Shown piece after piece: positions 1 to 64,000 of a stretch of DNA of 64,000 nucleotides; within the stretch, counting starts at the first letter, position 1; each line of letters opens with the position of its first letter. Source of the stretch: a virus. Its lineage: Duplodnaviria > Caudoviricetes. The DNA lies in the IMG/VR virus record IMGVR_UViG_3300042431_000223, positions 1-64,000 of that record, one strand, 5' to 3'. A program made the translations under genes and the position numbers. The notes under the pieces were generated by a model. It did not search any database. It worked only from the letters and a program-made list of their open reading frames with translations, and was not told the DNA's origin.

Positions 1-382
1 TCTCATATGCCTCAAGTAATCTCCACGCACCTCTGTTAAGTTTCTCGTGTTGTAAGATACAATTCAAGTAAGAGAAGGTCTGCCACAGAGTTTCTCTAGT
101 ACAGTTAAAGTCAGCTGCTGGTGCACAATGTCCTTTGTCCCATACATTTCCTTCGTAGTCTTTTCCGTCTGAGGTCTTAACACTATCGTTGGTGTAAAAG
201 TCCATTCCCTTACGAGGATAAGAACCTGTAGGGCATTGTACTGTGTACCACACACGTTTAGGTTGTTGGAGAACCTCTGAGTATACACAAGAGTATATTG
301 GGGTCTTGATTAGAACGCTATCTCTCTGGGCAAATAACTGACCAGACAAAAGAACAACTAGAGTTAATAATAAGTTTTTCAT
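1..382 (-). CDS. Secreted DNA/RNA non-specific endonuclease (NucA/EndA/EndoG beta-beta-alpha-Me family); 3' end runs off the window
   Basis: Not in the ORF track. Manual translation from ATG at 382: MKNLLLTLVVLLSGQLFA|QRDSVLIKTPIYSCVYSEVLQQPKRVWY...WDKGHCAPAADF...TFSYLNCILQHEKLNRGAWRLLEAYE, open to the edge. The DKGH motif (128-139), APAADF, TF.Y.N and LNRG.W..LE are family hallmarks. Sec signal peptide present. ATGA overlap with the upstream gene. Confidence 0.88.
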   Translation of the reverse strand, partial: MKNLLLTLVVLLSGQLFAQRDSVLIKTPIYSCVYSEVLQQPKRVWYTVQCPTGSYPRKGMDFYTNDSVKTSDGKDYEGNVWDKGHCAPAADFNCTRETLWQTFSYLNCILQHEKLNRGAWRLLEAYE

Positions 383-768
383 AAGATAAATCCAAGGATT
401 GCTAGGATAGACATACCTACAAAACCATACTTGTAAAGCTTCATCTCTGCATCCTTACGGTCAATGGTTCTATTAAGGTCATAGACTTCTTTTTTAGACA
501 CCTCAATCATCTGTTGATAACTAGGTACAATAGAGTCTTTGTAGAGACTGATTTGCTGACTGTCCAGGTGGATAACAGTCTTAAGAACAACTACACGTTC
601 TCTTGCTTTGATTCCCTTAAGGAATTCGTTATTCAACTCCTTTAGCGGTAAGCTGTCTAGAGATTGTGAGTAGATACTTGGTGCCGTCAATGTCAGGCAT
701 AGTATCAAGAGCAATCTGAATAGTGTCATACTTGAGGTTGATTTTTTCATAGTAACTAAATTGTTCAT
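379..768 (-). CDS. Spanin-like lysis accessory protein (signal peptide, coiled coil, C-terminal TM); true start probably 729 or 750
   Basis: Hydrophobic N-terminal segment (FRLLLILCLTLTAPSIYS|Q), helical middle, C-terminal TM (YGFVGMSILAILGFIL). Overlaps the upstream TM gene and lies two genes after the holin. Confidence 0.5.
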   Translation of the reverse strand: MNNLVTMKKSTSSMTLFRLLLILCLTLTAPSIYSQSLDSLPLKELNNEFLKGIKARERVVVLKTVIHLDSQQISLYKDSIVPSYQQMIEVSKKEVYDLNRTIDRKDAEMKLYKYGFVGMSILAILGFIL

Positions 769-949
769 GTTTAAGTGTAGATAAAGAATCTACCCTACTG
801 AGGAAACTTTCGTTGCGTTTCTCCATAGAGTCCATGTACGACATAAACTTCTCTTCACTACCGCTACTTAAACTTTGTCTTTCCCATAACAAAAAAACTA
901 TTGTGATTAGTAGTAGCCCTATAACAATAACTTCAATCTTGTTTTTCAT
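629..949 (-). CDS. i-spanin-like protein (N-terminal TM anchor, periplasmic coiled coil)
   Basis: IEVIVIGLLLITIVFLLW TM followed by an amphipathic helix; immediately downstream of the holin. Confidence 0.55.
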   Translation of the reverse strand: MKNKIEVIVIGLLLITIVFLLWERQSLSSGSEEKFMSYMDSMEKRNESFLSRVDSLSTLKHEQFSYYEKINLKYDTIQIALDTMPDIDGTKYLLTISRQLTAKGVE

Positions 950-1352
950 TTACTTTATGTTGGTCGATTTTATCTAAGATTAACTGCAGTAACTCATTCT
1001 TTATCAACCCTGCCCTAGCTGCGTTCTTGAGTGCACTTATAAGCTGAAAGAGAATAAAGGGAGCACAAATAGTCTCACTTAGCCAGAAAGTGCCCTCAAA
1101 GCCCTTCTCAATCATCAAGATACCTGTAAGCATAAATACCCACACCATTAAAGTTTTAAGCACGCTAAGAGCCTTATGCGTCTTAAAGCCTTCCATCTTA
1201 GTTCCTGCCCATACCCCAAAGAATCCATCTATAAACACAACAGCAACTACAGCTAAGTACTGTTCAGCATTATCTGCTCCTAGATTAAGGAAGTAAGCTC
1301 CTAAAAAAGCTAAGAGAGTTGTACTTGTGTATAAGAGAAAAGAGGTCTTCAT
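933..1352 (-). CDS. Phage holin (Phage_holin_4_1-like)
   Basis: 139 aa with 3-4 TM segments, a conserved-type 'VFIDGFFGVW' segment, 'FQLISALKNAARAGLI' and a charged C-terminus. Confidence 0.75.
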   Translation of the reverse strand: MKTSFLLYTSTTLLAFLGAYFLNLGADNAEQYLAVVAVVFIDGFFGVWAGTKMEGFKTHKALSVLKTLMVWVFMLTGILMIEKGFEGTFWLSETICAPFILFQLISALKNAARAGLIKNELLQLILDKIDQHKVNEKQD

Positions 1353-1391
1353 TTAACGGCCTATACCTATACCTATACCGATACCAATCAT
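1353..1391 (-). other. 12-codon mini-ORF MIGIGIGIGIGR*, possibly a relic N-terminus or a coupling peptide
   Basis: Its ATG overlaps the upstream stop (TAATG, 1393-1389). Its TAA (1355-1353) directly abuts, in frame, the holin ATG (1352). Contains a (CCTATA)3 repeat at 1360-1377. Confidence 0.5.
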
Positions 1392-1693
1392 TACTTGTAA
1401 GCAATTACACTACCTGAAGAGATAGCAAAACCAGTAATCACTCCTCCAGGAAGAAATGCTCCTTGCTTGAAGGTAATAGTACTCATACCATTGTTAGCCA
1501 ACTCAGAAACACCATTGACAAGAAATTCTGTGAATACAGTATCTTCTTGTACTACTAGTGCATTGTACCGTACGTTTGTTACAGTACCTGTGCTGTGGCG
1601 TTTAAAGCCTCCAGAGCCTACAGAAAGTCCTGTGTGTGCTGAAATCGCTCTTAAGCGTTTTGCTTGTTCGTTTACTTGTTGAAAATTATCCAT
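1391..1693 (-). CDS. Small beta-rich hypothetical protein, probably virion-associated
   Basis: 100 aa, Gly/Thr/Val-rich, ending SSGSVIAYK; first gene after the 1732-1761 promoter. Confidence 0.65.
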   Translation of the reverse strand: MDNFQQVNEQAKRLRAISAHTGLSVGSGGFKRHSTGTVTNVRYNALVVQEDTVFTEFLVNGVSELANNGMSTITFKQGAFLPGGVITGFAISSGSVIAYK

Positions 1694-1731
1694 TTTTTTT
1701 CGTTATTAAAACCGACTTGCGTCCGACATTA

Positions 1732-1761
1732 CAAATTTAACTTTAATTGTTCTTTTGTCAA
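1732..1761 (-). promoter_or_regulatory. Bacteroidota sigma70-type promoter for the lysis cassette
   Basis: Minus strand TTG(1761-1759)-N19-TAAATTTG(1739-1732), an exact match to the Flavobacterium-type consensus; intergenic. Confidence 0.8.
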
Positions 1762-1770
1762 GTATAAAAA

Positions 1771-4700
1771 TTAATCTATTGGTAATTGAGAAGTCTGTTC
1801 TTTTATTCTTGCGTCCTCTTCTTCTTTGTACGCCTTACGGATATCTGCATCTTTCTGTCCTATTTGTATTCCTCTTAGCTGTAAGTAAAGAGATGCTCTT
1901 GCTTCATTTTCATACAACTCTTGGCTTTTTTGAAATTTAGGCTTAGAGTATCCTGTAACACTTTCTGTCATAGAGTCAAAGAAATCTGATCTTGATTTAC
2001 CTATTGCTGCGGCTGCTCTCTTATTTTCTTCGTAGTTTCTTAAGTAAGCGTAACCTTCTTTTGAACTAAGTAATCTGTCTCTTTCTGCAGACAACAAAGA
2101 TACCTCTTGGAGGATTTTAGCTATTTCATCATTGTCAGCTAAGTTCATTTTATAGTTTAAAAGTGTTTCATTCGGAACTGCTGTTACTTTATCTTTTTTA
2201 GGATTGTAGTCATATCTTAAAATATTTTTTTCTACAGCCATAAGATCTTCTGCACTTAGTCTATTAAAGTTTTTCTCTAACTCATCTAATCTAGAAAGAA
2301 TAGTGTTCATTTGTCCGACAGGATTAGTTAATCCAGGAGCAGGAGTAAACGAAACTTGTTGAATTAGTTTAGTACCAAAGTCCATACTCTTAATACCAAC
2401 TTCAACACCACTCACTTTACTTAATCCTACTGCCCAAGCACTCTCACCTTCGTAGGCTTTAACTCTTGCATGTGGAAGAACATAACCGTATCCATCTCCG
2501 CTAATCTCTGCATAGGGTTCATCAAAGATATCTCCAAAGGTACCTTTACCTTCATACCATCTCTTAGCATCTCTTGGAATTGTTCCTATTGTTTTACCTA
2601 TTAAACCATAGCCGTCTAAGATTTTATCGATAGCATTTATTTGTTGTCCAAATAAAGCTGTGTAACCTACTCGAAACGCTTTAGAACCTAGACCCTCTTT
2701 TTCGTAACTCTTCTTTAATGGGTCAGTTTTAAACTTATTATACTGGATTAAAGGAGAATATACTGGGTTTAATGTACCTGCATATTCATTAAATGAACCA
2801 AGAAGAAGTATTGCTAATAAGTACTTTTCCCAATCTTGTTCATCATCGTCACCTGCTCCTTTTAGTGCAGCCATAGCAACATTAGCAAAGTAGTAAGAAA
2901 GCGTATACATAATAGTAGAAGCACCCATGTGTTGTATTACTCTGCTTGTAGCTTCTTTTTCTCTTTCACTCCATCTGTAATCCATAGACAGACTCTTTCC
3001 TTTTGTGTTTAATCCTAGTACACTACGACGAAGTGCTCCCATAAATACACCGTATGAACCTTCATCAAGTCTACCTGTAGTTACAGAGAACTTCTTACCT
3101 CCGTATAAGTTAGCTGCTTGTGGCCAAAACCAAGATTTCATAGTAAAGATAAGTTTCATCCAAACTATACTTTCATAATGTGCTCTACCTCTTCTGAAAT
3201 AGTTACCTTGAGTTGATGTATACAATTGGAAGACTTGGTCCCTTACATAGTTTTCTATCTGACGTAGTTTTTCTATTTTTTCTCCAATAGCTTTTTCTTC
3301 AGCTTTAATCTTCGCACCAAACTTAACATCAATCTCTTTGCTTAACTGTACTTGTTGTACTGGTTTTAACTTTTTGTAATCTGTTACATTATTCTTAAGG
3401 AGGTAATCAGCTATAAATTCATTTCTTTGTGTAACTAACTCGTTTAAACGTGCTCTGCTTATTCCAAGAACTCCATCTTTAGGAACAAGTACACCATCGA
3501 CATAATCATAAGCGTCTTTTAATTTTATCTGGTATCCAGGAGGAGTGTTAGGTCCTGTAAAATCTACATAAGTTTTAGCCATTATACCTTCATAAACTCC
3601 TAATGTAGATATGGCTTCGTTAGAAGAAAACCACTGAGCATTAAAATTATCTGCGTTTAGATATCTAGTTACAAATCCTGAATTGATAGAACGGTATAAG
3701 TTAGTAGGATCTGCTAAAGGAATTGCTCTAAAGTAGATTAGTTGAGCTAAATAAGGACTTAGTTTATCTATACCTTGCTCAAGTCCAATCAACTCTGATC
3801 TATGCTTTGCAGCTCTTGCCATACCCATAAGCATCTCTTGTTTACTTAAACCAAACTTGGATGAGTTACCTGTAGCATTAAGAATGTTTGCAACAACATT
3901 TTTAGGCATACGTAATGGGTTATATCTTAATACAAACTTTTGAAATCTATTAGTGATGTGGTTAATTGCTCTATTTACAACTCGTCCTATTGCACTGTTT
4001 CCTCCACCTCGTAAGGTTGCACCGTAAAAAAACTTTTCTATCTGGTCATCTATTTGGTCTAAGATAAGTTCTTTTTGAGTTGTGTTTCCTCCTGATTTAA
4101 ATTTATTCCAAACCGCTCTTATTTTACTTGTATCTTGAGCAGGCACTTCTTGAGCTTTTTCAGCAAAAGAGTCTCTCAACGCAAATATAGTAGGTAAGGC
4201 TTTTTGTAGTCCTTTAAACTCTGCTGTGTACGTAGAGAAAGCTGCAAGTGCTTGAAGAATGTTATCAGTAGAATCAATTGCCGACAAGGGTTCTTTGTAT
4301 CTTGTTTTAATCAGACGAACATTTTTACCTCTACCCTTTATTTGAGATTCTTTACGAGACTGTAGAATATCTTCTTCAATCTCTTCATCTCCCATACCTG
4401 GAACGTTGGCCTTTAAAAAAAGCTTTAAAGAACTAAATGCAGAGTAAAGTTTATAAAGAGGTCTTCTATAATCTGAAACTTCTTCCTTGTTGTCTTTAGT
4501 TACGTTAGGCATTACGTAACCTTTTAATCTCTGTCCTACTGGAAGCATACGTTGGTCGTCCTCATAGATATCTAAAATATCCTGCATGATAGACTTTTCT
4601 TCGTCGTCTAACTTATCGTAATCTTGGTTTACATACTTGCTATCTTTTGCATCTTTTCTTGGTCTTGCTTGTCCCGAGAATTTGTAGTTAGGATTTTTGT

Positions 4701-7700
4701 ACTCAGATCTAATACGAGGAGTTGACCAATCAAAACTAGGACTATCACGATTTATATACGTTTCATCGTTAGGTATAGTCTTTCTCCAAATATAGATAGG
4801 ACGAATCTCTGTAACTGTTCTTGTTCCAAAATCCCCATCCTTTACCTCATACGTAATAGCAATATGATTATCATTATACCAGTCTGTTTTTTTGACTCTA
4901 TTGTTTAACTCAATCTCAGTTAATAGGTTATTAAACTTATCTATGATAGCTTGTCTATCACTTTCTTGTGGAGGATAGTCTTCTCTATTTCTTCCTACAA
5001 AGAAATCGCCCTCAAGAAAGTTCTTAGAACTAAGAAGGGCGTCAAAGTAAGGCTCAAACGATTCTGGATTTGCTAAAAACAAATCTGCAAGGTCACTAGC
5101 TTTTTTATTGATTTGATTTCTTTCGTCCTGAGTCAACCTAGAGCGTAACTTGTCCTTAACAACTCTTATAGTTTCTCCGTAGTAAGGAGTAGTTACTTTA
5201 GATTGAAGAGAGTATAAACTTTTGAACAATCCATTTAACGCAGCTTGGTCGGCTTCCGAAATAGTAGTGCTCTCTTTAACTTCTTTCTTTAAGTCTTCTA
5301 TAGATTGCTCTATGTCTTTGATAGTCTTTCCTAATCCTGGATTAATTAAGTTACCTTGTATTGTTCCGTCTGAGTCTCTAAAGCCACGTACAGCACTAAA
5401 CAATCTTTCGTACTTCTCAGTAACTTCAGGATTACTATTATACTTAGACAGAATTGCTTTTATTTGCTCTGTAATGTTTTGTTGTTTTTCGAAGAACTGA
5501 GGTTTAATCTCAACTCTTGTGTTTGCTTCTAACCATTCCTGTTGTTTTTTAGTTTCTACTGCTAGTTGATGTTTCTTTTCACTAACTAAAGCTTGAAAAC
5601 TTTCTATACGGTTATAGTCGTTAGCTGCTTGAGCTAAGTCTATTTGGTCATTAAGTTCACTGATTTGAGCTTTGAGGTTTGAAATTGTTTTTTCAAATCT
5701 GTCTTTGATTTGAGTAAACTTAGTTAGTGCATCTTCGCCAATTACAAACTCAATTACATCTAACTCTTTTCTTGCTTTGTTATAAGCTAAGATAGATTCT
5801 GCAATCTGTCTTTCTTTACTTCCTACTGGTTTTTCTGTTCCATCCTCATTAAATATTGAACCTAGTCTTACGTAATCACGTCTTAACTTGGCTCTCATTT
5901 CTCTTACTGTAGGATTCTTTTCTGATGCGCTTCCTTGTACAGGGTTAGTAATCTCTGCGTCTAAATCGTCATCTCCAAATACACTACTATAAAGTTCTAT
6001 TTCTTTTAAGATTTCAGCACGAGCATTACGAGCATCATCAGTAAGAAGTTTTTCTGCCGTGTAATACTCATCTACAAATTCACGCTCTGCGTAATCCTCA
6101 ATGAATGTAGTTAAGTTTAGTTCTGCTTTATCTATTCTATCTTGGTCTCCAGATTTTCTGGCTAGAATAAGTTCATTTGTTAAGTCACCTAAATCATTTT
6201 GAAACTCAGCTTCCAACATAGGGGTGTTGTATACTTTCTGAGTAATAATTGTAACCTTACCGTTCTTGTCGTAATACTTAACAGGAACTAATCTAAAGAA
6301 TCCTTGAAACTTGTCCCTAGTATTAGAAGACTTAATACTAAAAGTACCTTTAGCACTTTGTAGTATACTTCTTCCAATTCCTTTTTTCTTGTTTCTTGTT
6401 TCTATTCTTTTTTGTATTTCACGAATCTTTGCGTCTTTCTTAAGACTTTCGTTAGTAGCAGCAACAACATGGTCATTAATAAAAGCGTTTATAATATCAG
6501 GTATTACAACTCCTGAATGTCCTCCTACATTTATATAACGACTAAATATTGTCTCAGCTCCCATAGCTTGATCGGTAGCAGAAGTAAGTAATCTTATTAT
6601 ATTTTCAGTAGTTGGAGTAAATGAAAGTGCTTTGTTAATATCAGCTATCTGCTTTTTAGTTTCCTCAACAAGTTTTTTGTTCCCAATAGTTTCAAATCTA
6701 GCTAACTCTTCCTCAAGAAAAGCTAATTCTTTTCTAATAGGATGATTAGGATCTTTCATTTGATCTGCAATCAACTGAAATTTTGCAGCAACTACTTCAG
6801 CTACTGGACTAATTACTTCTTTTTTAGCTATGCTTCTTAAGTTATTAAGATTTTCTGTTGCTTTTTGTAGATTTTCTTTATAGGTAGCAATGTAACTGTC
6901 TATTGTGAGAATTTCTTTTTGGAGCGCTAATCTTTTTTCTGCAATTTGTTCTTGTCTTTCTTTAGTAAGTCCTTTAAAACTATCTTCTAACAACTGCTGT
7001 ACTAAGTTTGTTTCTAAACTTTGAGCTTGGTCTAACAGAGTTTCTGCTAAAATAATTGCACTATTAAGTTTCTTTAAATAAACTTCAGGTTCATAATGAG
7101 ATTTACCTTGACTCAAAGTTTTAATGTCACTAACAAGTTTGTTGGTAAATGTCTTTAACTCTTCCGTGTATTGTAATGTGGCTACAAGACTATCGGCGAT
7201 ATCAGCTGTCGAAATCTTACCGAAGGTATCTTGCAAAGCATTAATAGCTCTTAACTCAAGAGTTTCTTTACCTGCTATTTCCCCAAGATTTTGTCTTAGT
7301 TGATTCCAAATACCACTATCAACATTTGAGTCGATGTAATCATAAAATCCTGTAAGTCGAGCAGAAATTTCAGACTTACTTTGTCTTTGTGCAAAGGGTT
7401 GACTAAATCGAATTTGATTTTCTGCAAGACTGTCTGGAAAGTCTTGTAGAGTCATTAAGTAATCAAAGTAATCATTAAGAGTTTCTTGTACTTGATCAAA
7501 CATGGTTTTACCCATATCCTTAAACAAGTACCGATTAAAGAAAGACTTAATGCTATTCCACATCCTATCTAAGAAACTAAACTGAGACTTTCTTTGGTAC
7601 TCAGCTTGTTGCATACGTTCTCTAAAATATGGGTTAGATAAAAACTCTGCTAAAAACTCTTCTATGTTTTTAAAGCCATACTCGTTTTGTAACTCTGGGT

Positions 7701-8598
7701 AATATGCTTGGTACGTAGTAAAGTACTTTTCCATCTCTTGTACAAATTGTACCTCCTGAGCATTTCTAGGATTGTTTAAGATAGATAAAGTAAATGCGTG
7801 AATAGTCTCGTGAATAATCTCTCTGGCTAAAAACTTATTATTAACTGGAGTAAAAGTAGACTTAGCAATGTGTATTGTATTTGTCTTTGGATCATAAAAT
7901 GATCTTTGATACTCATCAGTCAAATAGATGTCATCAAACAACGCTAACTTTAGTGTAGGGTTTGTTTCCATTAACGGAGACAACTTTCTAAGTATCTCTT
8001 GTTGAAATGGTTCTAGCTCTGCATTGTTTGCTAAGTTATCAATTAACTCTTTTAAAGTTGCATTGTTAAAATCTGCTACAGAGTCTATAACAAATTTAGG
8101 AAACTTAAATTTTTCTAATAAATCCTTACTTATTGGCTGTTGCCTTTTCTCTCCTACCTTTGGCTTTACTGCTAATTGATATCCTCCTGGTACGCTGATA
8201 ACTTCGTGGTCTATCATATCAAACTTAGGATTCATTTGAATCTCAAAGCCGATGTTATCAAAACCCTGTGGTGTCTCTAGAGTTACTCCTAAGTAACCCA
8301 ATCCACCTAACTCATCAATTTGTTCTGCTGCTTGTAATTGTTCTTCAGGTAAGTTTAATCTAAGATGTCTATTGATTTCTCGGATCTTAGGTTCCCCTGC
8401 ATAGTTTATTTTATTACTTGCTCCTATGTGGGGCTTAGTCCAGTCAAAACCTAAATTAGCTTTAAACGTATCTGAGGTAATAGCCTCATAAATTTTCTTA
8501 CCTTCCTCTTGTGGGTACAAAGAAGTAAGTTGATAATATGCAGAACTAACTACATCTTTCCCATTTACAGGGGATTTTATTTTCGCAATACAAGACAT
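1771..8598 (-). CDS. Giant ejected cargo protein (2275 aa) with an N-terminal zincin-like metallopeptidase domain
   Basis: REIIHETIHAF (HExxH, 7798-7812) plus downstream KNIEEFLAEF. Long coiled coils and a C-terminal hydrophobic segment. Third of three giant genes typical of crAss-like phages. Its only Cys is residue 3. Confidence 0.85.
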   Translation of the reverse strand: MSCIAKIKSPVNGKDVVSSAYYQLTSLYPQEEGKKIYEAITSDTFKANLGFDWTKPHIGASNKINYAGEPKIREINRHLRLNLPEEQLQAAEQIDELGGLGYLGVTLETPQGFDNIGFEIQMNPKFDMIDHEVISVPGGYQLAVKPKVGEKRQQPISKDLLEKFKFPKFVIDSVADFNNATLKELIDNLANNAELEPFQQEILRKLSPLMETNPTLKLALFDDIYLTDEYQRSFYDPKTNTIHIAKSTFTPVNNKFLAREIIHETIHAFTLSILNNPRNAQEVQFVQEMEKYFTTYQAYYPELQNEYGFKNIEEFLAEFLSNPYFRERMQQAEYQRKSQFSFLDRMWNSIKSFFNRYLFKDMGKTMFDQVQETLNDYFDYLMTLQDFPDSLAENQIRFSQPFAQRQSKSEISARLTGFYDYIDSNVDSGIWNQLRQNLGEIAGKETLELRAINALQDTFGKISTADIADSLVATLQYTEELKTFTNKLVSDIKTLSQGKSHYEPEVYLKKLNSAIILAETLLDQAQSLETNLVQQLLEDSFKGLTKERQEQIAEKRLALQKEILTIDSYIATYKENLQKATENLNNLRSIAKKEVISPVAEVVAAKFQLIADQMKDPNHPIRKELAFLEEELARFETIGNKKLVEETKKQIADINKALSFTPTTENIIRLLTSATDQAMGAETIFSRYINVGGHSGVVIPDIINAFINDHVVAATNESLKKDAKIREIQKRIETRNKKKGIGRSILQSAKGTFSIKSSNTRDKFQGFFRLVPVKYYDKNGKVTIITQKVYNTPMLEAEFQNDLGDLTNELILARKSGDQDRIDKAELNLTTFIEDYAEREFVDEYYTAEKLLTDDARNARAEILKEIELYSSVFGDDDLDAEITNPVQGSASEKNPTVREMRAKLRRDYVRLGSIFNEDGTEKPVGSKERQIAESILAYNKARKELDVIEFVIGEDALTKFTQIKDRFEKTISNLKAQISELNDQIDLAQAANDYNRIESFQALVSEKKHQLAVETKKQQEWLEANTRVEIKPQFFEKQQNITEQIKAILSKYNSNPEVTEKYERLFSAVRGFRDSDGTIQGNLINPGLGKTIKDIEQSIEDLKKEVKESTTISEADQAALNGLFKSLYSLQSKVTTPYYGETIRVVKDKLRSRLTQDERNQINKKASDLADLFLANPESFEPYFDALLSSKNFLEGDFFVGRNREDYPPQESDRQAIIDKFNNLLTEIELNNRVKKTDWYNDNHIAITYEVKDGDFGTRTVTEIRPIYIWRKTIPNDETYINRDSPSFDWSTPRIRSEYKNPNYKFSGQARPRKDAKDSKYVNQDYDKLDDEEKSIMQDILDIYEDDQRMLPVGQRLKGYVMPNVTKDNKEEVSDYRRPLYKLYSAFSSLKLFLKANVPGMGDEEIEEDILQSRKESQIKGRGKNVRLIKTRYKEPLSAIDSTDNILQALAAFSTYTAEFKGLQKALPTIFALRDSFAEKAQEVPAQDTSKIRAVWNKFKSGGNTTQKELILDQIDDQIEKFFYGATLRGGGNSAIGRVVNRAINHITNRFQKFVLRYNPLRMPKNVVANILNATGNSSKFGLSKQEMLMGMARAAKHRSELIGLEQGIDKLSPYLAQLIYFRAIPLADPTNLYRSINSGFVTRYLNADNFNAQWFSSNEAISTLGVYEGIMAKTYVDFTGPNTPPGYQIKLKDAYDYVDGVLVPKDGVLGISRARLNELVTQRNEFIADYLLKNNVTDYKKLKPVQQVQLSKEIDVKFGAKIKAEEKAIGEKIEKLRQIENYVRDQVFQLYTSTQGNYFRRGRAHYESIVWMKLIFTMKSWFWPQAANLYGGKKFSVTTGRLDEGSYGVFMGALRRSVLGLNTKGKSLSMDYRWSEREKEATSRVIQHMGASTIMYTLSYYFANVAMAALKGAGDDDEQDWEKYLLAILLLGSFNEYAGTLNPVYSPLIQYNKFKTDPLKKSYEKEGLGSKAFRVGYTALFGQQINAIDKILDGYGLIGKTIGTIPRDAKRWYEGKGTFGDIFDEPYAEISGDGYGYVLPHARVKAYEGESAWAVGLSKVSGVEVGIKSMDFGTKLIQQVSFTPAPGLTNPVGQMNTILSRLDELEKNFNRLSAEDLMAVEKNILRYDYNPKKDKVTAVPNETLLNYKMNLADNDEIAKILQEVSLLSAERDRLLSSKEGYAYLRNYEENKRAAAAIGKSRSDFFDSMTESVTGYSKPKFQKSQELYENEARASLYLQLRGIQIGQKDADIRKAYKEEEDARIKEQTSQLPID

Positions 8599-8604
8599 TT
8601 GTTA

Positions 8605-8634
8605 CAAATTTAATTGATTTTAGAAGTAAAGCAA
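8605..8634 (-). promoter_or_regulatory. Bacteroidota sigma70-type promoter, likely giving a near-leaderless mRNA
   Basis: TTG(8634-8632)-N19-TAAATTTG(8612-8605); only 6 nt (TAACAA) separate it from the ATG at 8598. Confidence 0.78.
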
Positions 8635-8640
8635 TTTATG

Positions 8641-11600
8641 TTATAATCCAAGAGAAAGTTGACAACTTACTTCGGTAAAGTTTAATGGACCCATGTTACC
8701 TTTATCATTTCCTTTATCAAGTCCGTTATCTACCTCAGGTGCTTTATTATCAGGAGGAGTAAGAGTAGGACCACTTGGAGGATCTGGAGTAACAGGAGGT
8801 TCATTGTTAAACATTTCATCTGCTAAAGAATTTGAATCCATCTTGGGAGTCCATCTAGAATATCCTGGAAGAACTTCTTCTTGATATCCTTTAAGTTTTA
8901 AATACTTCGCTATTAGCTCGTCAGAAAGATTACCTTTAGCATACTGATTGCCTACACGGAAAGATGCCCCTGCTTGCACAGCAAGTTCCAATAAAGGTTT
9001 GTACTTGTTAGTTAAAGTCTCTTTGATTTGAGCTTCAGTAACTCCTCTAAATAAACCGCTACCAGAAACCATCACAACATCACTAGCGCTGTACTTACCT
9101 GTATTAGCTTTGTTTCCCCACGCCTCTCTGTATTTATTGGTTGAACTTACTGTTGCCTGACCAGATTGGAATCCAATAAACTGTGTAGATTCAGCAGCCA
9201 TCTGTATATCTTTTGCTGCATTACCTGCCATATCAGTAGGCTTAACTCCTGCTAGTATTAATGGATTTGTCTGTTGAGGTTTTGTTGAAGTTGCACCTAA
9301 AGGATTTGTTGGCATTTCTTGAGTCAAAGGCATTACTCTTCTCATTGTAATAGTTACTCTGTATGAACCAGCTTCATAGTTCTTTCCGTCAATTTGTGTT
9401 GTAAGAGCAGGTAAAAAACTATCTTGGGGTTTAGGAAATGTTCTATGAAAAACTCCTCTATTTACTCCATTAACTCCAAATACATAAGCTGTACCTGCTT
9501 GTAAATTTAGTTGTTTAGGATCACCGTCTCTTGACTCAATTGAAAAGTTACCAGTACCTCCAAGATTAACTCCAATAACAGGATAACCTAAAGCAGAACT
9601 ACTTTCATCTACATCATTGTGAGAACTAATAAAAGTATCTGCTTCATATAAATTAATAATAGCTCCATCATAATAAGTCATATCTACTCCTGATGCTTTT
9701 TGCATCAACTCTTTAAATCTAGGAGTAATAGGAGCTAGGGCTTGTCCGTTTATTGACTCGGTATAATAACCATATTTAGTTTTATTTGCAGGACTAATAA
9801 CGTCTGGGATATTCATAGCTTGTCGACCAGTATTGTTAGACTTATAATCCCATCTTAAGCCTAGTCCAATCATTTTACTTGCAGATGCACCTTTATTAGT
9901 TTTAGCTGCTTGGCTTTCTAAATAAGGTTTTAAATAGTCAAATAATTCTAACTGTTCTTCTTTAGTAAGCGCACCTTGGTTTACATAGATGCCTTCTTTT
10001 ACTTCAGTTCCTTTTGGCGTAACACTAGTAGATGGTTGAGTAGAAACAACAGGTTTAACCTCTGTTGGTTTTTCTCCAGTTACTGCTTCACGTACTTTAT
10101 TTTCTAAAATCTGAACTTTACCTACTAGCTCTGGGTTTAAGATTCCCATCATATCAATACTTATTGGAGAGTAAGCAGATAGGAAAGATGGTAATGGTAA
10201 AAGCAAACTATCAGAACTGTTGACTTTTATAGACGTATTAAATCCAACTAAACTTAAGTACCTTCCAAATGTTTCTGGATTATTCTTTTTCATATCCATC
10301 AACTTGTTGTAAGCATCTGTAGTTAAATCTATGTAAGCTTCAAAAGGAACCACAGTAGAAACTTTACCTTGGTTAAAGTGTGCTCCGTTCTGCATAAACG
10401 AACCGAGAGCTAAGTCTTTAAAAAAGTTTCTTACTTTCTCATCAGCATGATTCATTCCTTCTAGAAACGCTTCTCTGTACTCTTTAGTGTACTCAGAAAT
10501 TTCAATATTCCTTATACCAAATACAACCTCACGAGACAAAGGATTAAGAGATTCTTCATCTATATAAAGATTACTAAATAAAAAGTTTGTTCTTAAGTCA
10601 GGGTTAGTTGCTAGTTCTTGATAACGGTCTAACATATTTCCTGATATTCCTTTTATGAACTGTCCTTTCTCACCTCTATAGTATTCTAAGTACGATGTTC
10701 CATCAGGGCGATTTCCAAACATTGCAACGTAAGTATATAAGATGTTATTCTTATACGTATCAATTGCTTTTCTCTTCTCTTCATCTTCAGTAATGTCTGC
10801 ATACTCTAACATTTTACCTAAACGTTCATGAACCTCTGGTGAATCTGTAAGAGGGAATATCTGAGTCATTACATCTAACGTAAAAGAACCTACGTTAAAT
10901 TGCGCTAATGCACTGTCCTTAAAGATAAACTCAATTGCTTCAGGATTAAATGCATCCTTTAGTCCTTCTTTCTTTTGCACTAGTTCTGTACTTTGAAAAG
11001 TAGTTCTGTAGTTTGCCGTGTTAAAGTCAGCTACACTAGTCAACTCACGTAAGCTTTCTTGCTGTGCAATAACTACTCCAAACTGTAACAAATAAGCTAT
11101 GTTGCGATAAGCTATGTCCTCAGAAGTAGCTAGTTGTTTGGTAGGGTCAAAGTTAGTTAAGTGTTCTTGGATTTTTGGATTTTGTATCAACAACTCTATA
11201 AACTGTTGTACAGACTCTTTCCCTTTTACTTTATTCTCTTTCTGTCCCTGTTGTAAATTTACTATTGCACTTTTTAATTCTATGTCTTTAATAGGATCTA
11301 TAGAAGCCAACAATAATTTTTTGATAGAAGAATACTTACTAGTGAATCTTTTGTTAATCTTGCTGTCAATCTTAGATCTATTTCCCATCTCAAGAACTAA
11401 CTGTACAGGACTAGATTTGATAAAGGCAATTACATCTTTTATAGGCGTTCCTGCAAGAATCATAGCATGAGCTAAAGGACTTGTCTCTTGGTTCATCCCT
11501 AAAAGAATAATCCAGTCTTCTTTAGCAATATCTACGTGGCCGTTAATAAATTCACTTAGTACCTTAGATATACGATTACCATCTTGTCCTTTCTTACCTC

Positions 11601-14600
11601 CTAAAGAAATATTACCGTCAGCATCTCTATTAGCTTTTAGGAAGTACATATTAAGTAGAGGGGATTTGTACTTAAGATTAGCTAACTGAAATTCTTTCTG
11701 CATAGTGTTAATCTTAGCATCGATACCTAAAGCATCTTTAGACAAGATATTCTCTGCATAAATCCTCCAAGAGGTCATAGGATTAAATACATTGGTAGTA
11801 GAGATAGTAACTCCGTTTCCTGCGTACTCGGTTAGAACGTTATTGTTGTTAGGAGCAACTAAGTAATCATACAACTGACCTATAGACAAAATCTCTTTTA
11901 AGGTAGATACTAAGTTATTAGTTATTCCTTTTTTGTAGTTTTCAATCTCGTTAATCTTTTGATTAATCTCTGCAAGATCACTTCGCACTTGTGAAATAAT
12001 TCCTAGAGACTTAAAATCTACAGATTGATTAGTTGCTTTTAAATCAGCAATTGCTCGCGATCTTGTTTCTACTTTTTCAGATAGTTTGTCTAAACCTGCA
12101 GCTTTATCTTCTGGAGTAATTTCGGACCTATCTAACAACTCATTAAGAGCCTTAACACTTTTATCAACTTCTTTATTAAGTTTTTTAAGTTCTTCCTTTA
12201 AATCTTTTCTACGAGCATAGGCTGGATTAGTTTCCAACTCTTCTCTCAGTAATCTACTTATAGAAACTAAACGTTGCTTTTCTCGTTTTAAGTCGCGTTG
12301 CTCTTCTAACTTACTTTTGTAGACTTCAAGATTAAACTCTTTACTTACTATCTTACCATTCTCATCATAAGCTGTTTCGAAGAAAGTTAACTTATCAATG
12401 TCATAGTCACCTCCAGACTTAACTACAATCTGCGCAGGAAGAATCATAACGGCCCCTGAAGACTCAGGTAAGAACTCTTTTATGATTACATGCTCCATAG
12501 ACTGAAAGCCTTGTACAGGAATACGTACTCCTGCCATAGTAATTAAGTCTTTATGTTTTTCTCTCCATAGTGCAGCTAAAGGACTATTAGATTTTAGAAT
12601 TTCGTTGAGTGTTTGTAGATTTCCAACAGGTTTATCTTTATAAGTTAGCTTAAGTAACCCTGCATGTTTTTCTGGATTAAATCCAATCTTTACCTCCATA
12701 GGTAAAGTCTTACCTGTAGCAGGATCAAATCGGTAGAACTGTAGTTCATTAGCACCGTACTCAGCAAGTTGTTCTGCTGTAGGTTTAGCAAATCTTCTTC
12801 GCTCAAACCCTACTCCTGCAACTTGGATATAACTTTCTCCATGAACCTTTTGATTAATAACTTTGTTATTGATGAAGTTCAGTAGAGTAGATTCAATTTG
12901 ACTTCTGTCTTTAATAGCGTCTAAAGGATATTTAAGATTTCCACTCTCATCTATTTGAATAAATTTACGTAAGGATTCTGGAACCTCATTCTTTTCAAAC
13001 TCCTTAGTAATATAACTAGCGAGTTGTAATTGATTTAAATTTGTTATGTTACCTTGAGCATCTCTAGTTATTCCTAACTTTCTTTCTAGTTTAACTTGTT
13101 CAAAAGCAACCATATCTTTAACGGTCTTTTTGAATGTGTCGTATAAATTAGATACTTGTGCTTGAGTTTCTTCACTAAAGTCCTCAGACAGTTGACCAAA
13201 CTCATAGAAATCTCCAAACACAAGTTTCATCATCTGTGTAGATAGAGTACTTGTTTCTTTAAATTTAGGAGCTTGATATTGTTGCTGCCTTAAGTTCTGT
13301 AGATGTATTGAAGTTACATTAGCATTTGACAATGCATCGTTAACTACTTTTATCTTACCATCAGGACTATCTACCTCTTTGTAGAAATCAAGCATTTCTC
13401 CAAAGTCTGCCATCTTAGAACCAGACTTAAAGGTATAGTAGTCTATTTGGTTTTTGTACATTAACTCTAGTTGTTTCTCTAATTGCTTTCCAAGTACAGC
13501 ACTGGGAACTATTGGAATTAACGAGTACTTATGTAATGCAATAAGTTTAGGATCTTCTACAATAGACCCATAATGCCCTAATTTTAATGGAGGAAAAGGA
13601 ACTATTCCCTGTTTGTTTATTAGACTGTTTCTTTCTTCTATTAACTCTTCAGCATTAGTTGGATTAGTTTTTAACTCAGAACCAATCTGAGCTATTCTAA
13701 CTTGATCGTTGTACGCAGCTTCTTGTTCGTCACTCCAGCCTTCAGTAGAGATTAAATAGTTTCTATAAAAGTCAAGAGTAATTAAACCTTGAGCATTGCC
13801 TTCTTCGTCACTTTTCTTTACATATGCGCTGTATTCAAACTTATCACTTTTTGCTAGTGAGTCCCATAAACCACTATCGTAGACTTCCTTGTAAGTAGCA
13901 AATTCTTCGTCAGTAAAAGTAAGTACGTCATTATAAACTACAGTTCTTACAACGGGGCTAAATTTGTGTTCTACTCCCGTCATTGCAATACTAATTGCAT
14001 CTTGGTTTATGTCTTCTTCAAAAAATTCCTCTAAAGCACTATCCCAGAAAGGAGGAATACCAGGAGAAGAAGTAAAAGGAATACGTTTAAATACCTCGCG
14101 TGCATCCTTTGCTAGTTTGTTAAAGTTACCCATGTTACCAACAAACATTTTCATAAACTCAACGTTGTGTATGAAACCGTTCTTAAGGTAAGTTTCTGCT
14201 AAATATTCAATGTTTTCTTTAGTTACTTTTGGCTTAACTCCTTTAGGCAAAAGCTGGGTATTAATAAACTTAAGTTTGTTTAAACTTGTTACAGCCTCAG
14301 ATAATCTTTCTGCTTGTGAAGCTATCTGGCCTTTAGAGTTTACAGGAAAAGATAAAGTCTTAACTAATTCTTTTGCTAGTTTCTTAGCCTCCTGACTAAA
14401 ATATGCATCTAATCTATCTGGTAAAATTTGAACAGCTTGGTCATATAGTCTTTGTATATCTTCTTTAGTCTGTGCGTCTTTTACAGCATTAGCTATTTCA
14501 GGAATTATAGAAGAAAAAATAAATAAGTTCTTACCTTGTTTATGGTACGTAGTATTCGCTCCTTGAGGATTCTCCATTAAATCTAGAACTCTACTAAACT

Positions 14601-17019
14601 CACCAGCTAGGTAGTTAGTCATAGTTTCTAGAAAAACTTTTCTAGCAGCTAAGTCTGCTTCGTCTCCTCCTATGCCTTCTAACTTACTGGGTACAATAGG
14701 TACGTATATCTTTTCTCCTAATACAGGATTACTAAAAGACATACTAAAAGAACTAGACTTATCACCAAAACGAATGTTTTCCATTTCGGTAGATTGAAAA
14801 AATCCTAAAAAGTCTTGAAGTACTTTATCTCCTGGATGTAAGTCTGTAGTAGTTTGTCCTACTTTACTTTCAAACTTTTTAATCTCTAATCCGTTATAAT
14901 CCCTTACTTCAATATCTACAGGCAAACCAAACTTCTTCCTCTTAGTGTACGAATTTAATGGGTTCGCTTCAATCTCTGCAAGTGTAGTAGGCAATCCAAA
15001 CAATCTATTTAACCAAAGAGAACCTATAACGTCAGGATTTCTTCTATAATCAAATCTTTCAAATCCTGGAGTATTAATTAACTCTTCGTAGTTTTTAGCC
15101 TCATTAATAGCTTTAGTAGTTTGAGTTAAGTAAAACCAAGGACCTCTTGTAAACTTCTTTTTGTCATCTGCTGTTAAGTACGAACTTGGTCTAAGTTCAA
15201 TATCAAAAGTACTTATGTATTCAATTAGTCGTTTAGCTTCTGTTTCTTTTTTAGCTAAGAATCCTTTAAAAGTATTTGCATCTCGGATTCCTTTTCCAGC
15301 AAGCTTATTCTGTGTAACAAAACTGTTTATAACTTCTTGTACGTCTTCAGAAAAGTTTTGCCCATCAGGAAATACTTGATTGTCTGAGTTAGCTATGTAC
15401 GTAAGAGGGCCTTTAATTACTATAGTAGGTTTTCCGTTTTTAGCTAATGCATTATTTATTTGATTAGTTAAAGTAAGTTTAAAGAAAACATTAGAGTAAG
15501 GCTTAAAGTTTTCTACAAACACCTCAATTGTCTTATCGATGTTTGATGGTAAAAAGTAATCTTTGTTTGAAAGTCCTGCACCAAGAGCATTAAGAAACTC
15601 AGAAAATTTATTAATGTAAAAGTCTTTCTTGTTTCCTGTAAACAATGCTTGTATTTTTTTTGCACTTTCTGCAGGAGTGTTTCTGCTAGACAAAGCATCA
15701 ATAACTGTACTATTACTTCCTCCGAACAAAGGAGTAAAATCAGAAACAAATTTAGCTAGGTTAAACTCAACTCCATTTTCTCCTTGGATTGCGTAATCTT
15801 GATTAAATGCAAAGTATTGTTTATCTAGCTGATTAAATAAATTTTTAATATTTCTATATCCTTTGATTTGTTGTGTTACTATTCCTAGGTTTTTTTCATT
15901 GTTAATGTTTACTGAGACGGCAATTGTTTCGGGATTACTAAAAATTCTCTTTAGTCCCATTGCAAACATAATTTGCTTAATAGTTTTCAAACTTCCTTTT
16001 ACTCTAGGATCAGGAAGACGTTTTATCAATAAGTTAAATTGAGGATGAGTTATTGCTAAGTCCTTAATTGCATCATACTGTTTTGTATAATCGGTAATTC
16101 CCGATAAAGCCGTACTAATTAAGTTCCAGTTTCTTTGGAAGTCTCCCGACTTAGGTAAGCCAAGTAATCCTCCTTTGATTAAAACTCTTTCATCGCTGTT
16201 ATAGGGTCTATTTGCATCAAAGTTAAACTCACCTGTAGCAGCTCTTCTGTATGAAGGTAAAGAAGTAACTAAACCTAAGATACGTTTACTTGATCTTTGT
16301 TTTTGTCCTTTGTTAGTCCAATCTTCTCCTTCTCCAATATCTGCGGCTCCTTCATCTACACCTACAACAGTATCTTGACTTAAGTACCATTCTTTAAATA
16401 ACTCAAAGTTATCTGCTATTTCAGTAAGAGCTTTAATTTGTTTTACTTGACTAGGTAAAACATTCTTAGGATCTAGTTGACTAACTAATGTATTTTTTTG
16501 GTCTAAAATAGCTTTTTGTGCTTCTGCCCAACTGTTAGTACTTCCCAACAAGTATTCAAAGGTTTCAAAAATCTCTTGTGACTCAGCTTCAGTAAAATGG
16601 ACTTCAACAGGAATACCCCCAATATTTGCATTATAAAAGTTGATTGCTCTGTTTGTAGGAATATTTACACTTTGAATTTTTTGAGATAAGATATCATCTT
16701 GGATACGTTGACGTTGCTCTATATAATCTAGTACTTGATTTAAGTTATAATTACCTGAATCGTTCTTATGGTACTTAGAAGTAAAGTCAGCAAAGAAAGT
16801 ATCAGCTATTATCTTTAGAGCCTCTATCCTATTTCCTTTAGTTATAGGATGAGCCATTAGCTCTTGGTATAATGGATTGTCGATTACTTCGTCTCCAACT
16901 TTAATCTTATCTAAAGGTTGTTCATTGTTTTTATTCCAAACAAATATTATTGAAGATGGCTTCAAGAAACCTTCGTATTCCTTTTCGTAAGGCGTACCTT
17001 TTATACTACAAGCGTTCAT
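8641..17019 (-). CDS. Virion-packaged DNA-dependent RNA polymerase (crAss-like, phi14:2 gp66-type) with C-terminal AlkB-like dioxygenase and an additional alpha/beta domain
   Basis: Catalytic KSGGDYDIDKL motif (DxDxD, 12394-12408) preceded by RIPVQGFQSM; 2792 aa; central of three giant genes. AlkB motifs HND (9613-9621), H (9445-9447) and RVTITMR. Confidence 0.92.
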   Translation of the reverse strand: MNACSIKGTPYEKEYEGFLKPSSIIFVWNKNNEQPLDKIKVGDEVIDNPLYQELMAHPITKGNRIEALKIIADTFFADFTSKYHKNDSGNYNLNQVLDYIEQRQRIQDDILSQKIQSVNIPTNRAINFYNANIGGIPVEVHFTEAESQEIFETFEYLLGSTNSWAEAQKAILDQKNTLVSQLDPKNVLPSQVKQIKALTEIADNFELFKEWYLSQDTVVGVDEGAADIGEGEDWTNKGQKQRSSKRILGLVTSLPSYRRAATGEFNFDANRPYNSDERVLIKGGLLGLPKSGDFQRNWNLISTALSGITDYTKQYDAIKDLAITHPQFNLLIKRLPDPRVKGSLKTIKQIMFAMGLKRIFSNPETIAVSVNINNEKNLGIVTQQIKGYRNIKNLFNQLDKQYFAFNQDYAIQGENGVEFNLAKFVSDFTPLFGGSNSTVIDALSSRNTPAESAKKIQALFTGNKKDFYINKFSEFLNALGAGLSNKDYFLPSNIDKTIEVFVENFKPYSNVFFKLTLTNQINNALAKNGKPTIVIKGPLTYIANSDNQVFPDGQNFSEDVQEVINSFVTQNKLAGKGIRDANTFKGFLAKKETEAKRLIEYISTFDIELRPSSYLTADDKKKFTRGPWFYLTQTTKAINEAKNYEELINTPGFERFDYRRNPDVIGSLWLNRLFGLPTTLAEIEANPLNSYTKRKKFGLPVDIEVRDYNGLEIKKFESKVGQTTTDLHPGDKVLQDFLGFFQSTEMENIRFGDKSSSFSMSFSNPVLGEKIYVPIVPSKLEGIGGDEADLAARKVFLETMTNYLAGEFSRVLDLMENPQGANTTYHKQGKNLFIFSSIIPEIANAVKDAQTKEDIQRLYDQAVQILPDRLDAYFSQEAKKLAKELVKTLSFPVNSKGQIASQAERLSEAVTSLNKLKFINTQLLPKGVKPKVTKENIEYLAETYLKNGFIHNVEFMKMFVGNMGNFNKLAKDAREVFKRIPFTSSPGIPPFWDSALEEFFEEDINQDAISIAMTGVEHKFSPVVRTVVYNDVLTFTDEEFATYKEVYDSGLWDSLAKSDKFEYSAYVKKSDEEGNAQGLITLDFYRNYLISTEGWSDEQEAAYNDQVRIAQIGSELKTNPTNAEELIEERNSLINKQGIVPFPPLKLGHYGSIVEDPKLIALHKYSLIPIVPSAVLGKQLEKQLELMYKNQIDYYTFKSGSKMADFGEMLDFYKEVDSPDGKIKVVNDALSNANVTSIHLQNLRQQQYQAPKFKETSTLSTQMMKLVFGDFYEFGQLSEDFSEETQAQVSNLYDTFKKTVKDMVAFEQVKLERKLGITRDAQGNITNLNQLQLASYITKEFEKNEVPESLRKFIQIDESGNLKYPLDAIKDRSQIESTLLNFINNKVINQKVHGESYIQVAGVGFERRRFAKPTAEQLAEYGANELQFYRFDPATGKTLPMEVKIGFNPEKHAGLLKLTYKDKPVGNLQTLNEILKSNSPLAALWREKHKDLITMAGVRIPVQGFQSMEHVIIKEFLPESSGAVMILPAQIVVKSGGDYDIDKLTFFETAYDENGKIVSKEFNLEVYKSKLEEQRDLKREKQRLVSISRLLREELETNPAYARRKDLKEELKKLNKEVDKSVKALNELLDRSEITPEDKAAGLDKLSEKVETRSRAIADLKATNQSVDFKSLGIISQVRSDLAEINQKINEIENYKKGITNNLVSTLKEILSIGQLYDYLVAPNNNNVLTEYAGNGVTISTTNVFNPMTSWRIYAENILSKDALGIDAKINTMQKEFQLANLKYKSPLLNMYFLKANRDADGNISLGGKKGQDGNRISKVLSEFINGHVDIAKEDWIILLGMNQETSPLAHAMILAGTPIKDVIAFIKSSPVQLVLEMGNRSKIDSKINKRFTSKYSSIKKLLLASIDPIKDIELKSAIVNLQQGQKENKVKGKESVQQFIELLIQNPKIQEHLTNFDPTKQLATSEDIAYRNIAYLLQFGVVIAQQESLRELTSVADFNTANYRTTFQSTELVQKKEGLKDAFNPEAIEFIFKDSALAQFNVGSFTLDVMTQIFPLTDSPEVHERLGKMLEYADITEDEEKRKAIDTYKNNILYTYVAMFGNRPDGTSYLEYYRGEKGQFIKGISGNMLDRYQELATNPDLRTNFLFSNLYIDEESLNPLSREVVFGIRNIEISEYTKEYREAFLEGMNHADEKVRNFFKDLALGSFMQNGAHFNQGKVSTVVPFEAYIDLTTDAYNKLMDMKKNNPETFGRYLSLVGFNTSIKVNSSDSLLLPLPSFLSAYSPISIDMMGILNPELVGKVQILENKVREAVTGEKPTEVKPVVSTQPSTSVTPKGTEVKEGIYVNQGALTKEEQLELFDYLKPYLESQAAKTNKGASASKMIGLGLRWDYKSNNTGRQAMNIPDVISPANKTKYGYYTESINGQALAPITPRFKELMQKASGVDMTYYDGAIINLYEADTFISSHNDVDESSSALGYPVIGVNLGGTGNFSIESRDGDPKQLNLQAGTAYVFGVNGVNRGVFHRTFPKPQDSFLPALTTQIDGKNYEAGSYRVTITMRRVMPLTQEMPTNPLGATSTKPQQTNPLILAGVKPTDMAGNAAKDIQMAAESTQFIGFQSGQATVSSTNKYREAWGNKANTGKYSASDVVMVSGSGLFRGVTEAQIKETLTNKYKPLLELAVQAGASFRVGNQYAKGNLSDELIAKYLKLKGYQEEVLPGYSRWTPKMDSNSLADEMFNNEPPVTPDPPSGPTLTPPDNKAPEVDNGLDKGNDKGNMGPLNFTEVSCQLSLGL

Positions 17020-20000
17020 TAGTTACAGGGTGGTGGGTTTTTAGTTTCTGGGGTGTGATCTCTCTCATCTAAATCTTTTGTATCACCTAAAGTTAGACCT
17101 AGCGAATTTAATATAAGTAACGCATTTTTAGCTTCACTGTCAGTAAATTCTTTGTTAGATTCTTTAATTTGATTAATCTGATTTTCACTAATATTTATAG
17201 GCTGACTTGCTTTAGGATTAGCTGTCCGAAGGTCTAACTGAGTCATAACGTTCTTGTCGTATGTCAGCTTAATAACTGCATCAGATATGTCACTTTTGTT
17301 CTGAGGTAATACAGGAACTCGGTTTGCAGCTTGCGTCAACATGTTAATTGTGATAACGCCATCATTTACTTCGTACTGAGAAGCGTAAGCATAGATATTA
17401 ATACTAACTACAGGCAAGTCAAAGTCTTCTGATAGTATAGCATAGGTAGTCTGTTGACTTCCCCATTTCTTAATGTTTGAAGGTATTTTATCTGTAGAGA
17501 TATAAAGACCATTCTTAAAGTGCTGTTCATTTCTAAACTTCTTATTTTTAAAGTCGATAATATGAACTCCTCCATCAGCATCTACTGCTACAATATCCAT
17601 AGCACCTGCTACACCAGCATAACCAGTTGCTAGTTTTTCTGCATCAGTAAACTTACGGTAAACTACAAGTCCTTCGGTAAATAGCTGATATCCGTTGCGG
17701 TTTAGTTCTTTCTTAAATTCCTGAAGTTCTTTTACAGCTGCGTCAAACTGTTCTTGAGTTAGTTCTAGTTTATAACCTTTACCGTCTCTAAGAACTTTAC
17801 CCATACCTTCTGCTTCTTTAATGTACTCTTCTCTAGATTTTAAAGTACGCCCTCCAAGAACGTCACGGCCAATAATATCAAGTAAGTTACCGACAGCAGC
17901 ACCTAACTCCATTAACTCTTTATTTTCTGTAGGCTCTCCAGTTTCAACTCCATTAGTATCTGCGTCTCCTAAAGTTCTCTTAGTAAATCCAGATTGACGC
18001 TCATACTTCTCCCCATCAATAATGTAACCTACTTTATCAGGATCAGGTATAGTTTTAGCTTTAGCAACTAATTTGTTAAGCGATTCTATTGTTTTGTTTT
18101 GGCTATCCGCATTAACAATAACTCTAGTTACTTTTTCTGACTTTTTAGTTTCTACAGGAGAAAGACTTTCTGTTACAGGAATCATTTCATCTGTAAAGAA
18201 TTCGTAGACAAGACTTCGTGTTATTGTTCCATCTTTATCCTGCTTCTTATCAACTCTAGGTCTTCCATTTAATTGAACTCCTTTATTAACTCTCTCCCCT
18301 TCTTTTACTTTTCCTCTTAAACCGTCCATTGCTTTTTGTTGTGAAGTAACTTCACCTTTACCTTGTTTACTTGTAGGTAAATAAACTAGCAAAGCTTGAT
18401 TACCATTATTTGTTTTATTACCCTCACTATCAAACTTTTGAACACGTCCCTCAGTATCAACTGCTGTAAATGTCAAAGCATTTAAATCTTTAAAGTCAAT
18501 ACCTTCTGAAGCTATTATAGGGAAAGTTAAAACTGTTTCAGGATCTTTAACATCAAGGAAAGGAAACCATTGTTTATCGAACATTTCATTTCCTTTACTA
18601 TCAAGCATAGGATTTCCTTCTGCGTCAAGAATAGGAGTTTTCTTCAAAAATAAAATCCTATCATTCTTAGAAAGAACTTCTACGTCTCTTACAACTCTTC
18701 CGTCTTTTAAATTAATTTGAGCTACTGTCTTAGGTTCCCATTCTCCTTTTGCATTTTTCCTTGCTTTGTTAAGAGCAAAGATTTCAGCTTGAGTTGCATT
18801 TTTATTGATTTGAGTTTGTTGATTAACGTCTACTCGAGAAACATTTCCAATCATCTGAGAGTCAAACATATAGTTCAATGCAGATGCTTTCATAAATCCT
18901 TCTGGAAACAATCCCATAAACTCTAATTTAAGCTGAGCTAAACGTTCAGGAGTTGGCTTAGATTTAACTTCGTTAAAGATAGTTTCCATCTGCTGTAAAG
19001 TAGATTCACCAAGAACTTGTTCAATAACAGTAAACAAATCAACAATACTAGTATTAGTAGTTCTATGTTCTTTATCTATAGTTCTAGTTATTTTCTCTTG
19101 TACCCCAGCATGTTTTGCGTCCTTGTGATTTTCGCTATTTGGTATAAATACAGGACTAGTTTCCATTAACTGAGTTTGATTGTTAACTTGACTTACCTGC
19201 TCTTCATTCTTAGGAGGCTCAGGATTAGTTTCAGCATTAGATGCTTTGTAATTTACTTCAGTTGTACCTACGTTAAAGTCGGTATCAAAAGGAGACACAG
19301 GGGCTTCTATGATTGTTTTAGCTTTTTTGCTTTTCTTTGCTCTAGCGTCTTTTTTCTTTTTAGCAATTAAATCTCTTATACTACTATACCTAGGATCAGT
19401 ATCAGGATTCATAGATCCGTAGAAAGTAGTTGGAGATTTAGATGTAACTCCTCCTATCCCTCCTGGGTACTGTAGTATGAAATCTATAAGATCTTGTGGG
19501 CTTATCTCTTGACCTCCATTTAAATCAGTTGCACGTTGTGCTATTCTATCTAAACTAAATCCTTCTCCTTTCTTACCAAGATAGCCAAAGATAATTGCTT
19601 TACCTTCTCTACCCTGTAAGTTTGCTTTATCTGAAAATGCAACAAAAGAATCTCTAGTTACTCGCATCTCATCTAAAGCTTGGGCAATGGGAGGCAAGTC
19701 TCCTACACCAGATAAGAAAGCTTCTTTCTCCATTTGATACTCCATGTACAGCTGTTCGTCAGCAATAGCATCTTGTAACTCTTCTTCCCTACGTCGAGCG
19801 TCTTCTTCTCTTTGTATTCTTTCTTGCTCTTCTCTAGCTGCTAATTCTTCTGGAGTTAACCTAGGTTGATTCTCAAGTAAATTTAATTGTCTCCCTCCAG
19901 CACTTCTAGGTTTTTCTATAGCAGCTACATCATCTGTAGAAGCAGCAGTAGATTCTTCTAAATCAACTATTGGATCTTCTATAATAGGCTCTACAACTCT

Positions 20001-23000
20001 AGGTGCAAACTTCAGTTTGCTTGTATCCATGTTTGCTTTAATTAAAAGCATCTCAAACATGTGTGTGTAGTCTTCTTCAAACAGTGGCTTGTCGTTAGCC
20101 ATTGCCTCCATTAACTCAAGAGTCTTAACAATGTCTTCGGGAGTAGAACCTGCAGCTTCCATAACAACACGCATTTTAGCTTGTGCGGCTTCTAAAGAAT
20201 CAGACTCTAATATATCTCCTAACAAGTTAGCTATTATAACAGCTCGTTCTTTACTATACTCTTCAGTAGTTACTAACTCTGCTTCAGTTTCATTTTGTGT
20301 AGTAACCACTTCAGTCTCAGGCATAGATTCTAGCATCTCAACTGCCTCAGTAAATTCTGGAGTAACGTCACTAGGTAAAAGTTCTGGACTAGTTACTTCT
20401 ATTGTTTTACCTGTTTCAGAATCTATTTCTTCGGTAGTTACTGTTTCTCTTGCCTCGGTACTAGTATCCGTAGGTTGTGCTGCTTCTCTTCTCTGCCTTC
20501 TTTCTTCTACCTTCTTATCTATGTCTTTTCTGTTTCCGTCTGTAAAGTCTAAGAAACTTCCAGTATCATAAAATACACTTTGAGGAAAACTATCTGCATT
20601 CTCAATTACCTCAGTTAAAGCAATACCTAAATCATTAGATTGATTAACAATTCCTTGCCACCACTCTGTTTGTTTTTGGTCTCTTTCTTCTTGGTCTTCA
20701 ATTTCCAATAATTCTCTTGGAATTACTTTAGTAATTGCTTTTTTAAGAATACCGTCTACCTCTGTTTTTCTATTTGCTATGTCTTCAAATTGATCACTAT
20801 ACTCTTTAACTATTGCTTCTAGTTCAGCATTTTGCTCGTCGTTTAATTGTTCTATTGCCTCGTCTCTATCATAAGAAGAGTTTTCATCTACTCCTTGTTC
20901 CGCAGTTTGGTTTATGGTATTATAATTTTCTCCTAAAACCGTTTGCAGATACGCGTCTATATGTCTTTCTTGTTCAACTTCTAGTGCTTCAAGTTGTTGG
21001 TCAAAATAACCATTCAAAAAAGATATTAAATCTTTTCCTCTGTCAGGAGCCAAGTAAGCTTGAGCTAAAGCATTTATTAACTCTTCTTCGCTACTTATAC
21101 TCTCTAGGTTAGTTGTAGTATTTGTATTTTCTATATGATCTACAATAGGATTGTAAGTACCTGCTTGTATAGCATTTTCCTCTGCTTGTTTACGTTCTTG
21201 TATCAGAGTAGACAGACTGTCTCTGTACTCCCTCATACTGTCTACAAAGTACTGAGGTCTTTCCTCAGCAATAGCTAATGCAGTAAAGTCATCTACTTCT
21301 TTTTCTACACTTTCTAGATTTGAAGTAGTACTTAATCTTCCTAGTCCTAATTTCTTTTTTACATTATCGTCAAGAACAGCTTTCTTATCTTCGTCTGTCA
21401 TTTGACTATAAAAGTCTGCTCTTTCCTTGTACTCAGAGATTTTTTTGCTAGCCTCTTCTGCTTGTTTTAAAAGTTCTTCTTTTTGTTCTGGAGTGTATGT
21501 ATTCTTTTCTAATCCTGTTAACTTTTCTTCTATAGACTTTTGTTTAAGTACATTCTTAAAGTAATCAAACTGAAAGTTAGGATCTTCCATTAAGTCTACT
21601 AACTGAGTTACTTTACCTGCTCTTGCATTTCTCAGTTTACTTATTCCATACTCTTTTTCTACAGATTCAAGTTCTTGGATTTTGCTAATAACTTGAGCAG
21701 CTTTATCTTGTGACATCTCACCAGCTTTAACTGCCTCTTGTACTTTGTTTTTGTAGTACTGAGAGTTAAGCATAATGTCATACATCTCACCATACTTTCT
21801 ATTCTCTTTATATTGCTTAAGTTGGTTTTTTACACCAAAAGGAAAACTAACAAATGCTCCTGCAAATGCACTCTCGATACCTTCTAAAGTAAGTTCTTCT
21901 TTAGGTTTTGCTTGTAGGTTAGCTAGTCCTAAATTACTAGCTGCTACATTTAAGATTTCTGCCGTAACCTCTTCTAATCCTTCTTCTGCTCCTCGACTAA
22001 TCATAAGTCTGCCAACAGCTCCTCCTTTTCCTGCTAGGGCTAAAGAGCGAGTTGCTAAATAATCTAACGCTTTGGGAGAAAAAGCATCTCCAAAAACATT
22101 TCCATATAATGTTCTATACTGTTGAAAACTTCCTCTCCACGCTTTGCCTAAAACACCTGCTTCTGCAAAATCATCTAAGTAACGCATTTCTGGGAAAACG
22201 TTTTCTGTAAATACTTCAATAGATGTAGTAATACCTGCAACTGCATGTGCTTTTGCACTTGCATTTTCTACACCTCGTTCATACAAATCATTGTAAGTAC
22301 TTACGTATGTTTGAGGATAAATTATAGATCCCATAGCTATTGCACCAGGAACCCTTTGACTTAATAGATTAACTAATGGATTTTTACTTGCAGCAGTTAC
22401 AGTTTGAAATGCTTTAGAGTAACTGTTGGTAGCTCCTAATATCTGAGTAAATTGTTTTGCTCTGGTAGCAGACATCAAACCTTTACCAATTAGGGTAGTC
22501 ATTCCTGCACTTAATCCTCTTCCTGCTAAAGCAGTTATTCCTGTACCTCCAACTAAAGTTGATATAACCAACGGAGTCATTTGTGCTCCTTGATATAATA
22601 AAGTACTTGGTTGGTAGTGTTTTTCTCCTGATTCATCTATAAATGTATAATCAGCAGTTGTTTGAAATTGTCCTTTTTTGTTTACTCTTTCAAAGTTTAC
22701 AAGTTCGTCAACAGTAACCATATTGTTGAATCTTCTTGACTTAGTTTCGAGCCAATCCCATCCTGTCATTTTTCCAACTGCCTCTACCATTTGTCCTGGA
22801 ATTAAAGCAGCTCCAGAAAAAAGATGCTGCCCTGTTCTCCAAGTAGTAAATCCTGCTTTCTTCCAATTTGTTTCTCCAAATTGAATCTCAGCTTTTGCTT
22901 GCTTTTTATCTTCTAAGTCTAGGTACGAAGTGAGGAATCCTTTTAACTCAGAATTACTTCTATAGTTTTTAGGATCATGAATTTCTGCAACTTTGGTAAT

Positions 23001-24407
23001 TAGCTTCTTGTTAAAATCTACTTCCTTACTTAACAAAGCAAATTGATTTTGCAACTCTTCTGCCTGTTCATCTGTTAAGTTTGGATTCTTACTTTGTTTA
23101 ATTAAAGCTTCTTGTTTTTTTACAGAAGAGATAATATCGTTAGTTAACTCATTTATAATGTTTCCGCCAATCTTAGCATGAGACTCAATCAAGTGACCTT
23201 TAACTTGATTATATCTAGTTTCATCTTCTTCATCTCCTGTTAAAGCAGTTCCTTGAAGAAAACGATTTAAAGCCATTTCGTTTAAAACTTGTGGTCCTCC
23301 TCTTTCTATATCTTTTTGAGTTAATGGTTTATCTAAATACTCTTCTTTATAAACATTTTTAAGTAAAGTTGAGATATCGCTATTAACTACTCCTAACCCA
23401 CCAGCTTTATTTTTATATCCATCTAGAGATTTTAAAAACTCATCGTCATTTGTATATTGACCTCTTAATGCTTTAATGTTTGCAGTGCTTTTCTTTGCCT
23501 CAAAAGCATTTGCTTTCTCAAGATAAGTATCCTCAATACCTCTTTTTATCTTTTGCAGTTCTGCTATTTGAGTTGTTGTTTGAGGTCGCACTTTAAGATT
23601 ATATTCTATAGCCTCATTTGCACTCTCTTTGTCTTGTGATCTACCTGCCGCACCTTCATAATAGACTATATCTTCGTTTAACCTTTTTAGTTTGTTGTTT
23701 ACTTCTTCTAATAAAAGGTTTTTACTTTTTTGTAAAGTTTCAGGGTCTTGAGCAGTTAAGAAATTTTTAGTCATATTTTCTAATGACTTAGTTCTTTCTT
23801 TACTTTGTAAATCAGCTTGGGCTTTTTGTTCTGGACTTGTATATTGAGAAAAATCAACAACTTTTCCTACTTTAACTATAGGGCTATCTAAATTCTTGAC
23901 TGTGTGAAGTATAGCTTGGTCTAAAGGTTTTACATCACTTTTTAGTCCCCAACCACCATTATATAATTTTTTATCTATGTAGTTTGTATTATCAATAGGA
24001 GTAATTGCTTCTTGTTGAGCTAGCTCTGCTTTAGTGGGCATAAACTTATCATCAAAGAAAGTTTTAAGTTTCTTTGGTCTAGGAGGCCCAACTAAATTAC
24101 TTGGCGCAGTACCTTGAGGAGCCTCAGGCATAGCCATCATATTCTTCAAGTAACTTCCATCTCCTGTGTTACGTGTGTATGTTCCAGCCTGAATACCACT
24201 ACTTAAACTAGGCACAGGACCAACTTGCGTTGAAGGACTAGGTAAGGGAGCCGCACTATAACCTCCTTCTAAAGCTTGTTTATTGTAGAAGTTTATTCTA
24301 GTTTGAGCTGCTTGTATATCTACTTTGTCGGCCTCTGAAAATGCTGCACTAGTGCTAACACCTTTTGACATCAAGCCAATAGCTTTAATTGTTCCTGGAG
24401 TGTACAT
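17019..24407 (-). CDS. Giant ejected cargo protein (2462 aa) with a hydrophobic helical region and a C-terminal PD-(D/E)xK nuclease-like domain
   Basis: Gly/Ala-rich hydrophobic helices at about 21830-22590, an acidic central linker, and AGAMDIVAVDADGGVHIIDFKNK (D 17595-17597; DFK 17547-17555). Its only Cys is the penultimate residue. Confidence 0.85.
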   Translation of the reverse strand: MYTPGTIKAIGLMSKGVSTSAAFSEADKVDIQAAQTRINFYNKQALEGGYSAAPLPSPSTQVGPVPSLSSGIQAGTYTRNTGDGSYLKNMMAMPEAPQGTAPSNLVGPPRPKKLKTFFDDKFMPTKAELAQQEAITPIDNTNYIDKKLYNGGWGLKSDVKPLDQAILHTVKNLDSPIVKVGKVVDFSQYTSPEQKAQADLQSKERTKSLENMTKNFLTAQDPETLQKSKNLLLEEVNNKLKRLNEDIVYYEGAAGRSQDKESANEAIEYNLKVRPQTTTQIAELQKIKRGIEDTYLEKANAFEAKKSTANIKALRGQYTNDDEFLKSLDGYKNKAGGLGVVNSDISTLLKNVYKEEYLDKPLTQKDIERGGPQVLNEMALNRFLQGTALTGDEEDETRYNQVKGHLIESHAKIGGNIINELTNDIISSVKKQEALIKQSKNPNLTDEQAEELQNQFALLSKEVDFNKKLITKVAEIHDPKNYRSNSELKGFLTSYLDLEDKKQAKAEIQFGETNWKKAGFTTWRTGQHLFSGAALIPGQMVEAVGKMTGWDWLETKSRRFNNMVTVDELVNFERVNKKGQFQTTADYTFIDESGEKHYQPSTLLYQGAQMTPLVISTLVGGTGITALAGRGLSAGMTTLIGKGLMSATRAKQFTQILGATNSYSKAFQTVTAASKNPLVNLLSQRVPGAIAMGSIIYPQTYVSTYNDLYERGVENASAKAHAVAGITTSIEVFTENVFPEMRYLDDFAEAGVLGKAWRGSFQQYRTLYGNVFGDAFSPKALDYLATRSLALAGKGGAVGRLMISRGAEEGLEEVTAEILNVAASNLGLANLQAKPKEELTLEGIESAFAGAFVSFPFGVKNQLKQYKENRKYGEMYDIMLNSQYYKNKVQEAVKAGEMSQDKAAQVISKIQELESVEKEYGISKLRNARAGKVTQLVDLMEDPNFQFDYFKNVLKQKSIEEKLTGLEKNTYTPEQKEELLKQAEEASKKISEYKERADFYSQMTDEDKKAVLDDNVKKKLGLGRLSTTSNLESVEKEVDDFTALAIAEERPQYFVDSMREYRDSLSTLIQERKQAEENAIQAGTYNPIVDHIENTNTTTNLESISSEEELINALAQAYLAPDRGKDLISFLNGYFDQQLEALEVEQERHIDAYLQTVLGENYNTINQTAEQGVDENSSYDRDEAIEQLNDEQNAELEAIVKEYSDQFEDIANRKTEVDGILKKAITKVIPRELLEIEDQEERDQKQTEWWQGIVNQSNDLGIALTEVIENADSFPQSVFYDTGSFLDFTDGNRKDIDKKVEERRQRREAAQPTDTSTEARETVTTEEIDSETGKTIEVTSPELLPSDVTPEFTEAVEMLESMPETEVVTTQNETEAELVTTEEYSKERAVIIANLLGDILESDSLEAAQAKMRVVMEAAGSTPEDIVKTLELMEAMANDKPLFEEDYTHMFEMLLIKANMDTSKLKFAPRVVEPIIEDPIVDLEESTAASTDDVAAIEKPRSAGGRQLNLLENQPRLTPEELAAREEQERIQREEDARRREEELQDAIADEQLYMEYQMEKEAFLSGVGDLPPIAQALDEMRVTRDSFVAFSDKANLQGREGKAIIFGYLGKKGEGFSLDRIAQRATDLNGGQEISPQDLIDFILQYPGGIGGVTSKSPTTFYGSMNPDTDPRYSSIRDLIAKKKKDARAKKSKKAKTIIEAPVSPFDTDFNVGTTEVNYKASNAETNPEPPKNEEQVSQVNNQTQLMETSPVFIPNSENHKDAKHAGVQEKITRTIDKEHRTTNTSIVDLFTVIEQVLGESTLQQMETIFNEVKSKPTPERLAQLKLEFMGLFPEGFMKASALNYMFDSQMIGNVSRVDVNQQTQINKNATQAEIFALNKARKNAKGEWEPKTVAQINLKDGRVVRDVEVLSKNDRILFLKKTPILDAEGNPMLDSKGNEMFDKQWFPFLDVKDPETVLTFPIIASEGIDFKDLNALTFTAVDTEGRVQKFDSEGNKTNNGNQALLVYLPTSKQGKGEVTSQQKAMDGLRGKVKEGERVNKGVQLNGRPRVDKKQDKDGTITRSLVYEFFTDEMIPVTESLSPVETKKSEKVTRVIVNADSQNKTIESLNKLVAKAKTIPDPDKVGYIIDGEKYERQSGFTKRTLGDADTNGVETGEPTENKELMELGAAVGNLLDIIGRDVLGGRTLKSREEYIKEAEGMGKVLRDGKGYKLELTQEQFDAAVKELQEFKKELNRNGYQLFTEGLVVYRKFTDAEKLATGYAGVAGAMDIVAVDADGGVHIIDFKNKKFRNEQHFKNGLYISTDKIPSNIKKWGSQQTTYAILSEDFDLPVVSINIYAYASQYEVNDGVITINMLTQAANRVPVLPQNKSDISDAVIKLTYDKNVMTQLDLRTANPKASQPINISENQINQIKESNKEFTDSEAKNALLILNSLGLTLGDTKDLDERDHTPETKNPPPCN

Positions 24408-24420
24408 TCTTTAATTTTAG

Positions 24421-26151
24421 TTAACCTCTTCCTGTTGTATCTGAAGTGCTTGGATTATAGGAACCTGTTGTTGTAGGCTTATATCCACTTGTTCCTGTTC
24501 CTGTTCCTGTTGTAGTAACTTCTAGTCCAGCTTTTAATTTTTCTTTAGCTTTCTTTGTAGCTTCTTCTTCACTTAACCCTCCTGCTACTCCTTCTGATAT
24601 TAAATCTTTTAGTTTTTTCTGTCCGCTGTTATCAGAAGACTTTCCTCTAGGAGAATACTTCATAGCATCTACAGTCATACCTGACTTAAATATGTCGGTT
24701 ATAGGAGCAGACAAGAAATCTTTTACAGAAGTCTGAGTTTGTCCAAGTCCGTTTGCCTTATCAAAGATAATCACATCTTGACTATTTGGATTACTTTCAT
24801 AACTCTGATAAATCTTTTGTAAAGTCGTAAGATTATCTATGTAACGTCTTTTGTTAATATCCGCAACTTTATCGTTCTTGCTAATAGCTGCAATAAGAGA
24901 ATTAATCTGTTCAGACTTGCTAGCTTTAGTATCTAACTTAAAGTCTTTAGGAAGTACAGTAGTACTCATAACATTCTTTAAATTGTACAAAGATGCTTGC
25001 ATTTCAGGTACAAAGTTTTCTTGTTGGAACTCAAACTGTGCAGTTAATCTTGCTTCTCGTCCAGTAGCACTAATTTGAGCCATTCTGTTTCTATGTTCTA
25101 GATTAGTCATAAAGACTTCATCTTTCTTCAAGTCACTCTTAACTTTTTCTACAGTTAAATTAGCAGCTATACCATTAATGAATCTTCTAGAAAAGAAAGG
25201 CAAGTATTCTTCCATATCAAATTCATCAGGATTCATATTTGCGTTTTGAGTAGCCGCAGTTATTACCGCATCACTCTCTTGAATGATTTTATCAAGATCG
25301 TTAAGCTCTTGTGTTTGCTCTGCTGTCCTATTCTTTAAAGCGGATAACTCACTCTTTCTGTACATAGCTTTCTTTTTAGTATCTTCAAACATAAGCTTTT
25401 CTTGCTTGTTTGCTCCCACCCAAGTTTGATATAGTACATCTGGACCCAGGCGATACATTTGTGCTTGAGCATGAATTTGTAATTGGTTTTGTTCTTCAGG
25501 ACTTAAACTAGCTTCAATACGTCTAGAAATCTCTTCTTGGGTTTTTCTTTCTATCTCTACTTTTTCTATGTACCCTGCTGGGCCTTGACGATAGATAGTT
25601 TGCATTTGTGCTTGTACATCTTTTTCAATCTTACTCACTTTGTCTTTAACATCTATGTACTGCTGATAGGTCTTACCTTTAGCTACTTTAGTATCTAACC
25701 CTCCTTTCTCAATGTATTGGTTCATGTCGTACATATAAACTAAATCGTTATCTGTACTTCTTAAAGACTTATCCATACCTTCTAGCTCTTTTGCTCGTCT
25801 TTGATACTCTAACCCATTGTCCAAAGCATTTTTAATGTATTGGTCATTTTCAAAAGGTTTACCTAAGTTAATAACAGCTTCTACGTTATTTAAGTTAGAA
25901 AAATCTAACCCTGCATTCTCTTGAACATTCTTAACAAGTTTGTTAAGTTCTTGGTCAAAATAATTTCGGGCATTCTCATTTACTATAGTGCTGCGAAGTT
26001 TCCCATAGTTATCTAGGTTTTGTTTAATTTGCTTACGTCCCTCATCAAACATCTCCTGCTTTTTCATGGCGACTTTAATAAAGTCGTCTGCAGGTAATGC
26101 ATTTACGTATTCATTAGTAACAAATCTATTATGTTGTGCTGCGATAGCCAT
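24421..26151 (-). CDS. Putative internal virion cargo/ejection protein
   Basis: 576 aa, alpha-helical, Cys-free; syntenic position directly upstream of the giant genes as in crAss-like phages. Confidence 0.7.
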   Translation of the reverse strand: MAIAAQHNRFVTNEYVNALPADDFIKVAMKKQEMFDEGRKQIKQNLDNYGKLRSTIVNENARNYFDQELNKLVKNVQENAGLDFSNLNNVEAVINLGKPFENDQYIKNALDNGLEYQRRAKELEGMDKSLRSTDNDLVYMYDMNQYIEKGGLDTKVAKGKTYQQYIDVKDKVSKIEKDVQAQMQTIYRQGPAGYIEKVEIERKTQEEISRRIEASLSPEEQNQLQIHAQAQMYRLGPDVLYQTWVGANKQEKLMFEDTKKKAMYRKSELSALKNRTAEQTQELNDLDKIIQESDAVITAATQNANMNPDEFDMEEYLPFFSRRFINGIAANLTVEKVKSDLKKDEVFMTNLEHRNRMAQISATGREARLTAQFEFQQENFVPEMQASLYNLKNVMSTTVLPKDFKLDTKASKSEQINSLIAAISKNDKVADINKRRYIDNLTTLQKIYQSYESNPNSQDVIIFDKANGLGQTQTSVKDFLSAPITDIFKSGMTVDAMKYSPRGKSSDNSGQKKLKDLISEGVAGGLSEEEATKKAKEKLKAGLEVTTTGTGTGTSGYKPTTTGSYNPSTSDTTGRG

Positions 26152-26154
26152 AGC

Positions 26155-29100
26155 TTATTTAGTTGATTTTTTAGGAGTGGTAGTTGTGGTTGCTTTTTTC
26201 TTAGCCGTAGTTGCAGGTTTTTTAGCTGCAGTTGCTTTGGTAGTCGTAGAGTTAGTTTTAGTAACTGAAGTAGTACTACCAGGAGCAGGGCTAGACGTAG
26301 TAGAAGTAGTTGTAGTAGTTGCGGCAGGAGTTGTTTTTTCAGTTGTAGTAGTTTTAGTTCCTGTCTGCTCGTTCTTTGTTGTTGTTTTTGTACTACTTGT
26401 ATTACTTGTTGTCTTAGTTGCATTGTCTACTTCAGGTAAACCGTTGTATCCATACTGAGCAAGTTGATCTGCAAACTCTTTAGAAGCATTGTCACTGACT
26501 TTAAATGACCTAGTATTAGCATCATAATCAAAATTTCTAACAAAGTTGTTATACCAAAACTGCTTTCTTGCTTCTTCTTGTCTCCACACAGCTCTCTTCT
26601 GAGAAGCAGACGCAATCAAAGCTTGACGTTGTGCAGTTACCGCATCATCTGCAGATGCAATAAGGGTATTGTATACTCTATCCAAAGCCTGCATATCGTA
26701 TATGTCTTCTTGGAATCTGTTTTGATTATTTACTTGATCTGCAGATGCTCTTTGCTGTGCATCAAAGTTTTGTTTCTCTGCATAAATTCTTTGCTTAGCC
26801 CCAAGAGTAGCAATAAATGCATTGTTAGGATCTGCTCCAGAATTAAGAGCAGCTACATAAGAGTTATCAATGTCTTGAAGTTGAGGTTGAATATTCAACG
26901 TCTGAGGCATTAAATAAGGAGCATTATAATCAGGAATAGCATAAGGGAACATTTGACTTGATGCCATACCATAAATCTCAGGAGCTAATTGAGGATAATC
27001 AAAAGCTTCAGGTTCAAACTTACCTGTACCTGCTCCTTGCAATTTAGTGTTATACTGTTTTCCTTTATCCTTATCTTTAACTACAGTTTCTCCTGGCTTA
27101 GTTCTTTCAGGTAAAGGTTCGTCTTCAAACCCAAGAACTTGTCCTAAATGAGTATTACCAGCTCGTCTATCGTCATCAGATATAGGCATGCCCAAAAAAA
27201 CTTGGTCTGCTAAACCTTCAGGAGCAACTCTAAATCCTCTAAGTCTGTCTTTGTCTTTTCCTCTTTTACTTTCTGCTTTCTTTAAAGATGCAATTCCTTT
27301 GTAGGCACTTTGATACTTTTCTATAGCATCTAAGTCTACTTCTGGATTCTCAATTTTATATCTAGTATTTCCTTGAGCGTCTTTATAAGCAACAGGTTTG
27401 TTCTTTAAAAAGAATATACCATCGGGATTAATTTTTCCTTTCGCTACGTCTTCTGCAAATTGGGTAGATTCTATCCAAGTCTTATATTTCTCTGCTGCTT
27501 TTTGTCTCTGAATATTAGGATCATAACCTTTGTCTAATTGAACATCAAACAACTCTTCTTCTCTATTTATGCTTTTATAAAAATTACGTAAAGCAGTTAA
27601 TTCATTATTTCCATTAGATAATAAACTAATTACTTCGTTACCGTCAGATACTCGCAACTCTGGTCTATTTACCTCAGTGTTATACGAGTCTATTAACAAA
27701 GGATTTAACTCTTCGTAAAACTCGTTGTATCTGTTTACTAATAGATTAGTTGGATCATTGCCATACTGATCTGCTAGTTTCTTATTTGCAAAATCTCCTT
27801 GTCCTTCTACATAAAAGGTTCTACCGTTAGGTGCTTTTTTTCTATAAATTGAAGTTGGATCAGTAGCATTAGTTTTAGAAACATTTCCTGTTTCGTCAGC
27901 TAAAACTTGCTTGTTTTGATTAGTTGCTGTATTTAACTCAGGTTGTGCAGTTGCTCCTAAATTTCCTGGTCCATCTAATCCTTGAGGAGCAGCTGGGTTA
28001 GGAGCTTGAGAAGCAGCTAAATTTTTCTCTGCTTGTACAGTTCTTTCTTGTATCTGTTTAGTTAAAGCCTCGGCTTCGTCTGCTTTAACACTTAAGTTTT
28101 CTTCATTCCAACTAGAGTAAAGTGTAGGAAAATCTTTAGCCATTCTATTTTCGTACATATAACTGGGATTACTAAACATCCCTTGATTCCTCTGAAATTG
28201 TTTTTGTTGTTCTGGAGTCAAAACTACAGAAGCAGGTGTCTGTGTAGAATTTTCATTAAGTAGTCCTGTTTGTCCGACACGTTTTTCTTGCTCTTTGAAC
28301 TCTCCGTTAGAGTTTCCATTCATAGCTTGTTGAATCTGAAATAACTGTTGTAGTTTTTTCATGTTCCTATCCATCATAACTTCTGCAGTAGTTCTATCTA
28401 CTGCTTTAGCATGTGGGTTATCAAGAGTTTCTTTGTACTTAGTTATGTCGTATTTTTTAGCTTCTTGAGAAAAAGTCTTACCTACTCCTGGGACTTTTAA
28501 ATGGTCTGAGAATACAATAGTGCCTTCAGGGAGTACAAAGTCTTCTCCGCCTTGTGAGTGTTTTTTACCTCCTACTAAGTACGTGTCGAGGTTAGGGAGC
28601 ATAAACATTTCCCCACGTTCTAACTCAGCTTCTTCTGCTCCTGAACTAGTTCCTGTACGTATCTCTGCACCATCCTTAGCATAAATTACAGATTGACTTC
28701 CTGGCCTTCCCATAAACTCATATTCGTTAGGCATGTATCTAGGACGGTCATTTAAGTTTTGAATACGTCCTGCTAAGTCTTCTCTAGTTTGAGCATCGTC
28801 GTAAACACCTTTAGCAGCAGAAACTAATCCTGTTCCTGTACGAACATAATCTTGCCAAGTTGCTGCATTAGGATTTTTACCTGTTCTAGGTTTTTTTTCT
28901 ACACTACCTAAAGCTTGTTCTGAAGCAGCCTTTACTTCTTGATTAAACTCATCATTCTGGAAATTTCTTAATGAGTTAGGAGTAGAGGTAATAACTTCTG
29001 TTTCTCCAAGAATCTGATCTTGAGTACGAATATCATTAACATCTTGTCCTGCTGTTAAATCAGGAATTCCTGTGATGCCGTAAGCATTAGTTGTTTGAAA

Positions 29101-29373
29101 ATCTTCCGCAGACATTGGGAAGTTTTTCTTCATCTTAGCAATCTCTTTCTCAGTATATTGTCTAGTAGCAGGAGATCTTAAAGGAAATTGTTTTCTATAT
29201 GCTTGCTCAGCAGCAAATCGTGCCTCAAAATCTCCTGTAAGGTCTGTTACAACTGCTGTTAAATCTCGGCCTTTTAATTCTTCTGTAGGATTTGAAACTA
29301 CAGGATTAGTCTGATACTTCTTTTTAAAAAGCTCAGTTTTTAACCCCTTAACTCTATTTTTTCCAGTATTCAT
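26155..29373 (-). CDS. Putative internal cargo protein (crAss-type AELERGE...GGKKHSQGG motif) with a Thr/Lys-rich tail
   Basis: 1072 aa, Cys-free; contains EAELERGEMFMLPN...VGGKKHSQGGEDFVLPEGTIVFSDHLK; C-terminal low-complexity T/K/A tail. Confidence 0.72.
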   Translation of the reverse strand: MNTGKNRVKGLKTELFKKKYQTNPVVSNPTEELKGRDLTAVVTDLTGDFEARFAAEQAYRKQFPLRSPATRQYTEKEIAKMKKNFPMSAEDFQTTNAYGITGIPDLTAGQDVNDIRTQDQILGETEVITSTPNSLRNFQNDEFNQEVKAASEQALGSVEKKPRTGKNPNAATWQDYVRTGTGLVSAAKGVYDDAQTREDLAGRIQNLNDRPRYMPNEYEFMGRPGSQSVIYAKDGAEIRTGTSSGAEEAELERGEMFMLPNLDTYLVGGKKHSQGGEDFVLPEGTIVFSDHLKVPGVGKTFSQEAKKYDITKYKETLDNPHAKAVDRTTAEVMMDRNMKKLQQLFQIQQAMNGNSNGEFKEQEKRVGQTGLLNENSTQTPASVVLTPEQQKQFQRNQGMFSNPSYMYENRMAKDFPTLYSSWNEENLSVKADEAEALTKQIQERTVQAEKNLAASQAPNPAAPQGLDGPGNLGATAQPELNTATNQNKQVLADETGNVSKTNATDPTSIYRKKAPNGRTFYVEGQGDFANKKLADQYGNDPTNLLVNRYNEFYEELNPLLIDSYNTEVNRPELRVSDGNEVISLLSNGNNELTALRNFYKSINREEELFDVQLDKGYDPNIQRQKAAEKYKTWIESTQFAEDVAKGKINPDGIFFLKNKPVAYKDAQGNTRYKIENPEVDLDAIEKYQSAYKGIASLKKAESKRGKDKDRLRGFRVAPEGLADQVFLGMPISDDDRRAGNTHLGQVLGFEDEPLPERTKPGETVVKDKDKGKQYNTKLQGAGTGKFEPEAFDYPQLAPEIYGMASSQMFPYAIPDYNAPYLMPQTLNIQPQLQDIDNSYVAALNSGADPNNAFIATLGAKQRIYAEKQNFDAQQRASADQVNNQNRFQEDIYDMQALDRVYNTLIASADDAVTAQRQALIASASQKRAVWRQEEARKQFWYNNFVRNFDYDANTRSFKVSDNASKEFADQLAQYGYNGLPEVDNATKTTSNTSSTKTTTKNEQTGTKTTTTEKTTPAATTTTTSTTSSPAPGSTTSVTKTNSTTTKATAAKKPATTAKKKATTTTTPKKSTK
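26158..26430 (-). repeat. Low-complexity Thr/Lys/Ala coding tract (GTA/GTT/GCA triplets on the + strand)
   Basis: Encodes TKTTSNTSSTKTTTK...TAAKKPATTAKKKATTTTTPKKSTK. Confidence 0.8.
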
Positions 29374-29434
29374 TAACTTTAAATATTAATTAACTTTATA
29401 AGTTAAGTATACTTGAACTTAAAAAGTGTAAGTA

Positions 29435-29464
29435 CAAATATACTCTATTACCAATAAAAATCAA
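29435..29464 (-). promoter_or_regulatory. Bacteroidota sigma70-type promoter for the cargo/giant gene operon
   Basis: TTG(29464-29462)-N19-TATATTTG(29442-29435); intergenic. Confidence 0.8.
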
Positions 29465-29468
29465 GAGT

Positions 29469-29618
29469 TTACTTACCTTGACCTCTGTACGCCTTCTGAT
29501 AATTCTTGCTCTGTTTTAACTTAGAAGATTTAGTCTTAGCGTGTACGCCAGGACGATTTACCTTTGGTTTTTCTTTATGCAGAGAAGAACTTGATGTAGT
29601 TTTACTTTTAGTTGCCAT
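29469..29618 (-). CDS. 49-aa highly basic microprotein (below the ORF track cutoff)
   Basis: MATKSKTTSSSSLHKEKPKVNRPGVHAKTKSSKLKQSKNYQKAYRGQGK*; fills the gap exactly, has an AT-rich leader and no acidic residue except one Glu. Confidence 0.75.
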   Translation of the reverse strand: MATKSKTTSSSSLHKEKPKVNRPGVHAKTKSSKLKQSKNYQKAYRGQGK

Positions 29619-29640
29619 CTTATTAATTATGAATCAATAA

Positions 29641-31755
29641 TTACCACTTAACTTTATTAGCCCAGTACGCAGCGGAAGATTTTCCTTTAGCTATATTCTT
29701 TGCGTGACGTGCTTTAAATGCTTTGTTACGAGCAGAACCATCTGGAGAACCTGATACTCCCTTCTGTCCGAAACGAATTAACTTATAGTTACCATCAACC
29801 TTAGTTACTACGGCATGACTTTTGCCGCCACTAGTAGTTCTCTTTGGTTTGTCTACACCAGAGAATCCCATCTTCTTGTATCGTTTAGGAAACTGTCCTC
29901 CATTTTTCATGTAGTACATTTCTTTCAAACCACCATTACCAAAAGCAGTAGTAGGTGGAGGAGTATAAGCAGGTGTTCCATACATAGGACTTACGTTATG
30001 TACAATAGCATGCTCTCCAGCACCAATACCTTGTTTAATAGCCTGATTAGAACCTACTTGTAAACCACGAGCAGTACCTGAGATTGCTTGTTGTGCTGCA
30101 TTACTCTCAGCATTTAATAGCATAGGCATTGCTTTATTTCTGATTGCTTTACTAGTAGCTCCTGTTAAACCATGTTCTAAACCATGAAGTTTACTTCCAA
30201 TTCCTTTACCTAACCCAAAAGAAATTCCAGCTGCACCTAAACCTTTCATAGCATCTCCAATATTTCCATCAGTAGATTGAGCTTCTTCAACACCACGCAT
30301 ACCCGATGCTGCCATAGTCTCGGCATAAACCAAGGGATTCATGTAACTATCTACAAAAGATTTGCTTGTAGGTGAAGCTAATCCTGCTGTAACCAAAGGA
30401 GAACGAGTACTAAACAAACCAAGACGATTTCCTGAATTGGCATAGTTAGCATCAACTTGTTCTTTAGTTAACTTACTTGCATCGTAAGTATCGGTATCAT
30501 AACCTGTACGAATTCTAGAACCTGTTTGGGTTTTATCTAGATTATACATTGCATCAAGTTCAGATGCTCTTGCATCTGATTTATTAAAAGCACCTACGTA
30601 GTCAGATATCTTAGCATCATCTCCTAGACCTCCCATAATATCTGCATTGGAACTTTTGATTTGTCTTTGTTTTTCTGCCTCAATTTTAGCTTCGGCTTGT
30701 TTAGCCATACTCTCAGTAACTCTTGCTTTGGTAGCTCGTAACTCAGCTTGACCCGCAGCAGTTTTACTTTTAGCAATCATAGCTTGGTTTTTAGCAATTG
30801 TTTTTCTGTCTACTACATTAGATTGTACTCTAGTGTTATCACCATAAGAACGGTTATCTACTGTAGGGGGAATATATTTAGGAGCTGCTTTAGCTGGAGT
30901 TGGTTGCTGACGTACACTAGCTGCAGATGCTTGTGCAAAATTAAAACCAGGTTTGCTAGAGTCCATTTGAACAGGATTAAACCTTACAGCTCCATTTTGC
31001 ATTTTATAACCATACCTAGATGCAGTTTCTTTAGCTTGACCTACGTTACCTTTAGCAGCAGCCATGAAACGAGCACGTGCTATATCAGCTGGCATTTTAC
31101 CACCTGACTGCATTTTCTTTTTCTCGTTAAGACTGTTTCTAAGATTGCTAATTCTATATGCTTCCTCTACTCTACTGTCCATTTCACTACGTGTATTTCC
31201 TACTTCATTTCCAAGCTCATCTATATAAGGTTTACCTAAATCTTGGTTTAACATTTGTTGATGTAACCTATAAGATAAATCTGTATCCATTTGTTTATTT
31301 AAATAGAACTGATTTTTATTTTTAGGATTTAAAACAATCGGAGCATCTTTTCTATTTGTTCGATTAAACATTCTATTGTACTCACCTCCTGACTGCATTG
31401 TACTCATTGTCATAGCTTCCTGAAGTACGGACTGTCCAGCAGAACTTTGAGGCATCATACCTCCTACTTGCATCATTGCAGGTTGAGCAGATTGATTAAT
31501 CATATCTACTACAGGAGATCCTGACATTCCCCCCATCTGCATGTTAGACCGAATCTTTGCTTGTACGTAACTAGGTAATGCCCTAAAACCTGGATTGTTT
31601 ACTCCTCCATCAGCCATGTTTGATTTAATCTTTTTTTCTTGTTTAAGCATTTCAGCAGTAGGTTTTTTACCGCTACCTCGATTGGCCCGAATGTTGTCCC
31701 AAAGACCTCGTTGTGAGTAAGAGCCATCCTTACGTTTTATCATTTCTTTTTTCAT
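29641..31755 (-). CDS. Modular cargo protein with repeated [MF]xxG[GA] motifs and small basic N- and C-terminal domains
   Basis: 704 aa; MADGG, MQMGG, MQVGG, MQSGG x2, MQNGA, FGNGG, MKNGG. The C-terminal LIRFGQKG...KAFKARH...SAAYWANKVKW resembles a widespread small basic phage domain (DUF6321-like, from memory). Confidence 0.75.
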   Translation of the reverse strand: MKKEMIKRKDGSYSQRGLWDNIRANRGSGKKPTAEMLKQEKKIKSNMADGGVNNPGFRALPSYVQAKIRSNMQMGGMSGSPVVDMINQSAQPAMMQVGGMMPQSSAGQSVLQEAMTMSTMQSGGEYNRMFNRTNRKDAPIVLNPKNKNQFYLNKQMDTDLSYRLHQQMLNQDLGKPYIDELGNEVGNTRSEMDSRVEEAYRISNLRNSLNEKKKMQSGGKMPADIARARFMAAAKGNVGQAKETASRYGYKMQNGAVRFNPVQMDSSKPGFNFAQASAASVRQQPTPAKAAPKYIPPTVDNRSYGDNTRVQSNVVDRKTIAKNQAMIAKSKTAAGQAELRATKARVTESMAKQAEAKIEAEKQRQIKSSNADIMGGLGDDAKISDYVGAFNKSDARASELDAMYNLDKTQTGSRIRTGYDTDTYDASKLTKEQVDANYANSGNRLGLFSTRSPLVTAGLASPTSKSFVDSYMNPLVYAETMAASGMRGVEEAQSTDGNIGDAMKGLGAAGISFGLGKGIGSKLHGLEHGLTGATSKAIRNKAMPMLLNAESNAAQQAISGTARGLQVGSNQAIKQGIGAGEHAIVHNVSPMYGTPAYTPPPTTAFGNGGLKEMYYMKNGGQFPKRYKKMGFSGVDKPKRTTSGGKSHAVVTKVDGNYKLIRFGQKGVSGSPDGSARNKAFKARHAKNIAKGKSSAAYWANKVKW

Positions 31756-33005
31756 TTTTTCTTTTTCTTTTTATAAGCGTCTCTGATAGTACTAGGCATA
31801 GAACTAACTACAGTTCCGTTAACTCCTGGAATTGACATTCCTCCTCCTTGAAAAGCTTTATTATAACTAAAGCCTACATTATAGGAACCTGGTTGATCTT
31901 TAGACTTGCTGTATCCTGCTTTCACACTAAGACCTTTTGCAAGTCTTGCTGTTGCCTCTGCTGATAAGGATTGCAGACCAGCTTCTTTACTGCCTGAAAC
32001 ATCACCTCTAAGATTTAAACGATTTTTAAGTAAGGATAACTCTGCATCTGCATTATAACGATATCCTGTTTCTGGATTGTAGTTTCCTCTTACATTATAA
32101 TTAACAGGTCCAACTTCACCACGAACTCCTGCTTGAATATTATACTCAGGGTTTATTCCTTCTAATGAGTATGGTTTTTTTCTATTTATACCAGGAAGGT
32201 CTCCTAATCCTTCAAAGGTTCCTCTACCATAAACATTCAAAGCTTGACCTATAGGACTTAAAGAAAATGCTAATTCATTAATTGTTTCCTCGTCGGTAAC
32301 GTTTCTTTTTAACTTTAGTTGGTTTCCTTTTCCTTTCAGAGTTATTTCTTGTTCTTGTGGACTTAATCGTATTCCTAAATTTGGAGAATTATTTTGATAA
32401 GTAAGTCCTGAGTAAAGGCTCTCTAAACTATTTGTTCCAAAAGGATTGTAATTCCCTTCGGTACTAACTCTACCTAAACTACCAAGATCACCCTCAAGTG
32501 AATAATCAAGTCCTCTTTCAAATGCACTTTTTACATCTTTTGAAATATCGCCAGGCATTCTACTTAATTCCTCAGTTTCCATGTTATTAAATCTTCGTGC
32601 AAAACGAGTGGCTCCTGAAGATAAATTCAACCATTCTGGAGTTTGTATTGTTGAATTTGAATTCTCTGCCATGTAAGCGTTAAACCTAGCTTGTTGTTCT
32701 GGGGTCATTTGGCTAGGTTTAGCTTTAGCTCCCATTTGCATTTTCTTTTCTAAAACGGCTTCGTCTTCAGAGAAAAAATAATCCTCTCCTGGCAGCATTA
32801 CTTGGCTTTGTCCTGATTGCAAACCAATACCCATAATAGGAGAGTCAAAGTAATCTTTCTCTCCTTCGGGTCCTTTCATAGTTATCTCATTAGAAGGAAC
32901 TACTACGTCTCCATCTTGATACCACATACCAGTTTTACGCACAGGAACTTTTTTACCTCCAGAAGCATACTTCTTTTTGTAGTGTTCAAATAAACTAGAC
33001 TTCAT
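31752..33005 (-). CDS. Cargo protein with a central amphipathic beta-strand (barrel-like) region between GG motifs
   Basis: 417 aa; YASGG, MQMGA and FQGGG motifs; alternating-pattern strands such as YNIQAGVRGEVGPVNYNVRGNY, LSVKAGYSKS and YNVGFSYNKAF. Confidence 0.7.
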   Translation of the reverse strand: MKSSLFEHYKKKYASGGKKVPVRKTGMWYQDGDVVVPSNEITMKGPEGEKDYFDSPIMGIGLQSGQSQVMLPGEDYFFSEDEAVLEKKMQMGAKAKPSQMTPEQQARFNAYMAENSNSTIQTPEWLNLSSGATRFARRFNNMETEELSRMPGDISKDVKSAFERGLDYSLEGDLGSLGRVSTEGNYNPFGTNSLESLYSGLTYQNNSPNLGIRLSPQEQEITLKGKGNQLKLKRNVTDEETINELAFSLSPIGQALNVYGRGTFEGLGDLPGINRKKPYSLEGINPEYNIQAGVRGEVGPVNYNVRGNYNPETGYRYNADAELSLLKNRLNLRGDVSGSKEAGLQSLSAEATARLAKGLSVKAGYSKSKDQPGSYNVGFSYNKAFQGGGMSIPGVNGTVVSSMPSTIRDAYKKKKKK

Positions 33006-33244
33006 TACTTCTTCATTTTGGAGAGTGTCTTAGCAAGGTTAGCTCTTTTAACTGTAGTTGATGAAAACTTTTCTTTGTTAGACAATACTTTATCGCGAAA
33101 TGCCGATGTAGACATTCCTGCTTTTTTTGCTTGAGCTGTAAATGATCCTGGTTTTTTAATAGCTTTTTGGATCCACTTACCGCCCTTCTTCATCTTCATG
33201 CCTTTTTTGGCATAGTACATTTCTTGTAAACTAGAATTATTCAT
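33005..33244 (-). CDS. Small basic protein (WIQKAIKKPG...RANLAKTL type)
   Basis: 79 aa, Lys-rich, with a MKKGG motif; translationally coupled to the next gene. Confidence 0.7.
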   Translation of the reverse strand: MNNSSLQEMYYAKKGMKMKKGGKWIQKAIKKPGSFTAQAKKAGMSTSAFRDKVLSNKEKFSSTTVKRANLAKTLSKMKK

Positions 33245-33257
33245 CGCAAACTAAAGA

Positions 33258-33635
33258 TTAACTTAAGGTAAGCAAATATAATGTCTTATTAATCAAAGCG
33301 ATTATTTCATCTAAAATATTTTGGATATCTGTGCGATCTAAACCTAAAACATTTCTATGTTTTTTAACATACTCTTTGAACTGTTTAAGGTGTGTTTCAG
33401 CATTGATATAATCTGATGCAGGTATTTTAATGTTTACTCTTTTTCCAATGCATCCGAAGTAAGACTCAAGCATGCTATCTAACAAATCTAGTAGACCGTC
33501 GTAATAGCCATTTAAAGCCTTATGCTCAGCATAAGAAGTTGTTTGTAAGTGTGCAAGATGAATGATATCTCTTGATTGGAAAAACTGCCCTAAATACACT
33601 TCTGGTTTTATAGAGCTGATTACTTCTGGTGTCAT
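33258..33635 (-). CDS. Ferritin/Dps-like four-helix protein (DUF5856-type)
   Basis: IIHLAHLQTTSYAEHKALNGYYDGLLDLLDSMLESYFG pattern; usual position after the muzzle gene in crAss-like phages. Confidence 0.78.
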   Translation of the reverse strand: MTPEVISSIKPEVYLGQFFQSRDIIHLAHLQTTSYAEHKALNGYYDGLLDLLDSMLESYFGCIGKRVNIKIPASDYINAETHLKQFKEYVKKHRNVLGLDRTDIQNILDEIIALINKTLYLLTLS

Positions 33636-36600
33636 ATTATTGAGTTAGTGGTTTGTGTCATTTGTAAGTTATTAATGAATTTGTATCGATTAAACTTATC
33701 TTGAATTAATCTTACCTTACAAAAAGTAGAACGAAGTTTTTGTTTTCCAGTAAGTCTAGTAGTTGTAATTACTGACTTAGGATTAATTACTTTGTCTATT
33801 GGATATTGAGAACTAATGTCTTCCCACTTTGTACTGAACAAAGTTTGGAAGTTTTCTTTGTTGTTAGTAGCATCCCAAAATCCATTAAAGGTATTTTTTA
33901 AGTCCCGTTTAGTTACTAAAACCTCAGTACCAAATCTACTTATTCTAGGATACAACAATTTTTGACGAGCATCATTAGGTAATTGAGGAATCAAATTAAC
34001 TAATCCTGAAGTTTGTTCTTTGTTGTATATAATTGCTTTAGTAAAGTTTGGTGTATTCTTATCGTTGTACGAGCCTAAAGAATAATAATCATTCCTGTTA
34101 TAATACTTGTGAATGTCCTGATGATAAGTAACAGCATTAACTGTACTTGTACTAGGAGAAGTATTTACAGTATACTCAAGAATATAAGGATAGAAACGAC
34201 CATAATAAGTCTGATAAGTTAATGGAGACAAGTTATGATTCCATGTCCCTGTAGGTGTAGCTGTTTGGAAATGGTCTATAAATCCAAGATAGGCACTAGG
34301 TAAGAAAGAGTGGAATGAAATCCATGCTTTCAACAATACACTATAAGAAAGAGTAAACGAGTGGTTCTCAAAATAAGTTAAGTCCCCAAACTGAATTTCA
34401 GTATCGTTATAGTAGAGCTTTTTATTCTCATAGGTAACAGAACCTCTGTATTGTTCTTTTAATCTATAATCTAGTTTAGTTAAAAGCAGTCTATGGAAAC
34501 GTTCATCCCAACCTAAAGAAATACCAATTCCTTTAAATGTATTGTCTACAGGAAAGTTAGGAAAGTCTTTAAGAATCTTAAATGGTAGATTTTCTTTAAA
34601 CCATTGCATAGATCCTCTTAGAGAAATTTCATCTATACCTCCACTAGTTACTTGGTACACGTGTCCTCTACGTGCATCTACCCAAAATCCTCCGTGTGTA
34701 GTTTTAACAAATGCTTTATGCTGTGTACCAAGATATCCAATGTCTGCTGTAGACATCTCAATAGGCTTTTGATTAAACATACTAGCATTTCCTATTTCCA
34801 TAGCAATAGGATTGTTACTGTCTAGTGTGATAATAGCATTGTATACCTTAGTGTTGTTCTCAAAACGAGCATATACTTTACCATTCTCAACACCGTTAAG
34901 TGCAATTAGTTTACCTGTAGTTTTAGGAAAGTCATAGAAATTACCTCTTCTAAAGTTTAACCAAGGGTCTTCTTTACCATAACGTCCTGCTGGATCAGAA
35001 TAAATTACTCTGTTATATAAATCAGTTTCACAATACAACTCAGGATAAACCTCGTTATATGGGAAGTTAGGATTAATTATATTTTGTACAGAGTATGTAG
35101 GATTGTAATGATAGAAGTTATCAAACTTAATTGGTACGTTTACTTCTTGTAGCCACTGGTCAGGAACTTCTCCAAGTTCTTTGGCACCATAAAAATTCTC
35201 TTCACGATCATTACGGCCATGACGAAAATCTACGTTTACATCTGACTCAACAAAGAAGATAGGAATACCATAAGAGAATAAATAAATCTTCCCTTTAAAG
35301 TAAAAGAATGTATCTCCAGTTACATCATCATCAAGGAATAAATAAGGAGTTAATCCTCCTAGCAAATCATTAATAGTATCTAACAACGAGATTTTAGCAG
35401 CAGCTGTAGCTAATTCTAAAGCAGATTCATATCCAAAATCACCACTTCCAAAATATGCAAGAATTGCTCCTGCAAGTACAGCAGCACTTATCCAAACAGT
35501 AATTTGAAGAAGTTCTGCCTTTAAAGTTGCTTCAATGTCTTGTACCTTTTGTTGATATCCGTAGAAGTATGCAGGATAACCTAAGTTAGGAAACAAGTAA
35601 TAGTTGAAAGGAATATCGTCTGGCTTACCTGCTAGATTTTGACGGAAGAAAGCATGCTTACGTTTAAGAGCAAAAGCATTGATAAAAGTATCTCCCCCAA
35701 AAGCAGGGTAGTAAGTTTCAATCATTTCTCCTAAACCATTATTAGGATTAATTCTGATATCTATAGAATAGCCAGTAGACAAATACCTTAGGTTGCTTAT
35801 AGGTCCATACTGATTTGGTCTTAGGTTTTTTATAGCCCCATAGTAGGCTCTAGTTGTTTTACTATCGTCTATATCAGTTCTATTAGAATGACTGTGATTA
35901 CTTGCCTTGTACCTAGAGTTGTCTATAACTGAGGGATGGTGATGAGCAAAATCGTTATCTAAGGATAAGTAAACACTAGACTCTCTGAATCTATTATGGA
36001 AAGGTTTCTCTCCTTGTCCAAAATTTAAAATTTCACTAGGAGCATAATTACCAAACCTAATACTTCTTCTTTTGTTTCCTGAGTTAGGAATAGTTAAGTA
36101 TCCATTATACTTAGCCATTCCATTGTATTGCCATGCAAAATTTACTTTTGGAGTAAATCTTTCAATAAGCAAAGCAAACATTTCCTTGTCTTGAAAAAAG
36201 TTTGAAGTGTCTAAACCCGAACCACTCATTCCCATTAACACAGAAATTAATCCCGAAATTAAATTAACTTTATCTGTATAGAGTTTTAAAGAACTGTGTT
36301 CTTCTACTTCTACGAAGTGCCCTAATACGCGACCAATTTCAAGTGTTTCTATTTTAAGTTCGCTACCTATTCTAGGGTAGGAAAAGTGCGTATCGGGGGA
36401 ATGAAAAGTAAATCTTTTGTGTTTGTAGGTAATGATATTATTATCAACAAAACCGTGATGTATAAAGTTGTTACTATTTATACTCATAGCTTTATTGTAC
36501 CACTCGCTATCTGTTTTAAGATAGGGATCTACATCAACTCCTGAACCTCTCCAGTTAATATCATTGAATGGATAATTTGGATAGTGGTATTCTTTAGTAC

Positions 36601-39178
36601 CATCGTTTGTTTTATATAAACCGACATCGTAAAGCAATCCCTTGGCAACAACTGATTTGTGTCCTACTCTGCTAGCATAAACTAACTCAAAGCCACAAAT
36701 AAAATCTTTTGCATACAAAGGTTTATCAGGGTCAGCTGGATTAGCAATCTCTAAAGTATTGATAAGATTGTTAAACGTATCTGCATCTATTCTAACTCCG
36801 ATTGGGTAAATATGACTTTGTTGGTCAAACTTAGGATAGACATTTCCTTGAGAGTATAACCCATCATGAATATGATTAACTAAAGAATCAGGAAATTTAT
36901 GAAATCTAATTGGGCTTCCAGCTAGTTTGTTGCCCCAAGCGTCTGTGTCCCAAATATCCTCATTACATGGATATAGCTCAGTAGATTCCCAGTAAGCAAA
37001 CTCTCCACGTTTATCATTAAAAATAGCACAAGAGAATTGTTTTTCTAATTCACTAGGTTCGTTTGGTATAACGGTTTGTCCTAATCCTGCTGTATTATAA
37101 ACTTTCCATCTTTCTTTTGGAAGCAAAGGATCTAAACAATCACCTTCTTCAATAAAGTAATCTGTATTAGCTGAAGTTATAGAATCAATATCTCCTAATG
37201 CTGGAAGTTTAGCTCTTCCTGGAATATGAAATACTTCAGTGTATTTACCTGACTTTAGTTTAAACTTAATACCAAAGGCATATACTTCATCACGTTGGTA
37301 AGTACGGAACATATAAGCAATTTCTGGATTGCTATAGTCCCACTTATCTCCATAAGGCATTTTTACGGTTTCCCACTGTAACTTAAGTTTATTAGCTAGG
37401 GGTTGAAAATTATACTGGTATTCTTTTTCAAGATCTGCCAACATTAAAATGTCGTTTTGATTCTCGACTATACCTGCAGTATTATAATAAGGAGTTCTTA
37501 CTAAAGGAGAAATAGAACTAAACGTAGATTTATACTCACCTGTGTAGACTATTACATCTTTTAAAAACTGCTGCTGTACTCGATAAGTTCCTATTAAGTA
37601 ATAGTTAGTGGTAACTCCTTGAATAGTTTCAGCTACAATTAAGTTAAAAAATTCAAAAATATTAACCTTATGATCAATCTGTACGGTGATTGCATTGTTG
37701 GTTACATAGTCTGTAAGATTTGTAAGCTTCTTCTCAAAAATTGGAATAGGTTGGCTAAAGTCAAAGTAATCGGTTAACTCTGCTCCCTCTTCATCTGTGT
37801 ACGCGATAGCAAATTGGTAAGTTCCTGCTTTAAGTTGGCCTCCGTTAGAAACTCTTATAGGACTAATCTTTGGGTGACAAGTATCAGGAAATATGTTAAG
37901 TTCCTTGCAACTCTTTTTAGTTACAAGTTTTTTGCCATCACAGTCCTGAGCCTCTCCACACGCATCTCTGTTTAAAGGAAACTCTAAAGAAAGATATCTT
38001 GGAGCATTCTTTCTATCTACAAAGTATACTCTAGTTTCACACTGATCTACTCGGTACGTAGCAAAGATTGGATTCTCAATATCAAAATTAAGACAACAAT
38101 TTTCAGGAGCAGGGTTTAAACAAGGGTTACAATTTCCTGTAGAAAATAAATTTTCTGAATAAACTTTAACATCAACTCCTGGTTTTCCTTTGCTAATAAT
38201 TCTCCAAGAATCCTTAACCATGTTAAAAGATCCATATCCCTCAAAAGTATTTTCAGGAGTTTCAATACCTCTAACTATCCCGTTACAATCTGTATACTCA
38301 ATTACAACTTGACCAGTAGAACCGCCTGGAGGAATTGTAGGATTAATTGTTTCAAGAACTACTGTATAACAATCTTGACAACAATCCTGACAACACTCAT
38401 CAATAAGAACAGGTTCATATGTACAACATGTCTTTTCTACAACTAAACTAGAACAAGGAAAAGTATCATTAACTGTAGGATCAGGATGTTGTAAAAAACT
38501 AAGAGGATTATTACCTCCACCTAATTCATTTAACCAATCACTAGTTTCACCAGGATTGTAACATACTACGTGGATTAAATCATCTAATCCATTTGTTTCT
38601 ATGTAGTTAGGAAATCCTAGGTCTATATACCACTGCCTACGAGTTTTAAATTCAACACTACTTGTATTAACAGTCAGTCTATTGCCATTACAATCTACAT
38701 AACGAAACGTATAGTTTTCAATCATGTTTCCTGTACCATCATCAATTCTTTTTTCTACACGACCATAAAAACAATTTGTAGAGTTTGATGTTATAGTAGT
38801 GGTTGCTTTAACTACTATATCTTTAATTACTTTACCTCCAACACAACCGCAGTCTGTTTCTACAGAATCTAATTCAATGCAATCTTCCCCATTGTTAGTA
38901 ATTACACCAATTTCTCCTTTACCGTCGGGGCCTAATAAGAATACAACTACTTTGTTCTGCTCAATAATATTTAATAGTCCAACTATGCGGTATCCGTTTT
39001 TAATAGTACTAAAATCGACGCAGATTTGATTGGACATTTCGTTAGTATAGGTAAACGTATTACCGTCATGGGACATTATGTTTGCATTTAACGCCCAAGT
39101 CAACTGACTACCATCTACTTGCCAGTTTATAGAATCTAGGTTTAACCCTTTGGTATTTTGATTACCTTTAATCTCCAT
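33632..39178 (-). CDS. Tail stabilization/muzzle protein (crAss001 gp44 / P22 gp10-like position) with a Cys-rich insert
   Basis: 1848 aa; N-terminal KGLNLD...LTWALNAN; beta-propeller-like repeats (GGFWVDARRG, WISFHSFLP); follows the ring protein gene. Confidence 0.82.
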   Translation of the reverse strand: MEIKGNQNTKGLNLDSINWQVDGSQLTWALNANIMSHDGNTFTYTNEMSNQICVDFSTIKNGYRIVGLLNIIEQNKVVVFLLGPDGKGEIGVITNNGEDCIELDSVETDCGCVGGKVIKDIVVKATTTITSNSTNCFYGRVEKRIDDGTGNMIENYTFRYVDCNGNRLTVNTSSVEFKTRRQWYIDLGFPNYIETNGLDDLIHVVCYNPGETSDWLNELGGGNNPLSFLQHPDPTVNDTFPCSSLVVEKTCCTYEPVLIDECCQDCCQDCYTVVLETINPTIPPGGSTGQVVIEYTDCNGIVRGIETPENTFEGYGSFNMVKDSWRIISKGKPGVDVKVYSENLFSTGNCNPCLNPAPENCCLNFDIENPIFATYRVDQCETRVYFVDRKNAPRYLSLEFPLNRDACGEAQDCDGKKLVTKKSCKELNIFPDTCHPKISPIRVSNGGQLKAGTYQFAIAYTDEEGAELTDYFDFSQPIPIFEKKLTNLTDYVTNNAITVQIDHKVNIFEFFNLIVAETIQGVTTNYYLIGTYRVQQQFLKDVIVYTGEYKSTFSSISPLVRTPYYNTAGIVENQNDILMLADLEKEYQYNFQPLANKLKLQWETVKMPYGDKWDYSNPEIAYMFRTYQRDEVYAFGIKFKLKSGKYTEVFHIPGRAKLPALGDIDSITSANTDYFIEEGDCLDPLLPKERWKVYNTAGLGQTVIPNEPSELEKQFSCAIFNDKRGEFAYWESTELYPCNEDIWDTDAWGNKLAGSPIRFHKFPDSLVNHIHDGLYSQGNVYPKFDQQSHIYPIGVRIDADTFNNLINTLEIANPADPDKPLYAKDFICGFELVYASRVGHKSVVAKGLLYDVGLYKTNDGTKEYHYPNYPFNDINWRGSGVDVDPYLKTDSEWYNKAMSINSNNFIHHGFVDNNIITYKHKRFTFHSPDTHFSYPRIGSELKIETLEIGRVLGHFVEVEEHSSLKLYTDKVNLISGLISVLMGMSGSGLDTSNFFQDKEMFALLIERFTPKVNFAWQYNGMAKYNGYLTIPNSGNKRRSIRFGNYAPSEILNFGQGEKPFHNRFRESSVYLSLDNDFAHHHPSVIDNSRYKASNHSHSNRTDIDDSKTTRAYYGAIKNLRPNQYGPISNLRYLSTGYSIDIRINPNNGLGEMIETYYPAFGGDTFINAFALKRKHAFFRQNLAGKPDDIPFNYYLFPNLGYPAYFYGYQQKVQDIEATLKAELLQITVWISAAVLAGAILAYFGSGDFGYESALELATAAAKISLLDTINDLLGGLTPYLFLDDDVTGDTFFYFKGKIYLFSYGIPIFFVESDVNVDFRHGRNDREENFYGAKELGEVPDQWLQEVNVPIKFDNFYHYNPTYSVQNIINPNFPYNEVYPELYCETDLYNRVIYSDPAGRYGKEDPWLNFRRGNFYDFPKTTGKLIALNGVENGKVYARFENNTKVYNAIITLDSNNPIAMEIGNASMFNQKPIEMSTADIGYLGTQHKAFVKTTHGGFWVDARRGHVYQVTSGGIDEISLRGSMQWFKENLPFKILKDFPNFPVDNTFKGIGISLGWDERFHRLLLTKLDYRLKEQYRGSVTYENKKLYYNDTEIQFGDLTYFENHSFTLSYSVLLKAWISFHSFLPSAYLGFIDHFQTATPTGTWNHNLSPLTYQTYYGRFYPYILEYTVNTSPSTSTVNAVTYHQDIHKYYNRNDYYSLGSYNDKNTPNFTKAIIYNKEQTSGLVNLIPQLPNDARQKLLYPRISRFGTEVLVTKRDLKNTFNGFWDATNNKENFQTLFSTKWEDISSQYPIDKVINPKSVITTTRLTGKQKLRSTFCKVRLIQDKFNRYKFINNLQMTQTTNSII

Positions 39179-39180
39179 GA

Positions 39181-40011
39181 TTATTTAATATGGAATTTAA
39201 CAAAACGTTTACGAGTACGTACAATAGCATCTGCCATTTGTTGCTTTGATTTAGTCATCAAATAGTTAAACGCTGCTTGTAGTTTTTCTAACTGTTCTCT
39301 CTTGTAGTACATTAACTTTTCTCCTACCTGCTTAGACGACTCATCCATTACAGAGTGCCACATTTGTTCAAAAAATTTGTACTTTAAGTAAGACTTTATA
39401 TATTCTTCTACTTCTTCTACTTCAGGAATCATAGGAATACCGTAATCATCTACAGGTCTAGAAAAGTATTTAACATATACGCAGCCTTCTTGAAAACTAG
39501 CACTTACTTTTTTGTGTTGGTTTATCTTGATGATATCTGTACTGCTTGATTTAAGGTTAGGGCAATTCTCAGTACAAAGAGACGTAGAGTCTGTATAAAC
39601 GCGAATCCATTTCGGTTCTTTCATTGAAATACGAAAACCTGGAGTAGGTATACTTAAAGTTTCATAAATCTCCATGTTATTACTAGTAACACAAGGATCT
39701 CCTTGAACACTCTTATACCAATAACCCTGCATTGAAGTAACTCCATTATTCCAAAAAACCTCAGAAGAATACATGATTGCGTAATCAAGCAAGTAAAAAT
39801 CATAAGGCATTTCCGACTTATAATTCTCAAATCTAATTACAGCTTCTTCTGGTCTAAGAGCTAATACTTTTAATTTACGTAAAGCTTGGTCTATAAACGA
39901 AGGAATAAGTACTTCACTAACAGCACCTGCTTCAAAGTAAGTCTTTAACTCTTGTTTTACTTCAGCAATTAAAGGTTCTGAGGTTATATACTCTATGTTA
40001 TCGTATTTCAT
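39181..40011 (-). CDS. Tail tubular/ring protein 1 (crAss001 gp43-like by synteny)
   Basis: 276 aa; YVKYFSRPVDDYGIPMIPEVEEVEEYIKSYLKYK, a typical crAss ring motif; lies between the IHF-like and muzzle genes. Confidence 0.72.
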   Translation of the reverse strand: MKYDNIEYITSEPLIAEVKQELKTYFEAGAVSEVLIPSFIDQALRKLKVLALRPEEAVIRFENYKSEMPYDFYLLDYAIMYSSEVFWNNGVTSMQGYWYKSVQGDPCVTSNNMEIYETLSIPTPGFRISMKEPKWIRVYTDSTSLCTENCPNLKSSSTDIIKINQHKKVSASFQEGCVYVKYFSRPVDDYGIPMIPEVEEVEEYIKSYLKYKFFEQMWHSVMDESSKQVGEKLMYYKREQLEKLQAAFNYLMTKSKQQMADAIVRTRKRFVKFHIK

Positions 40012-40438
40012 TGTTTTTAATTTTTTGTCCTAACATTACTTGATTAGGTTTACTTAACTTAAAATTATAGAATCCAAAGTAAGGATACTTTCTTTCGTAC
40101 AGATAGAAGAATATTCGGTACATCATTCCTTCTGTGTGATAATTTTTAAAAGTAGTATAAACCCCATCTTTGCGATATCTCCCCCAATCAATCTTTTTAA
40201 AGAGTTTAGTGGGGGTTACTCTAATTAAAGATAACAGTCCTAGTTTAGGAAACCTTACTTTATATCTACCTGTAATAACTTTCTCAAGTACCTTCTCATT
40301 GACTTTTAAGATAATGCTTCTAAATGCCTCATAGGAAATATCAGTACGACCAGTCTCCTTAACAAACTTAGTATAAGCTGTTTTAGAAGATGGATTAACA
40401 TCTGATTTTAGATTAACCCTTGATTTAGATTGCATCAT
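39998..40438 (-). CDS. IHF/HU-like DNA-binding protein
   Basis: SIILKVNEKVLEKVITGRYKVRFPKLGLLSL resembles the HU/IHF core; basic; conserved position in the crAss tail module. Confidence 0.68.
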   Translation of the reverse strand: MMQSKSRVNLKSDVNPSSKTAYTKFVKETGRTDISYEAFRSIILKVNEKVLEKVITGRYKVRFPKLGLLSLIRVTPTKLFKKIDWGRYRKDGVYTTFKNYHTEGMMYRIFFYLYERKYPYFGFYNFKLSKPNQVMLGQKIKNNEIR

Positions 40439-41054
40439 CTTTGTTGTCGCTGAATGGTTCGTTAGGAAGTTTGTGGAAGTTAATTAAACTTTGGTTAGTC
40501 ATTTCAAACAGATTATCTAAAAGATATTCTGGAAACTTAAACTCTTGTTCGTACATACTCATGCAAGGGCTTGCACTTATAGGTTCTGTGAAGTAGGCAT
40601 ACATATTAACTACCTCAACGTCGGGATTTAATACATAAAGATAACCATTCCTAATAGTATAGTAGGAACGATTAGTCTTTACTCTTAATCTTGTGTGGTT
40701 AATAAAATCCCTAATTGTGGTGGGAAAAATTTCTTCTGAATTAGACGTATTAAATACCCCTTGAATAAAATAAGAATACAATCCTTCTTCTATTTTCGGT
40801 AATTTTTTCTTCGTTCTTCTAATGTCACAGTTCAAATCACACTCAGCACCAGGAGCTAATATTAGCTCAACGCACTCATAAGCACTATATACATTGTCTG
40901 AATTTAATAACTTACGAAGATTAATTTCCCTGCGAAGAAGCGCACTGGCCTTAGTTTTTAAGGTATTATAAATAAATCTATCAGACATGAAATCATCATC
41001 GCTAATAAATTTATTAGAAACTCTAATTCTGGATATTACATCTGATATGGTCAT
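40425..41054 (-). CDS. Tail ring protein (crAss ring-3-like by synteny)
   Basis: 209 aa; YYTIRNGYLYV and EFKFPEYL ring-type motifs. Confidence 0.65.
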   Translation of the reverse strand: MTISDVISRIRVSNKFISDDDFMSDRFIYNTLKTKASALLRREINLRKLLNSDNVYSAYECVELILAPGAECDLNCDIRRTKKKLPKIEEGLYSYFIQGVFNTSNSEEIFPTTIRDFINHTRLRVKTNRSYYTIRNGYLYVLNPDVEVVNMYAYFTEPISASPCMSMYEQEFKFPEYLLDNLFEMTNQSLINFHKLPNEPFSDNKDDAI

Positions 41055-41078
41055 GGATTACTTTAAGTTACTTTTATA

Positions 41079-41109
41079 CAAATATAATTTAAACTATTAC
41101 TATTGTCAA
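41079..41109 (-). promoter_or_regulatory. Bacteroidota sigma70-type promoter for the tail operon
   Basis: TTG(41109-41107)-N20-TATATTTG(41086-41079), just downstream of a terminator. Confidence 0.7.
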
Positions 41110-41120
41110 TTACTTTTAGT

Positions 41121-41152
41121 TAAACCAAAAGAGCCTAGTTGCCTAGGCTCTT
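41121..41152 (-). terminator. Intrinsic terminator
   Basis: Minus strand AAGAGCCTAG-GCAA-CTAGGCTCTT-TTGGTTT: a 10-bp stem with a GNRA loop, followed by U-rich sequence. Confidence 0.8.
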
Positions 41153-41196
41153 GTTGGGGTTTTGACAGACAACCAACCCAAGTAACTGTCAAGGTC

Positions 41197-43122
41197 TTAT
41201 AACATCACAGAGTACTGAATCTGTGAAAGGTCAATCTCTGCTCTCATAGAAGCAGTAAATAAACTACTTGCTGGAGGGAATATAGGATATGGTATAAGTA
41301 TAACAGTTCCACCAGTATCAATTGTAATTCTACCAATAATAGGAGCAGAATCAGGGTCTTGGTATGGTGCAGTTTTTTTACTAAATATTGTTACCAAAAA
41401 ACTCAAAGTACCAGCAGGGGGTCTATAACCTGCAGGTAATGTAGCTAAAGGTATTTGAACTCCATTAGTTAAAGAAAAACTTCCAGTTGACACTAGCTCG
41501 ACACTACCTTGAATACTTACTAAAATTCCCTGTTTAGTAGCAACTGGATATCCAGAGCCAGGTAAAGCAGGATAGAGAGGATTAAAAGTATTGTTAGCAC
41601 CAATAATAGACAAAGGAGTTAAAGTGACTCTACTAGGTGTATTAGCTGCTACACTTAAATCAAAGTTTACATTACCTGAAGTTGTACTTGGTGTTATTGT
41701 TACAGAACTATCGGCACTACTTAAAGTAACTAAGGCATTAATGTTTTTATTTACCCAGTTAGTACCATTGTAGTACAAAACATGAGGATCTGAAGGAGTT
41801 GTGATTATCACATCACCTAAAGAATCTATAGAGCAAGAAGCTAAAGAACTACAAGAAAACGCAGCACTTGGAGCCAACGCAACTACCTTAGATCCACAAG
41901 CTGCAGTACTTACCGTAAAGTCTGCAGAGTAAGAAGTTTTTTCTGCATTAAGTACAGTTACTATCCTTTGCAGCTGAGTTTGAATGCTTGTAGCTGTGTT
42001 AGAAAAACTATAAGGAGCTGAACCAAAACAACCTACCCAATTCAGAGAAACACTATCGGTCTTAATGTAAGAAGGAATAGCATTTACAGTGGTGTCAACA
42101 GAACATAATTTGGTAGTAAGATATCCAATAGTTGCGTGAACAGAATCAGTAGCGGTACCTCCTAAAGCAGTTAAACAGTTTGCACTGTTATTAAAACGAG
42201 TTGTACTTCCTAAGAAAGTACTAATAGTACTTATGTTAGTGTTCGTAGTAGTAAGAGATCCATTAAGTGCAGTTGTTATAGAACAGAAGTTATCTACTAC
42301 CCAATCAAACCAAGTACCAATAGAAGCACTAGAGGAAGGTTGAGCAGTCATAGTACAAGACCCAGGAACTGTAACTCCTGTAATTGTAATTCCTCCTGTA
42401 CCACTTGCAATGGCACAAAGTTTACTTCCGTACTCAGTTAATATTGCACCTAAGGTAGATACACCAGAAGTCAATCCAGTTACACAAGAAGGTACGGTAA
42501 ATGTAGGAGTCTCTACAGTCTTTAAACGAGTGTTTAAAGCACACATAGCTGCAGAAGCACTTTCTGCAAATCCTTGTGCAGTTGTAATAGACGCACCTAC
42601 AGACTCTAAATTACCTCCTTGACGAAGACATGCGTAGTTAAATCCACTATACAAAAGTCCAGTTGGAGTTAAGTTACAAATACGATCATGTAAGTTTTTA
42701 ATTGCAGCATCTACCGAGTAAGTACTGTCAATAATAGCAGACAGTGTAGTTACGCTAATTGCAATATTGTTTGCAGGAGAAGTTCCTCCTACTGCTGTAC
42801 CAGCAATAGTTAAAGTATCTCCTACTGCATATCCACTACCTCTATTTACAACAATAATAGTGTATGATGTAGACGAAGGACCACGCGTTACACTAAACGT
42901 AGCTCCTGTACCTGAGCCTCCTGTAGCACTAACTACTACGGTGACTTCAGAAACTATAGCAACAGCTGTACCTGAATAGGTAAAGGTGTTAATGGGACCT
43001 AAAGAACAAAATAGACTTGCTCCTGAGTAAGTAACGCATTTTCCAAAATTCGTGGAAATGCATCCTACTTCAGCACAAGGCTCTATGTTATTAACTCCGT
43101 AGCAATCAAGACAAGTACTCAT
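41197..43122 (-). CDS. Fibre/spike-like virion protein (Cys-rich N-terminus, Gly/Thr beta-repeat, C-terminal LATLPAGYRP head domain)
   Basis: 641 aa; GTGATFSVT...GSGYAVGDTLTIAG fibre motif; Ser/Thr-rich; C-terminal receptor-binding-type domain. Confidence 0.65.
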   Translation of the reverse strand: MSTCLDCYGVNNIEPCAEVGCISTNFGKCVTYSGASLFCSLGPINTFTYSGTAVAIVSEVTVVVSATGGSGTGATFSVTRGPSSTSYTIIVVNRGSGYAVGDTLTIAGTAVGGTSPANNIAISVTTLSAIIDSTYSVDAAIKNLHDRICNLTPTGLLYSGFNYACLRQGGNLESVGASITTAQGFAESASAAMCALNTRLKTVETPTFTVPSCVTGLTSGVSTLGAILTEYGSKLCAIASGTGGITITGVTVPGSCTMTAQPSSSASIGTWFDWVVDNFCSITTALNGSLTTTNTNISTISTFLGSTTRFNNSANCLTALGGTATDSVHATIGYLTTKLCSVDTTVNAIPSYIKTDSVSLNWVGCFGSAPYSFSNTATSIQTQLQRIVTVLNAEKTSYSADFTVSTAACGSKVVALAPSAAFSCSSLASCSIDSLGDVIITTPSDPHVLYYNGTNWVNKNINALVTLSSADSSVTITPSTTSGNVNFDLSVAANTPSRVTLTPLSIIGANNTFNPLYPALPGSGYPVATKQGILVSIQGSVELVSTGSFSLTNGVQIPLATLPAGYRPPAGTLSFLVTIFSKKTAPYQDPDSAPIIGRITIDTGGTVILIPYPIFPPASSLFTASMRAEIDLSQIQYSVML

Positions 43123-43137
43123 TATAGTTTAAATTAA

Positions 43138-43695
43138 TTATGGGCAACAAGAACAAATTTTAGTTATCATAGCTTGCAATAAACCACGTAAAGTAGTAAT
43201 GCCTCCAGCAGGTACACAAGGTTCAGTCAAAATACATTGGCCATTTACAGTTAACCAAGTTTTAAAATCTTGATCTAGTGGCAAATCCATCCAGAATACA
43301 TTACCAGAGTCTGTATTTGTGTTTTCATTCTTCAAGTAATTTACTTGTTTCTGTAATGCACAAACTACATTTAACAATTGTATTACTACTTCACTCTGAA
43401 CATAGCGATTATCATTGACTTCGTATGTACTAAGAGAAGCAGTATTAACCAAATTAAGACCGCAAGATGCGTTAGCGTTATCAAGCGCAGTTTTGTTAAT
43501 ACCGATTTTTGCAACAATATCTTTAAGATTATCATCGAATAAGTGGATAACATCGTTTAAGTACGGAGTACAGGTAAACTCTGTATCTATTGGGCCTCCG
43601 TCAGTTGGAGTGCCTGTATACTTAACACACTTAGAAGGAATAATCTCCCCACAGTTGTTAGGCTCACAGCAAGGTTTATGTGCTTTATTTGTCAT
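43138..43695 (-). CDS. Cys-rich putative virion protein
   Basis: 185 aa; PCCEPNNC...KCVKYTG N-terminus resembles the KCVTYSG of the downstream fibre gene; ends ICSCCP. Confidence 0.65.
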   Translation of the reverse strand: MTNKAHKPCCEPNNCGEIIPSKCVKYTGTPTDGGPIDTEFTCTPYLNDVIHLFDDNLKDIVAKIGINKTALDNANASCGLNLVNTASLSTYEVNDNRYVQSEVVIQLLNVVCALQKQVNYLKNENTNTDSGNVFWMDLPLDQDFKTWLTVNGQCILTEPCVPAGGITTLRGLLQAMITKICSCCP

Positions 43696-43698
43696 TGG

Positions 43699-43887
43699 TT
43701 ATAGTTTAATTTTAAGGTTGAGGGTATCCGTACAATCTAAGCAATGAGCTAATTTTAAAAAACGCATATACTTTCTTGACTTTTTATAATAGGGCTTTGT
43801 GAGATACTTAATATGTTGCATCTCTTTTATAGCGGCTTTTGCTAACTTTTCTTTAACAGTCAAGTTCAAATCTTCTGAGTAAGTCAT
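43699..43887 (-). CDS. Small hypothetical protein (start likely MTYSED at 43887)
   Basis: Basic 62-aa ORF with HCLDC; overlaps the end of the upstream gene. Confidence 0.55.
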   Translation of the reverse strand: MTYSEDLNLTVKEKLAKAAIKEMQHIKYLTKPYYKKSRKYMRFLKLAHCLDCTDTLNLKIKL

Positions 43888-44362
43888 CGGCTTTTCTATA
43901 AAGTTCAATTGCTTTTTCGGGGTTACATAAGTCAGCATTAGCTTCTGCTCCCCTTAGCAAAAACTCGATTTTATCTAGGTAGTAAAGAATCTTTTCATCT
44001 TCACAGTCCTGCGCATATTTAGCCCATTGTAAAGCTAGTCTGCAATCTATTCTACAAGTTCTTAAGTGATGTCTTGTGCACACACCTGTATCAGGACAAG
44101 TAGTTAGATTTAAAGTGTACAAACCATCGGGCAATTCTACAAAATCGGCAGTCTCACTGGTAGTTAGCCCAAATGAATATGAGTTAAATACATTCACTTC
44201 ATTTAATATGAAGGGAAACTCAAAGGGTATGTCGTAGCCAGGGGCACTAATTTGAATGTTTGCCTCATCTAAAGTTTCAGGATAGTATGAGGTATCTAGG
44301 ATTGACATATAAGCACAATCCTTAGCTTTTAAAACTTCTATATTTCTTTGTAAGTTAGCCAT
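43853..44362 (-). CDS. Putative virion protein (Ig-like N-terminal part plus helical C-terminus)
   Basis: 169 aa; ELPDGLYTLNLTTCP beta-sandwich pattern; lies in the structural module. Confidence 0.65.
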   Translation of the reverse strand: MANLQRNIEVLKAKDCAYMSILDTSYYPETLDEANIQISAPGYDIPFEFPFILNEVNVFNSYSFGLTTSETADFVELPDGLYTLNLTTCPDTGVCTRHHLRTCRIDCRLALQWAKYAQDCEDEKILYYLDKIEFLLRGAEANADLCNPEKAIELYRKADDLLRRFELDC

Positions 44363-44375
44363 GTGGTTTTAGTAT

Positions 44376-44398
44376 AAAAGGGGAGATTTCTCTCCCCT
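44376..44398 (-). terminator. Intrinsic terminator
   Basis: Minus strand AGGGGAGA-GAAA-TCTCCCCT-TTTA. Confidence 0.8.
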
Positions 44399-44403
44399 GT
44401 TAA

Positions 44404-44868
44404 TTACATTATTGCGAATCCAATAGTTACGATTCCGTTAAGAGCAGCTGCTGTATCAATGTTACGAACAGTAATCTTAAATGAACCTGCAACAACATCA
44501 TCTACAAGAATTGCTGGAAAACCAGTACTTCCTGTATAGTCTAAAATGTTAGCAAGAACAACAGAATCTGCTTTAACAAAGATATTGTTTACTGTAAACT
44601 GACCTGCGGTAGTTGATAGTGCTGTAGTTAAACTTACAGTAACAACATCACCTGCTGGTTGGTTTAAAGTAACAGCTGTAGTTATGCTAGATGCTTGAGT
44701 TACAATTCCTTTAGTAAGGGTTACAAACTTAGCACAGCATGTAGGAGTCTTAAGCAAGTTAACAACGAACTTCTCAAGAGACGCACCAGGAACTTTACCA
44801 CCAATAGTATCTTTATTAGTGACAGTTTCATAGTACGTACCTGTTTTTAAAATTAAATCTTTTCCCAT
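44404..44868 (-). CDS. Putative capsid decoration/structural protein
   Basis: 154 aa, all-beta (VTQASSITTAVTLN...FTVNN...GSFKITVRN...ALNGIVTIGF); flanked by terminators, suggesting high expression. Confidence 0.6.
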   Translation of the reverse strand: MGKDLILKTGTYYETVTNKDTIGGKVPGASLEKFVVNLLKTPTCCAKFVTLTKGIVTQASSITTAVTLNQPAGDVVTVSLTTALSTTAGQFTVNNIFVKADSVVLANILDYTGSTGFPAILVDDVVAGSFKITVRNIDTAAALNGIVTIGFAIM

Positions 44869-44896
44869 GAGTGTTTTTATTTATTTTTTGTTGATT

Positions 44897-44921
44897 AAAA
44901 AGGGGGAGGGTTACTCCCCCT
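44897..44921 (-). terminator. Intrinsic terminator
   Basis: Minus strand AGGGGGAG-TAACC-CTCCCCCT-TTTT. Confidence 0.82.
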
Positions 44922-44942
44922 ATTCGTTATTCTTTACTCAGA

Positions 44943-46349
44943 TTAGATCTGGAAGTAGTTGAAGAACGCTGCAATGTTAGCACTACTAATAACGGTGTTT
45001 GCAGTTTCGTTAGCAGTATCTACCATAATCAACAACTCATGACTATTGATTGATTTCTTCTCAAATCCTACTGGAGAGTCATCCAAGAATTTGATAGAAA
45101 GTACGTTGTATAACAAAGTACTGTTCACATACAAATATTGGTTTACATCCTCGTTGTAGATAGGATTCCAGTAGTAAACAGACTCAGCCACGTTAGGCAA
45201 GTTGTTACGGAAGAAATGACGCTCCAACTCAGCCATTGCACTACCCACACCAATTGGGTACTTAATGTCTTGAGTTTTAGTTACAGCCCAAGGACCAATA
45301 ATATCTTCGATATCAAAGTCTTGAGTAGTAAACGGTGCTTTAGCTACTAGTACGTTGAAACGAACCAAGTTGAATACATAAGGAACTGCATCAGGAACAC
45401 AAGCGTTTCCAAAAGCGTCCAAAGCTTTACCTTCCAATTTGATACCACAAGCAGTTACTGAACTAGCAGTTACTAACTGTCTTTCCCACGCAATACCGTT
45501 GAAAGTAGGCATGTCGTTTACGTTTGCAATCAAAGGAGTTGCAATCTCGAACATGGTGTTACCAGTAGTGTTTGCATCATCAGCACCGTCAGCATCAGCA
45601 GTCACGGTGATAGTACCGTAAGTACCTGATGGGTAGTAAGGTTGCAAAGTAGAACTAATGTAAGTTGCAGCAGCACCCGAAGCAAAAGTATCAGGAACAG
45701 TCAAAGTGTATTTGAAAGTAGGAGCACTACCTTTAAATACATGAGTTGCAGTTACATACTTACTCAACAAAGGGTTAGCATTTACTTTTCTAACTAACTC
45801 TTGGATATAGTCGTAGCAGTTTAAAGCATCACAACCACCACCGCACTCGGTACATTTAACAGTTTTAACTGAAACTGATTCTTGAATCATTGGTTGGTAT
45901 ACACCTTTAGACCAATATTCGTCAATCTTCAAAGTTAAAACATACTCTTCGTCACAAGCAAAAGTAGGTGATTTAAAGTCGTTAACTTCATCAAAACCTA
46001 CGTAAGTAATTTGCTGTCTAGTTACAGAAGGATTTTCTGCAGCTACATAAGACACTTGAGTTACTTTACCTTTACGGATAGTAGGAGACTTAAAGCTACC
46101 AAATTTAGAAGCAACACCAACTGCTGAGGTACCCATAGCAACGATAACCTCTTTAAAAGGTTGAGTTGCAGATGGAGTAGGAGCACCAGCAGTATAGTTT
46201 ACTGATTGCCATCCTGCTAATTGGTCAGTACCTGACACATAAGTAGGAGTAAAAACGCCAAGGATACGAGCACCTAATTGGTCGAATCCGTTTCCAGTTG
46301 TAGTGTATTTGTTAGTAGGAACAAATACTTGGGTGAAATCGTAGTTCAT
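44943..46349 (-). CDS. Conserved crAss-like structural protein (auxiliary capsid protein, crAss001 gp36-like by synteny)
   Basis: 468 aa, beta-rich, with a CTECGGGC motif; third gene after MCP; followed by a terminator. Confidence 0.65.
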   Translation of the reverse strand: MNYDFTQVFVPTNKYTTTGNGFDQLGARILGVFTPTYVSGTDQLAGWQSVNYTAGAPTPSATQPFKEVIVAMGTSAVGVASKFGSFKSPTIRKGKVTQVSYVAAENPSVTRQQITYVGFDEVNDFKSPTFACDEEYVLTLKIDEYWSKGVYQPMIQESVSVKTVKCTECGGGCDALNCYDYIQELVRKVNANPLLSKYVTATHVFKGSAPTFKYTLTVPDTFASGAAATYISSTLQPYYPSGTYGTITVTADADGADDANTTGNTMFEIATPLIANVNDMPTFNGIAWERQLVTASSVTACGIKLEGKALDAFGNACVPDAVPYVFNLVRFNVLVAKAPFTTQDFDIEDIIGPWAVTKTQDIKYPIGVGSAMAELERHFFRNNLPNVAESVYYWNPIYNEDVNQYLYVNSTLLYNVLSIKFLDDSPVGFEKKSINSHELLIMVDTANETANTVISSANIAAFFNYFQI

Positions 46350-46366
46350 TTTTTTATATTTTTAGT

Positions 46367-47083
46367 TTATTCTGAGTTTTTAACACTTCTGTCCTCTGCA
46401 AAAACTGCTTGAGCTTGATTGTCTAATGATTGCGCAGCAAATTTACTAGCTAAATTCAGGATGTCTGGTTTAGCGTAGTACGGCAGTTCACAGTCTTGCT
46501 TACTAGAATCCATTCCATCTAGTTTGATGTAGCCTTCTGAATCGATTAGCTTTGGATACCTTAGATAAGTCAAGTAAAGATTTTCAAGTTCAAACGTGTC
46601 GTCAGTATATACCGTGATGTTATCTTGGCCTATTGTTGCAAATGTGTTTCTCCATTCAAAGGAGGGGCTAAAGTTTGCATCAAAGTATAGTGTCGACAGA
46701 TCGTTTTGTCTTATCAAATCTACTGATAAACCTGTTTTGCATTCTCCCTTCCTAGCTCCTGCATGAGACATTACGTACATCATGTAGTCAGGAAGAGTTT
46801 TTAAATCAGCTTTATAGCCTTTGTGAAGAACGTCTGTTGTTTTAATTAATGGTAAAGAAGCATCATCGACTTTCAAAGTTTGAAGATCGTCAATCCTCTT
46901 TCTAGTTCCCTCGTACCCGTCTCTAAAAATGTTGTTTTCTCCTATCTTAGATTTAATCCATGAGAGTTGCCCCTGGTTCAAGAAAACCAAAATATCTTCC
47001 AATGGAATCTGCACGTTATCTTGGCGATCCATTTTATTTAAGTTTAACTTAAACTCGTATATCAACTCTTCTACTGGTATCAT
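46367..47083 (-). CDS. Head-tail ring/adaptor protein
   Basis: 238 aa; FLNQGQ...GYEGTRKRIDDL and YLTYLRYPKLI...CELP crAss ring-type motifs. Confidence 0.72.
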   Translation of the reverse strand: MIPVEELIYEFKLNLNKMDRQDNVQIPLEDILVFLNQGQLSWIKSKIGENNIFRDGYEGTRKRIDDLQTLKVDDASLPLIKTTDVLHKGYKADLKTLPDYMMYVMSHAGARKGECKTGLSVDLIRQNDLSTLYFDANFSPSFEWRNTFATIGQDNITVYTDDTFELENLYLTYLRYPKLIDSEGYIKLDGMDSSKQDCELPYYAKPDILNLASKFAAQSLDNQAQAVFAEDRSVKNSE

Positions 47084-47084
47084 C

Positions 47085-48026
47085 TTACAATACGGTTAAC
47101 TTCATTTTATTTTTTACTTTATCTTTAAAGGCATCGTACACATCAGAGTTCTTAGGGTCAGCTAAAATCAACTCAAGTTCTTCAATTGATTTAGCCCACA
47201 CATGCTCTCCTTCATATACAATAGAACCTTTAACTCTAACTACGTTGTAGTCAATCAAATCACGGATAAGAGTTTTGATTGCCAAAATCTCTTCACTGTA
47301 ATTGGTGATTTTCGTAAACGCAGCAATTGGGTCCTGTTCAAGTGCTGTTGCAGGAATTCTCAAATATTCATCAAGAGCATTGTAGATTTCCTCCTCGCTT
47401 GCATCTCCTGGTAATCCTAAGCCAAGCAACTTTTGAACTTTCTTACGTTTAACTGCTGTCATTTTATCTAATGCAGCAATCGCACTGTTAATTTTCTTTT
47501 TGCGTTCAAAAGCACTCTTAGATTCAACTTCTCCATCATGTACATAGAAACGTACAATAGAGCCGTCAGACTTTCCAGTTTCAATGTCTTCAATATTACG
47601 AGCAACCATATCAGTTTCCATTAACCAAAAGAAGTTAACAGCATCTCTAGGATTCTCTAGGTTAAAAACATTGTCACCATCTTCTAAGGTAAAACCATTG
47701 TCTTTTATTTCGTCATAGAACGTACTTGTGGGATCAAGAGATTCATCTAGGATAGATTCGTAGTAAGTCTTCAAAAACTTAATCCGTTGAATTTCTTGTT
47801 CTCTCACTTCAGGGTCTTCAATCGCACGCAACTTCATTGCGTTCTCATCAAGTCCTGTTCTTATTACTCCACGTGAGTCAACACGAGGGTAAAATTTTTT
47901 TGATGTACCTGGGATGAAATTAAATCCCTCCCTGTACAGTGATCCTTCTAAACTTCTTTCGTTAGCAGGTTCTTTGCGGTAAGGTTTAATAATTTTCGTA
48001 CCGCGTGCAATTTGTTGGCCTTTCAT
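47085..48026 (-). CDS. Conserved crAss-like protein downstream of MCP, function unknown
   Basis: 313-aa intact ORF with its own upstream AACCAACC motif; syntenic position. Confidence 0.7.
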   Translation of the reverse strand: MKGQQIARGTKIIKPYRKEPANERSLEGSLYREGFNFIPGTSKKFYPRVDSRGVIRTGLDENAMKLRAIEDPEVREQEIQRIKFLKTYYESILDESLDPTSTFYDEIKDNGFTLEDGDNVFNLENPRDAVNFFWLMETDMVARNIEDIETGKSDGSIVRFYVHDGEVESKSAFERKKKINSAIAALDKMTAVKRKKVQKLLGLGLPGDASEEEIYNALDEYLRIPATALEQDPIAAFTKITNYSEEILAIKTLIRDLIDYNVVRVKGSIVYEGEHVWAKSIEELELILADPKNSDVYDAFKDKVKNKMKLTVL

Positions 48027-48061
48027 TTTTTTGGTTGGTTTGTTTTAGTTAATCTTATATC

Positions 48062-48089
48062 TTTAAAGGGGGAGTTTTAAGGCTCCCCC
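48062..48089 (-). terminator. Probable terminator/attenuator after MCP
   Basis: Minus strand GGGGGAG-CCTTAAAA-CTCCCCC-TTT; the U-tract is short. Confidence 0.62.
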
Positions 48090-48106
48090 GTCAAAGACCG
48101 CTTAGA

Positions 48107-49636
48107 TTACAAGCGTGGGTATTCTTTAATGATTACAGTTCTAGTTGGATCTTCCAAGAAGATACCTGCAAAATCCTTCATAATGTAAGTGCTATAAGGA
48201 TCCTTATTTGCAATTACAGTTTGTTGGCTTCCGAATCCTACTGAACCTGGGATGTACTGATAGTACATGTTAGGACGAGTAGACAATTTCACCTCACGGA
48301 TACCTGAATCTTCTTGACCTGATACGTCAAGTACGATAAAGATTGGAGGAGTTTTCTTATTAGGACCAAGCTCCAAGAAAGTAGCATGCATGTTCAACTG
48401 TTCCAATTCTACGAACTCAACAGGACCAGTTTCGGTAGTCATGTAGTGGTCAAATTGGAAAGCATAACCTTGCTTCAAACGATCTTTACCGTCCAAGAAT
48501 TTGTCAGCAGATACCATAAAGTTTGCACTGTTGAAATCCTTTTTGATAGCAGTAGAAGCCAATTCCATACCTGCACGGTTGGTATAAACTTTTACGCTAC
48601 GGTCTTTTACAAGTACACGGTTGTAGAACAAATCTCCAATTGCAGTACGAATTAAGTTTAAGCTGAACTGACCACGGTCGTATTGGATTACGTTACCAAG
48701 GTGCAATTGCTGCCACAAACCTTGCTTCATACGAGTTGAGCGGCCTTTTTCGTCTTTGGTTTGACCTTGACGACCCCACATCAACATGTTTGCTTTCATG
48801 CGCATCATTTCCATACGCAACAAACGAGATACAGTTGGTTCCCAACCTACAATCTTTGTCTTCTCTGCTTCAGCAGTAGGATCAGTCAAAGTGTAGTAAG
48901 TCAAGTCCATAGGATTACCAGTTGCGTCAGTCTGCATACCAAGTTTAGTAGCATCAGCCCAGTCAGTAATAGTGTGTTCTACACCATATTGACTCAATAC
49001 GTCAGCCATAACTTCCAAGTGACCGTCAAACAATCCTAAGCTAGAGAACGAAGTGGTATACTCGCCCAATACGTTACCTACTTTGAAGTACTCAGTACCT
49101 ACTACTAAGAAACGTTGGTTAACAAAATCAGTGCTGTTAGCAGCAACTGCACGGCAACGATACTTGAAACCGTTCTGGTAACGCTCAGCTTCACCTACGA
49201 TTTGTACCAAAGTTTCTTGCTCGTAACGGTGTGCAGAAATGATATCGTTTACAACAAAACCTTGTTTGTCAAATACGATCTCAAACTCCTGGCCATCAAT
49301 ACCTGGTCTTGCTTGAGCAGTAGCCAAGTTGATAATAACTTTAGGAAGTTCTGCACGCTTCTTGATTTTGTAGGTAAAGATACCGTTAGGATCGTTCACC
49401 ATGAATGGCTTACCATTCTTCATCACCAAGTCTAACAAATCGTTAGAATACAAGCGAGTGTCAGTGAAAAGACGCAACATGATTTTGTCATACTGGTCAG
49501 GCTTAGTTTTTAACATAGACTCGACAAAGTTCTTGTCAGTCAGTTTACCCAAACTATTCTTAGAATAGTATGAGCTTGTAACGTGCGCATTCGCTATGAC
49601 GCGACCGTTAACTCTTGGAATGTTTTGATTAGGCAT
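48107..49636 (-). CDS. Major capsid protein (crAss-like HK97 fold)
   Basis: 509 aa; MLMWGRQG...QGLWQQL...KVYTNRAG...AGIFLEDPTR pattern; located after portal and the acidic scaffold-like gene; high-expression codon bias; terminator downstream. Confidence 0.88.
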   Translation of the reverse strand: MPNQNIPRVNGRVIANAHVTSSYYSKNSLGKLTDKNFVESMLKTKPDQYDKIMLRLFTDTRLYSNDLLDLVMKNGKPFMVNDPNGIFTYKIKKRAELPKVIINLATAQARPGIDGQEFEIVFDKQGFVVNDIISAHRYEQETLVQIVGEAERYQNGFKYRCRAVAANSTDFVNQRFLVVGTEYFKVGNVLGEYTTSFSSLGLFDGHLEVMADVLSQYGVEHTITDWADATKLGMQTDATGNPMDLTYYTLTDPTAEAEKTKIVGWEPTVSRLLRMEMMRMKANMLMWGRQGQTKDEKGRSTRMKQGLWQQLHLGNVIQYDRGQFSLNLIRTAIGDLFYNRVLVKDRSVKVYTNRAGMELASTAIKKDFNSANFMVSADKFLDGKDRLKQGYAFQFDHYMTTETGPVEFVELEQLNMHATFLELGPNKKTPPIFIVLDVSGQEDSGIREVKLSTRPNMYYQYIPGSVGFGSQQTVIANKDPYSTYIMKDFAGIFLEDPTRTVIIKEYPRL

Positions 49637-49660
49637 TGTATTTTAGTTTATGTGTCTTAT

Positions 49661-50884
49661 TTATCTACCGAAGAAATTATTAAAGAGTTGGGTCTCTTTT
49701 CTAGGTTCTCCTTTGGTTCCTTTTTTAGACTTGTTTTGTAGTTCCTTGAAGATTGAGTTAGTCTCTTCGCTGATTCCTTTTTTCTTAACTGGAGTTAAGT
49801 CTAAGTCAGCTTGAACTAATCTCGCTACTGCTAAAAACTTTTGAGGATCTTCTTGACGCATCTTAGCTAGAGTATATTCAAACTCACTGATTTTTTGTCC
49901 GTTAGGCAACTGATAACTTCTATTAGTTACATAATCAAACAATTCAGAAGCTTGGTTTTGATTAATAGGATATCCATTAATCTCTCCTGCTTTAATTGCT
50001 CCTTCAAGAGTTTTAATGTAAGACTCTTGTCGTACATTTTCTCTCTCCATGTTTTCTCTTTGACGTTGAGCACTTTGTTCTGCCATAACTTCTCTTTCTT
50101 GGCGACTACGTTCTAATAGTTTAGTGTAGTATCTTTCTGAGAAATTCTCAAGTTTATTAGTCTTGACAGCATACTCTAGTTGCTCTTCGATTTCATCGGC
50201 ATCTAAACCTGTACGGCTTAGGTACTCTCTGAAGATAGCTTCTTGGTTTTGCGGATTTGTTAAGTCTACATTTTCAAGGGCTATCTGCTCGCTGTACTTC
50301 GCTAAGTACTGCTGTACGGGAACTTTGTTAATGAAAAGGTCTTTAACCAATTCAATACCTTCTTGCCCGTAAGCTTCTAAAGCAATGTCCTCAAGTTGTT
50401 TCCACGCTTTGTTCTCTACAGTAGTAGACATCATCTCCAAAAAGGTTTCTTCTGTCCACTCTAATTGGTCGGGATCTACATCTGCACCTAAGTCAAAATG
50501 ACCTGAGCGAAGTAATCCTTTACCAAATGCCTCATAGTAGTTAATGTCATCTGAATCATCATCATCGGCTAAATCATCTGCTGGTGCAGGAGAGTCGTCT
50601 GAGTCATCATTGTCATCACTATCATCTGCATTACCATCATCGTCATCGTCTGTCGAAACTGGTGCAGGTGCAGGTGCAGGTGCAGGTGGATTAGGTTCAG
50701 ACTTCTTGTTTTTCATTGGCAAGTCGTCATCCTCTAAATCCATCTTGTCGCCTCCTAAAATATCAGGCGCAAGATTAGCGTTAGGATCAAACTGAGGATC
50801 TGAAATCGGATCGTCAGCAGCAAAATTTTCAAAGAACTCTAGGTTGTCTAAACCTAGTTGGTCATCGTTTGGGTTGTTATTCAT
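49661..50884 (-). CDS. Acidic scaffold-like protein (crAss gene adjacent to MCP)
   Basis: 407 aa; very acidic N-terminal half with a PAPAPAPAP linker, followed by coiled coil; lies between portal and MCP. Confidence 0.72.
   Translation of the reverse strand: MNNNPNDDQLGLDNLEFFENFAADDPISDPQFDPNANLAPDILGGDKMDLEDDDLPMKNKKSEPNPPAPAPAPAPVSTDDDDDGNADDSDDNDDSDDSPAPADDLADDDDSDDINYYEAFGKGLLRSGHFDLGADVDPDQLEWTEETFLEMMSTTVENKAWKQLEDIALEAYGQEGIELVKDLFINKVPVQQYLAKYSEQIALENVDLTNPQNQEAIFREYLSRTGLDADEIEEQLEYAVKTNKLENFSERYYTKLLERSRQEREVMAEQSAQRQRENMERENVRQESYIKTLEGAIKAGEINGYPINQNQASELFDYVTNRSYQLPNGQKISEFEYTLAKMRQEDPQKFLAVARLVQADLDLTPVKKKGISEETNSIFKELQNKSKKGTKGEPRKETQLFNNFFGR
50661..50687. repeat. (GGTGCA)4 hexamer tandem repeat encoding Pro-Ala
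   Basis: ggtgcaggtgcaggtgcaggtgcaggt seen directly. Confidence 0.85.
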
Positions 50885-50913
50885 GACAATTAGTTGGTTG
50901 GTTTGTCTGGTTT

Positions 50914-50943
50914 CAAAGTTATAGTATTAAAAAATTAACACAA
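50914..50943 (-). promoter_or_regulatory. Bacteroidota sigma70-type promoter for the scaffold/MCP operon
   Basis: TTG(50943-50941)-N19-TAACTTTG(50921-50914); followed by CAGACAAACCAACC in the 5' UTR. Confidence 0.8.
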
Positions 50944-50987
50944 TAGGTTAAAAAAAGTGAGTGTGTGAATATAGATAAAAGAGAATC

Positions 50988-53438
50988 TTATTTCTTTTTA
51001 TCGTACTTATTCTTGTTTTGTTTAGCTATCTGAAGCTTAGTATCTATGTCTTTTTCCTTTAAGTCTAATTCTCTATTCTTAAGTTTAACCTGCTCGTCAT
51101 TCTTCATCTGTTCAAAACGCATCTTAGATTGTTCTTTAGCTACGTTGGTTTGTTGGATAAGTAAGGGAGTCAAATCTTTTTCTTGTGAGAATGAACCTTC
51201 GTTAGCAATACCACGTAAACGTTCTACGTCAAGTCTATTCTGACGGTCAAGTTCCTTATTCATATCCTCACGACGAGCTTCTTCTGCTTTCTGTTGAGCG
51301 TCCATTTGCATCTTAGCTTGGAACTGCTGATTCTGCATTTCCATTTGTTGCTGTTGTTGTTGCATTTGTTGTTGCTGCATAGAAGACTTACGCTCTTGCA
51401 CTCCTTCTAGAACTTTACGTAAAGAACGTTCTGACGCTGCTGTGTACAGGTCAAAGATTTCTAAAAGCTCTGCTCCATTCTGAAGGGCAGGTTGTGCTAA
51501 ACTACGAAGTTGCTCTAAAGTAACTCTGTCCTCAGCATAAGAAGTCACAAACACGAAAAGTTCGCGAAGTAACTCATTCTTAGTTATACGTAAGAATACA
51601 GTTTCTAACTCTGAGTTTAGATAATTTAAAGTTGAAGTAGGTTTCTGTAACTCTGTGTATTGAGCCATCTCAAGCATTGTTTGGTAGACTTGTTGCATTA
51701 CATTATCATGCCAAGCAAACCAAGTTTCTGTTTGAGAAAATGATTGGGTTAAACCTTCTTTAGTTGCAGTTGCAGTTTCAGAAGGAGTAATAGAACCTAA
51801 ACGCTGACGAGTCACACCAATCAACTCATAAGCTTCTGTACGAAGAGCTTGTGCTAGTTGGATACGAGATTGAATCTCAGCAGTTCTAGTTAAGTCTACA
51901 CGAGACAACTGGTTAAATTGAACTGCACCTCCTGTGTTCTCTGGGGATGTATCAATAAACAATGTACCTCTGTTCTTAGCGTTCCATAACATTGTTTCAA
52001 TAGGATCTTGAGAGTCTTTTTTAGGAACTACTTTCATATCTCCTAAGAATACTACCCCAATCTCTTTCTCTAGTAATTCCCATAATTGGTTCATACAAAT
52101 GTTGTAGAGTACTTGGTACGGCTTAAGAAGGTCAAGCAAAGATTTACCTTGAGTATTACGAGTTGTATTAACTATACCTACAATCGGAGGCGTTTGACTA
52201 TACTCTAAAGGTTCTACGTCAATGTAAATGTCGGCACCAATCTTAATGCCTTTCCACCACTCGTTAATCCATAACTCATCCAAGGCAATATCTCCCATTG
52301 TCTTGTCGTACTTGTAATCTTCAGAAACAAACTGTTCTTGTAAGTATCCCTCTTCGTCAATGTATTGACGTTTGTAGATTTTCTTTTTAGACTGCCAGTA
52401 ACAAGTAACTACTGTATATGCATGCTGTGAGTTAAACGAAAATACGTTATGGTCAATACCGCCATTAGCAAAGTCACCTACGTTCTCAAATGTTAATTGC
52501 CACAAGGGATCATTAGGATCTGGAAGTGCAGGAGACAATGGAGAGTATTCGTTGTTACGAAGATTCTGTAAAGAACGACTATTCAAGTGTTTTACTTCTT
52601 CACCTGAAAGATTATATCTTTCTACAATCTCACTCATAGACAGTACTTCAATAGTACCTAATGCCCAACAATCTGATGTATACATAGCGTTACGATTTGC
52701 TAAGTACCATACGTTAGAAGGGTTTTCTACTTTATAGTTAAAACCTATACGTGAGTTGTCTGGGTAAAAATGATGAAATTCTTGTCCTGTAATTAAAAAG
52801 TCTAAAAAAGCTTGACTAGACTTTTCTTTTAGTCTGAAGGCATACTTCAAAGCATTAAGAACTTTGTTGCCCCATTCTTCTGCAGTTGATGTGTAATCCA
52901 AAATCTTATTTTGAATTTCAGTCATCATCTCAGCTTGAATTTGTTCTACCTGTTCAGGAGGCATTCCTTCTAAACTAGCCATCATCTTGTTCATAAAGAA
53001 CTCTTTAATCAAGTCCGTTCTGAAGTCGATGTTCTCATCTATACTAGCATCATCAACCGCTTTTACTTTATACTTAAAAGGTCTATTAATTAACTCTCCT
53101 TTTAGTTGATTAATAGGAGGATTGACAATTGGATAGTGTCTTAAATGCTGTGGGATATCTGGCTCTTGGTCAGGAGTATCTGTTAAGTAATTTAAGATTT
53201 CTTGAATCTGAGGTTCGTTATTGTAATCGTCAAAGTTAAACTCTCCGTTAAACAGACGGTAGTTTTTGCGGAACTTAACATTTTGACGGTACTGTGCAAA
53301 AGCAATATTTGCAAAATAATCTAAGGTCGATTTAATCCACTGAGGCTTCTTTTTTCTAGAACTAGAAACAAATTGTTCTGGGTAAAAGTATGCGTGGTTA
53401 AGTGGATCTGTGTACTCTTTGAGTGCTTCTATAATCAT
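50988..53438 (-). CDS. Portal protein
   Basis: 816 aa; HYPIVNPPINQLKGE; directly after TerL; C-terminal Gln-rich coiled coil typical of podophage/crAss portals. Confidence 0.88.
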   Translation of the reverse strand: MIIEALKEYTDPLNHAYFYPEQFVSSSRKKKPQWIKSTLDYFANIAFAQYRQNVKFRKNYRLFNGEFNFDDYNNEPQIQEILNYLTDTPDQEPDIPQHLRHYPIVNPPINQLKGELINRPFKYKVKAVDDASIDENIDFRTDLIKEFFMNKMMASLEGMPPEQVEQIQAEMMTEIQNKILDYTSTAEEWGNKVLNALKYAFRLKEKSSQAFLDFLITGQEFHHFYPDNSRIGFNYKVENPSNVWYLANRNAMYTSDCWALGTIEVLSMSEIVERYNLSGEEVKHLNSRSLQNLRNNEYSPLSPALPDPNDPLWQLTFENVGDFANGGIDHNVFSFNSQHAYTVVTCYWQSKKKIYKRQYIDEEGYLQEQFVSEDYKYDKTMGDIALDELWINEWWKGIKIGADIYIDVEPLEYSQTPPIVGIVNTTRNTQGKSLLDLLKPYQVLYNICMNQLWELLEKEIGVVFLGDMKVVPKKDSQDPIETMLWNAKNRGTLFIDTSPENTGGAVQFNQLSRVDLTRTAEIQSRIQLAQALRTEAYELIGVTRQRLGSITPSETATATKEGLTQSFSQTETWFAWHDNVMQQVYQTMLEMAQYTELQKPTSTLNYLNSELETVFLRITKNELLRELFVFVTSYAEDRVTLEQLRSLAQPALQNGAELLEIFDLYTAASERSLRKVLEGVQERKSSMQQQQMQQQQQQMEMQNQQFQAKMQMDAQQKAEEARREDMNKELDRQNRLDVERLRGIANEGSFSQEKDLTPLLIQQTNVAKEQSKMRFEQMKNDEQVKLKNRELDLKEKDIDTKLQIAKQNKNKYDKKK

Positions 53439-53537
53439 AACAATGGATGTTAATGTATTAACTTGTAAAGTATAACTAGCGGTAAAAATAATACCAAATC
53501 TTAATTTTGGTACTCAAAATTTTAAAATAACTATACT

Positions 53538-55547
53538 TTAGCGTCGGAATGGGCTACCGCTAGTCCTAAAAAGTTGTCTAGATTTCGTTGTTTTAAAGTA
53601 ATCTTTCATACGAGCGTCTTCTGTAGAGGACACTAATACAGACTTACTGTTTAAAGACTTTGCCATAGCTAGGGTAAGGCCAAAGGAAATAACTCGGTCG
53701 ACGTTTAACTTGGGAGTAAACTTAATTAATTCTTTTAAAAGTAAAGGATCTAAAATTCTAGTAACTCCAAGTCTTTCTTTAATTACGTTTCCTGCCTCAT
53801 CTGTCTCTCGGTCTATTACCTCAGTAATGTATTCTATAATCAAAGAGTTTAAGTAATCCTTAATGTCAGTAGTCATGTGAATTCCATACTCACGATTTAC
53901 CGCACTATTAGGGTGAATGTCGTTTAAGAATGAAGGTGTACGCTCTAAGTAAAATGCAGACTCATTCTTTTCAATACAATGCTGAATAAATCCCATATCC
54001 ATGTTTTCACAAAGAGTCTTTGCATTGTAGTACTTAAGAAGCATTTTAGTTGTTTCATACCAAGTTTCTATTTTCTTAGGACGACCTGTGTAGGCAGCCA
54101 CTACAATGTTAGACCAACCTTCCCCAGCAATATCATGTACTCTCTTATATATGTAAGTAGAGCCTAATGAGGTAGAGTACTTGGCTTGAGATTGTTTGTA
54201 TGGGTCAGTTCCTGCTGTGTACAGTCCGTAGGGTGCACCTAATATAGGATACTCCCAAATCTGTATGCAACCCTCAAGATTGTCTGTTGGTTTAGAAGGA
54301 AAATTGTTTACAGGTTTTTTGTCCGTAAACTTGTGGGCAATAGTTCCATCAGACTTTTTAACTAACTCTACATAGTCTGGGTTAGCGTCCAAAGAAGTTA
54401 TCTTTTGTAACTGTTCTTGTAACAGATCTACAGGAAAGATGTTTTGAGAAAGTTCTAAAAAGCATTCTTCATGATTTAATGGATAATACATTACCTCTTT
54501 AAGATATGCCTCTAAACCACTTGACTTCTTAATTTGCTCTCTAGACTTTAAAATTAGTTCCTTTCCTTTTTGCTCATCAGATACCCATATTGTTATATTG
54601 TCTAATTCCGATGAATCTGGACTTTGCAAGTAAAGACCAAAAGGTTTAGGTTCTTTAGGAACCTTCAAAGACTTAGTACCTGGAATAAATAAACCGTAAG
54701 ATTTACCTGAATCTAATGACTCAACAGGAAGAAAGTTATACGCTTCAGGGTTATTGAAGAGTTCTTCAAGATCCCCTGCTTTAGTCATATCTCCCGAAGT
54801 CCCAATGACAAAAGGAGAACAACGCCATCCATATGGGCTGTCAAAACAAGGAGTAGTTGCCGCCAAACAATTGAGAATCTTTCCTTTTCCTCCTTCCTCC
54901 AAGAGAAAAGAAGATAAAGTAAGACCAGCAGCTGCTTCCGTATTGTTGCCCTCATCGAAGTTTCGGATGTGAAATTTGGACCATTCATGTCTTACGTTTT
55001 GTTTGTCTTTGTATCCAAGAGTTACTTGTCGTTTCCAGTCGTCTTCAATACGTGGAAACTTAAAGTACTCGGGTAAATTCCGTAAACCTAAGTCTACGTA
55101 TTCTGTTATGATTTTTAAGTCAGGTCCGTTAAGTGCAGAGATTAAATTGTCGCTACCTTTTTGAGTAACTGATTTATGGGTAATATACGATGAAGTCAAT
55201 ACCGACTTGGATATACGTCGACTACCTACCATCACAACTCCTTTCTTACCGTCAGGATGATTTTCTGCTTTATGGATAGCTTCGTCTACTGCTAGGTACG
55301 TATCCCAAAGCTGAGGACGGTCAAGTTTTCGAACCTGCCGTTTACCTACTATAGTATCTACGTAGATAGACCAATAATTTAAGTGCCAATAAATAAAAGG
55401 AGAAAAGTAAAAACCATTTATAGTTATTCCTTCAGTTATCTTTTTGTCCTCTGCTTCCCAAAAAGAAACATACTCTGACGATTCTTTGTCAGGGACAGAT
55501 TTCATATTAACAAAAAACTCTGGACTGTCCGTATACATATTAACCAA
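53538..55547 (-). CDS. terL: Terminase large subunit
   Basis: Walker A-like GSRRISKS, Walker B FLLEEGGK, coupling motif VIGTSGD, and nuclease domain AGTDPY...NVDRVISF. Confidence 0.92.
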   Translation of the reverse strand: MVNMYTDSPEFFVNMKSVPDKESSEYVSFWEAEDKKITEGITINGFYFSPFIYWHLNYWSIYVDTIVGKRQVRKLDRPQLWDTYLAVDEAIHKAENHPDGKKGVVMVGSRRISKSVLTSSYITHKSVTQKGSDNLISALNGPDLKIITEYVDLGLRNLPEYFKFPRIEDDWKRQVTLGYKDKQNVRHEWSKFHIRNFDEGNNTEAAAGLTLSSFLLEEGGKGKILNCLAATTPCFDSPYGWRCSPFVIGTSGDMTKAGDLEELFNNPEAYNFLPVESLDSGKSYGLFIPGTKSLKVPKEPKPFGLYLQSPDSSELDNITIWVSDEQKGKELILKSREQIKKSSGLEAYLKEVMYYPLNHEECFLELSQNIFPVDLLQEQLQKITSLDANPDYVELVKKSDGTIAHKFTDKKPVNNFPSKPTDNLEGCIQIWEYPILGAPYGLYTAGTDPYKQSQAKYSTSLGSTYIYKRVHDIAGEGWSNIVVAAYTGRPKKIETWYETTKMLLKYYNAKTLCENMDMGFIQHCIEKNESAFYLERTPSFLNDIHPNSAVNREYGIHMTTDIKDYLNSLIIEYITEVIDRETDEAGNVIKERLGVTRILDPLLLKELIKFTPKLNVDRVISFGLTLAMAKSLNSKSVLVSSTEDARMKDYFKTTKSRQLFRTSGSPFRR

Positions 55548-55857
55548 ATTTACTCATCTTACCATTTACTTCTTGAGAACCTCTTATCTCAAGCTTGGCT
55601 TCTTCTTTTTCACGTAATTTGTCTACTACGTCTAACAACGCAAGATACTCTTTCATTGTATCTCGGATAGATTTTATTTGCTGTTCAATGGAAGCAATTA
55701 CCATTGGGATAGAACCTCCTTTAGAAGTCGGCTTCCATTCCACACGGTCTTTCAAAGAATTAAGAGGATTCTTATCTACATACTCTCTCCACTCTCCTAA
55801 TTTTTCTTCTGCCCAGTCTAACTCAGCAGAAATATAAGATTGTTTTTTCTGTGCCAT
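55540..55857 (-). CDS. Candidate terminase small subunit (start likely MAQKK at 55857)
   Basis: Helical protein of about 105 aa overlapping the TerL start; assignment rests on position only. Confidence 0.5.
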   Translation of the reverse strand: MAQKKQSYISAELDWAEEKLGEWREYVDKNPLNSLKDRVEWKPTSKGGSIPMVIASIEQQIKSIRDTMKEYLALLDVVDKLREKEEAKLEIRGSQEVNGKMSKFG

Positions 55858-55861
55858 ACTA

Positions 55862-56062
55862 TTAACTATCGTACTTTGCAATAAACTCAGCTATAGGAAG
55901 ATTACCAAAGTCTTCTAGAACGCGAGCATAAAAATCATCGTTGCGTCCTGTTTTACCATACGAGTATCCTACCTTCCAAAAAATCTTAGTTACAGTAAAT
56001 AAGTTATCTTGAAAAGTAGGATTACTCTCAGGCTTGGTTTGTTTGGTTGGTTGTTTTGTCAT
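55862..56062 (-). CDS. Hypothetical protein
   Basis: 66-aa ORF tightly packed between its neighbours. Confidence 0.6.
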   Translation of the reverse strand: MTKQPTKQTKPESNPTFQDNLFTVTKIFWKVGYSYGKTGRNDDFYARVLEDFGNLPIAEFIAKYDS

Positions 56063-56065
56063 AGA

Positions 56066-56221
56066 TTAAGATTTAATCTCTTCTAGCTTAGTGTCAGCTG
56101 GAAGATAATAAACTTCTACCCCACACTTGGTGCCTTTGTTTCCTCCGCAACCGTTAAGAATACGAAGTGATTTCTTCAGGTTAGAAATACCTGTTTTTGA
56201 TTTTAAAAATGGTTTTTTCAT
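56066..56221 (-). CDS. 51-aa hypothetical protein (below the ORF track cutoff)
   Basis: MKKPFLKSKTGISNLKKSLRILNGCGGNKGTKCGVEVYYLPADTKLEEIKS* fills the 56063-56232 gap. Confidence 0.6.
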   Translation of the reverse strand: MKKPFLKSKTGISNLKKSLRILNGCGGNKGTKCGVEVYYLPADTKLEEIKS

Positions 56222-56232
56222 ATAATATAGTT

Positions 56233-56607
56233 TTAAGGTTTCTTAATCCACTTTAGCTCTAGTTTCTTTTGAGAGTTTTTAGAGTTCCAGTCTTTAATAC
56301 CACAGTCACAAGTAAGACAAGCAGTCTTTAACTCGATAACACAACCACATAACGAACAATGAAAGTCGGATCTTCCTGTCGAGTATGGCTTGCCGTTGAG
56401 AGAATGATATTCGGGAGATACTGTTGCATTTCTTGAATTGTAGGGACAGTTAAGACATATATCCATTCTTTCACTAATACGTTCCTTATCATCATCATTT
56501 AGTAAATTGAATTCTTTCAATGTCTTGTTGCTGATGCCTTCCACTATCTTGTCCGCGTTCTTTACTCCCTGCTTCAGCAAGTTCATGTAATTTGCAAATG
56601 GATTCAT
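56233..56607 (-). CDS. Zn-finger-like protein (CxxC...CxxCxC...CxxCxC)
   Basis: ERMDICLNCP...HCSLCGCVIELKTACLTCDCG. Confidence 0.72.
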   Translation of the reverse strand: MNPFANYMNLLKQGVKNADKIVEGISNKTLKEFNLLNDDDKERISERMDICLNCPYNSRNATVSPEYHSLNGKPYSTGRSDFHCSLCGCVIELKTACLTCDCGIKDWNSKNSQKKLELKWIKKP

Positions 56608-57058
56608 ATAATTGGTCTAATCGGGTTTGTTGAAAATCTATTAATCTTTGCCTCTGTTTATAGTACATTGGCTTATCAAATATAGGCTCTTTTAAAAGTA
56701 TTTCGATTTTCTCTAAGCCTTCTTCGTATAACTTTTTGTAGTTGTCATAAATATCATTCATAAAACGCGCTCTGGTTTTAGTATGATACTTAGGAAACTT
56801 AACCATAAACTGAGCCATCTCTCGGTACCGTACTATGTTATAGTACAAGATGTTTGGAATGCATGCTGGGTTTGCTCTAAACATTCCAAGTCCTTTAAGA
56901 TATACTTGTTTAGTTTCGGTTTTCTTCAAAGAGTCTACTATCTCAGCTATGTACCAAGAATATACTTCATCTACATCTGCACTTTTGCATTCTAGTTCGC
57001 GTGCTACTGTGCTGTAGAGTCCAAATACTTTTAACTCTATTTGAAGATCTTTCCTCAT
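56495..57058 (-). CDS. HU/IHF-like DNA-binding protein with a C-terminal helical extension
   Basis: VARELECKSADVDEVYSWYIAEIVDSLKK..KQVYLKGLGMF matches the HU N-terminal pattern; its 3' end overlaps the next gene by 113 nt. Confidence 0.6.
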   Translation of the reverse strand: MRKDLQIELKVFGLYSTVARELECKSADVDEVYSWYIAEIVDSLKKTETKQVYLKGLGMFRANPACIPNILYYNIVRYREMAQFMVKFPKYHTKTRARFMNDIYDNYKKLYEEGLEKIEILLKEPIFDKPMYYKQRQRLIDFQQTRLDQLYESICKLHELAEAGSKERGQDSGRHQQQDIERIQFTK

Positions 57059-57435
57059 ACAGGAGTGTTCTCTGTTACACTAGGTTCTTCAGTTGTTGCT
57101 TTTTTAAATTTTCCTTTAGCTTCTAAAACAAAGTAAATAGTTAACCCAGCTTGAGTATCACTTTCAGGTTTCAATTTAGGATTGACGTTGTTCTTTAAAA
57201 GCAACTGCTGCTTTCTAAGTTTAGTAATAGTGTTTGAAATAACTTGTGTGCTTGTGCCAAACTTGTCTGCAATTTCTTTTTTAGTTTCGGAAGTTAAAGC
57301 TTTTCGATAACTAGAGTATGCCAAGATTGTTACAGATAAATCTGACAATCGGTATCCTGCAAGTCTTAATAATACGTCAATGTAATCCTTGTGAATGTAA
57401 ATAGGGTCGGGATATTTCCGCAAAAGTTTTTTCAT
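57055..57435 (-). CDS. Winged-HTH DNA-binding protein (RepL-like position in crAss-like phages)
   Basis: TKKEIADKFGTSTQVISNTITKLRKQQLL HTH motif. Confidence 0.7.
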   Translation of the reverse strand: MKKLLRKYPDPIYIHKDYIDVLLRLAGYRLSDLSVTILAYSSYRKALTSETKKEIADKFGTSTQVISNTITKLRKQQLLLKNNVNPKLKPESDTQAGLTIYFVLEAKGKFKKATTEEPSVTENTPV

Positions 57436-57465
57436 ACTGTGGTTGGTTGTCTGTTACAACTAATG

Positions 57466-57495
57466 CAAATATACCACTACAATATAAAAAGTCAA
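57466..57495 (-). promoter_or_regulatory. Bacteroidota sigma70-type promoter for the packaging operon
   Basis: TTG(57495-57493)-N19-TATATTTG(57473-57466); followed by CAGACAACCAACC in the 5' UTR. Confidence 0.82.
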
Positions 57496-57584
57496 GTCAT
57501 AAGTTATAACTAATTAAGTTAAAACAAAAACTTAACACAAAAAGTTAAGATACTGTTAATCTGGGAGAACCCAGTAAATACGGG

Positions 57585-58025
57585 CTACAGCTCCTTAATC
57601 AAATCAATTAAGCACTTCTCTACAGCTCTAGAATATGCTTTTTTATTGTGAGGAATTTCTTCAACCGTTAAGAACATTGCATTAACATATACAGTCTTTA
57701 CGTTCCTAGAATAATGTGTAATGTTATTAGCTGTGATAGACATATTGACTACATAATCCCTTTTTAATAACTGTATTCCTATAATGTTTATAAGCCGTTG
57801 GGGTAATGCAATTGTATTAATTGCTAGTTCTACTTTAATGCCTGTGTCACACAAAGCATATTTATTTGCAATTAATTGTTCTGCCGTAGCTACTACTCCA
57901 AAATCAACAGGTCTACCTGCTATAGTACGTAGGTGGGTGTGGTTGCGCACAGTGTCAATCTTATAACATTGAGCGTTTAGTGTAACTGCAAATGCAGTCA
58001 GTAGGATTATAATTAGTTTTTTCAT
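57585..58025 (-). CDS. Secreted protein, possibly a minimal CsgG/TolB_N-like fold
   Basis: Signal peptide MKKLIIILLTAFAVTLNA|Q; helix-strand order and C-terminal helix (KAYSRAVEKCLIDLIKEL) loosely parallel the CsgG-like gene. Confidence 0.65.
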   Translation of the reverse strand: MKKLIIILLTAFAVTLNAQCYKIDTVRNHTHLRTIAGRPVDFGVVATAEQLIANKYALCDTGIKVELAINTIALPQRLINIIGIQLLKRDYVVNMSITANNITHYSRNVKTVYVNAMFLTVEEIPHNKKAYSRAVEKCLIDLIKEL

Positions 58026-58027
58026 GG

Positions 58028-59011
58028 TTAATAAGTTACTTGTCCTGAGTATCCTGGAGCAATAAGATATAGATTTAGTGTGCCTCCTGTAGTAAGGGTT
58101 GAAGTCGTAAATGTACTTACTCCAGGATAAGTTGTGCGTACATTTACTTTAGATGCAACTATGGCATTATATTGAGCAAGTGTAAAGATTCTTACATCAG
58201 GCGCACTTCTCCATCGATTAAATCTTCCTGACTTTCTAGCAGATAAATAATACTTGTCTGCTATGTTTATTCTTCCATCATCATTAAGATCAAATCTATG
58301 ATAGGAAAGACCGTTAATTGTAGTCTTACCTAAGATAATATTAGAAATGCTTTGTATGTCTGTATTGGTGTAAGCCTGAACTCTAGTAGGAGCGTCTACC
58401 TCAATGTAATACTCTTTGGAGGGGTCGTAGGCTTCTGAGATAGAGTAATACCCTGCAGAGTTAGTGTAGATTGTTTTGTAAAGTGTCCACGAAGAAGTAG
58501 TTACTACATAATTAAATTCTAATACATAGGGAAGACTAACATTGTTAGGTAAGTCATTCCATCTACCATTAGATACAAACTGTACGTAGTCTTCGTTACC
58601 TGCGTTGTTTGGTTCTCCAGAGTTCCAGTTTTTATAAGAGTAAGTTTCTCCTGTTACCCATCTCCAAGTTCCCTCAGTTACTTCGTCTGTAAGTCCTATC
58701 CATCCTGAAGGCCAAATATTAAATATAAAACTTTGTTCTGCTGCACTAGTAATAGTTACTAAATAACCACCCATAGCTGCGCAGTTAGCCCTAGCAGTAG
58801 TCCAAGTAGCACTACCTGTAGAACGATAGTAAGAGTGTCCGTTATAATTTTGTTGGTTAGTAAATCCTGCAATAGTAGAGTTTGTTCTTCTGTAGAGTTT
58901 AACAGGTACGTTAGCTGCTCCAGAACCATTTGCATTATAGAGATACCCCGAATAATTAAATTGGGCTATTAGGGGAGTCGAGAATAAAAAAAGAACAATC
59001 AGCCATCTCAT
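58028..59011 (-). CDS. Secreted C-type lectin domain protein with a dockerin-like domain
   Basis: Signal peptide ...TPLIA|Q; CTLD (YNGHSY, GGYLVTITS, WIGLTD, W.SGEPNN, WND); dockerin-like DLNDDGRINIAD. Confidence 0.88.
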   Translation of the reverse strand: MRWLIVLFLFSTPLIAQFNYSGYLYNANGSGAANVPVKLYRRTNSTIAGFTNQQNYNGHSYYRSTGSATWTTARANCAAMGGYLVTITSAAEQSFIFNIWPSGWIGLTDEVTEGTWRWVTGETYSYKNWNSGEPNNAGNEDYVQFVSNGRWNDLPNNVSLPYVLEFNYVVTTSSWTLYKTIYTNSAGYYSISEAYDPSKEYYIEVDAPTRVQAYTNTDIQSISNIILGKTTINGLSYHRFDLNDDGRINIADKYYLSARKSGRFNRWRSAPDVRIFTLAQYNAIVASKVNVRTTYPGVSTFTTSTLTTGGTLNLYLIAPGYSGQVTY

Positions 59012-60393
59012 ATCTTTAATTTACCTCCCATTAAGATTTGATAGTTTACTATATCTTGATTTGCGATATATGTACCTCCCGCAGTCAAGCCAAATTTAAA
59101 AGTCTTAGTTATAGAGTAATTAATGTTTAGGAACGGAACTATAATAGGCTGAGACTCAAATAAACTTTCAGTGTAGTATTTTGTGTATGGTGCGTACACA
59201 CTAGCTGCGATAATGGTAGCATCAATATGTTTAGTTAGTTGTCCTTTATACATAAAACCACCAATTAATAAAGTAGAGATTACTTCTTCTTTAAATAACT
59301 CTCCATAAGAAGCGGCTGCTCCATACAGAGCTGTAAAGTTCTTTAACGAATTTACTCTTACAAAGAGCAGTGAGCCGTTGTAAGACCGAGGCATTAAGTT
59401 AATTCCAGCAGATAATACGTTAATGTGCTTATGCCCTTTTTTGTTAACGCCCATCCAAGATTGCATAGCATTAAAGTTTCCAATCTTTGCATTAACCATA
59501 TAGTCAGCAGACAATCCAATTGAAGCTGTGCCATCTCCTTTAACACGAGTGAAAGACATAGTACCACGTGCATCTTGTGCTTGGTCTTTGACTGTCTGAA
59601 CACCAACAATGTCTCCTGTAACTAGGATAGCTGGTTTCTGTGTTTCTACTTTACCTTTTGCTGCTGACTTTGCAGATGCACTTCCACCTGCTTGTTGTGT
59701 TTCAGATTTTTGTTCTTCTATTTTTTCAGGGGTTTTTTCTTCGGCTGGAGTTTCGCCTTCTCCTCCACTTCCACCACTTCCACTAGAACCTCCTTTAGAT
59801 TTGCTTCCAACACTTACTTGTCCTTGCGACGTATTGGACCCTTGTCCAGATGATTCCCCACCTTGACCAGAGTTATCCCCAGAATTACCAGTAGAATTAT
59901 TACCTCCATTACTACTAGACTTGTCGTTCGAACCTTCATTTTTACTGTCTGTTGTATTTGTTGTTCCTGAAGATGTTGTACTACCTATAGAAGTACTTGA
60001 TCCCATAGAAGTTGAAGATAAATCTAAACTAGATATTGAGTTTAAATTCATCACACTACTAACTAAAGATGTTACTGTATTAGTTGAAGTAGTGGTTGTA
60101 GTTGTTGAAAATACTCCTTCGCAGGGTTTAGAGTTCCGAAAATTCAAGTAGGTAGTATTTAACCAGTTGTCAAATGTACCGTCTTGAAGTTCTGCGTAAC
60201 TAAAACTTCTAACTTGCCTATAGTAACTAATCACTATAGGAGAGTTCATATCTGCGAATATAAACTTTAGCTCTTTTGTACACGGATCTGTGTACGAATA
60301 TGTAAAGGACTGAGCGTTTAAACCCAGTCCTATACACATAAACAAGATTAATATGTTAACTCTTAAAGACACCGTTTCTAATAAGGTTTTCAA
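59008..60393 (-). CDS. Secreted protein: small N-terminal domain, Ser/Gly/Asn linker, C-terminal outer-membrane beta-barrel-like domain
   Basis: Signal peptide ...GLGLNA|Q; two-Cys N-terminal domain; long low-complexity linker; amphipathic strands through to YQILMGGKLKI. Start codon uncertain (TTG 60393 or GTG 60372). Confidence 0.72.
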   Translation of the reverse strand: MKTLLETVSLRVNILILFMCIGLGLNAQSFTYSYTDPCTKELKFIFADMNSPIVISYYRQVRSFSYAELQDGTFDNWLNTTYLNFRNSKPCEGVFSTTTTTTSTNTVTSLVSSVMNLNSISSLDLSSTSMGSSTSIGSTTSSGTTNTTDSKNEGSNDKSSSNGGNNSTGNSGDNSGQGGESSGQGSNTSQGQVSVGSKSKGGSSGSGGSGGEGETPAEEKTPEKIEEQKSETQQAGGSASAKSAAKGKVETQKPAILVTGDIVGVQTVKDQAQDARGTMSFTRVKGDGTASIGLSADYMVNAKIGNFNAMQSWMGVNKKGHKHINVLSAGINLMPRSYNGSLLFVRVNSLKNFTALYGAAASYGELFKEEVISTLLIGGFMYKGQLTKHIDATIIAASVYAPYTKYYTESLFESQPIIVPFLNINYSITKTFKFGLTAGGTYIANQDIVNYQILMGGKLKI

Positions 60394-61045
60394 TCACTTT
60401 GGTAGTTGCTGTTTCAAGCGACTTTCGTGTTGCCTTACCTACGGTACTTTGAGAAAACTTCATATCGTCTAGAGATTTTAAGAATGACTCTCCTACTTTT
60501 ATAGATTCGCCTTCACCAGAACCAATGTAAATTTGTCCTGTTTTAGCGTCTACAAATCGAACTTGCAAACGGATAAAAGTAGTTACCACTACTTTAGCTT
60601 TTCCACCTTGTACGGTCTCGTCCTCGTCTACTGCAAAATCAGCAACGGTTACATAAACAAAGTAGTGAGCAGCTTTAATTTTTCCTTTGCCGTCAATAGG
60701 TTCTTCAAAGACTCCTTTTTTAGAAGCTTTGAACTGAGTTACCATCCTTTCCTTGATTTCACCCTTCTCTTCAGTAAATACAAAACGATTTGTCTCATCT
60801 AAATAATCTAATACGGATTCTGCAAAACCTAAACCTACATTCTTCTCTTGAAGACTTGGGTACATAGCCAACACTTTAGTCATGTCCATGCTAATTACTT
60901 GTACGTTCTTCTTAATAGAATCAGTATATCCAGACACGCTAGAAATATCTTTTTTCTCAATAACCTCATCCTCGGTTGTGGTCTTCATAGAACCACAACC
61001 ATAGATAAGGATTATTAACAGTAGGCTACCAAGGATCTTCTTCAT
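60356..61045 (-). CDS. CsgG/HfaB-family lipoprotein (start MKKIL at 61045)
   Basis: Lipoprotein signal MKKILGSLLLIILIYG|C; NVGLGFAESVLDYL...NRFVF..E; AAHYFVYVTVADF; IRLQVRFVDAKTGQI..GSGEG; FSQSTVGKATRKSLETA. Confidence 0.8.
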   Translation of the reverse strand: MKKILGSLLLIILIYGCGSMKTTTEDEVIEKKDISSVSGYTDSIKKNVQVISMDMTKVLAMYPSLQEKNVGLGFAESVLDYLDETNRFVFTEEKGEIKERMVTQFKASKKGVFEEPIDGKGKIKAAHYFVYVTVADFAVDEDETVQGGKAKVVVTTFIRLQVRFVDAKTGQIYIGSGEGESIKVGESFLKSLDDMKFSQSTVGKATRKSLETATTKVIENLIRNGVFKS

Positions 61046-61343
61046 CAGCTTGGGGTTTAGCGGCAGGAGTTGGAGCAGGAGCAGCTGCAGGTGCAGCTTT
61101 TTCTTTGATGATAATGGTTTTACCTCCACCATCAGTGTTTGCTTGTTGCTTCTGTTCGTTGTTCGTAGTGATGTTAATCACAGGTGCAGGGGCTGATACA
61201 GCAGTAGGAGTCTCAGCTTTTTCTTCGCCTCCACCTAAGTGAGTAGCAAACCAAGCACCACCTGCAGTAATTGCAGTAGTGATTGCTCCAATAATGGCTT
61301 TTTTAGCAGCGGACATACCGCCTTCTTCTTTTTCTTCTGACAT
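61026..61343 (-). CDS. Single-pass membrane protein with a Pro/Ala-rich tail (start MSEEK at 61343)
   Basis: AIIGAITTAITAGGAWFA TM followed by APAPVINITTNN and APAAAPAPTPAAKP. Confidence 0.7.
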   Translation of the reverse strand: MSEEKEEGGMSAAKKAIIGAITTAITAGGAWFATHLGGGEEKAETPTAVSAPAPVINITTNNEQKQQANTDGGGKTIIIKEKAAPAAAPAPTPAAKPQADEEDPW

Positions 61344-61347
61344 AATA

Positions 61348-61698
61348 TTATGGATTAGTTGTGTTTGACAAAGATACACCATCTTCCTCATCTACTTTTT
61401 GGATAAGCATTTTGTCTCTGTCTTCAGAATTGAACCAGTAGTCAACTACTTTGTTCAAGTTACCGACAAATGCTCCTAAGAGGATAAGCAACATTTCTTT
61501 CCAGTCTTCTCCAATAGATGCTCCCAAGAAGACAGCAGCATTAATACCGACAATGATTAGGGTAAACAAGCCTAACACAATGGCAGTGATTCTCCAACGG
61601 TTAGCTTGCATTTGTTGTAGCATGTAGTAGAAACGATTGTTATCTGGTACTGCTACGGGCTCTGCTTGGCCAAAACCAAGTTTGTCTTTTAGTTTCAT
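61348..61698 (-). CDS. Two-TM membrane protein
   Basis: ITAIVLGLFTLIIVGINAAVFL and MLLILLGAFVGNL segments; ATGA overlap with the upstream gene. Confidence 0.72.
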   Translation of the reverse strand: MKLKDKLGFGQAEPVAVPDNNRFYYMLQQMQANRWRITAIVLGLFTLIIVGINAAVFLGASIGEDWKEMLLILLGAFVGNLNKVVDYWFNSEDRDKMLIQKVDEEDGVSLSNTTNP

Positions 61699-63584
61699 AT
61701 GATTAATAGTTTAGAATCTAGGACTTGTTTTTCTGTTTTAAGAGTTAAGATATAAACTCCGTCAGGTAATCTTTCCAAATCTACACTGTATCTATAACTT
61801 CCTACAGGCATGTGCTTGTCTAGAATATTTTGGACTAACTGACCTATTTCATTGTACAAAGACAAGTTTACGTCAGACTCTTCAGCTATCTTGAATTGTA
61901 CTTGAATGGCACCTTCAGAAGGATTTGGAAAAGCAATTAAATCACTTACTTGGTTCATGGATACAGTTCCTTTTCTACGAACCTCAATGATACCCATAGT
62001 AGGCGTAATTACCATGTCTCTTGCTTTGTCATCACCTACGTATTTTTCAGATGTCCAGATAGCTGCAGTAGCCCAAGAGTCTTGAGGTTTCTTAGCAATA
62101 AACTGAAGCGTAAATACAGCCTCTCCGTCATTCAATAGATTAGAATTGGTTAAGTCTGCGCCGCCCCAAGAAACAATTCCATTAGAACGGTTAGTGTAAG
62201 AAGTCCATTTCATAATCTTTTCAGTTACTTCTACGTTCTTAAATTCTAAGTAAGCAGTGTCGTACTTAAGATCTAACTGAAGAGCACCCAAAGATTTTCC
62301 ATTTGTAAGAACTTTAACTGGTACGTTTACTAAGTTTCCACTCTCAACGGTAATTTTCGGCATGTTAATTTCTACTTTATCTAAAGTAGGATTGTCGTAA
62401 GATACTGTTTGGTCAATAATGTATTTCTTAGCATTTGCTTGGTTGACAATCTTAATAGGAGTCAAACGAGCCATCTTAAATCCAGTAGAGTTTGCATCCC
62501 CTTTTACTGCTACGTAATAGGTGATAGAGTCTCTACCATCAATAGTGTAATTAAAGTTATTTACTGTAGCATAAGTTGAAGTTAAGTTAGATGTAGCTCC
62601 GTTAATTGAGTTGTACTCAGCAACAGTAAAGAACATTACATCTTTCTTAGAGTTAGGCCAAGAAGTAAATCTACCTGCTAATCTTCCGTATACTGAGTAT
62701 ACGTCGGCAATATTAATGTCTCCAGTAGTTCCGTTTACGTCCATTGTATAGTAGTCAAATCCTGTTGGAGTGTATTGCCCTAAAATAGATTGGTTAATCT
62801 TCTGTGCATCCGCAGTAGAGAATACGTTACCTGGAGTCATTGTGTCTCCTTTAACGACCATGCGGACATCCCAATATGTAGTATCTAAAAATTCTCTAAA
62901 CACAACATGTCCTACAGAGTTAGTTGCTTTAGCATCTACTTGAGTCCAAGACCCAGTTGGTGCTTTCTTTTCTAAAGACACCCACAAGTTCTTAGCATCA
63001 GAACCTGTTACGTTCTTAAATTTAGCAGCAAAGCGAAGAACCTTCTGATTGAAACGACCACCATAAGAATAAACTACTAACGTAGTATCGTTACCCCAGT
63101 TAGTAGCAGCTTTGTTTGCAAATGATTTCACACCTGCAACTTTCATAGTTTTGATAGAATCTAAGTTGTTCCATACAGCACTACTAGCATGCGTAAATGT
63201 CAAGTCAAAAGTTGCTCCGTTAGAATAGTTAAAAGTAGCACTAGAACCTGTGTACGCTAAAGTTACAGTTAAGAATCCTTGTGCGTTACTATCTACATAC
63301 TGAAGATATTGGTCTGAAGTAGAAATTTTCAAGGAAGGTACTACAGCAGTAAATGCAGTGTTATCGTAGAATATACGAAACTGCATACCTGTGATCTTTT
63401 CAGAAGTAGAAGTGTTATAGAAGTGAAGGGGTGCTACAGTCTGTCCTACAGTAGTTGTAGCCACTTGATAACCTGAGTCAATAACAACCCAATGTCCCGT
63501 ACCTGGAGAAGTGTTTGCACTTTGTGCAAATAAGTCAGTAGCCAAGGTTATTACCCCGACTACAAATAGAATTAATTTTTTCAT
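61695..63584 (-). CDS. T9SS cargo protein: signal peptide, cohesin-like, Cna-B-like, dockerin-like, cohesin, type A CTD
   Basis: SP ...TDLFA|Q; ITGMQFRIFYDNTAF and LGALQLDLKYDTAYLEF cohesin patterns; STADAQKINQSILG...DVNGTTGDINIAD dockerin-like segment; CTD AFPNPS...SLYNEIGQLV...LPDGVYILTL...KLLII. Confidence 0.88.
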   Translation of the reverse strand: MKKLILFVVGVITLATDLFAQSANTSPGTGHWVVIDSGYQVATTTVGQTVAPLHFYNTSTSEKITGMQFRIFYDNTAFTAVVPSLKISTSDQYLQYVDSNAQGFLTVTLAYTGSSATFNYSNGATFDLTFTHASSAVWNNLDSIKTMKVAGVKSFANKAATNWGNDTTLVVYSYGGRFNQKVLRFAAKFKNVTGSDAKNLWVSLEKKAPTGSWTQVDAKATNSVGHVVFREFLDTTYWDVRMVVKGDTMTPGNVFSTADAQKINQSILGQYTPTGFDYYTMDVNGTTGDINIADVYSVYGRLAGRFTSWPNSKKDVMFFTVAEYNSINGATSNLTSTYATVNNFNYTIDGRDSITYYVAVKGDANSTGFKMARLTPIKIVNQANAKKYIIDQTVSYDNPTLDKVEINMPKITVESGNLVNVPVKVLTNGKSLGALQLDLKYDTAYLEFKNVEVTEKIMKWTSYTNRSNGIVSWGGADLTNSNLLNDGEAVFTLQFIAKKPQDSWATAAIWTSEKYVGDDKARDMVITPTMGIIEVRRKGTVSMNQVSDLIAFPNPSEGAIQVQFKIAEESDVNLSLYNEIGQLVQNILDKHMPVGSYRYSVDLERLPDGVYILTLKTEKQVLDSKLLII

Positions 63585-64000
63585 TGTCTATATTTTTGCA
63601 GTTTTTCATAAAGATTTGTCAGTAACCATGACTCAGGGGTTGGAATTTTTTGGATGAAGGATAACTCGTACATGTAGCATTTATATTCTTCTTCCGCTTC
63701 ACTCATGACAATGCCTTCTTTTGCGTAGAAAAGATGTTGACTCTCATGAACTAAAACGCAAGCTAAGTTGTTAATTGAATTTAACTTAATGTCTGCGTCT
63801 GCTACAAGTATGGTATAGCGACCTTCAACTATACCTGTGGAAGAAAAAGAACTGTTCCAAAAATCAATCCGCTCACATACTTCAGTAAAAACTATGTACT
63901 TATCGATATCATAGTTTTTAATTAGGCTGATTGCCGAATCAATTTTTAAGTCCCAGCCATCCCCTGCCTTTGACAATGTTTGACAAAAGCAGGAGTTGAC
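63581..64000 (-). CDS. Putative secreted zinc metallopeptidase; 5' end lies outside the window
   Basis: The frame stays open to base 64000 (VNSCFC|QTLSKAGDGW...), consistent with the tail of a signal peptide; LVHESQH (HExxH) plus downstream EEYKCY. Confidence 0.65.
   Translation of the reverse strand, partial: VNSCFCQTLSKAGDGWDLKIDSAISLIKNYDIDKYIVFTEVCERIDFWNSSFSSTGIVEGRYTILVADADIKLNSINNLACVLVHESQHLFYAKEGIVMSEAEEEYKCYMYELSFIQKIPTPESWLLTNLYEKLQKYRQ

What the first reader, a model, noticed from the sequence alone, without database searches (positions are those of the whole stretch)
61695..63584. A phage protein addressed to the host type IX secretion system, with two cohesins and a dockerin
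Seen: SP; cohesin-like (about 63190-63480); Cna-B-like; dockerin-like (about 62690-62825); cohesin (about 62085-62380); type A CTD (about 61698-61935). Known: the CTD is necessary for T9SS export and surface attachment in Bacteroidota. Inference: the phage hijacks T9SS. Having both cohesin and dockerin in one chain allows self-polymerisation into a surface mesh that recruits the lectin. It could also jam T9SS or gliding components used as receptors by rival phages.
Basis: partly seen in the sequence, partly recalled or inferred. Interest (0 to 1): 0.82.

Follow-up and report, generated by a model that had tools for sequence, protein, structure and literature searches.

The report
Phage T9SS-tagged cohesin-dockerin scaffold protein
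A lake phage related to crAssphage encodes an exported protein with two cellulosome-type sockets (cohesins), one plug (a dockerin-like module) and an address tag for its host's type IX secretion system; with its neighbour genes it most likely hangs a sugar-binding lectin on the infected cell's surface, which nobody has yet tested.

Summary
Window 61695-63584 (-) encodes a 629-aa protein with these parts:
- a Bacteroidota-type signal peptide
- cohesin 1, just over Pfam's cut-off
- a small beta-sandwich
- a dockerin-like module with one canonical Ca-loop; it does not match Pfam Dockerin_1
- cohesin 2, which matches type I cohesins at Z 17
- a terminal T9SS type A sorting domain, over both the Pfam and TIGR04183 cut-offs

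The setting is a crAss-like phage.

The family is nearly phage-only: 356 viral contigs against 2 loci in 185,579 prokaryote genomes.

The gene heads a conserved cassette of exported proteins:
- a small HExxH protein
- membrane anchors
- a CsgG-fold lipoprotein
- a likely outer-membrane barrel
- a C-type lectin (EPN/WND) that carries a paralogous dockerin-like module
- a small secreted protein

The cassette recurs in unrelated 160-197 kb phages, including cultured Flavobacterium phage immuto, where the scaffold is naturally split in two. Five near-complete genomes each hold exactly one sorting domain, two cohesins and two dockerin-like modules.

Best reading: a T9SS-exported scaffoldin that docks an exchangeable lectin head.

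Self-polymerisation is possible but unshown. Nothing supports jamming of T9SS.

Each ingredient has a precedent: phage T9SS cargo, phage CsgG, and bacterial Doc-Coh-CTD tails. So this is a new variant of a known kind. This scan has already noted the same cassette on other DNA, in at least 18 genomes.

The parts
61695..63584 (-). Scaffoldin-like gene, 629 aa (P0001): signal peptide, cohesin 1, beta-sandwich, dockerin-like module, spacer, cohesin 2, T9SS type A CTD
   Evidence: ORF. Domains. AF2 model with mean pLDDT 81.
63522..63584 (-). Signal peptide, aa 1-21 (MKKLILFVVGVITLATDLFA|Q)
   Evidence: Read from the sequence. The n-h-c pattern with ...AQ is conserved in 20 homologues. No predictor was run.
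63099..63458 (-). Cohesin 1, aa 43-162
   Evidence: PF00963 at 24.3-24.7 bits, cut-off 24.1. All-beta in the model, pLDDT about 90. No pairwise similarity to cohesin 2.
62853..63038 (-). Five-strand beta-sandwich, aa 183-244 (the 'Cna-B-like' part)
   Evidence: AF2 strands. Weak PITM1-3 hit. Related bacterial tails carry CarboxypepD_reg or SdrD_B here.
62667..62837 (-). Dockerin-like module, aa ~250-306. The first F-hand is degenerate. The second has the loop DVNGTTGDINIAD.
   Evidence: Invariant D/N/D. In a profile search of the PDB, 7 of 12 hits (4 of the top 10) are dockerin chains, at E 0.04-1.2. hhalign places the module on the Pfam-positive Dockerin_1 of bacterial proteins. PF00404 itself does not hit it.
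61971..62387 (-). Cohesin 2, aa 400-538
   Evidence: PF00963 at 37-38 bits. Foldseek TM 0.75-0.83. VIA Z 15-17, rmsd about 2 A, against type I cohesins.
61701..61931 (-). T9SS type A C-terminal sorting domain, aa 552-628. It ends one residue before the stop.
   Evidence: PF18962 at 42-47 bits, cut-off 27. TIGR04183 at 35.7, cut-off 23. Seven strands in the model.
63581..64000 (-). Upstream overlapping gene, 152 aa; it runs to base 64039 of the record. Signal peptide plus an HExxH motif (VHESQH).
   Evidence: Adjacent in L058 as well. No Pfam family.
61348..61698 (-). 116-aa protein with two membrane helices. Its place within the cassette varies between phages.
   Evidence: Weak DUF456/DUF485 hits.
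61026..61391 (-). Small single-pass membrane protein with a Pro/Ala-rich tail. The likely start is M17.
   Evidence: Sequence. Homologue of immuto gp16. Conserved in the cassette.
60356..61048 (-). CsgG-fold lipoprotein, 230 aa, lipobox LIYGC
   Evidence: Lipobox in 8 of 9 homologues. ESM Atlas look-alikes are CsgG. AF2 pLDDT 62. Foldseek top hits are CsgG at E 1e-6. The full VIA search puts CsgG first at Z 12.0. No sequence-level hit.
59008..60393 (-). 461-aa exported protein: a small two-Cys N-domain, a low-complexity linker of very variable length, and a C-terminal domain of about 200 aa that is probably an outer-membrane barrel
   Evidence: Alignment. Atlas look-alikes are porins and autotransporter barrels (a lead only). 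No PDB or Pfam sequence hit.
58028..59011 (-). C-type lectin, 327 aa. The lectin domain (aa 68-163) is inserted in a loop of a paralogue of the scaffold's sandwich-plus-dockerin region. EPN at aa 133, WND at aa 151. No CTD.
   Evidence: Lectin_C at 66.8 bits. Paralogy at 36% identity. Dockerin_1 at 58256-58366, 18.2 bits. Motifs.
57585..58025 (-). 146-aa secreted protein, last conserved member of the cassette
   Evidence: Signal peptide. Homologue of immuto gp19 and present in six other loci.

Best explanation
The 629-aa protein is a phage-made scaffoldin.

1. It is exported to the periplasm through its Sec signal peptide.
2. It crosses the outer membrane through the host's type IX secretion system, by its type A sorting domain.
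3. Like other type A cargo, it is then either anchored on the cell surface or released.
4. Its two very different cohesins are sockets for the only two dockerin-like plugs the phage encodes. One plug is on the scaffoldin itself. The other is on the neighbouring C-type lectin, which has no sorting domain of its own.

The outcome is a Ca-dependent sugar-binding head held on the envelope of the infected cell. The head is exchangeable between phage lineages. The other cassette proteins probably help to insert, export or anchor the assembly: membrane anchors, a CsgG-fold lipoprotein and a likely barrel.

What is shown: domain identities, phage origin, cassette conservation, the count of modules, and the swapping of heads.

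What is inferred: export by T9SS, who binds whom, surface location, and the benefit to the phage. My favoured benefit is to hold host cells or glycan-rich particles close, or to mask a glycan receptor.
For: - Domains: CTD over two curated cut-offs and at the very C-terminus. Cohesin 2 at Z 17 against type I cohesins. Cohesin 1 over the Pfam cut-off. A dockerin-like module with invariant Ca-loop residues that aligns in register with true dockerins.
- Bacterial precedent: the same order, (sandwich)-Dockerin_1-Cohesin-Por_Secre_tail, ends many bacterial T9SS cargo proteins.
- Closed module count: five phage genomes that are at least 92% complete each hold exactly 1 CTD, 2 cohesins in one protein and 2 dockerin-like modules. 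The window's record holds the same.
- Natural split: in phage immuto, gp14 (signal peptide, cohesin 1, dockerin) and gp15 (signal peptide, cohesin 2, CTD) each have their own signal peptide. That is the adaptor plus anchor layout of cellulosomes.
- Conservation: the cassette keeps its order across 24-90% identity, and occurs in phages without a crAss-type portal.
- Phage-specific: 356 viral contigs against 2 loci in the prokaryote genome collection.
- The partner keeps its docking frame while its head is swapped.
- All cassette proteins carry signal peptides, a lipobox or membrane helices.
Against: - No experiment exists on any part.
- The host is unknown, so the presence of a T9SS is inferred from the tag, the signal peptides and the relatives.
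- Pfam Dockerin_1 does not reach its cut-off on either module. The first Ca-loop is degenerate, and this lineage has an extra residue in the second loop.
- The lectin has no known route across the outer membrane. Piggy-back export and a CsgG-like channel are both guesses.
- The dockerin could bind a cohesin of its own chain.
- The most divergent cassettes (L090, L091, L093) showed no detectable lectin partner.
- I could not read the model's coordinates, so contacts between domains are unknown.
Confidence: 0.6

Rival explanations
1. The assembly is the same but the purpose differs: receptor masking. The displayed lectin binds the host's own surface glycan, which would be the phage's receptor. 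This blocks superinfection and stops progeny virions from being lost on debris, as the T5 Llp lipoprotein does for FhuA.
For: - The lectin has the EPN/WND mannose/GlcNAc-type motif.
- The heads are swapped between lineages, as expected if they track variable host glycans.
- The authors of PMC7468147 suggested superinfection roles for phage T9SS cargo.
Against: - No receptor is known.
- Masking needs no two-socket scaffold, lipoprotein or barrel.
- Nothing here separates this purpose from adhesion.
Confidence: 0.2
2. No assembly between molecules. The dockerin-cohesin-CTD tail is a self-contained stalk: the dockerin folds back on a cohesin of its own chain, as may also happen in bacterial T9SS cargo. 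The lectin and the other neighbours act on their own in the periplasm or outer membrane.
For: - The same tail ends many unrelated bacterial cargo proteins that carry enzymes or adhesins. This suggests a generic role in export or anchoring.
- Residues 30-370 are modelled as one confident block.
- The lectin lacks any outer-membrane export tag.
Against: - Immuto splits the dockerin and cohesin 2 onto two separately exported proteins.
- The lectin keeps a paralogous dockerin-like module in every lineage, even when its head is replaced.
- The count is exactly two sockets and two plugs.
Confidence: 0.15
3. Part of the cassette is lysis machinery, and the scaffold is an accessory to it. The single-pass membrane protein and the overlapping lipoprotein would act as a spanin-like pair, and the two-helix protein as a holin. 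They sit next to the endolysin.
For: - The endolysin lies two genes upstream.
- The membrane-protein gene overlaps the lipoprotein gene, as spanin pairs often do.
Against: - A Pfam-supported holin lies far away, at 933-1352.
- The lipoprotein is about 210 aa with a CsgG fold, unlike o-spanins.
- In immuto the cassette lies among replication and nucleotide genes.
- The cassette travels with the cohesin and lectin genes.
Confidence: 0.04
4. It is a virion decoration or tail protein, and the 'sorting domain' is only an Ig-like fold.
For: - Phage structural proteins are rich in Ig-like domains. The lower BFVD hits are Big and FN3 tail proteins.
- FlgD_ig also scores weakly on the CTD.
Against: - A conserved cleavable signal peptide.
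- The CTD is over two curated cut-offs and strictly C-terminal.
- The neighbours are a lipoprotein and membrane proteins.
- No PHROG structural family matches.
Confidence: 0.01

Closest known systems
C-terminal (CarboxypepD_reg/SdrD_B)-Dockerin_1-Cohesin-Por_Secre_tail tails of T9SS cargo in bacteria such as Melioribacteraceae and Bacteroidales. NCBI names them only 'T9SS type A sorting domain-containing protein'.
   Same: Same order of modules from the sandwich to the end. The cohesin-CTD part matches at E 1e-8 to 1e-12. The phage dockerin-like module aligns on their Pfam-positive dockerin.
   Different: - The phage protein has an extra N-terminal cohesin instead of an enzyme or adhesin head.
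- It has a spacer of about 95 aa between dockerin and cohesin.
- Its dockerin is degenerate.
- The full-length family is nearly phage-only and comes with a dedicated partner and cassette.
- I know of no experimental study of these bacterial tails either.
Cellulosome scaffoldins of Clostridia: an anchoring scaffoldin, an adaptor scaffoldin and dockerin-tagged subunits. Also the CTD-anchored cohesin scaffoldin inferred in Cloacimonadota (PMC8542988).
   Same: Cohesin fold at Z 15-17 against type I cohesins. Plug-and-socket logic. The split form in immuto has the adaptor plus anchor layout. Anchoring by a T9SS CTD was inferred for Ca. Stygibacter.
   Different: - Only two sockets and two plugs.
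- The cargo is a lectin, not an enzyme.
- It is encoded by a virus.
- The dockerin has a single canonical Ca-loop.
- No binding has been shown.
Phage-encoded T9SS cargo in 'Cryophage' (Bellas et al. 2020, PMC7468147)
   Same: Phage genes with T9SS type A sorting domains, proposed to use the host's secretion system; variable between phage variants.
   Different: Those cargoes are an endoglucanase, a GH39 and a PA14 protein. No cohesin, dockerin, lectin partner or envelope cassette was described.
csgG/csgF 'curli' cluster of pelagimyophages (Zaragoza-Solas et al. 2020, PMC7029224)
   Same: A phage-encoded CsgG-type outer-membrane lipoprotein inside a small operon of exported proteins of unknown role. 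The authors proposed aggregation or 'sibling capture'.
   Different: - There CsgG and CsgF are recognisable by sequence, the hosts are SAR11, and no T9SS tag, cohesin, dockerin or lectin is present.
- Here the lipoprotein is CsgG-like only by fold and no CsgF was found.
Flavobacterium phage vB_FspM_immuto gp13-gp19 (MW353176). GenBank annotates gp13 as 'lectin C-type domain-containing protein' and gp15 as 'cohesin domain-containing protein'.
   Same: Homologues of six cassette genes at 24-54% identity.
   Different: - The scaffold is split into two exported proteins.
- The lectin gene comes first.
- It is a myovirus of 160 kb, unrelated to crAss-like phages.
- None of the six papers listed for the phage's name has the cassette as its subject, judged from titles and abstracts only (8 hold the name).

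Membership tests
T9SS type A C-terminal sorting domain cargo (TIGR04183 / PF18962) | HMM match above the curated cut-off | tested here: met
   PF18962 at 42-47 bits against 27. TIGR04183 at 35.7 against 23.
T9SS type A C-terminal sorting domain cargo (TIGR04183 / PF18962) | The domain lies at the extreme C-terminus, and the protein has an N-terminal Sec signal peptide | tested here: met
   Domain at aa 552-628 of 629. The signal peptide was read by eye and is conserved. No predictor was run.
T9SS type A C-terminal sorting domain cargo (TIGR04183 / PF18962) | Ig-like beta-sandwich of about seven strands | tested here: met
   Seven strands at aa 550-628 in the AF2 model, pLDDT 76-83. No separate fold search was made.
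T9SS type A C-terminal sorting domain cargo (TIGR04183 / PF18962) | The host has a T9SS, and secretion depends on it and on the domain | not testable with these tools
   The host is unknown. The relative immuto infects Flavobacterium.
Cohesin (PF00963) | HMM match above the cut-off, for both copies | tested here: met
   Cohesin 2 at 37-38 bits. Cohesin 1 at 24.3-24.7 bits against 24.1, so borderline. In relatives cohesin 1 scores 18.8-22.8, below the cut-off.
Cohesin (PF00963) | Nine-strand jelly-roll fold superposable on solved cohesins | tested here: met
   Cohesin 2: Z 15-17, rmsd 1.8-2.6 A, 130-146 aa. Cohesin 1 was not searched alone; only a cohesin-dyad row spans it (row 41).
Cohesin (PF00963) | Binds a dockerin | not testable with these tools
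   No complex prediction or assay was available.
Dockerin type I (PF00404) | HMM match above the cut-off | tested here: not met
   No hit on P0001 even at E 10. The lectin's paralogous module scores 18.2 bits against 22.9.
Dockerin type I (PF00404) | Two duplicated F-hand segments, each with a Ca-loop DxNxDGxxxxxD followed by a helix | tested here: inconclusive
   - Second segment: D282, N284 and D294 are invariant, but this lineage has a 13-residue loop.
- First segment: only the helix-start Asp is kept, and there is no DxN.
- Three helices in the model.
- In-register weak matches to solved dockerins and to Pfam-positive bacterial dockerins.
CsgG / curli secretion lipoprotein (PF03783), for the neighbour at 60356-61048 | HMM match, lipoprotein signal, CsgG fold | tested here: inconclusive
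   - No Pfam or PDB sequence hit.
- Lipobox present.
- Fold: Foldseek finds CsgG at E 1e-6, and VIA gives Z 12.0 with rmsd 3.0 over 149 aa. LptE, PelC and Cj1090c follow at Z 8-10, and the model has pLDDT of only 62.
- Ring or channel formation was not tested.
C-type lectin domain (PF00059), for the neighbour at 58028-59011 | HMM match above the cut-off, with the EPN and WND Ca/sugar motifs | tested here: met
   66.8 bits against 22.6. EPN at aa 133 and WND at aa 151. Sugar binding was not tested.

The most novel reading that the evidence does not exclude
The cassette is a self-contained, phage-built envelope device that moves between unrelated phages of Bacteroidota.

- The T9SS-tagged scaffoldin carries the untagged lectin out as a folded cohesin-dockerin complex. 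This would be piggy-back export through the type IX system.
- The CsgG-fold lipoprotein and the barrel anchor the assembly.
- The exchangeable lectin heads make the infected cell capture fresh host cells for the coming burst.

This would be the first natural cohesin-dockerin system of a virus and the first case of hitch-hiking through T9SS.
Probability: 0.2. Interest if true: 0.85.

Novelty: new variant of a known kind. Interest (0 to 1): 0.66.

Why it matters
If the reading is right, lytic phages of the abundant freshwater and marine Bacteroidota re-dress the surface of the cell they are about to kill. They would do it with a cellulosome-style plug-and-socket kit and the host's own type IX secretion system.

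This bears on three questions:
- How phages manage adsorption, superinfection and finding of hosts in dilute waters.
- What the widespread but unstudied dockerin-cohesin-CTD tails of bacterial T9SS cargo do.
- Whether T9SS can export protein complexes.

The family is very common in metagenomes: 1374 clusters with E <= 0.001 among the 8000 candidates scored, the 120 best listed all at least 80% identical, and 356 viral contigs. A cultured phage-host pair exists, immuto on Flavobacterium sp. LMO8, so the idea can be tested directly. The parts could also serve as orthogonal Ca-dependent docking pairs for surface display in Bacteroidota.

Tried and rejected
Context for distant homologues came from the search for related loci instead.
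- Alignment A1 was too diverse for the search for related loci. A2 was used instead.
- PHROGs gave nothing for P0001. PADLOC gave nothing for eight cassette proteins.
- Pfam Dockerin_1 does not hit P0001.
- Profile searches of the PDB with the lipoprotein and the 461-aa protein gave nothing meaningful. Pfam on nine lipoprotein homologues gave only lipoprotein-signal hits.
- Cohesin 1 and cohesin 2 show no pairwise similarity, so a recent duplication is rejected.
- Promoter-like and terminator-like sites around the cassette are no more frequent than in shuffled sequence, so the transcription unit could not be defined.
- The crAss-type portal was not found in five other cassette-bearing records. 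I read this as a different phage lineage for the two complete ones only.
- I considered a prophage or host-gene origin. The gene lies inside the phage's late region, and the two loci in prokaryote genomes are a short contig likely mis-binned into a MAG and one MAG contig of 254 kb.
Cohesin 1, the dockerin-like module and the barrel were therefore not folded and searched alone.
- Model coordinates are not readable in the script box, so contacts between domains could not be examined.
Full report
**The gene and its setting.** Window 61695-63584 (-) is one open frame of 629 aa. It lies in a one-strand block of phage genes. Downstream are a large terminase, a portal and a major head protein (PHROG E 1e-96, 1e-97, 3e-27), followed by giant proteins typical of crAss-like phages. 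Upstream, in the rest of the record, are tail and fibre proteins and an endolysin. The window is part of a 75,005-base IMG/VR virus record judged 64% complete. The portal's nearest relatives are crAss-like phages of Bacteroides, Flavobacterium and Cellulophaga.

**Domains.** Pfam and NCBIfam give two cohesins (aa 43-162 and 405-521) and a type A T9SS sorting domain at aa 552-628, all over their curated cut-offs. Cohesin 1 passes only just, at 24.3-24.7 bits against 24.1.

An AF2 model built on 27 homologues of 22-92% identity has mean pLDDT 81. It shows:
- a signal-peptide helix
- an all-beta domain at aa 30-180
- a five-strand sandwich at aa 183-244
- three helices at aa 257-302
- a beta-rich spacer
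- a second all-beta domain at aa 400-538
- a seven-strand terminal sandwich

Foldseek and VIA-align match aa 392-539 to type I cohesins of cellulosomes: TM 0.75-0.83, Z 15-17, rmsd about 2 A. The two cohesins have no detectable similarity to each other. They are therefore old and presumably differ in specificity.

**The dockerin-like module.** Pfam Dockerin_1 does not hit this protein. However, aa 210-341 are 36% identical to the C-terminal half of the neighbouring lectin. There Dockerin_1 scores 18.2 bits, below its cut-off of 22.9, on the loop DLNDDGRINIAD.

In 21 diverse copies of the module, the three residues that define an F-hand Ca-loop are invariant: D282, N284 and D294.
- A profile of these copies finds weak hits in the PDB, of which 7 of 12 (4 of the top 10) are dockerin chains, aligned in register over both halves (E 0.04-1.2).
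- hhalign places the profile exactly on the Pfam-positive dockerins of bacterial proteins (E 9e-5 and 0.16).

The first half lacks the DxN residues, and this phage lineage has one extra residue in the second loop. I therefore call it dockerin-like, homologous to true dockerins but with a single canonical Ca site.

**Where the architecture comes from.** Distant hits to the cohesin-CTD part are long bacterial proteins. The two whose cluster carries an NCBI record are named 'T9SS type A sorting domain-containing protein', in Melioribacteraceae and Bacteroidales. Of the eight scanned, four end in Dockerin_1, Cohesin, Por_Secre_tail. Others keep part of this tail, and three carry a CarboxypepD_reg or SdrD_B sandwich. 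The phage protein from aa 183 onward is thus a known kind of cargo tail, to which a further cohesin has been added in place of an enzyme or adhesin head.

The full-length family, however, is almost confined to viruses. It is found in 356 viral contigs against two loci in 185,579 species genomes. One of those two is a 16.5-kb contig likely mis-binned into a MAG. Close relatives abound in metagenomes: the 120 best clusters listed are all at least 80% identical.

**The cassette.** The gene heads a tightly packed set of exported proteins:
- an overlapping upstream 152-aa protein with a signal peptide and an HExxH motif
- a 116-aa protein with two membrane helices
- a small single-pass membrane protein with a Pro/Ala-rich tail
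- a 230-aa lipoprotein
- a 461-aa protein with a two-Cys N-domain, a low-complexity linker and a C-terminal domain of about 200 aa
- the lectin
- a 146-aa secreted protein

Most of this set recurs in the same order in contigs whose scaffoldins are only 24-50% identical. The lectin, the 146-aa protein and the 116-aa protein are not found in every locus. The set also recurs in cultured Flavobacterium phage immuto, a 160-kb myovirus, as gp13-gp19. Two complete, terminally repeated genomes of 166 and 197 kb carry it but lack a crAss-type portal. The cassette therefore moves between phage lineages.

In immuto the scaffoldin is split. gp14 has a signal peptide, cohesin 1 and the dockerin. gp15 has its own signal peptide, cohesin 2 and the CTD. 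This is the adaptor-plus-anchor arrangement of cellulosomes.

**The neighbours.**
- *Lipoprotein.* ESM Atlas features suggested CsgG. Sequence profiles found nothing. An AF2 model of moderate quality (pLDDT 62) has CsgG as its best match in two independent searches: Foldseek E 1e-6, and VIA over 48,161 chains at Z 12.0, rmsd 3.0 A, 149 residues. LptE-like proteins and PelC follow. It is a CsgG-fold outer-membrane lipoprotein. Whether it forms a channel is open.
- *The 461-aa protein.* Its Atlas look-alikes are porins and autotransporter barrels. This is only a lead.
- *Lectin.* It scores 66.8 bits on Lectin_C and has EPN and WND. By established knowledge of C-type lectins, these mark Ca-dependent binding of mannose/GlcNAc-type sugars. 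The lectin domain sits in a loop of a paralogue of the scaffoldin's sandwich-plus-dockerin unit.
- *Swapped heads.* Across lineages this docking frame is kept while the inserted head is replaced or duplicated.

**Counting modules.** In the window's record, and in five genomes that are at least 92% complete, there is exactly one sorting domain. There are two cohesins, both in the scaffoldin. There are two dockerin-like modules, one in the scaffoldin and one in the head-bearing partner. A closed set of two sockets and two plugs is what a dedicated docking system predicts.

**Mechanism.** I therefore read the protein as a T9SS-exported scaffoldin that docks the phage's lectin.

Three groups of steps are inferred, not shown:
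- export
- the pairing of modules
- the route of the untagged lectin across the outer membrane, either as a complex with the scaffoldin or through the lipoprotein and barrel

Binding within one chain and strict hierarchical pairing fit as well. I found nothing for jamming of T9SS or gliding.

The benefit to the phage is unknown. Holding host cells or particles close is one candidate; 'sibling capture' was proposed for phage CsgG clusters in PMC7029224. Masking a glycan receptor is the other main candidate.

**Novelty.** Phage-encoded T9SS cargo has been reported (PMC7468147). So have phage CsgG/CsgF clusters (PMC7029224) and a CTD-anchored cohesin scaffoldin inferred in bacteria (PMC8542988). 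My searches found no paper on a cohesin-dockerin system of a virus. This is a new variant built from known kinds.

Notes from this scan describe the same cassette in at least 18 other genomes. I took from them two leads, the bacterial tail and the pelagimyophage paper, and checked both here.

**Limits.**
- The host is unknown.
- No signal-peptide predictor was run.
- Cohesin 1, the dockerin-like module and the barrel were not folded alone.
- Model coordinates could not be inspected.

Noticed in passing
window 2-382 (-): An exported non-specific DNA/RNA endonuclease (Endonuclease_NS, E 1e-16) with a signal peptide, cut by the window's start. Its N-terminus looks like that of immuto gp12, annotated 'endonuclease G', which lies next to the immuto cassette; this likeness was seen by eye only.
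   Followed up: partly
window 933-1352 (-): A Pfam-supported holin (Phage_holin_4_1, 24.4 bits). It lies about 63 kb from the endolysin, which is at bases 64040-64690 of the record. The lysis genes of this phage are therefore scattered.
   Followed up: no
window 63581-64000 (-), running to base 64039 of the record: A small exported protein with an HExxH metallopeptidase-like motif (VHESQH). It overlaps the scaffoldin's start by ATGA and is also adjacent in L058. No family matches it. It could process the cassette's proteins.
   Followed up: partly
window 59008-60393 (-), and L006, L058, L104, L108, L109, L090, L091, L093: The linker between the two-Cys N-domain and the C-terminal domain of the 461-aa protein ranges from absent to about 230 aa of Ser/Thr/Gly/Asn-rich low complexity. 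It looks like a stalk of adjustable length.
   Followed up: partly
L104 13228-14883; L058 12627-13832; L108 13593-14711; L109 13813-14946: The dockerin-bearing partner keeps its first ~45 aa and last ~150 aa, while the inserted head differs. There are two lectin-like stretches in L104, and heads without EPN or WND in L058, L108 and L109. What these other heads are was not determined.
   Followed up: partly
window 1771-24407 (-): Three consecutive giant ORFs of 2275, 2792 and 2462 aa, as in the virion RNA polymerase and ejected-protein block of crAss-like phages. Not examined here.
   Followed up: no
L004 7369-7980 (+), that is bases 70868-71479 of the record: A ferredoxin-like auxiliary gene (phrog_3704, E 4e-41) on the opposite strand, beyond the tail genes.
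   Followed up: no
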